A DNA stretch of 41,764 nt, the filler included, from Bonamia ostreae (Eukaryota), in the NCBI GenBank assembly GCA_040357525.1. It is 20 parts of 20 records of this genome, joined end to end, with 100 filler letters (N's around TTAATTAATTAA, not from the genome) between each part and the next. Parts side by side here need not be neighbours in the genome. Positions count along the whole stretch, not along the records: positions 20,924 to 41,764 come from JBDODL010000002.1; 19 more parts are not named here. One strand, given 5' to 3'. Shown here piece after piece: positions 1 to 41,764 of the stretch; the stretch's first letter is position 1; each line of letters opens with the position of its first letter. Under the pieces are notes generated by a model, which had not been told where the DNA came from, did not search any database, and worked only from the letters and a program-made list of their open reading frames with translations. The position numbers and the translations under genes were made by a program.

Positions 1-1103
1 TTTAGATTAGACTTTAAAATTCGAGGTTCCAACATTAATGACAATTTCTTAGAAATGTAAGATGATCTTTCACTTTGGATCATTGGTAGGGATGAAAATA
101 TCTGGCGATTGCAATTGTCAGCATAACACTACGTGATGTCCACATCTTTCTTTTTAGGTGGGAATGAGTGCATGAATAGTTGCCTCAGACTTTTGAAATC
201 CAGGGAACTCTTTCTTAATGGAAAACCACTATATGTTAAACCAGTAAGAGGTTATAAAGAGCTAATGCGAATAAGATAGAATTTATGGATGTAGTACTGT
301 CTGGAGACATTTTTGAAGAATTCCATAAGCGTAAAATCCTACCACTGCCACATTTCATGTAAAGGAAAGCTATGAAATCTGCAATGAATCGAGCTTGGAG
401 TGGGGTACTTAGAATGGTGGATCTGAAGTTTTTGAGAAATACTGCGGTGTAGTATCTGTCTATCCAGTTGTAAGATATTACAGATTTAGGCTCATGATGA
501 CCGGAAGAATTTACGCACTTGACTACTTTGCTATACACACACATATATACTCGTACTTCACATGCAGGAACGGTTTACTTGAGAATACTCCAGGGTCTTG
601 TATTATCCAAACCATTTTATTCCTCTTCTCCCACAAAACCTTTTCAAACAAAAAGAGTTGGAAAATAAAGATTGAGTTGTCAATTTGGTAAATTTAATTG
701 AATTAAAACAAGATCAGAAAGCTGATTTTAAAAGTAGAGTTGACAATGTGACTGGTTTGGATACAGGAAGTGAAGTTGACACATTTCACACTCGGAGGTT
801 GAAGCAAGTAGGGACGGTGTATACTGGAAAGAACTAATCATGATGTTTTCTGTGGTACCCCTGGATCAAAATAACAACCTGAAGTGAAACAGAAACCGAT
901 CCATAAGATTTTATGGTCACGGTACATCTGACACTTTCTCACTTAAAGAGGATACATTAACGCCTTCATTCAGTTCCATAGTTAGAATGGAATATCTTTG
1001 TCANNNNNNNNNNNNNNNNNNNNNNNNNNNNNNNNNNNNNNNNNNNNTTAATTAATTAANNNNNNNNNNNNNNNNNNNNNNNNNNNNNNNNNNNNNNNNN
1101 NNN

Positions 1104-1300
1104 ATTTTGTGCAAATATTGTTAACAAAATTGTTTTATCGCTTTTTTGTTTAATTTTGTGCAAATATTGTTTAACAAAATTGTTTTATCGCTTTTTTGTT
1201 TAATTTTGTGCAAATATTGTTAACAAAATTGTTTTATCGCTTTTTTGTTTAATTTTGAGCAAATAATGTTTAACAAAATTGTTTTATCGCTTTTTTGTTA
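1104..1300 (+). repeat. Intronic minisatellite, about 4 x 49-50 bp
   Basis: Unit ATTTTGTGCAAATATTGTTAACAAAATTGTTTTATCGCTTTTTTGTTTA is repeated up to the AG acceptor at 1306-1307. Confidence 0.9.
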
Positions 1301-1307
1301 AACTTAG

Positions 1308-2096
1308 GTAAAACACGACGTCGAACATGAAATGGCACCGAAAAAAGAAATCGTTATCAAATGTGAATTGTCGTCAAGACAGAGAATTTTGTACAATGCC
1401 GTTAAAGACCAATTCCGTAGTGACTTCAGCAAGAGAAATCAAGACAAATTGGCTGGAGAAAAAGACTTATACAACGCAGTTATGCAATTTAGAAAAGTTT
1501 GCAACCATCCAAACATTTACCAAAAACGGCTTAAAAAAACTCCGCTCTCTTTTAATGTGAGATTGCCGCCGCAAATATTATTAACCAATTTACCGAAAGA
1601 AGAAATCGGCAAAAGAATTTTGCATTTTGAGTTTCAAAATCCAATTTGTTTTCGAATTCCGCGTTGTGTAGACAACGAAAAATGTTTGCAAATTTTATTA
1701 TTTTGTTCAAATTGAATTTTCTAAAATGAAATTAAAAGGTCAAAAAATGGATGCAAAATATTTTAACAAATTTAACGTTTTTGGAGTTGAAAATATAAAC
1801 GGAAACGAAAATTTTGCGTTTGCCAAATTTTTCAAAATGACTTTAAATGAAATCGGTTAAATTTTAATAAATTTATCAAATAAATTTTAACTTATTTTTA
1901 ACAATTTTACGACAGTTTTATTATTTGCATAAATCTTAAATTTAAGAAAGTTACGCAAAATCGGATAAATTGCTGAGATGGATTTTTGATCAGCAAAAAG
2001 AAAAAAATTGGCTAAATATTAAAAAACTTGATTTTCGAAAACATTTTAAAAATCTCGACGAATATCCTAATTTAATTAAAAATGCTTTTATTCCAG
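1308..2096 (+). CDS. INO80: Partial SNF2-family chromatin remodeller, INO80-like (exons approx. 1308-1683, 1739-1855, 1947-2096)
   Basis: VKHDVEHEMAPKKEIVIKCELSSRQRILY...VMQFRKVCNHP matches the INO80 ATPase linker. GT-AG introns at 1684-1738 and 1856-1946 keep the frame into the insertion region (FNKFNVFGVENI...FAFAKFF). Confidence 0.85.
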
Positions 2097-3129
2097 GTAA
2101 TTTGGCNNNNNNNNNNNNNNNNNNNNNNNNNNNNNNNNNNNNNNNNNNNNTTAATTAATTAANNNNNNNNNNNNNNNNNNNNNNNNNNNNNNNNNNNNNN
2201 NNNNNNCAAACCATTACTGTGTTATATGATTATGTTTATGCTATGTATAAGCATGATATGATATGGTATAGCGAAAATTCCTTTAAATCATGAAATGCGA
2301 TCTCAACCATATGCATCACTTTATACATTACAAATATTATCATCAAATGATCATCTTGAAATATGATTTTGTGGAGGATCATGATATCATAAACGAAATG
2401 ACGTCATCGTGAAATTAGCTACATAAAGATCTGTTTTGAACACCCCCGTAAAATCGTGAATATGAATGTATTAAGATAAATTAAACTTACCTAGTACTTT
2501 TAGGCACACCCTATGATTATATTATCTTGGCAATTTGTTTCGAAAGTGATTGACATAAGTTCTGTATATAATGAATAGAGAAGGCAGTCCATATTCATCA
2601 AATTTGTAGTTCGAAGTTGGTTGTGTTATGTATTCAACTATTTCAAGTTTATCGGATGTTTAAAAAGAAAAGCAATAGCGAACAATTTTCGATATCATTA
2701 ACATCTGGTAACTGTGCTGGCCACAACATATCATTGTCATTTTTGAAATTTATGACACTCCGTGTGCGATGCATTGGTGCATTGTTGTCTTGGAAAATAG
2801 TAATCAGTCTGACAACAACTGACCATAGTTCATTATGTATCGTATGTGTGAATGTTTGGACGTTTGCATTACCATCAACAACTGCTAAGTTACCACATCA
2901 ACTCAAAAAGATGCAACATCAAATACTCGTGCTGATATTTGCGCTGTGACTAGGACTAATATATTGGAACATCCACTCTATGGGACTCCGTCACACATAT
3001 ACACTTACCACTTAACTTTAAGAAACATTTGAGACGGTTCAGTCACCATTAACGTTTCATTGCTTCTCCCCAAGTCCAAGTTAGGGTTTTGCTTAAATTG
3101 ACCTCTTGAATGTGATATACACATAGCAA

Positions 3130-3208
3130 CAGGTTTGTTATATGTATTCCGAAACATGCTGTCTGACATATTCCATACGCTCGTGGCACACTGATTTTGA
3201 CTATGGGT
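3130..3208 (+). mobile_element. Fragment of an oyster-type interspersed repeat
   Basis: ...CATATTCCATACG...CACACTGATTTTGACTATGG resembles an abundant Ostreidae repeat as I recall it; not verified by search. Confidence 0.45.
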
Positions 3209-3345
3209 NNNNNNNNNNNNNNNNNNNNNNNNNNNNNNNNNNNNNNNNNNNNTTAATTAATTAANNNNNNNNNNNNNNNNNNNNNNNNNNNNNNNNNNNN
3301 NNNNNNNNCGTTTGTTATAGAAAAAATGGCTCAAACTGGTTATTA

Positions 3346-3481
3346 TTTGATCAAATTTTGATTGATTTTGTCGTTTTACAATATTTTGATCTAATTTTGA
3401 TTGATTTTGTCGTTTTACAATATTTTGATCAAATTTTGATTGTTTTTGTCGTTTTACAATATTTTGATCAAATTTTGATTA
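3346..3481 (+). repeat. 39-bp tandem repeat, about 3.5 copies
   Basis: Unit TTTGATCAAATTTTGATTGATTTTGTCGTTTTACAATAT. Confidence 0.9.
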
Positions 3482-3765
3482 TTATTATTATAGAATATAG
3501 AGTCTTGAAGGGGTGTTCAGAGTTGATAGCAAGATCGTCGCTAGTAGCGATTTTCATAATAGCGAGAAAAATGATTGGCGACAATAAATGACATTTCAAA
3601 ATAACAAATTTCACCCGAACTGCAAAAACGGGGTTGACCAATCAATAAGAACAACAAATAAAAACTTTATATTCGAAAAACCGAACACAATAAAAGCTTA
3701 CAAAACCAACATTAACTTTTTTCTATATAAAATTAAAGCTCATATTATATATAAAATATTAACAA

Positions 3766-4293
3766 ATGGACTATCACATTGAGCGCAAGGAAATTACTCC
3801 AGACGCCAAAACAGAAAATAATAAGAAAACTGAACTAAAAACGGAGTACTTATTTTTCGATGGACGTTTTCTGACTGTTCTTTTCAGCGTAATTTTCCAA
3901 ATAACCGGTCTCTTCTTCGTCGGTTTATCCGTTTTCTACATCTTTGTCGCAACGTATACAACTTTTAAGTACTCCAATTGTTCTATTCTTCGAATCGATA
4001 AAGCTATTTTGGGACTTGTTGACTGGTTCGCCAAATTAATTTTTAGTTCTGATTCGAAGAACCAAACTTTCTATTCTGCGATAAACAAGAGCAGAGCGAT
4101 AATCTGCGCCATTTGCTTCGCAGTGATTATTTATATAAAATCGCAAGCCGGAACAAGCAATATTGTTTATCAAAAATTGGAAGATGCGAAAACGATGGAC
4201 AACTTTATAAAAGGATTGTATTTTGATGGGTTCGTGGCGCATATTTTTGTTGAACTTTTTCTTTTCAGTGTCGCCATTGTTTATTTTTTTTAA
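3766..4293 (+). CDS. Hypothetical multi-pass membrane protein, 175 aa
   Basis: Intact ATG-TAA ORF after an A-rich leader, with about 3 hydrophobic segments; no family recognised. Confidence 0.6.
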   Translation: MDYHIERKEITPDAKTENNKKTELKTEYLFFDGRFLTVLFSVIFQITGLFFVGLSVFYIFVATYTTFKYSNCSILRIDKAILGLVDWFAKLIFSSDSKNQTFYSAINKSRAIICAICFAVIIYIKSQAGTSNIVYQKLEDAKTMDNFIKGLYFDGFVAHIFVELFLFSVAIVYFF

Positions 4294-4410
4294 TTTTTTT
4301 AATCATAATTNNNNNNNNNNNNNNNNNNNNNNNNNNNNNNNNNNNNNNNNNNNNTTAATTAATTAANNNNNNNNNNNNNNNNNNNNNNNNNNNNNNNNNN
4401 NNNNNNNNNN

Positions 4411-5412
4411 ATCGGTATTGAATATCGCACGTATCTCACGTAATTGATCTTCATATAACTGCGCGTGCCAAAGTGAAGAACGCACACCTTTTTGAACATC
4501 ATCCGCAGTTATTTCTCGACCAGTTAATCTACCCAACCCCTTAGTTGAAAACGCTTTAATGCGTTGAAGGTTATCTTTGCATATCTCACATTTGTTATTG
4601 TCGGTATTGTGTACTTGCAAAATTTTCATTTCTACGTCAGCCGGCTGTGCATTTGAGGATCGTTGGGGTAGATCTATCGGTTGTGATTTGGTAGTTGCGA
4701 GTGTTTGTCGGTTATGTATAGATTGTTGTTCTGGAAGTATAGATTGTTGTTGGACAGGCATAGGTAATCGTTGACCATATGTGGGTGGTGGTTGGCTAAT
4801 TGTAGGTGGCGGTTGACTAATTGTAGGTGGTGGTTGACTAATTGTAGGTGGTGGTCGAGAAGACACATGTGGTTGTCGAGCAGTTGCAGGTGATGGTTGG
4901 GTATACGCATGTGATTGTTGCTTCGCTCGCTTGGTTGGTTGGGGGTCATCTTCGGTTTTCACTTTTCTCACTTTACTATCATGAAGGTTTTCTGCGCCAC
5001 CATCCAAAGATCGTTTATTATTCTCCATATAATTACCAGCCATTATTACATCTTCCGGTGCGCCACCCGGTGTATCGATTGATGCGCTGATTAAGGAAGT
5101 ATTATTCGACTCTTGAGTAGACGATGGACCAGCTGCTTCGAGCAGTTTTAAAAAGTCATTATCGGACATCGGTGCGACCGATGGGATGGTAGCCGATGGG
5201 ATGGTGACCGATGGGATGGGAGCCGATGTGCTCGCGACCGATGTAGTGGGAGCCGATGGGATGGTGACCGATGGGGTGGCGACCGATGTGTTGGTGGCCG
5301 GTGTGTTGGTGGCCGATGTGTTGGTGGCCGGTGTATTGGTGGCCGGTGTGTTGGTGACCGATGTGTTGGTGGCCGGTGTATTGGTGGCCGGTGTGTTGGT
5401 GACCGATGTGTT
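4411..5412 (-). CDS. Partial low-complexity protein; frame open across the whole contig
   Basis: The frame of the 268-aa ORF stays open upstream of Met 5169 through (TNTPA/TNTSV)n and TIPSV repeats. It also contains PPTISQP repeats and a CEIC motif. Confidence 0.6.
5280..5412. repeat. 15-bp coding tandem repeat
   Basis: Unit GGTGGCCGGTGTGTT with variants. Confidence 0.9.
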
Positions 5413-5512
5413 NNNNNNNNNNNNNNNNNNNNNNNNNNNNNNNNNNNNNNNNNNNNTTAATTAATTAANNNNNNNNNNNNNNNNNNNNNNNNNNNNNNNN
5501 NNNNNNNNNNNN

Positions 5513-6099
5513 TCAAACCGGTGTTTCTGACATTCTTTGGAATTTTCGTCTGTCTCCTTTGTCATTGAAAAAGAAATGAAAATTTATGTTTGATACACTG
5601 AAGGGAAAATAATTCCTAAAGTATTTCATCTGTTTTAATGGTATACCTTTTCAAAATGATAATACCGATGACAACTCCAGCCACGATCAGTACCATAACT
5701 ATTACTAAGATGCCCACCAAAACACCGTCTTCTGAAAGAGAACAAAAAACTCAACACAATCACTACAAATGCTTTCTCTCTTCTTTGTCAGTTCAAACAG
5801 ATGTACAATATCAGTATTCTTATACCGTTACTGTCTTGCTGACTTGAGTTCCTATTGACATGACTATCCTTCGTTGTATTTATTACTACATTTGTAGCTG
5901 CTGATGTAGTGACTTTCGTTGTTGCTGTTTGTTTTGTCGTTGAACTTATCGTTGAACTTGTCGTTGATCTTGTCGATGAACTTGTCGTTGAACTTGTCGA
6001 TGAACTTGTCGTTGAACTTGTCGATGAACTTGTCGTTGAACTTGCTGTTGGACTTGTCGATGAACCTGTCGTTGCTTTTGTTATGTTTGTTGTTGGTAT
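5513..6099 (-). CDS. Partial type-I transmembrane protein with Ser/Thr-rich stalk (exons 6099-5826, 5731-5647, 5556-5513)
   Basis: Phase-compatible GT-AG introns join a TTSSSTSS stalk to EDGVLVGILVIVMVLIVAGVVIGIIILK and a basic stop-transfer RRQTK; animal-like architecture. Confidence 0.75.
5938..6070. repeat. 12/24-bp coding tandem repeat
   Basis: Unit GAACTTGTCG(T/A)T. Confidence 0.9.
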
Positions 6100-8818
6100 C
6101 TTCGGTAAAAATAATTTCAAATAAGAGAAACAACTGCTTTCAGATATATTGGATACGTATATGTAAGGTATTCCGAAGATCTTATTGTTATTGTAAAGTT
6201 TTTAAGGTATGAAATGTCTCATTGTTATTGTAAGCTTGTCCCCCTATTATTCTTAAATTTGTTCATACAAATCTAGATTTCTTTAGAGAATTGATCCACA
6301 ATGCCAATGTAGATCAGTTCTTTGGACAAATAGGACGTGTCTAAATTCACTCTGCTCTTAGCATTGATTGCCAATCCAATCAAAACCAAATATATGTAAT
6401 CTGCGGTGTAAATATATTTCGTAATTTAGTGCAATGTGTATTTATATCTAGTTTTTGTAGTTTTTGTTGTTTTGTTATCATTGCCATATGTAATTAAAGG
6501 ACAAGTCTTCGCGANNNNNNNNNNNNNNNNNNNNNNNNNNNNNNNNNNNNNNNNNNNNTTAATTAATTAANNNNNNNNNNNNNNNNNNNNNNNNNNNNNN
6601 NNNNNNNNNNNNNNTGATTGTATTACATTAAAATCATAATGAAAACCCTGTAAGTGTACGAATAAAAACATATAGATGCGTGCTTGTTTTATTGGTGGTG
6701 AAAATCCAATTCTAAATATTGCTATGTAAATAAGTTATGAACCACAACCTATTTGATTTTTAAGCATATACATTATTTAACATCACATCATTATGTATTG
6801 GTTTCGTGAGATATGGAAGTTGAATGGTAGTCTCAGAAACTCATTTACCCGAGTTTGACCTATATAGTATTTACATTGGCGTATCGACATAGTGTTCATT
6901 TCTTTTAAAATAAACACCGCCCTCACAATGGCTGTCCGAATGTTACCAAGACTCACCAGGATCGCTTCATATTGACACATCACTTACGCAACAAGGTTAG
7001 AACTGCATAAAAAGTGTGACACCGGGGACACACAATTCAGGAACAAGCCAAGTTACTGTCTATAGACATCCCCGCTCTTCCTGCACCAATGCGCGTCGGG
7101 TAGTAGTAGAAAATACAAGTTACCCGTCATTGACGAGACACAAACTCCTGATGACCGAGACGTCACCGTGCAAATGTGTTTACTGTGTAAAGAAGACAGA
7201 ATGTATTATTCTCTTTAGACTAAAGATCCGCTATTCACAGTTCTGATGGTAGTCGGTGTGTGTTCCGACGTCGCAGTGAACCCGTTCCGATAACTGCAGT
7301 GTGAAAAATGACATGTGTTGTAATGCTAGCTCTTTGTAATGGGAGGGCCCTAAAACCAGCTTCGCCATCATGTAAATCAACCTTACAGATCGGATCTTAA
7401 CGCTGTTTTTCAACCTGACGCCGTACGATCTGACCGCCAACACAGCTTATTTTTTGTATTATATATGGTTGTACGTGCTACGATGTGCAGTGAAATTGAT
7501 TCTCCTCAGCAAACAATATCGAGACATTTACCTTGTTGATCAGTGCATACATGTACAGTATTAAATCAAAGCTTTGAAATAGACCAACAGGGAAATGAAT
7601 CTATAAATCGTAGAATNNNNNNNNNNNNNNNNNNNNNNNNNNNNNNNNNNNNNNNNNNNNTTAATTAATTAANNNNNNNNNNNNNNNNNNNNNNNNNNNN
7701 NNNNNNNNNNNNNNNNGATTTAACTACTGTAAGTTGTGTTCAGTGATCGTATTTATCCACTAGACAAGTGGGAATGTATTTAGCCAAATAATGTGATATG
7801 TTAGTGGCATTTCCTTTCTTTGTGCAGTCTTGCTTCAGTTATCAAGGAAATAATTCTTACTTTTTATAGTTGGATCATCGTTTTCAGTCCTGCAGGAGGG
7901 GTCTTTAACCGTTTTTTCTAAAACAAAATAGAAAACGATGACTTTTTAAATAAAAAGGAAAAGGTAACGAAAAGGGTGTGATTTCTGTAATCCTTCAGAA
8001 AATGAGAACGAACAAACAAAGACTTTTGATTACACCAGAAAATACACCAGTGACTGGATGACATTCTTCTAGATATAATTCAATTCAAAGTCGACCTTAT
8101 CTCCGTCACACTTTTATATTTTATAGAATGCAAATGTAAACTAATCAATCCACTTCTATATAGACTTGCTTGTTTTGTATTGGATTTGTTTCAAAATGGA
8201 GACATGCATACTATTGACTTAACAGGTGATGTTACAATGTTGCAAAGTCTCCTTTAAAGTCAACATTTTGTAAAGTGAATGGTCGTTATTACGATGAGAT
8301 TTGAAACGAAAAGTTGTAACCGAGTTAAATGCTGACTGGCGTGTTTTATATAGATGTAACATAGTGATTTTGCATATGGATTACTTTGTTTACTTGATTA
8401 AACATTGATCGACTAGGACTGCTTTCACCTCAACGCATCTGCTACCAACCATCTGTGTGGTTCGTGTTTGACCTGATTATACTTTTGTATTCTTCATAGA
8501 AATCATGGCAGTGGTTATTGCATGTTACCTTCACCTTATCACGAATCACATTCGGCAACGTTTGAGTTAATTGGAGTGGTATATGCAAAATAGAACATTA
8601 AAACGAGCATAAACTTTGTGAAAACTTGATTTTAAGCGAGACTGTTGACACCCTTGCAACGTCGTTGTTTTTAAAACACAGTCTTAAGTAAGAAATTGAA
8701 TTCGAAAATGTTTATGTTNNNNNNNNNNNNNNNNNNNNNNNNNNNNNNNNNNNNNNNNNNNNTTAATTAATTAANNNNNNNNNNNNNNNNNNNNNNNNNN
8801 NNNNNNNNNNNNNNNNNN

Positions 8819-8880
8819 CTCCGTTTACCTGATCTGGATATAGGGATTATGGTGGGTGTGATTCGACGTCCATAAGGACA
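8819..8880 (+). mobile_element. Fragment of the same oyster-type repeat; a more decayed copy lies near 8360-8540
   Basis: CTCCGTTTACCTGATCTGGATATAGGG...GGGTGTGA matches the remembered continuation of that repeat; not verified. Confidence 0.45.
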
Positions 8881-10005
8881 GTTTGGATATAAAACATCAC
8901 GGGGGTGGGCGAGAAGGAGATATATATCATCTATGATTATTGAATATTTCTATCACGTTATTGAATATTCCTATCACATGCACTTTTAGTATACATTTCT
9001 TTTACATTATACTAATTCACTTCCAAGATACGACAGTACAATTCACAACACTTAACAGGAACTAGGAGAGCCCAAAGTATCAACCATAGTGGATATTACC
9101 AATTTTCAGCACCAACAGAAGTTATCAGTACCAAAAGTAAAATAGTAATTATTAGAAATTATCGCAAACCAACAACCCGACAATTATAGTAATTATCAGC
9201 ATCAATGCCACTCTCAGTTATGTTGTACTGATTAAATTTGCATGTTTAGTACAGGTGTTTCAGGGTGAAAACAAAATCTTTACTCAGAAAAAATGTTTTT
9301 AAGCCGTCTCATCTCGTTAACGTTTGTGAATAGTGATTGTGAAATCCCTTAGCTTTTCTGATATTAATACCAAATTAAAAATAAACGGAAAAAATTTACG
9401 AAAAAAGAACCAAGGGACGATGCTTAATTAAATATGTGAGACGGCTTTCGAACTGCATTGCAAAAACAAACCAGCACTTCCATCGCAAAATGAAGTCAAT
9501 CGAACTCTTTTCCCTCTATAATCCACCAGGAATTAGATCACATGAATTGAACACTCTTCCATCTTTAATTGTGTCGTATTTTAAGAATTGCTTTTCTAGA
9601 TGTTTTGAATGCTAAAAAACTGTGAACAACCTGTGACAATTTTAGATTTGTCAATAATAATTTCAAATATTATATGTTATTGTTTATCAACGCTACGATG
9701 TATCTTGAGTAGCATTTCAACAATATCCATGTTGTAATATTTTAGGAAGTAGCACATAAACAAATGCATCGTTCATGTACGCTGATTTAATTCCTATTGA
9801 TCCTTCTAAATTATTTGATNNNNNNNNNNNNNNNNNNNNNNNNNNNNNNNNNNNNNNNNNNNNTTAATTAATTAANNNNNNNNNNNNNNNNNNNNNNNNN
9901 NNNNNNNNNNNNNNNNNNNTAAAAAATGAAGTAAAATTGTTTGTCGATAGATATTAAAAAATGAAGTAAAATTGAGAAATAAATCTCGATTTCGTTTAAT
10001 ATAAA

Positions 10006-10358
10006 TTGGCAACATTGAAAAGATATGAAACAAAAACAATTAAAATAAACGATCCCGAATCTTATTTGGAAAACGACACAAAAACGAAGAAACGGCTAAA
10101 AACGCCACAATTCAAATTGCTCTCGAAAAGACAAAGCGATTTAAAACCAATTTTAAAGGAAATGAGACTCAAAAAGAAAGTCTTTTCGTTTAAAAAAGAA
10201 GACGAAAACGTTAAATTTTTAAATTTTTAGAAACTGAAAAACGAAAGAGAAAAGCTAAAACAAAACGTTTTACAACGGATTATTCAAACAGAACTGTTTT
10301 TTACTAAATTTTTAGAGAAGAAATCAAACAACAAAATCTCGGCGAAACTAAACAATGA
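10006..10358 (+). CDS. 3' part of a hypothetical Lys-rich protein with two very short introns (10210-10230, 10296-10315)
   Basis: Removing GTTAAATTTTTAAATTTTTAG (21 nt) deletes the in-frame TAG. Removing GTTTTTTACTAAATTTTTAG (20 nt) gives LEEIKQQNLGETKQ*. Confidence 0.5.
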
Positions 10359-10386
10359 AAATTTTAAATTTGCAAATTTTGCAATT

Positions 10387-10920
10387 CTAATTATTAACAC
10401 CTCTTCTATTGTTACCACCACCTCTTCTGTTATTACCACCACCTCTTCTGTTGTTACCACCGCCTCTTCTGTTATTACCGCTGCCCCTTCCTCTTCTGTT
10501 ACCGCCTCTTCTGTTATTACCACCACCTCTTCTATTGTTACCACCACCTCTTCTGTTGTTGCCACCACCTCTTCTGTTGTTACCGCTACCACCTCTTCTA
10601 TTGTTGCCATCATTTCGATCAAGATGATTGCCAATCTCGATTTTTTTAGTAATTTGTCTAAATTTTGTATAAAAACATTAATTTCAAAATGTTTTCATCA
10701 TTTTCGCCATCGTCAATTTTTCCGCAAAAGACGCAAATCTCTTTTTGGATTTTGTCGGTTTTCTTAATTTCGAAGTCGAATTTGAACGCGGCGCATTCGG
10801 AGCATTTGGAATCGGTTTTTAGAGAGATTTGCCGAAAACTGTTTTCGAATTTGAATTTTTGGCAGTTTTGGCAATGGACGCAGCGAAGCAGAAATTTTGC
10901 ATTGTTGCTGAGAGTGTCGA
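10387..10920 (-). CDS. TOP3B: C-terminus of DNA/RNA topoisomerase III beta (zinc ribbons plus RGG tail), intron 10676-10658
   Basis: DTLSNNAKFLLRCVHC...FENSFRQI...CSECAAFKFDF...CVFC parallels the TOP3B C4 motifs (CNKC...FENAHRV...CSVCEA...CVFC). It is followed by (GNNRRGG)n ending at TAG 10389-10387. Confidence 0.75.
10398..10610. repeat. 21-bp coding tandem repeat encoding GNNRRGG on the minus strand
   Basis: Unit ACCACCACCTCTTCTGTTGTT with variants, about 10 copies. Confidence 0.95.
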
Positions 10921-11144
10921 NNNNNNNNNNNNNNNNNNNNNNNNNNNNNNNNNNNNNNNNNNNNTTAATTAATTAANNNNNNNNNNNNNNNNNNNNNNNN
11001 NNNNNNNNNNNNNNNNNNNNCGACGCTTCGTTTTCGAAGATTTGTCGTTATAACCATTAAAAACCAAAATTTACAATTTTGAAAAATCTATTTACTGTGT
11101 TAGTGTAAAAAGAATTTTGTAATTAATCAATTTAATGTCGCCCA

Positions 11145-11790
11145 TCAAAACTCGGTGTGCTTTGCAAATTGTTCTATTTTAAAAAAAATTTTGAGAATGT
11201 TTAAAAAATAACCATCGACTTTTCTACGATCTTTTATGTACTCTTCTTGATTTTCTCGTTGCATTCTAATGACTTTTTTGGCAAAATTATTGTTTGGCTT
11301 TCGCCGCTTTTTCGATTTGTATTCCAAAAGCTTCGATATATAGCCATCTTCAATTTCATCTAAATATTCTTCGTTTTCGTCATCTTCTGAATGATCGAAT
11401 TCGTCTCGAAGTTTTTTCAATGCTAAAATTTAATGGAAATTGATTATTCAATTAAACGAACAATTTTGGTTGTTCAATTATAAAACTTTCTTTTTGTTTA
11501 TTCGTTAAAGTGCTCTTTTTCTTTCCGTTATTAAAAACTTGGAAATGTTCTTTAAAAGCCATTTCAATCTCAGAATCAACAAAATCGTTTTTTGAATGCA
11601 AAACTCTAATGTCGACTCCATCGTCTCCATGTTTTGCATTTTTCATTCTTTCTTCGAACAGTCTTACTTTCTCTTTTTGGGCCGCCATTTCTTCCTCGGT
11701 CATATCGTACAAGTCTTCAATGCTATTTTTGCCGAGCACTTTTTTCATTGTTTTTGTAATTTCTTCGCTCAGACATTTTACTCTGCAATC
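11145..11790 (-). CDS. Exons of a hypothetical charged protein (protist-like)
   Basis: Two K/E-rich ORFs are separated by a short AT-rich segment ending TTTTAG; no family recognised. Confidence 0.55.
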
Positions 11791-14700
11791 TTCAATATTT
11801 TTTCATTAGAAAATATGGCTAAATTTTAACCGCAATAATTAGACAGCGTTTTAGTTAATTTGAGAAGCAAAAACTTGTTAATACAAATACTACAATAATT
11901 GTAGTCTTAAAGATGTTCATTTTCTATATTTATCGCAAAAGCTTTAATGTTCTGCTTTTAACACAAAATCCTAATTTCTTATATAACCTAATTTTTATTT
12001 AAAGAAAGATTTAGCAATTTTNNNNNNNNNNNNNNNNNNNNNNNNNNNNNNNNNNNNNNNNNNNNTTAATTAATTAANNNNNNNNNNNNNNNNNNNNNNN
12101 NNNNNNNNNNNNNNNNNNNNNAATATTGTGTTAATTGTAATTACAGTGTTAATAAAATTACATATTTCTCTTTAAAAATGATATCGTTTATTTAAAATAA
12201 CTAACCAATTTTTCTACTAAAATACATTTTCCAGTCATACTAGCAGGAACCGTATCTCACTGCATCACGCTTACAGGTCCGCCACAGCAGCAGACGACCA
12301 AGTCTACGACCAGCTAGGGTGGAAATAGAGAAGTGGCACGTGGAAGGGGAGAGAGTGAAATGGTAATCCCCATGATTGGACCAATTAAGTGCGGCGAGTG
12401 TGGGGCACCCAAGATTGGTCCTACATACAGCCAGAACTACGGAAACTAGTTCTGCTAATTCATCACAACCCAGCCCTTCGAGAAGTGAATGAAGAGCATG
12501 ATCGTTAAAGGATACACAAGCCGCAAGAAGAGAAGCCCCTCGAGGAACCAGCAGTTTAATCAAATTATTTATTACTAAGTAGACTACACAGCAGAATCGT
12601 TAAGAATATTCTTTTCAAAAATTTAAATCTGTTACGAAACTTTTAGAGTCAAAATCAGCAAGTATTTCATAGAAAGTAAAAAAAGAATGGTTTTCCCAAA
12701 GCTGTTGATATATACAGTAACTGAGTTATTCCACTTTATACACAAAAACCCAACTAAAAATGATTTTAAACGTACGACTGATCTGGTATCTAAGGACATT
12801 CATACCTTTAGGAACAGATGCACACATTCTTGTGAAAATCAATAATTTTTAGCTACCTTATTTCCTCTAAGTAAATATATGATATTTTTGTCAACTCGAT
12901 TTTGTGTAAGACGGTTTTTACGCATCTAAATAAAATAACAAACCGATTGTTAAAAAGAGCAGAAATTTATCGCTATATAATTAAAATTTATAATCACCCC
13001 TGGGAAAATGAAAAATGCATTATTGTTAGGGGTCATCTATGTATTATATCTGTAAAATAGAATTTATAAGCAACTTGAGTATCGAAAAGGTAAAAAACAT
13101 TTAAATGTACATGTATGTAAACNNNNNNNNNNNNNNNNNNNNNNNNNNNNNNNNNNNNNNNNNNNNTTAATTAATTAANNNNNNNNNNNNNNNNNNNNNN
13201 NNNNNNNNNNNNNNNNNNNNNNTAACATATTTCCAACAGAAACATTCTGAATAAGTAAAACACGGTTGCTGTTTTGCATTGTGGAATGTATTTGATGAGT
13301 GACGTCAATAACGTTCTAAGAATGACGTGACGTCACACTAGGTTAGATAAAAATAGCATGTCTTTAATCGTCAAAATAAAAGTTTTCGAGATGATTAAGG
13401 TCATCATATTTTTTTATTTCACATCATCTACAAATTATATGTATCTGTCAAATTCTGTAAAACAAAAATTGAAATTAGGTAAAATGTGCGATAAGCACCT
13501 TTTCTCGTGGGCGTAATCGTGCGTCGCAACAAATCAGGCCGAGATATACAATACATGTACATGTATAAGGGGAAAACAAAGTGAGATACAGAACATTTGC
13601 AAGAACTGAAATTGTACAATGAACCCCCTAAGTTCGTGTACATATGTTCCCAGATATACGTTTATCTATTTCATTGTCTCTTTCTTGGTATTCATTCATT
13701 TTTCATTCCTTTATTTTTTCAATATGTTGTCCTTTACTACTACTTATTTGAGACTGTATGTGAATATGTGGATAGTGCACATTATCACTGATCGTTATCT
13801 TGTACAAATTGATAAAAAGGTCTCAGTAAAATAATAATTGCAACTTTTTCTGCAAATAAGAAATACGTATTGCTTTAATTTGTAGGAATTTATATTTAGC
13901 TATATGTCGATTGAAAAATAACCTTACCTTTTCATTTCCTATCCGACATCGATTGACTTATGCCGCCTCAGAAATTCTTTTTAAAAATCCTGCTTTTTAC
14001 TTAGTTTATAGGATATCATTGCGGATAACAGTATAATTCATATGAGAACTCATGATAAGACTTTGCAAAACGAAAAGCAAATACTTTTTGCAATAACTTT
14101 TTCATCATGTGTACTGTGAACTTTAAGGGTTACTGGTATTATCAAGTAATGGGCTTCTTTCGTGACTGAAGTCAGATGAATGTTGGTTTCCTTCTCTTGT
14201 GCCTGAATTGCGATCACTGCGTTNNNNNNNNNNNNNNNNNNNNNNNNNNNNNNNNNNNNNNNNNNNNTTAATTAATTAANNNNNNNNNNNNNNNNNNNNN
14301 NNNNNNNNNNNNNNNNNNNNNNNGTATATATAAAATTAAATTAATGTGGGTTTCTTTACTATCAGTCAGCATCATTTATATTCATATAGTGTTACTTAAC
14401 AAGATATTTCATCTCAGAATATATAAACTGCAAATATAGATGTCACGTGGTATAACTCCAAATTAGAATTCATGTATGAGAGACAGACAAATTTGGCAGC
14501 TTGCAAAATAGAACTACATGTATTATTAGCTTTTCACGATAAATTTAAACACATGTACATGCAAAACTGCAGAAAACACTTTAGGTTAAAATTGTTGCCA
14601 TACATCACGTTATTACTAGAACTGTCATGATTTTTTGGGATAAGTTTGAAATGCGCAGGTAATAAATTTATTTTGTATAATTGCATAGTATGTCTAAGAA

Positions 14701-15423
14701 ACTTGCACTTGCTGCATTCTTGGAAGTTTGTGTGAATCAGGCACATGTCAGAAATTAGGAATTTTGTTTACCCATCTCAGTTTTTAAGATATCCATTGGG
14801 TATATTTGTTTAAATTTTATTTATCCTACGATTGTATTGCTTTGGTTTTTTACACTGCAATTGTTAATATGTAGCTTGGCATCAGTTCCTCTATATCCTT
14901 AATAGATGCGATTATGCAAAATAATAGTCAAAGAATTTCCTCCTCTGTTGCAAAGTTGGGCTTCATCCACCAGACAAAATATTTGTGAGGCTAAAATGCT
15001 AATACAATTATTATCTTCTTATTGTTGGTGAACAGCTAAAATATTTCCTAAGACTTGATTTGCATTTGTGTTCATATTTATCAAAATAAATCTGGATATT
15101 GTGTTTTGTCTATCTTAAGACAATTACATGTACTGATATGAATATAACGTATCTTATCTCTCTTAAAATGGCCAAACCAAGGCTCTTCCTTTGTATTTTA
15201 AATGATTTGGGTAGTGAACTTGTGCATAATCAAAACTGTAATAGGATTCTACTTGGAGAGTGGAAGTTCGGTGACCTGCTAAATTAAACTATGATGCAAT
15301 GAATTCAGTGATAATTGTTTAGCNNNNNNNNNNNNNNNNNNNNNNNNNNNNNNNNNNNNNNNNNNNNTTAATTAATTAANNNNNNNNNNNNNNNNNNNNN
15401 NNNNNNNNNNNNNNNNNNNNNNN

Positions 15424-15810
15424 ATTTTGTTATTACAAATCAAATTTTGTCTTTTCAAAGCAAATTTTGTTATTACAACGCAAATTTTGTCTTTTCAAAG
15501 CAATTTGTTATTACAACGCAAAATTTTGTTATTACAAATCAAATTTTGTCTTTTCAAAGCAAAGTTTGTTGTTACAACGCAAAATTTTGTCTTTTCAAAG
15601 CAAATTTTGTTGTTACAACGCAAATTTTGTTATTACAACGCAAAATTTTGTTATTACAAATCAAATTTTGTCTTTTCAAAGCAAATTTTGTTATTACAAA
15701 TCAAATTTTGTCTTTTCAAAGCAAATTTTGTTACTACAAATCAAATTTTGTTTTTTCAAAGCAAATTTTGTATTTTCAAATCAAATATTGTCTATTCAAA
15801 GCAAATTTGT
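15424..15810. repeat. Minisatellite of about 20-bp subunits
   Basis: CAAATTTTGTTATTACAAAT, CAAATTTTGTCTTTTCAAAG and CAAATTTTGTTATTACAACG alternate. Confidence 0.95.
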
Positions 15811-15853
15811 CTTGAATCAACAAAACAACTTTCAATTAAAAGCGAAAGAAAAA

Positions 15854-16264
15854 ATGTCGAGAGAGACCGCAAATATTGTGAAGACGAGATTATTTTGCGT
15901 CAAGCACGAGAAGAAACCGAGAATCGAAGCCTTTGTGCTGCCTGGGCCGGGTCCGCAGAGCTTCTGCCCTGTCTTCTTGAAGTTGAAGGAGAGAAACGGC
16001 GAATACAAATCGGAGGAGGCCCCCGTTGATCTTACCGGCGCACAAGCGCAGGAAGCTTTTCCGGGGGTGTTGAGAGTGGTCATGATGGACAAGGCGAGTG
16101 GAGTGGAACCTCGGTTTGTCGTGAATGACGATTTTTGCTATGAAGGGGATAGCAATTTTTACAGCGAAGATTATGATTTGTATGAAGATTATGAGAGTGA
16201 AGGGGGTGGTGATTCGGAGTGCGAGGGAGATCAATATGAGTCTTTTGATTATCGCGAACAATAA
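15854..16264 (+). CDS. Hypothetical 136-aa protein with acidic Tyr-rich tail
   Basis: ATG after AAA, higher GC than its flanks, D/E/Y-rich C-terminus, TAA stop. Confidence 0.6.
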   Translation: MSRETANIVKTRLFCVKHEKKPRIEAFVLPGPGPQSFCPVFLKLKERNGEYKSEEAPVDLTGAQAQEAFPGVLRVVMMDKASGVEPRFVVNDDFCYEGDSNFYSEDYDLYEDYESEGGGDSECEGDQYESFDYREQ

Positions 16265-16523
16265 ATGTTGTGTTTGTAAACATTATTTTTATCCATTATT
16301 GTTTCATTATTCCATTTATATTAATTCGCTTTAAGTAAAATTTCCGCCATTAATCAACAATTTTAAAGCGATATTTTTCCAAATTTTCAAAACGACATTT
16401 TTGGAATTTTTGGAACTAAAAAANNNNNNNNNNNNNNNNNNNNNNNNNNNNNNNNNNNNNNNNNNNNTTAATTAATTAANNNNNNNNNNNNNNNNNNNNN
16501 NNNNNNNNNNNNNNNNNNNNNNN

Positions 16524-17467
16524 AAATTGAATCTATTTTGCAAAACTTTGACGAAAAATCTGTCGATCTCCAAAAAATTTTATCTGAAACGATTCTCAAT
16601 CTTTACAAAACGGCAAATTTTGCTATTTCCGAAACAAACAACTCCAAAAACAAACCAAAATCCATTTTTGAAGAACAATTTTGGAAACTTTACAAAAATT
16701 TTGGCGATTTTTTGAGAACTGTCAGATCAAAACATCAAATCTCATTTTTTGCACTCGATTGCCACAACTTGAAAAAGCCAAAATTTAGTCCAATAAAAAG
16801 TGAAAACAAAATCAAAAAAATCAAATTGGAGAAAAAGCTAAATTATAATGAATTTTTAGTGCGAGAATTTAATGAGATAATGACGAACGACGAAAATAAT
16901 GGAACGAAAAAGATTTTTGAGACTTGCAAAGTTTGCGAGGAAATTTTCTGTTTGACTGAATTGCCGTCTTTTTCGAGTTTAAAAAAGCTAAATTTTAAAA
17001 TAGCAATTTGCAAAAAAAAACTAAATTTTAAAAATAAAAATTTACAAAAAAACTAAATTTCAAAAATAGCAATTTGTTGAAAAAACTAAATTTCAAAAAT
17101 AGCAATTTGTTGAAAAATCTAAATTTTTATGTTAAAAAAGTGAACGAAAAAGAAAAATTAAAAATTTTCGAGTCCATTTTAATAAATTTGGAATTTAGTG
17201 TGTTTTTTGAAAGAGCGACCAAATTTTTGCATTCTTTAGATTACGAAAAGTTTTTTTTTGTGAATTTAAATTTGTTAAAGTGATTTGAAAGAAGGAATTA
17301 ACAGGATTTTCAATTTGTTGGAATTAGCGGCAAAATTTGGTCAAAAATTTAAAATTAACGGAGTGGAAAAATATTTTGTCAAATTGAAGCCGTTTTTTGA
17401 AGAAGGAAACCTAAAAGAGAAATTTTCAAGTTTGGTAAAAGAAACATCGCCGATATTGAATATATAA
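16524..17467 (+). CDS. Exon fragments of a hypothetical protist protein
   Basis: Consecutive K/N/F-rich ORFs, with a GT...AG segment near 17249-17280; exon structure uncertain. Confidence 0.4.
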
Positions 17468-20400
17468 ATCGATCATTTTGCAATTTTTGCAATTTATTGA
17501 ATTATTTTTTTTTGCAATTTAAANNNNNNNNNNNNNNNNNNNNNNNNNNNNNNNNNNNNNNNNNNNNTTAATTAATTAANNNNNNNNNNNNNNNNNNNNN
17601 NNNNNNNNNNNNNNNNNNNNNNNTGTGTCGGATGTTTTTGTTTGAAATGCTTTAATTGAAAATAGTCTATGCTCGTCTTATTGAACGCTAATGTAAGCAG
17701 TCGAATAACAATGCTCACAACATATTAAAAACCTAAATAGTTATAACAAATCACAGGAAAAGATGACTTATATAACGAGCAATAATGTAGTTGTATCTAA
17801 AGTTCTATTATTGCAACGATTATGTTAAGGATTTTCACGTGTTTTTTATTCTTCTAAAAATCTTATTCTGATACACTGAAGATGTATTCCAATACATTGT
17901 GAAGAGGGAGTTTCGTATATTAATGAATCCTATCGAAAGGTTTTTATACTTTATTTGTTCAGAGAGTTTTTTTTATCATCATCACATGTTACAATTGATT
18001 GAAAGTAGAGATACATGGAGAACATCGTTAATATATGCAATGACCCCAGGGATATGTGTGAGGTCCAATGTAGAGTTAATGTATTCATCATACCGTTTTG
18101 CAAGGGTGAGTATTTTGTATGTGCCTATAATTCTTCAGTTATCATCCCTTCATATTGACATATCTTAAACTAGAAATGCTCAAAGTAAGCAATATTTCCT
18201 GCAATGATAGGACTATGCTTGTTATAAAATTTTATTAAACAGACAAATGATAATGTAAAAAGCAGTAAGTCTTGCAATGGTCGGTACAATGAATGGTAGT
18301 CATACATTTGATACATCGCAACGCATTTCATTGTCAAAGAAAAGAAACTATCTCTGGCATAAAATGTAGAGACAACTATATTCTTAGTGGTAGCTATAAA
18401 CAATAACCACATGCATATTCAAGAGAATTCTGGGTCTAGAATACGTAGCTAAAGTACGATAATCGATTAATATGTCATTAAACAGAATCAACCTAAACCA
18501 ATGCTGCAAAAACATATTATAATTAGCATGTCTGTTTGTATGCTGTAAAATATCACAATATGAGAATGAAAGGAACCCAAAGAGTCTACAAATAGAATAA
18601 ACATTCAAAACGTATTAAAAGCANNNNNNNNNNNNNNNNNNNNNNNNNNNNNNNNNNNNNNNNNNNNTTAATTAATTAANNNNNNNNNNNNNNNNNNNNN
18701 NNNNNNNNNNNNNNNNNNNNNNNGTAAAGACGATGATGCTTTGATTAACTATAGTTTGAATTTGGATGATTTGATTTGCTATAATAAAACGTTGATACTT
18801 GGATATCAAGTAAACGCTTTGGTACGTTGACTTAATAATGTAAAAGATTAAGGGATGTTAACAAGTACCCGATAAATGTAATACCGAATGTGGAGTCCCG
18901 ATATTGAAATAAGTCACCCAAGTCATCGCCTAACGTGAATCTCGTCAAATGTGTTTGAAGTGGAATTATGCATATGCACACCATTATAATTGCTTGCTGT
19001 TTCATGTTTTTACCGTTTTCTTCACAAATGATATTTCTCGCTATTTTCTGAACTTGTCGTTTTCTTCTATCACTAGGAGTACCAATTGTGAAAATGAAAA
19101 TGAACAGAATGCCAACAAGATCTGAAAGTAGGTCATAATTTCGTTAGTGAATATGAACTACAATTATACCCATTTTACTACGGGACATTTTGTATTGTTC
19201 TACTACAATACACTAACAAAATATCAATGTAGATTTTTCCATTCATAATAGTGTGTGTTTATTTCTTTGTCTTACAGGAATAATATCCATTTTAAGAGGA
19301 ACAATGTGTCTGCTTTTCAAAATCTTGGAAGTTTTTGTTATCCTTCTGTTCGTGATTCGATAGTATAAAACATGATCCGAGGTACCAAATTGTGAGATGG
19401 AATGATGTGACGGTAAACTTTTCTATGAAATCCCCTTGTGCGTATTGAAAAATACATATAACATGCAATGGACATGTTAGCAGTGTTCTCATTGTGTTAC
19501 TTACTATCGTTTTTCTATCGGGCACATAGTTACCTATATTGCAATCAATTTGAACCATTCGTTATGTGTTCACTTATTTCTAGTTATCATAGTTTGAAAT
19601 GAGAGAATCGCTGTTAGTTGCAAATCTGCTATAAAGCATGCTTTTCAATGTAAAGATAGTGGGGAACTCGTGAGCTCATATATGTAATGGAAAAAATATA
19701 AAGCTAATGGTTAGAACTTTCGTNNNNNNNNNNNNNNNNNNNNNNNNNNNNNNNNNNNNNNNNNNNNTTAATTAATTAANNNNNNNNNNNNNNNNNNNNN
19801 NNNNNNNNNNNNNNNNNNNNNNNCTAAATTCAAAATCTTAAACAAGCAATATTTGTACGTTTCAGGCCTAGATTTCTTTCCAATTCAAAGTTAGAGTCGA
19901 AAGTTGATAAACAAAAACCCCAGAGTACTCCCTAACCGTAGAAGAACACGTGCAACTTAAGCGGAAACTTGCATTCATCTGAAATACATGTATGAGATAA
20001 AAAAAACTTCAATCGAAATATCTGTAACAGTTTATTTCTTTTAACTTATTTATTTGAAAAAAAGAAACGATTTGAATTTTCAATTGTTTAGTTATTATAC
20101 TTTGATTTTCTTGATGTAAGTGATGAAAATTGTTTGAAATGATATAAGGGCTTCTTTGTATCTGTATAATTGATGGATAGAATTGTTTATATTGTAAGGA
20201 AAAATTACCTGGACAACAAATATAACAATATAAAATATTCTGCCCCAAGGACATGCCTACACAAATTTAGAAATCAACTTTATATTGGGTTAGTAGGTAA
20301 TCAGTAAATAGAATCTGGAAACAAAATGAAGAGGTTTGGAAATGAAGATTAAAAATACAGATTTCCTAAACTAAATGTAAGCTATTATTCCGTGTGTTTT

Positions 20401-20999
20401 TGCCAGTAGCTTAATCCTAGTAGTAAAAATAATATCACACTTTGTTTAACACATGTACCAGAAGCAGTTATATATTTGCATCGTTGTTTCAGACTCTCCG
20501 ACATTCAGAGTAAAACCACGTCAAGAATTATCCTATAACGACAGGTAAATCAGATTTAGTAATGTGTTTGAAATTTTAGCTTGGAAAGACATTTGTGCAT
20601 GGGTATGACCTTCTTGTCTATATATTACGTATTTATACTCGTATCTATACAACTTTGCTCTTTATGATACGATTCAAGATCCACATTCACAGTTCCGATT
20701 TCCCTGACCATCGTGTACAAAGTATAACATAAACATCATAAATTATCTACAGTGTTTCCTACTCATAACCAAATTTTCCTAAGCATGTATTGATATATTA
20801 CAATAATCTCCAGGAATCATGTTNNNNNNNNNNNNNNNNNNNNNNNNNNNNNNNNNNNNNNNNNNNNTTAATTAATTAANNNNNNNNNNNNNNNNNNNNN
20901 NNNNNNNNNNNNNNNNNNNNNNNCTTATTTTTATGTCAGTAATTATTAATATTTTAAGGATTTTTTTAGGTCAATTACTGTAATTGGCCCGCTTTAATA

Positions 21000-22348
21000 T
21001 TGATTTTATTATGGTTATGCGGTAGTGCTTGAGTGGTTGTAGCATTAGACATACAAGCTTTATAAATACTTTTTTTAGTATTTATGGCGAACGGGTGAGT
21101 AATAAGAGATTTTGTACCTTCAAATTTATTTTAATATATTTTAAATTATTTTTTTTTAATTTATAGAATAGTTTTGTTTAAAAGCTAAGGGCGTTGTTGA
21201 TCTAATCTCTTCGAATCAGGCTATAATTTAATTTTTATTAACCGATGACTCGTAGCGGGTTGTAACGTAATACCTGCCACACACGAACTGAGACAAGGTC
21301 GTGACATTTGTCTGTAGTCTGGAATTTTGAACAATGAGTAATAGCTCGATTTGGCTAAACCACTAAGAGTAAGTTACATATTATGCTTTAATAACTGACT
21401 TTTGGCATGAAAAAATAATGGCCCGGAAAAAAGCTGTGCCAGAAGCCTCGGCAATACAGTGTGGCCTGTGCTCCGTAGCGTGAATTGGTGTAAATGTAAT
21501 CAAACTAAAGAATGTCTAGATATGTTTTTATGAATCTATGTTTAGTTTTATCATATTTTGAATCATTCCTTTTTTATGAATTATTTCTATTTAAGCAGTA
21601 CTAATTATCTAAAGAAACAATCTTTTGGAGATTTTTAGGACTTCCGTTTTACAAAAAAGCTTTTAGGTTATAATTGACGTTGAATTTACTAAAGCAGGGG
21701 GCGCGACGGAGATTAGGTACCTCCTTAGTCCCTGCCCTGAATTTTGAGTATTAATTATATTTTAATATATTTTTATTATTATCGTATTAGAATACTTAAC
21801 CTCGATAGTATGGCCGCAAGGTGAAAACTGAAATAAATTGGCAGAGATTGGCGGAAACACTGGAGCGTGTAAATTAATTTGATAATCCCCGTTTTACCTT
21901 ACTATAACTTTTAGAAGGCGTTGCATGGTTTCGTTAGTATTTTGCTGTGAAGTATTTTATGACCCCCATTATGATTTATTTATATTAAGATCTAGTGGAA
22001 TTTAGTAAAATCGATATGGCCCTTATGTTATAGGCTTTATATTCGCTACCAAGAATATTTTTTAGTATTTTTATTAAATTAATTTTTATCTTATTTGGAA
22101 TATTTTCTGAAACTTGGAAATATGAAAAAGTAATTGTTAGTAATCATTTGTTTAGAATGCAATGATGAATTTTTTTCCAGTCTTGTTCAAACCGTCCACC
22201 ACCTCGTGTTGAGTTGTTTGAGTATTATATTTCTTTTAGGGTTTTAAAAAAAATATATTTTCTATTTTTCTTCTTTAGGGAAGTTACTCCTCATTCAGCA
22301 ATTTATGGTAAGGTGTAGCAAGGTAAGGGTACGAGAACGTGCCCTTGG
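21000..22348 (+). rRNA. rns: Mitochondrial small-subunit rRNA (ends approximate)
   Basis: GGCGAACGGGTGAGTAA, GTGCCAGAAGCCTCGGCAATAC, GATTAGGTACC, GGCCGCAAGG..AAACT, CTTGTTCAAACCGTCC and the AAGGTA-h45 hairpin occur in 16S order. Confidence 0.95.
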
Positions 22349-22419
22349 GGGCGTATAGTTTATTGTTAGAATAAAAGTCTTCAAAACTTTAGGAAAGGGT
22401 TAGATTCCCTTTGCGCTCG
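22349..22419 (+). tRNA. trnW: tRNA-Trp, anticodon UCA
   Basis: Acceptor GGGCGTA/TGCGCTC, anticodon arm AAAGT-CTTCAAA-ACTTT (TCA at 22381-22383), T arm AAGGG-TTAGATT-CCCTT. Confidence 0.93.
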
Positions 22420-22429
22420 TTTTATTAAA

Positions 22430-24283
22430 TTAATTTAATATTTAGGAATTAAAAATATTTAGTTATTTTTAAAAAATATTTTACTAATCTATGAAAATAT
22501 TTTTATAAAAAACATTTGTGTAATTTTAAGTGAATTGATATATCTTAGTAGTTTTTAAATATAATAATAATTCCCTTAGTATTGATGAGAGAAAAGGGTT
22601 TCCTTTTTTTAAGTTTTTTCTTTTAAAAAAATTTTTTAATTTCTATGGATTGATAGTACCGTGAGGGAATATTTTAAATTAATTTTTATAATATTTATAT
22701 TTATATATATTTTATATTTTTTTATCTATTATGTTTAATTTACCTTTTGTATAATGGACGTATAAGTTAATATATATAGTTTGCTTAATTTTTAGTTGTA
22801 GGCATAATTTTTGTAAGCTTTAAAAGGCTTTATTATATATATTATTACACGAAACTAGGCGAGCTAATTATGATAAATTTTTAGAATGAACCCGTTCTTG
22901 TTGCAATAAGATGGGATTAATTGTAATTAGAAGTGAAAAGCTAATCGAGCTTAGATATATCTTGTTTTCTGCGAAATATATTATAGTATAGCTTTAAAAA
23001 TAGTTAGATTCTTATATATTTGATTTTTTTTTTATTTTTTTTAAAATTATAAATATTAAATAAACTTTAAATTATTTTTATATTTTTAGTTAGACTATAA
23101 ATGTTAAGGTTTATAGTCAAAAGGGTATAGCCCAGAATGTTATTTAAGGATTTTAATGATTTTATATTTTATTTCTTTTTTATTTTGTATAAATTTATAT
23201 TAATTTTTGTCTTTTTTGAATTATTTTAAAAAGAGTACTTTATTGTTTTATTTTTAAAAATGTTATTAAATTTCTATTTTAAATATCTTCCGAAAATACA
23301 TTTAATTTTATTTAAGGTAGCAGAATTTTCTATTTTTAGATTAAAAATGTACGTATTAGTAGTGTTAATTATTTTATAACGTTTAAATTCTAAAAGTACT
23401 TTAATCAGTTATTTTTAAAACTGTTTTAATACCGACTCAGGTGGAATTTTTGAGTATATTTAAACGTGAATTAATTTTTCTTAAGGAACTCGGCAATATT
23501 TATCTGAGATTTTGTTTTATAGATATCTTAATTTTATTAAGAATTTTACAAATGAGAGGAGCGACTGTTTAACAAAAACATAAGGTTTTGCAAAATTTTA
23601 AGTATTACGTATAAAATCTGACACCTGCCCAGTGCTTATTTTTTAATTAGGTTTATTTGGTCAAATAAGTTTATATAACTAAGTTAACGGCGGTCTTATA
23701 CCTGAGGATCTTAAGGTAGCATAATTTTTTGTCCAGTGATTGTGGGATTGTGAGTGGTGTAACGACTTCTCTACTGTCTTAAGGAAAAGTTTAACGAAAT
23801 TGTATTTGTTGTGAAGATACAGCATTTTTATAGTAGGACGGAAAGACCCTATGAATCTTTACTATAAAATTAATTTGAATATAATTCTATTTTTATTTGG
23901 TATTTCCTATAATTATACTTTATTTTCTAAAAAAATAAAAAATTATTTTTGGTAGTTTTGCTGGGGAGGTAGCTTTTGAAATAATAACGAAAGTAAGCAA
24001 TGGTTTTAAATTTATATATATTATAATTAGTTTAATAGCTTTTTTTAATGCTTAACTGATTGATTGAGAATTCTTACAGTAACACATGTTTGCTATATTG
24101 AACGGATTTTTTTTTAAAAAAAATGAATCTTTTTATCGATAATAGATACTCTTTGGATATCAGGCTAATAGTATTAGTTGAATTTTTCTTGTATGCTGTT
24201 TGGCACCTCGATGTCGGCTTATCATGTCCTGTAGGTGTATAAGGTTTCAAGGGTTAGTTTGTTCTCCTATTATATTGTTACGA

Positions 24284-24316
<33 letters not shown>

Positions 24317-24530
24317 CCCTTATCCTCTATAAATTATTTTTTTTTAATTTATGCCTAGTACGAGAGGAATGGTTTTTATATACCTCTTGTGATTAGTAAT
24401 TATTATATATTTTTTGCTAATTAGCTACGTATTTATTAAATAAGAATTGATTTTATATAAATTCTGAAGTTATTTAAAAAAAAATATATTTTAAAATATT
24501 ATTATAATGGTTTTATAAGAATATATTTGT
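22430..24530 (+). rRNA. rnl: Mitochondrial large-subunit rRNA (ends approximate, about 2.1 kb)
   Basis: AGTACCGTGAGGGAA, AAGGAACTCGGCAA, GACGGAAAGACCC, GGCACCTCGATGTCGGCT, GAGCTGGGTTCAGAACGTCGTGAGACAGTTCGG and the sarcin-ricin loop AGTACGAGAGGA. Confidence 0.96.
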
Positions 24531-24570
24531 AAAAATTTTTTATAAAAAACTTTAATTTTTTTATAAAATT

Positions 24571-25095
24571 ATGAAAAAAGAACCTTTTTTAGTTATAAAA
24601 ACTTCGACAAGAATTGTAGATGATATTTCTAATTTTCCTATTGTTATAAGAAATTACTTTTACTCTTACAATAGAAAGCCCATTTCTTCTAAAAATATTT
24701 CTGGTAAATATTTACATGGTTTTTGTATTGTTACAGGCATAGGAGGTAATTTTTTAGAAGTGAAAGCTTTTTGTAATAGTAATAAATGGGCTTTTAAAAA
24801 TATTTATGTTAAGAAACTCGTTTATACTAAATCCGGCATACCTGTTGGTAAAATAGTACATTATTATTTGCGTAGGGTTTTTGTTGTTACTTATGAAAGT
24901 AAATTTTCAGATATTTTTATAGGGCAAGTCTTATGTATTTTTGATAAGTCTTATATATCCGATTCTTTAAATTTATCAGACCCTTTACCATATAATTATC
25001 GTTTAAATGTTAAATGCCGTTTATTAAAAAGAGATTATGATTTTTATAGAGATGTTTATAGGTATAAGTGAATTGGTAAAAGATATCTTTTTTAA
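24571..25095 (+). CDS. 174-aa ORF (one UGA) resembling the F1-ATPase alpha/beta N-terminal beta-barrel
   Basis: IVTGIGGNFLEV...KNIYVKKLVYTKSGIPVGKI...VFVVTY..SDIFIGQVL versus alpha RVLSIGDGIARV..NNIQAEELVEFSSGVKG...VGIVLF..DRLVKEGELV; by-eye alignment. Confidence 0.5.
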
Positions 25096-25097
25096 AT

Positions 25098-25598
25098 ATG
25101 CTTAAAATATTATTTTATTTTAAATATTTTTTTTCTTATTTAACTGCTTTATTTAAAAATATAAAAACTTTTTCTTTTGGTAGTATTTTATTAAAATTGT
25201 TTTATTATTTGATAAAATTTCAGACTGTTTTTAAGTATTTTTATTATATTTTTTTTATTGTTTTTATTTCAAAAAATTTTATTGCCTTTTATTATAAATT
25301 ACCAAATAAATCTTCTAATAATTTATTTTTAGAATTTTCTATCATTTTCTATTTTCTTATTTTAGTAATTAACCTATTATATTATTCTATAAATTATATT
25401 TATTATCTAGATTCTAATAATCTTTCTAATTTATTTTCTTATTATCATGTTTTTGTTTCTGGGGCTCAGTGACAATGAACTTATTCAGTTAGGTTTGATT
25501 TATCTCTAAATTCCTTTATTTTAAATTTAGATTTTATTACAAAGTCTTTAAATACTTTATTTGAATATATTTTTTTTATCAATGAATCCGATAGGTAA
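25098..25598 (+). CDS. cox2: Cytochrome c oxidase subunit 2, N-terminal membrane half only (166 aa)
   Basis: Two TM helices with LEF (canonical IEI) and IYYLD, then VSGAQWQWTYS (both W are TGA; canonical AIGHQWYWSYE). TAA at 25596 comes before any CuA motif. Confidence 0.8.
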
Positions 25599-26601
25599 GA
25601 GAAATTTTGATGAATTAATGACTGCTCGATTTCTATATGCTTTTAGACCTCGTCAATTTTTTAAAGGTCGTAGAATTCGTTGATTTTATTGAAGTGTCCG
25701 TATTTTTTTATGTTGTCATAGACTTATTTGTTATTACGTATACTTTTATAATAATCCTATTTTAATGGAACATGGGGATTATATTGAAAAAAAAAAAATA
25801 AGGCCTATATCTAGGATAAGGAATTTTCGTTTTTTTGATCGTTCTTTAAGGCAACACCTTAGTTTTTTCTATGATAAAGATTATATTCATTATCATGTTT
25901 TAAGTATTTATTATCATAAAAATTTTTATTTTATAAATTCTAATAATTACTATAAACTTTTTCTTAAGAAGAATAATGTTTTTTATTTTGAAGACGAGGA
26001 CTTTTTAAGCAAGTCTTTATTTTTATCAGATTTTTTATTCAAGGATTATATAGAAATATCACAATTTTGTGGATTCAGAGAAGGTCCTTCTCTTAGTAGA
26101 GGCGGTCTTATAAAGATGTATTCTTCTTTTATGGATTGATGATATTATTGAAGATTAATCTTTTTTAGAGGTCATCGAAAGCATCTTTTTTGATTGTGTT
26201 TGTTAGATTTAAGGGTTTATGGTGTTTGTTATAGTTATGGTTCTTTTTCAACAGTTTATCAGGATTTTGTTTCCTGGTATTCTTTATATGATAGTGAAGC
26301 TAGTCAAATGACGATTTATCTTAAATCTGCTATAATTAAACAAACTATTAAATACTGAGCTGAGTTAAAAATTGCCTTTATTTTCTTAGCTTCTTATAAT
26401 TTATTTTTACATGATAATGGCTGATGTGAGGGTGATTCAAAAAGGCTTTATAATAGTTTTCGAAGTGTTTTTTTAACTTATAAAATAAATTTTTATGGTT
26501 ATGAAATTATACAAAAAAAATTTTGGTGAAATATTAAACCCTTTCCAAATTCTTATGCATATGAGTTTTATGGCCCCTTTGCGCATACCCATAATTGATA
26601 A
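25582..26601 (+). CDS. Orphan ORF, 339 aa under UGA=Trp
   Basis: Continuous frame from ATG 25582 to TAA 26601 with many TGA codons; overlaps the cox2 end and the atp9 start. Confidence 0.7.
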
Positions 26602-26822
26602 TATTAGCAAGTAAACTTATCGCGGCAGGCCTCTGTGTCAGTGGCCTGGGCGCGGTGGGGGTGGGCATAGGTATTTTATTTTCTGGGTATTTATTATCTT
26701 TTTCTCGTAATCCTGGTTTGAAAAGTGAATTGTTTTCTACTTTAATATTAGGGTTTTCTTTAGTAGAAGCAATCGCTCTTTTTGGCCTCCTTATGGCCTT
26801 CCTACTTTTATTTGCTTTTTAA
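26595..26822 (+). CDS. atp9: ATP synthase subunit c (TTG start)
   Basis: GLGAVGVGIG, RNP loop, LGFSLVEAIALF with the proton-binding Glu. Confidence 0.97.
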   Translation: MIILASKLIAAGLCVSGLGAVGVGIGILFSGYLLSFSRNPGLKSELFSTLILGFSLVEAIALFGLLMAFLLLFAF

Positions 26823-26970
26823 AGCCCTACATTTTATTTATTTAAATTTCTAGAAGAATGTTTAGAAGATTTATTAAGTTTTTTATATTATATTTTCCCT
26901 TTTTTAGCACTTTTTTCTTTTTTTATATCTTCTAGTTATTTCTTCTTTTTATTTAAAAATTTAATTTTTT

Positions 26971-28092
26971 TTGGGTTTAGTTGATAGGGATGCAAGCTCT
27001 AATTGAATACCTACAGGTTATTTATCTTTTTCTGTTTTTGCTAATATTAGCTATGGTCAAAGGCAATTAATTGTTGGTGATAATAAATCTGGAAAAACTA
27101 ATTTAATGTCTAATATTTTAAAAAATATTTATGTTGATCATTTTTATACCTCTTTAAATGATTTAAACGTCTTAGCTTTTTATACTTTTATAAGTTCTTC
27201 TAAAAGTGAATTTGTTTACCATAAAAAAATGCATTTATTTTTAAATAAATTTTTTAATTTTTTTGTAAATGCTACCATTGGTCAAGAACCTTATTTTCAG
27301 TTTTATATCCCTCTTATTGTTTCTAATTTTTGTTTAAATATAGCTAGACAGGGTTCAAAAGCTCTTCATATTTTAGATAGCTTAGATAAACATGCAAAAA
27401 TTTATAGGAGTTTAATGCTAGATTTAAAAAGATCTCCCGGAAGAGAAGCCTATCCAGGTGATATTTTTTATATTCATTCAAGTTTATTAGAAAAGGGGGG
27501 ACATTTTTCTAATTTTTATGTTGGGGGCAGTTATACTTGTTTACCTATTGTAGAGACTCAGGAGGGTATTATTACTGATTATATTACTACTAATTTAATT
27601 TCTATTTCAGATGGTCAAATAATACTTTCTAAGGACTTGAGCTCTAAAGGTTTATTTCCTAGTTTTGATGCAGGGTTGTCTATTTCTAGACTTGGGTTTA
27701 CCACACAACCTTTTTTATTAAGATATTTAGGAGGTATTTTTAGAAGGATAATTTTTTCTTTCTCAAGTTTATCTGATTTAAAAAATAGTGGCGTTCTTTC
27801 AAAAAAAGATTTATTTTCTTATGATCAAGCAAGGAATGCTTATTTTTCTTTATTTTTACAAAAACCTTTTTCATATCTTAGATTAATAATTACATTATTT
27901 TTTTCAATTTTTTTACCTAATTATTTTTTATGTAATAATTCTAATAAATATTCTAAAATTATATCTTTTTTTCTATTAAAAAACTTTAATAAATATGCCT
28001 CTTTTTTATATTTAGCATCTTTTTCTAAAAATAAGAATAGTTTTAGAGCTTCTTTTAATTTTATGTGGTATTTATTGTTTAAAACATTTTAA
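26971..28092 (+). CDS. atp1: ATP synthase alpha subunit lacking the N-terminal domain (about 373 aa, probable TTG start)
   Basis: LGLVDR..WIPTG..GQRQLIVGDNKSGKT, PGREAYPGDIFYIHS, TNLISISDGQI, GLSISRLG. An in-frame TAA at 26962 lies just upstream. Confidence 0.93.
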
Positions 28093-28991
28093 TTAAATTT
28101 ATATATTCAATTATTAATCATTCTTTTTTTTTTAAATCTTCAAAAACTTGGAGTTATCTATTTGTATCTGCCTTTTTTTTAATATTTTTAATATTTCTGC
28201 AAACTTTTTCAGGAATTTTCCTTTCTTTAGGGGTTTGTAACCATTTATTTTTTATAAAAACTTTTCATTCCTTGGGAGCTACTCTTATAATGTTTTTTTC
28301 TTTTATACATATTTATAAAAATCTTTTTTTTAAAGTAGGTTCAGGGTTGAATGAATTTTCTACCTTTTTTTCTGGTGGCCTTGTATTTCTATTTTTAATT
28401 TTTATTTGTTTTACTGGTTCTATAGCACCTTGTGGTCAAATCTCTTATTGAGGTACTAAAGTTATTACAGGCTTTTTTGAAATAATTCCTTTTCTAGGTC
28501 ATCGTATTAAGTACGGAATTTGGGGGGATAAATTTATTTGTGAAAGTTTTGTCTTTCAAAGATTTTTTTTAATGCATGTTTTATTAGGGTGTTTTTTTTT
28601 ATTATTTCTTTTTTTTCATATATATTTTGCGCATAGTAAGAAATCTATTGTTTATCCATTAACTTCTTTAGAATTTTGTCAAAAAGTTTCTTTTATTTTT
28701 CCAGATACTTATATAAAGGATTTTAGTGCATTATTGTGTTTTATTTTCATAATTTCTATTTATTTTTACCTAGGTGATTTTTATTTTGAGGAAGATTTAA
28801 ACAAATCTCCAGTAACTTCAGAACAAACTCCTTTAAATATGAGGCCTTCGTGATATTTTTGAGTTAGTTTTTCCTCTTTAAAATATATTTCTTCTAAATT
28901 TTTTGGAATGCTTTTGAGTATTTTCTTATTGGTTTTTTGAATTTTTTCTATTTTCGATTGTAATTTTATTTTAGACTATTGTATTTTTTAA
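28086..28991 (+). CDS. cob: Divergent, shortened cytochrome b (about 300 aa, no ATG start)
   Basis: Four haem-ligand His (FHS, IHI, MHV, FHI), GQISYWG and PSWYF, with W encoded by TGA. Confidence 0.93.
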
Positions 28992-29629
28992 TAGAAATTT
29001 TAAATCTTTTTTCTATGTTATATTTTTCAAAATATTGATCAAATAATTTTCTTTTTTTTTCTAAATCTTACTTTTATTACATTTTCTCTCTTTTTTATGG
29101 TTATTTTTTATTAAATTTATTGGGTGAGAAGGATTCTTCTTTTTTAGTAAAAGAACTTTTCTTTATATTTATTTTTTATTCCTTTTTTTTAATTATTTCT
29201 TCTTTTATCTCTTTTTGTAATGATAGCTTTACTACTTCTTTCCTTAATTTATTATTAGAACTTTTTTTTATTACTTGGATAATAACTTATATCCCTGATT
29301 TTTTTATATATGGGTTAAAATCTTTTAATAATAAATTAATTTCTTTAGATAATTTTTTTTTTAAGTTTTTTAAATTTATTATAGAATTTTTTAGTTTTTT
29401 TATTAAATCTTTTGTTTTAAGTCTTCGTATAAATACTAACCTTATTTCAGGCCATTTATTATTTTCTATTTTATTTCTATTTTTTGAATTTTCTATTAGT
29501 TTATTTTCTAATATTTTTTCATTTTATATTTTAATTTTTCTTTTTATTTTAGAATTTTTTATTATTTTCATACAGTGTTATGTTTTGTTTTTACTTCTTA
29601 TTATATATTTACAGGAAAATTTGCTTTAA
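28991..29629 (+). CDS. atp6: ATP synthase subunit a (start uncertain: 28979 TTG, 28991 ATA or 29015 ATG)
   Basis: FLLNLLG, IEFFSFFIKSFVLSLRINTNLISGHLL with the essential Arg, and LEFFIIFIQCYVL. Confidence 0.92.
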
Positions 29630-29631
29630 TT

Positions 29632-30954
29632 GTGATAAGAAGACGTAAACTTGTTAGAGTTAATAGACCTTTTTTAATTACTTATAAAAATTTTTCTTGA
29701 AAAAAATATTTTTTTATTAAAAATTCTTGTTTTAATCCAATTTTATATAATTGTATTAATAATAATTTTTTAAAAACTCTTGCAAGATTTCATTCCTGTG
29801 ATTTTTCGATAAAAAATGATCCTTCTTTTTTAGTCAATAGTGCTTCTTATATCGATACTTCTTATTACTTTTATTCTAATAATTTTTTTTTATTTTCGAG
29901 ACTAGTAAAAACTCTTCTTTGTAGAAGATTAAATTGGGTAAAGGTTCGTAAGATTTCTAATTATTTTATAAGAGGTTCATTGCCTGTAAGGTTTATAAAA
30001 AAATCTTATTTTTTTAATTATATAAATAAAATAAATTATTTATACTGTAAATGATCTGGCAAATATTCTATAAGATCTTTTAATTTTTCTAGATTTAGGG
30101 AATATTTTCTATTTTCTAATAAAAATTATTTACCTTTTAAACGTACTCCTTATCATTTAAAAATTTCTTTCTATAATGAAAGAAGGCTTACTTTCTTTTT
30201 TAACTTAAGAAAGTTTATATTGTCTTCTCTTTTTTATAAGGGAGGTGTTTTCTTTCTCTTTAATTATAAAAAGTTTTTACGTAATTTTCTTCCAATAAGT
30301 CTTAAAAGAAGTCTTAAGAGGTTGAGAAATTCTTTATCTTTTAATACCGAAACTCTTTTTTATCTATCCTTACAAAAGGATTTTAGGTTTTTATTTAAAT
30401 ACTTTTATAGAAGAAATTTTGGTTATTTTTTTAAACGTTATTTTAAATTTAGGAAAGTTATTAGAAGGCCTCGTTATAAAAAGTTTTTAATATTTTATTA
30501 TAGGGATTTATTTTTTTATTCAAAAAAAATATATTTTCTTGATTCTTTAATTTCTAGGAATATTTTACAAAATTTTATAAATAAGAATGTTATTTTTCTC
30601 CCAAATTATTTTATAAAATTTAATAAATCTTTTTTATATTTTCCAAACACTTTTTTATTTAGTTATTCTGGTAGAAGAAGTTATTATAGAAATTTTTATT
30701 TATCTTTACATGGTCCAATAATTTTAAATCTTTTTTTAATTTATTATCTATTTATTAAAAATAATTTTTTTTTTGATTTATCTGAAAATGTAGGGGTTTC
30801 TAATATGTTAAATTTTTATGTGGTTTCTTATTTTCTTAATAAATCTTTTTATTATTTCGGGTCTAGTTATTTTTTAAAAAATGTTAGTAATGATTCTTCT
30901 AATTTTTTAACTAATTATCATTTTTTAAAATATTCTCATTTTTATGACTTATAA
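29632..30954 (+). CDS. Basic 440-aa ORF (GTG start, UGA=Trp), possibly a divergent ribosomal protein S4
   Basis: Uninterrupted K/R/F/Y-rich frame. LQKDFRFLFKYFY...YYRDLFFYSKKIYFLDSL...QNFINKNVIF weakly recalls the S4 core. Confidence 0.45.
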
Positions 30955-31690
30955 AAAAATATCTTTTAAACTTAAAATTAAACCTTCTTTTAAGTATTGT
31001 TTTCGATTAAAACGTTTTTATAAAGTTCATTATATTTTTAATAAATCTAAATTGTTTACTTCACTTTCATATAAAGTTTTTCCAAAACCCTTTTTTAATA
31101 AAACTACTTTTTTAACTAATGAGTGTTTTAAGCTAAGTAAAACTACTTATTTTGGGTATTCTCTATATTATTTTTCTGGTAAAAAAGGTTTTTGAGTTCT
31201 TTTAAAATATATTTCTTTTTTTAAAATAAAACGTTTATTAGGTTTTATGAATGTGTATTTAGAAGGTTATCAGGTTTTTTATTTTTATCTTTGTCTTTTT
31301 ACCGATGTCTTTTTTAGTTGAGAATCAAGTACATTATTTACTAATTTTTATTTATTAAATTCTTTTCTTCTTTGAGAAAGGCGTCAACTTTTGTGGTGAG
31401 TTAGGCTTAGTTCTAAGGTATATTATTCTTTTTATCTTCTTGGAGAAGGCCCTGTTTTTAAACGTTTAAAATATTTTTCTTTAAATAAATTAACTATTTA
31501 TAGAAAAGGCCGTTTATTAAATGTTAAATGATGTCGTAATTTATTTATTAATAAACTTCCAGGGTTTTCTTTAGTTAAAAATCCTTATAATAAAATAGGT
31601 TCCTATTATTCCTTTGATGTGAAAGAATATACTTCTATATGAGGTTCATATAGTATTTCTGTAAATATAAATTATAGTGTTAAGTTTTAA
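30944..31690 (+). CDS. rps3: Ribosomal protein S3-like, 248 aa
   Basis: C-terminal LTIYRKGRL...YTSIWGSYSISVNI matches the S3 C-domain (IKI..SGRL...TKYG.IGVKVWI); the frame is continuous through TGA codons. Confidence 0.7.
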
Positions 31691-32219
31691 TAATTTTTTT
31701 TTCAAATTTTCCAAATTTGCTTCTTATTTGTATGAAGTTGTTAATTTTAATAATAAAACGCTTTTTTCTTTTGGTTTAAGACTCTTTATCTTAAGTGAGT
31801 TATTAATTTTTTTAACGTTAATACTTTCTTATTATTATTCTCTTTGTAATTTAGCTCCTTGTTTTGATATTTTTTTATTTCATTCTTCTTTTATCTTTGA
31901 TTCTATAAATTTTTATTTAGGACAATATTTTTTAATTTTTTTACTAAGTTTTTTATTATTTAGTATTAAAAATACTTGTTATATTATTTCTTCTTTTGTT
32001 ATAAATAATAATTCTATTCTTTCTTTTTTTGATTATATAAATTTTGTTTTAAATATATCTCTTATTTTTATTTTTATTCAGTTTTTTGAATTTTTTTCAC
32101 AGAGTTTTTGTATTTTTGATAGTAGTTTTGGGGTTTTTTTCTATGAAATTTTAGGGTTACATTGTTTTCATGTTTTTCTTGGAACTATTTTTACTATTTA
32201 TGGGTTTAAAAGACTTTAA
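31677..32219 (+). CDS. cox3: Cytochrome c oxidase subunit 3, central fragment (helices 3-6)
   Basis: GLRLFILSE, FIQFFEF, IFDSSFGVFFYEILGLHCFHVFLG. Stops flank it at 31668 and 32217. Confidence 0.88.
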   Translation: MLSFNNFFFKFSKFASYLYEVVNFNNKTLFSFGLRLFILSELLIFLTLILSYYYSLCNLAPCFDIFLFHSSFIFDSINFYLGQYFLIFLLSFLLFSIKNTCYIISSFVINNNSILSFFDYINFVLNISLIFIFIQFFEFFSQSFCIFDSSFGVFFYEILGLHCFHVFLGTIFTIYGFKRL

Positions 32220-32227
32220 TAAAAATT

Positions 32228-32914
32228 ATGAATTATAGTAGTACTTTTTTTAATTGATTATTTAGGAAATATAAGGTTATTTCAAACCATAAGGCTTTTA
32301 AAATTTTTATACAAATTTTTATGTTTTTTTGTAAATATTTAAATAAGTTAACTTTTGTTGCAATTACTGTTTTACTGGTTAGCGGGGTATGGAAAGAGTT
32401 GTCTGAATTTAGGATCTATATTTTTATTGTAAAGTATTTAAAAATTTTTCTTTTAAAAATTATTTCTGGAAGGGCTGAAGATTATTTAGTACAAGAGTGG
32501 TATCCGCGTAATAAAGATCTTTTTATTCTAGCAGCTCCTAGGGAAATTTATTTACTTTTACGCCCATATTTAAAAAAATTTTACCTGCGTTATTATGTAA
32601 AGAATAAGGGTTGCCTTCTTAGTGGTCTTTTTTTTAATCTTTGGGAGGATACTGCTGAGGGAATGTCTAGATCTTTTTGATGACAGCCATTATATTTACC
32701 AGTATATATTTGTTTTTATTCTTATGCAATTGTTTTTGTACCCCCATATCTTATATATTTTACTATAACTCAGACTATTATTTTTCTAAAAAATTATTAT
32801 ATTTGAGCTAAAAAAGCTTCTTGATATGCGGTAATAAAAAGTCTTTTAATTTTTTGTTTTCGAATTTTTTTAATATTTATGACCTGATATTTTTGAAATT
32901 ATTATGTGATTTAG
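32228..32914 (+). CDS. Orphan membrane ORF, 228 aa under UGA=Trp
   Basis: ATG 32228 to TAG 32914, continuous through TGA codons. Confidence 0.65.
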
Positions 32915-32924
32915 AATACGCTTT

Positions 32925-33470
32925 ATGTTATTTTTACTTTTTAGTAATAGTAATTTTTTTTCATTTCTTTATCTTTGATTTATATATATTATTACAAGTT
33001 ATTATTTTTGAATATTTATTTTCTTCTATTCTTTATTTTTTATCCCTCTTTTTTTTAAAAGGTTTCGCGCTTACATAATTATTTTCTTTAAATTAATTTT
33101 TTATCTTTTCATGATATTATTAACTATTTTTATTTTTTATCTTCTTTATATTTATTTGATGGAATTTTATTTTGACCCTTGTATATATTTTGCTACTATT
33201 CTTTTTCTTTTGAAATATTATATTCTTATATACTTAATTACCTTTTTTATTCATTTTAAAGAATCCTTTAAATCAGTAATGTTTACCATTTTCTTTTATT
33301 ATTTTAAATTTATTATTTCACTTAGAGTTTTTATTATTAATTTTCCTATAAATCCTAAATATTTAGCTTTTAAGAAATTTATATTTACTCGATGAGTTCA
33401 GGAAAGTATATTTATTTTCTTCTATGGTATGTTTACTTCAATAGGTTATGATATTATGCGCTTTAATTAA
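32925..33470 (+). CDS. Orphan hydrophobic ORF, 181 aa under UGA=Trp
   Basis: ATG 32925 to TAA 33470, tiling directly after the previous ORF. Confidence 0.55.
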
Positions 33471-33564
33471 TATTTTTAATATTGTCCTATTTTCTCTTTA
33501 AGAATATTTTTACTTTAAAAAAATTCCTTTGTATATTATTGATAAATTTAATCGTGTTTTTGTA

Positions 33565-33771
33565 ATGCCTTTAATTCGTTGAAATCTTTTTTATTTTAAT
33601 ATGAGTCTTTTAATAAATAATTTATTAATATGTTTGCTTTTTGATATTATTTTTGTATTTATATTTATAATGCCTTTAGTAGTAATTTTAATGGTTTATT
33701 ATTTTTTTATATTATTTTATTTGTATACTTATTTAAATAGATCTATTTTTTATAATAAAAGATTAATTTAG
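33565..33771 (+). CDS. Small hydrophobic ORF (68 aa; frame open from 33502)
   Basis: Fills the gap before cox1; no motif recognised. Confidence 0.3.
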
Positions 33772-33788
33772 TTTTTTATTTATATAAT

Positions 33789-35315
33789 ATTATTCATTCT
33801 TTTTTTAATTATATTAATTTTTTTTATTTCTTTAAATATATTTCTTCTTTAGATCATAAAAGGATTGGTTTATTATATTTATTTTTTGGTATTTTTTGTG
33901 GGTTTTTGGGAACTTATTTATCAGGTATTATACGTATTGAACTTATTTATCCATACCCTTATATTTTGAGTGGGGCTAATTTAGCTTATAATGTAGTTGT
34001 TACTGCTCATGGAATTATAATGGTTTTTTTTGCAACTATGCCAATATTTTTAGGAGGGTTTGGTAATTATTTTATTCCTTTAATGATAGGCTGTCGTGAT
34101 ATGTCTTTTCCTAGGTTAAATAATATGGCTTTTTATATTCTTGTAATGTCTTTTTTCGTTTTATTGCTTTCTAGCGGTTCTTTATTAGGTTTTTTTCAAG
34201 GCCCTTCATTTGGGTGAACACTCTACCCACCCCTTTCTATTATAACACCAGGAGTTTCTTTAAATCTTTTTATTATTTCTTTACATTTAAATGGCGTTTC
34301 TTCTATTATAAATTCTATTAATACTTTGGTAACAATACACTTCTGTTCTTCTATAGGTTTGTGACATCTTGGTTTGTTTATTTGAAGTCTTTTAATTACT
34401 TCTTATTTAGTTTTATTAGTTATGCCTATTTTAGTTGTAGCAATTACTACTTTATTAGCCGATAATATTTTAGGAACTTGTTTTTTTATTGTTTCTGGAG
34501 GAGGTGATCCTATATTATTTCAACATCTCTTTTGACTTTTTGGTCATCCTGAAGTATATATACTTATATTACCTTCTTTTGGGCTTGTAAGTGAATTTTT
34601 ATCTGAGAGATCTAGCTCTTTATTAATAGGTCATTTACTCATGATTTGGTCTATGCTTACTATTGGTTTATTAGGTTGTATTGTTTGAGGACATCATATG
34701 TTTACTACAGGCCTTTCTGTTGATTCTAGTGCTTTTTTTACTATAGTTACTACTTTAATAGGTCTTCCTACAGGCCTTAAAGTTTTAATATGATTAGGTG
34801 CTTTTTTAAAAACTCCATTTAAAATCGATATTCCAGTAGCTTTTTCTTTAGCTTTTATATTTACTTTTACTATGGGAGGTCTTACAGGTATTTGTTTAGC
34901 TCAAGCAGGCCCTGATTTAGCTTTACATGATACTCATTTTGTTGTAGCCCATTTTCATTATGTAATGGCAATCTCTATTATACATATGTTTTTTGGGGCT
35001 GTTTATAACTGGTATTTTCTCTGAACAGGTCTTCAATATAATCATTCTTATGCCTGAGCTCATTTCTTAAGTTTTTTTATCGGAACTCACTTAATATTTT
35101 TTCCAATGCATTTTGCTGGGTTATTAGGAATGCAGCGCAGGGTTGCGGAATATTATTTTTCTTTTTATATCTGAAATTTTTTCAGTAGTTTAGGTTTTTT
35201 TATTACTTTATTTTCTCTATTTTTCTTTATATTAGCTTTAAGCCCTCTTTTAAGGAATTTGACTCATAAACTTTGTCTTTTTTTTATATCTGGATTTCTT
35301 GATACTATCAAATAA
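33789..35315 (+). CDS. cox1: Cytochrome c oxidase subunit 1 (no ATG; ATT start, position uncertain)
   Basis: [74 protein letters not shown] at 35313. Confidence 0.98.
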
Positions 35316-35430
35316 ACCTCTTTTAAATTGAAGTACTTGGTATTATCATTTTTTTCAGTTTTTTTATTACTATTGAGAAATGGTTGATTTTGTTTGATTA
35401 TTCTTACTTCTTTTTATATATATTTCTTAA
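35299..35430 (+). CDS. cox3: cox3 C-terminal fragment (helix 7), about 43 aa from TTG
   Basis: YYHFFQFFYYYWEMVDFVWLFLLLFIYIS* versus canonical [22 protein letters not shown]; both motif W are TGA. Absent from the ORF track. Confidence 0.8.
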
Positions 35431-35441
35431 TATTTTTATAA

Positions 35442-35708
35442 ATGTTTTACGATTATTTTTTTCCTTTTTCAAAAATGTTTAGTAAAAATTCTATGGTATT
35501 TGGTGCCGTAGGATTGAGTTCGGGTTCTTATTTATCAGGTACTTCTGATAATGTATTTTCTTCTTATGGCGAAAATATAGGCATTATTGCGAGTTTATCA
35601 AGTAATGGTAAAATATACTCTTATAAAACTGGAAATTTATTTTCAATAGATTCAAAAAATCCTTATTTTTTTTCTATACTTAGGTATTTTTTTATATACA
35701 TTAGATAA
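35442..35708 (+). CDS. 88-aa ORF resembling the ATP synthase alpha N-terminal beta-barrel
   Basis: MVFGAVGLSSG...GENIGII...YKTGNLFSI versus RVYGLNEIQAG...NENVGIV...KRTGSIVDV. Confidence 0.5.
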   Translation: MFYDYFFPFSKMFSKNSMVFGAVGLSSGSYLSGTSDNVFSSYGENIGIIASLSSNGKIYSYKTGNLFSIDSKNPYFFSILRYFFIYIR

Positions 35709-35899
35709 TATATAGCTTAGGTAGCTATATATTTTTATATTTTAATTTTTTTATTTATTTTTTTAAATATTTTTAAGGATTGGGACTATTTTCTTCATTT
35801 AAATAGTGGGTATATTAGCACATTTTTTTATTACTAATATTTTTTTATTAATAGATTGGGTGGGAGTGCTATATTTAGGTTATTTATATTTTTATTACT

Positions 35900-37048
35900 A
35901 TGATTTTTTTTGAATTTTTAAAATATTTGAATGATTATGTAACCAAATGGTTTAATGTTTTATTTTTATATGTTTCTTATTTTTTTATAAATAAATCTCT
36001 AGTAAGATTGATTTTAATTTCTATCCTTTTTTGATATTGTTTTTGTATTTCAATAATAGTTTTTTTTAGTTATTTATGGCATGTTTTTTGCTTTATTTAT
36101 TTTTTAGAAGTTTCTTTCTTTTTAATAAATTTTATTATTTGCAAAGCTTTATCCCTTTATTCATTATCTTTAAAACCTTTTTATTTTTTTATTTCTAAAT
36201 TATTTACTTTTAAGTTTTATTTTAAGGTATGTAAGAAAATAACTTTTTTAAATTTTTTTATTATTTATTTTAGTTATTTTTTTATAGCGTTATATGATTT
36301 TATTAACTTTATTCCTTATTTAATAATCTTTTCTTTTTATCTTTTATTTAGGTATTTTCTTGTACATCTTTCCTTTGTTTTTTCTACAACTAAACCACTT
36401 TTTCGTTTTTTAGATAGATTGTCTTTTTATATTTATTGAGAGTCTTTTTTTAATAGTAGTTTAGTTTATAAAGATATGTGTAAATTGAGTAGACATTTTC
36501 CACAAATATATCCTTTTTTATTACTTTTTTCAAAATTTAATTCTTCTTTTTATTTTTTTCCAACTGATGAAATTATGTATATTTGGTCTTTTGAAGCATT
36601 AATACATGCGTATATAAAATTACTAAGATTTTATCTCTTTTTTAGGCCTTTTATTATTTTTTTATATTATTTAGTCTATTTTCTTAAAATTTTATTAACT
36701 ACTTTTTTTATAGTATTATTTTTATATTTTAGTTTTTTAATTTTCCCTTATTTACCATGCTTTATTCCTAAAAATATTTTTTTCTTTTTTGAAAATATAA
36801 GTTTTTTTGAATATTTTTCTTGTTTTAATATTAAAGAATTTTTTTTAATAAATTCTTCTTTTTATATAATTTTTTTTTATGTTTCTGTCCTTATTTTTTA
36901 TATTTATTTTCTCATTTTCTTCCAGTATTCTTTTTTTTTAATTTATTTTGACTTATTTTTTGTAATTTTATTAATTTTTATTTTCTTTAGTTATTATTTA
37001 ATTAATTCAATCTTTCCTTTATTTTCTATCTTATTATTTAATTATTGA
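35900..37048 (+). CDS. Orphan very hydrophobic ORF, at least 382 aa under UGA=Trp
   Basis: Open from ATG 35900; F/L/I/Y-rich. It ends in TGA at 37046-37048, which would read Trp, so it may run to TAA 37060. Confidence 0.55.
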
Positions 37049-37060
37049 TTATTTTCTTAA

Positions 37061-41764: not shown

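Follow-up and report, generated by a model that had tools for sequence, protein, structure and literature searches.

In the mitochondrial genome of Bonamia ostreae, the reading frame of cox3 stops just past helix 6, which raises the question of where, and in what form, the rest of subunit III is encoded. The window (the whole stretch of DNA that was analysed, 41,764 nucleotides, filler included) holds a single AT-rich mitochondrial contig at bases 20924-41764, in which TGA is read as Trp; the remaining window consists of 19 unrelated 1-kb pieces with N linkers between them. The contig is fast-evolving, with a GC content of ~20-26% in its coding region, and its closest cox1 relatives, all of them metagenome proteins, reach 61% identity at most. 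Rfam and Pfam searches identify intact, contiguous SSU and LSU rRNA genes as well as atp1, atp6, atp9 and cob, and the Rfam matches at gathering score in the entire window are limited to the rRNAs and one tRNA. The mitochondrial genome shows a general reduction: a Pfam search of the ORFs in the contig found no nad genes, atp1 has no N-terminal domain match, and cob is short. Retarian and foraminiferal mitogenomes have partly similar gene sets (atp1/6/9, cob, cox1-3, truncated rRNAs, code 4) but, unlike this contig, include nad genes. Neighbouring genes commonly overlap or abut in this mitochondrial genome, and non-ATG starts are also needed by cob and by cox1, in which the first ATG, GTG or TTG (33906) lies within the conserved domain and thus implies a non-canonical start.

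Features of the cox3 and cox1 region (positions along the window)
Feature	Position	Strand	Description
orf248/253	30944..31690	+	upstream of cox3, 14-nt overlap with cox3
cox3 main ORF	31677..32219	+	180 aa, GTG start; end of helix 2 plus helices 3-6
orf89	33502..33771	+	two-helix ORF; candidate for cox3 helices 1-2, unsupported
cox1	33759..35315	+	frame open from 33759; stop TAA 35313-35315
T8 run	35278..35285	+	within the overlap of cox1 and the helix-7 frame; read directly from the sequence
cox3 helix-7 mini-ORF	35299..35430	+	43 codons from TTG; +1 frame relative to cox1
Overlap of mini-ORF and cox1	35299..35315	+	from TTG through the end of cox1, stop included

The main cox3 ORF ends in ...GLHCFHVFLGTIFTIYGFKRL, four residues past helix 6, and is closed by TAA TAA, the second in-frame TAA occupying 32220-32222. 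Its match to the Pfam COX3 family (PF00510) spans positions 75-218 of the 258-position profile and scores 36.4 bits (E 7e-9), which exceeds the curated cut-off of 23.8 bits. Similarly, hhalign against a profile of 22 COX3 sequences gives a probability of 99.5% (E 1.1e-22) over positions 75-223. Matches to solved COX3 chains extend up to about residue 224-230 of 269, the best being 8c8q_C (86-224 of 269, E 2.7e-7). By sequence the ORF is closest to seven-helix COX3 from mitochondria and alphaproteobacteria, with weak matches to 7q21_E and 9wcx_f. A word-indexed protein search returned 413 candidates, none at E<=0.01. The main ORF does not contain the seven helices that mitochondrial COX3 carries in one polypeptide; instead, it encodes a subunit III that begins at helix 3, without helices 1-2. 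It is followed by orf234, orf198, orf89 and cox1.

After these genes, 3.08 kb downstream of the main ORF, a short frame encodes helix 7. This frame is open from 35254 (58 codons, overlapping cox1 by 62 nt when counted from there), offers ATT 35257, ATA 35266 and ATA 35302 as alternative starts, and uses TGA for three of the four Trp codons in the mini-ORF. Its motif, YWEMVDFVWLFL, retains the Asp and the VWLFL of the conserved YWHFVD..VWLFL. The His of that motif, present in all 20 helix-7-bearing sequences of alignment A2, is replaced by Glu, which could reflect relaxed constraint. The two pieces are complementary, with no substantial gap or overlap: the mini-ORF covers positions 231-255 by Pfam or 237-258 by hhalign, and the break falls in the loop between helices 6 and 7, where the mini-frame begins. 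A cox3 in pieces, with a 43-aa helix-7 peptide hidden across the cox1 stop and its conserved His changed to Glu, had been proposed in the preliminary description of this locus, and the profile searches bear this out.

The Pfam match of the 43-codon mini-ORF is weak (E 0.054, 13.8 bits, below the 23.8-bit cut-off; E 0.5 for the 58-aa stop-to-stop frame), and other ORFs of the contig match unrelated families equally weakly (DcaP 0.043, UAA 0.064), so this match alone is insufficient. On sequence grounds, the mini-ORF is instead placed in the COX3 family by its hhalign match to the end of the 22-sequence profile (92.5%, E 4.7e-7, reaching position 258 of 258) and by its similarity to the C-terminus of a related protein, P0123. 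Four PDB matches were obtained at E<=10 among 177,635 sequences, and every one of them is a COX3 C-terminus. With a custom HMM built from 16 full-length COX3 sequences, clade members excluded, the main ORF scores 73.8 bits among the 551 six-frame ORFs of the window, the mini-frame is second at 11.9 bits and the next reaches 4.4. A score of 11.9 bits was attained by none of 22,040 shuffled ORFs, 551 reversed ORFs or 5,000 shuffles of the mini-frame itself. Third codon positions of the mini-frame (T.58, A.28, G.09, C.05) agree, as does its use of TGA for Trp, with those of the known genes (T.60, A.27, G.07, C.06), whereas the other two frames of the same DNA have a composition unlike that of known genes. 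A stand-alone helix-7 peptide was not found by a word-indexed search of 31-102-aa proteins, a search that needs three shared 5-residue words in a class of tiny overlapping ORFs that are rarely called.

A closely comparable gene in one piece is found on L001 (1,344 nt), the sole contig among the matches listed from a metagenome scan with alignment A1. Its contiguous cox3 encodes P0123 (218 aa), which starts as the window ORF does and carries helix 7 in the same polypeptide. The mini-frame aligns with the last 33 residues of P0123 (BLASTP E 1e-7, 13/33 identical, 26/33 positive), and both end two residues past FIY. When the L001 cox3 is compared with the 551 window ORFs, it matches the main ORF at E 8e-6 and the mini-frame at E 5.2e-4 (11/18 identical), and the next match has E 2.4. 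Identity to the L001 cox3 is 61% over the helix-7 core against 36% over 165 residues of the body; helix 7 is thus conserved no less than the body, which argues for continued selection. Upstream, orf253 is homologous to the ORF that precedes cox3 in L001 (BLASTP E 0.002; phmmer E 2.7e-4; L001 3-305), and synteny on this side is therefore kept, while the downstream ORFs of L001 have no significant match among the window ORFs. Scans of viral contigs and genome contigs for the DNA of these relatives gave no match. Two further relatives, P0124 (184 aa) and P0122 (170 aa), end soon past helix 6, though gene calling that stopped at TGA, or the end of a contig, may account for this. P0124 lies on a contig of 24,945 nt, a length shared by the contig of the cox1 protein P0164.

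The AlphaFold model of P0123 (pLDDT 74.9) shows five long helices, helix 7 occupying 188-217. In Foldseek the model pairs best with COX3 chains, among them bacterial subunit III with five helices (TM 0.5-0.67, E 0.03-1, none at E<=0.001). The model superposes on the five-helix chains 7xmc_C, 7q21_E and 6wti_C with target-normalised TM scores of 0.59-0.64.

Helices 1-2 are missing from the cox3 gene here and in two relatives with the same start point: the window ORF, P0123 and P0124 begin within a few residues of one another, ~25-30 residues before the helix-3 SELLIF motif; helices 1-2 may have been lost or may be encoded in the nucleus. Across the 551 window ORFs, the best match to HMM positions 1-75 does not exceed 3.0 bits, which is noise level, in keeping with the absence of these helices noted previously. 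Ten unassigned ORFs, orf89 and orf253 among them, reach hhalign probabilities of at most 0.3% against the COX3 profile (0.1% for orf253), and the homology of orf253 to its counterpart before the L001 cox3 indicates that it does not supply helices 1-2. The preliminary description had put forward orf89 as the N-terminal part, a suggestion that did not hold: its hhalign probability of 0.3% comes from an alignment to the wrong region of COX3, it has no Pfam COX3 match at E<=10, and it falls outside the 15 best matches of the custom COX3 HMM, where everything but the cox3 pieces scores at most 4.4 bits.

The most likely explanation, ahead of frameshift fusion, RNA joining and a decaying relic, is a fissioned mitochondrial cox3 whose helix 7 would be translated separately as a single-pass peptide of ~43 residues, a reading of the sequence that is moderately probable. 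In the ancestor of the clade, helices 1-2 would already have been lost, leaving a five-helix subunit III (3-7) such as that of the contiguous P0123. A rearrangement in this genome would then have cut cox3 in the loop that joins helices 6 and 7 on the matrix side. The body would have kept its old place behind orf253, closed by the double stop, and the helix-7 piece would have come to straddle the cox1 stop codon in the +1 frame. Translation of helix 7 may start at TTG 35299 or at a nearby ATA or ATT, and is probably coupled to cox1 termination, given how often neighbours overlap or abut here. The resulting peptide would dock onto the helix 3-6 body within complex IV, in the manner of the two COX3 fragments of Tetrahymena.

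Alternatively, the helix-7 segment could be the unexpressed leftover of a recent rearrangement, with subunit III functioning without helix 7 or receiving it from the nucleus. The Glu in place of the invariant His, the lack of an ATG start in the mini-frame and the general reduction of the genome would all fit such a relic. Against it, the frame is intact and gene-like in codon composition, it starts in the very loop at which the main ORF breaks off, and its YW..VD.VWLFL...IY core has stayed closer to the relative than the cox3 body has. On a contig that evolves this fast, a free-running segment of 130 nt should decay quickly unless the event was very recent, and the relic is considered unlikely.

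Rather unlikely, too, is the fusion of helix 7 to COX1. With a +1 slip at the T8 run, or with a run that is truly one T shorter, cox1 would read into the helix-7 frame, so that ribosomal frameshifting, transcript slippage or a one-base assembly error could yield a COX1 extended by a linker of ~30 residues and by a 13th helix, namely COX3 helix 7. This would be a third route beside the two polypeptides or RNA trans-splicing offered in the preliminary description. The +1 frame opens 59 nt ahead of the cox1 stop, and tRNA-Phe could re-pair at T8 after a +1 slip. The topology also fits, since COX1 ends, and COX3 helix 7 begins, on the matrix side. Some bacterial oxidases have subunit I/III fusions, or carry subunit III helices on subunit I, as in E. 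coli CyoB. Conserved frameshifts are described for mitochondrial genes of Perkinsus (PMC9550989). However, no other gene of the contig requires a frameshift. The 518-aa cox1 frame matches Pfam COX1 over residues 35-481 (E 8.8e-113), and past T8 it still resembles P0164, the closest cox1, and P0005 (...ISGFLDTIK-stop against ...RYGFLKFFKAD-stop), stopping at a similar place. A random indel at T8 is weakly disfavoured by three DNA runs, some of which may be the source sample itself, that contain 99-100% of the sampled 31-mers. The chance that COX3 helix 7 has changed owner, and is made as the 13th helix of COX1 through a +1 shift at T8, is small. If true, a core subunit would have been taken apart one helix at a time, with helices 1-2 gone and helix 7 donated to a neighbour, in a mitochondrial mirror of the way in which bacterial quinol oxidases handle helices 1-2 of subunit III.

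The two pieces might also be joined at the RNA level into one message for a COX3 of ~215 aa, either in trans, as in dinoflagellates, or in cis across a 3-kb 'intron' that contains cox1. Later-branching dinoflagellates split cox3 at the same helix 6/7 break and trans-splice it (PMC3577742), and a split nad1, for which trans-splicing is suggested, is described in Foraminifera (PMC10127745). Here, however, such joining would have to remove the two in-frame stops that end the main ORF. At E<=1, Rfam detects neither a group I or II intron nor another RNA family within 31600-35700, consistent with the earlier remark that intron remnants are not visible. The regions at ~32216 and ~35290 share just a 15-nt inverted match (87%), which is expected by chance in AT-rich DNA, and this genome, with its intact rRNA genes and its atp1, atp6 and atp9, is not dinoflagellate-like. 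RNA joining is accordingly judged improbable.

Very improbable is an artefact, whether chance similarity within an F/Y/L-rich translation of AT-rich DNA, which the weak Pfam match alone might suggest, or a chimeric assembly: 0 of 27,591 shuffled or reversed controls attain the mini-frame score, and the pairwise, hhalign and PDB matches all point to COX3 C-termini. Misassembly is unlikely: the junctions of helix 6 with the double stop and of the cox1 end with helix 7 each span a few tens of bases, within single-read distance, with k-mers present in several runs. A search for repeats able to mediate an alternative arrangement found no convincing one.

A cox3 broken between helices 6 and 7 has precedents in dinoflagellates, and a COX3 of two polypeptides in ciliates. 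In dinoflagellates, cox3H1-6 and cox3H7 are two oligoadenylated transcripts that are trans-spliced into one mRNA (Jackson & Waller 2013, PMC3577742). The position of the break and a small separate helix-7 element are common to both systems, but in the window a double stop closes the first piece, helix 7 lies on the cox1 strand and overlaps the 3' end of that gene, and helices 1-2 are lacking as well. Nor is the genome of the myzozoan type, with three protein genes and fragmented rRNAs, for it retains intact rRNAs, atp1/6/9 and cob; given this difference, the shared helix 6/7 break is most likely convergent. A non-exhaustive search of the literature found no helix 6/7 split of cox3 outside dinoflagellates.

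Cryo-EM of Tetrahymena describes COX3 as two mitochondrial polypeptides, Ymf67 (COX3a) and Ymf68 (COX3b) (PMC10060162). In ciliates as in the window, complementary COX3 fragments are encoded by separate ORFs of one mitochondrial strand. The ciliate fragments are translated separately and rebuild the COX3 fold (PMC10060162), the mechanism that is also favoured for the window. In ciliates the break follows helix 1, the pieces lie one tRNA gene apart and they carry extensions of 200-400 residues (PMC10060162); in the window it follows helix 6, 3 kb with four ORFs lie between the pieces, and the second, ~43 residues long, is a helix with no extension. Five-helix subunit III, as in E. coli CyoC and actinobacterial CtaE, likewise lacks helices 1-2, but these proteins are bacterial and single-chain, while the COX3 of the window is in pieces. 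Other mitochondrial fissions include cox2a/cox2b, the split nad1 of ciliates and Foraminifera, and the C-terminal fission of cox1. Their membrane subunits, like the cox3 of the window, are cut in an inter-helix loop, and they are expressed as pieces, as is proposed here; these cases differ in affecting other subunits and, in several, in the move of one piece to the nucleus.

Split mitochondrial genes reveal which cut sites are compatible with the assembly of membrane proteins and how far changes in gene order are tolerated. A second, unrelated lineage at the dinoflagellate helix 6/7 breakpoint suggests that this loop is a structurally permissive seam of COX3. If helix 7 is made alone, it would be remarkably small for a piece of a mitochondrially encoded respiratory subunit, and would serve as a caution that frames of this kind escape annotation pipelines; in one foraminiferal mitogenome, cox3 is reported as absent except for fragments of <50 bp (PMC13421374). 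With nad genes not detected and a five-helix subunit III, the clade merits a proper description.

The mitochondrial cox3 gene of Bonamia ostreae is split. Its main ORF scores above the curated cut-off of Pfam COX3, over profile positions 75-218 of 258 only. Alignments with solved COX3 chains run from approximately residue 80-88 to 215-230, and in hhalign the match to a profile of 22 COX3 sequences extends over positions 75-223 (99.5%, E 1.1e-22). The ORF ends in ...HCFHVFLGTIFTIYGFKRL, four residues past helix 6, where TAA TAA follows. A preliminary description had proposed this split, with helix 7 encoded in a mini-gene that overlaps the end of cox1, and both proposals are borne out by PDB, HMM, shuffling and homologue comparisons. 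The first ATG/GTG/TTG of the helix-7 mini-frame is a TTG at 35299. The 43 codons that it opens overlap the end of cox1, namely its final five sense codons and its stop.

Taken alone, the mini-frame is a weak match to Pfam COX3. Its 43-codon form aligns to positions 231-255 (E 0.054, 13.8 bits) and a 58-aa version gives E 0.5, values similar to those that other ORFs of the contig give to irrelevant families. Among 177,635 distinct PDB sequences it finds four matches at E<=10, all of them COX3 chains at their extreme C-termini. An HMM built from 16 full-length COX3 proteins, clade excluded, was run on 551 six-frame ORFs and ranks the mini-frame second (11.9 bits at HMM positions 234-261), after the main ORF (73.8 bits) and ahead of an ORF at 4.4 bits. 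None of 22,040 shuffled ORFs, 551 reversed ORFs or 5,000 shuffles of the mini-frame reached 11.9 bits, the maxima being 9.3, 7.8 and 9.3 bits, respectively. At third codon positions the mini-frame has the composition of the known genes, and TGA accounts for three of its four Trp codons.

The main ORF retrieved 42 proteins in an exhaustive HMMER search. Three of them are members of the same clade: P0123 (218 aa) and P0124 (184 aa), which begin within a few residues of the main ORF start, and P0122 (170 aa), whose N-terminus is shorter. In P0123, helix 7 is contiguous with the rest of COX3 (...CFWYWHLIDFVWLFIILFIYVN*), and the mini-frame aligns exactly to its C-terminal 33 residues (13 identical, 26 positive, E 1e-7); hhalign of the mini-frame with P0123 in the profile gives 92.5% (E 4.7e-7). 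Compared with all window ORFs, the cox3 of L001, the 1,344-nt contig carrying P0123, matches the main ORF (E 8e-6) and the mini-frame (E 5.2e-4) only, the next value being 2.4. As the ORF upstream of cox3 in L001 is homologous to orf253, which lies upstream of cox3 in the window (30944-31690), the cox3 body is still at its ancestral place. The AlphaFold model of P0123 (pLDDT 74.9) consists of five long helices, and its best Foldseek matches are COX3 chains, including the bacterial five-helix subunit III, at E-values no better than 0.03-1. P0124 and P0122 likewise end soon after helix 6, so that the split could be old or recurrent; gene-calling cuts may also account for these ends.

Helices 1-2 had also been described as missing, and this stands. 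The cox3 genes of the window, P0123 and P0124 lack them, unlike that of P0121 (257 aa), the nearest outgroup. Within the contig, this part of the COX3 profile is matched by no ORF, the best reaching <=3.0 bits at HMM positions 1-75. Ten unassigned ORFs have a COX3 hhalign probability of <=0.3%. They include ORF 33502-33771, which had been put forward as the N-terminal part of cox3 and is rejected. Possibly, helices 1-2 were lost, moved to the nucleus or diverged beyond recognition.

The window contains several molecules, namely 19 pieces of 1,000-1,003 nt (1-20823), linked by N44-TTAATTAATTAA-N44 and sorted by descending length, and one 20.8-kb contig (20924-41764). The short pieces (window 1-20923) have a GC content of 25-48% and scarce long ORFs, and in one of them (1308-1712) lies coding sequence for the final part of an SNF2-related helicase domain (E 6.4e-9). 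Their appearance is that of small nuclear contigs from the same assembly, outside the mitochondrial genome. The 20.8-kb contig is mitochondrial. Two rRNA genes and a tRNA occupy its part upstream of 24550, followed by atp9, atp1, cob, atp6, cox3, cox1 and approximately ten unassigned ORFs, all on the + strand and readable solely with TGA as Trp. The recognizable gene set is rns, trnW, rnl, atp9, atp1, cob, atp6, cox3 and cox1; a Pfam comparison of 110 + strand ORFs from 24550-41764 detects no nad gene (complex I). The closest cox1 proteins (P0001-P0006, P0164) are metagenome sequences with 51-61% identity, which places the organism in a poorly sampled protist clade.

Main features of the mitochondrial contig (window coordinates)
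Feature	Position	Strand	Remarks
SSU rRNA	20993-22360		
tRNA	22349-22419		anticodon UCA (Trp under code 4)
LSU rRNA	22482-24506		
cox3 main ORF	31677-32219	+	GTG start, 180 aa
cox3 helix-7 mini-frame	35254-35430	+	open from 35254 to TAA 35428-35430; +1 relative to cox1
ORFs without family match (examples)	29512-30951, 32210-32911, 32874-33467, 35879-37057		

Both rRNA genes are short (SSU, 1,368 nt vs. 1,533 in the model; LSU, 2,025 nt vs. 2,925), and the final 12 nt of the annotated SSU rRNA match (22349-22360) are shared with trnW(UCA). A tandem duplication of approximately 2,349 bp closes the contig (37061-41764); it could represent a terminal repeat, or else collapse or expansion during assembly. 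The same 558-aa ORF, identical in sequence, is present in both copies (37061-38737 and 39410-41086); it has no Pfam family, and its C-terminal half has a far weaker AT bias. The small ORFs 3′ of the copies show a single-residue difference.

Other genes also depart from the canonical form. The atp1 frame (26965-28092) matches the nucleotide-binding domain alone (PF00006, from profile position 7), with no match to the N-terminal β-barrel or the C-terminal domain, and no matching frame lies in the 146 nt that separate the atp9 frame, which ends at 26819, from the atp1 frame; atp1 looks truncated or split. Pfam COX2 is matched by no ORF. ORF 25080-25595 encodes two hydrophobic stretches and, behind them, ...GAQWQWTYS, reminiscent of the motif that follows the transmembrane hairpin of COX2. 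Strong divergence of cox2, or its division between this ORF and the next (25552-26598), is possible. In cox1 (33759-33906) and cob (28083-28272), conserved sequence reaches upstream of the first ATG/GTG/TTG, and non-canonical starts are therefore in use. Among relatives, P0005 and P0163 are two cox1 fragments reported on one 7,626-nt contig, one of them N-terminal (142 aa) and the other C-terminal (387 aa). They overlap by 17 identical residues, as expected of a circular contig whose ends overlap; the same cox1 is found complete, as P0164, on a 24,945-nt contig.

The favored prediction for cox3 is that helix 7 would be translated separately, as a peptide of approximately 43 residues, because non-ATG starts are already used here (cox1, cob), overlaps between neighboring genes are common, and two mitochondrially encoded COX3 fragments assemble in Tetrahymena, according to a cryo-EM study (PMC10060162). 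Dinoflagellate-style joining of the pieces at the RNA level is possible, as cox3 of dinoflagellates has its break between helices 6 and 7 too and undergoes trans-splicing (PMC3577742); however, a double stop ends the main ORF, linking repeats are absent, and Rfam gives no intron signal, in agreement with the lack of intron remnants remarked on earlier. The segment could also be a recent unexpressed relic, as the His of YWH(F/L/M)VD, present in all 20 helix-7-bearing sequences of the COX3 alignment, is Glu in the window, a replacement already recognized in the preliminary description. The adjacent Asp and the VWLFL core are retained, and identity to L001 is 61% over the helix-7 core vs. 36% over the cox3 body. 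Functional fission fits better than decay, since the cut falls in a matrix-side loop, the two pieces complement each other and conservation of the small one is on a par with that of the body. A COX1-helix 7 fusion is possible if the T8 run at 35278-35285 contains a one-base error or permits a +1 slip, but past this run the cox1 frame still resembles the closest cox1 and stops at about the same place.

A split mitochondrial cox3 is an already known kind of arrangement. In the literature searched, a break between helices 6 and 7 is described for dinoflagellates alone. Like its dinoflagellate counterpart, the window cox3 is broken between helices 6 and 7, while its fragments are probably reunited at the protein level, as in ciliates. 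It combines a dinoflagellate breakpoint and what is probably a ciliate-like protein-level solution with a five-helix core.
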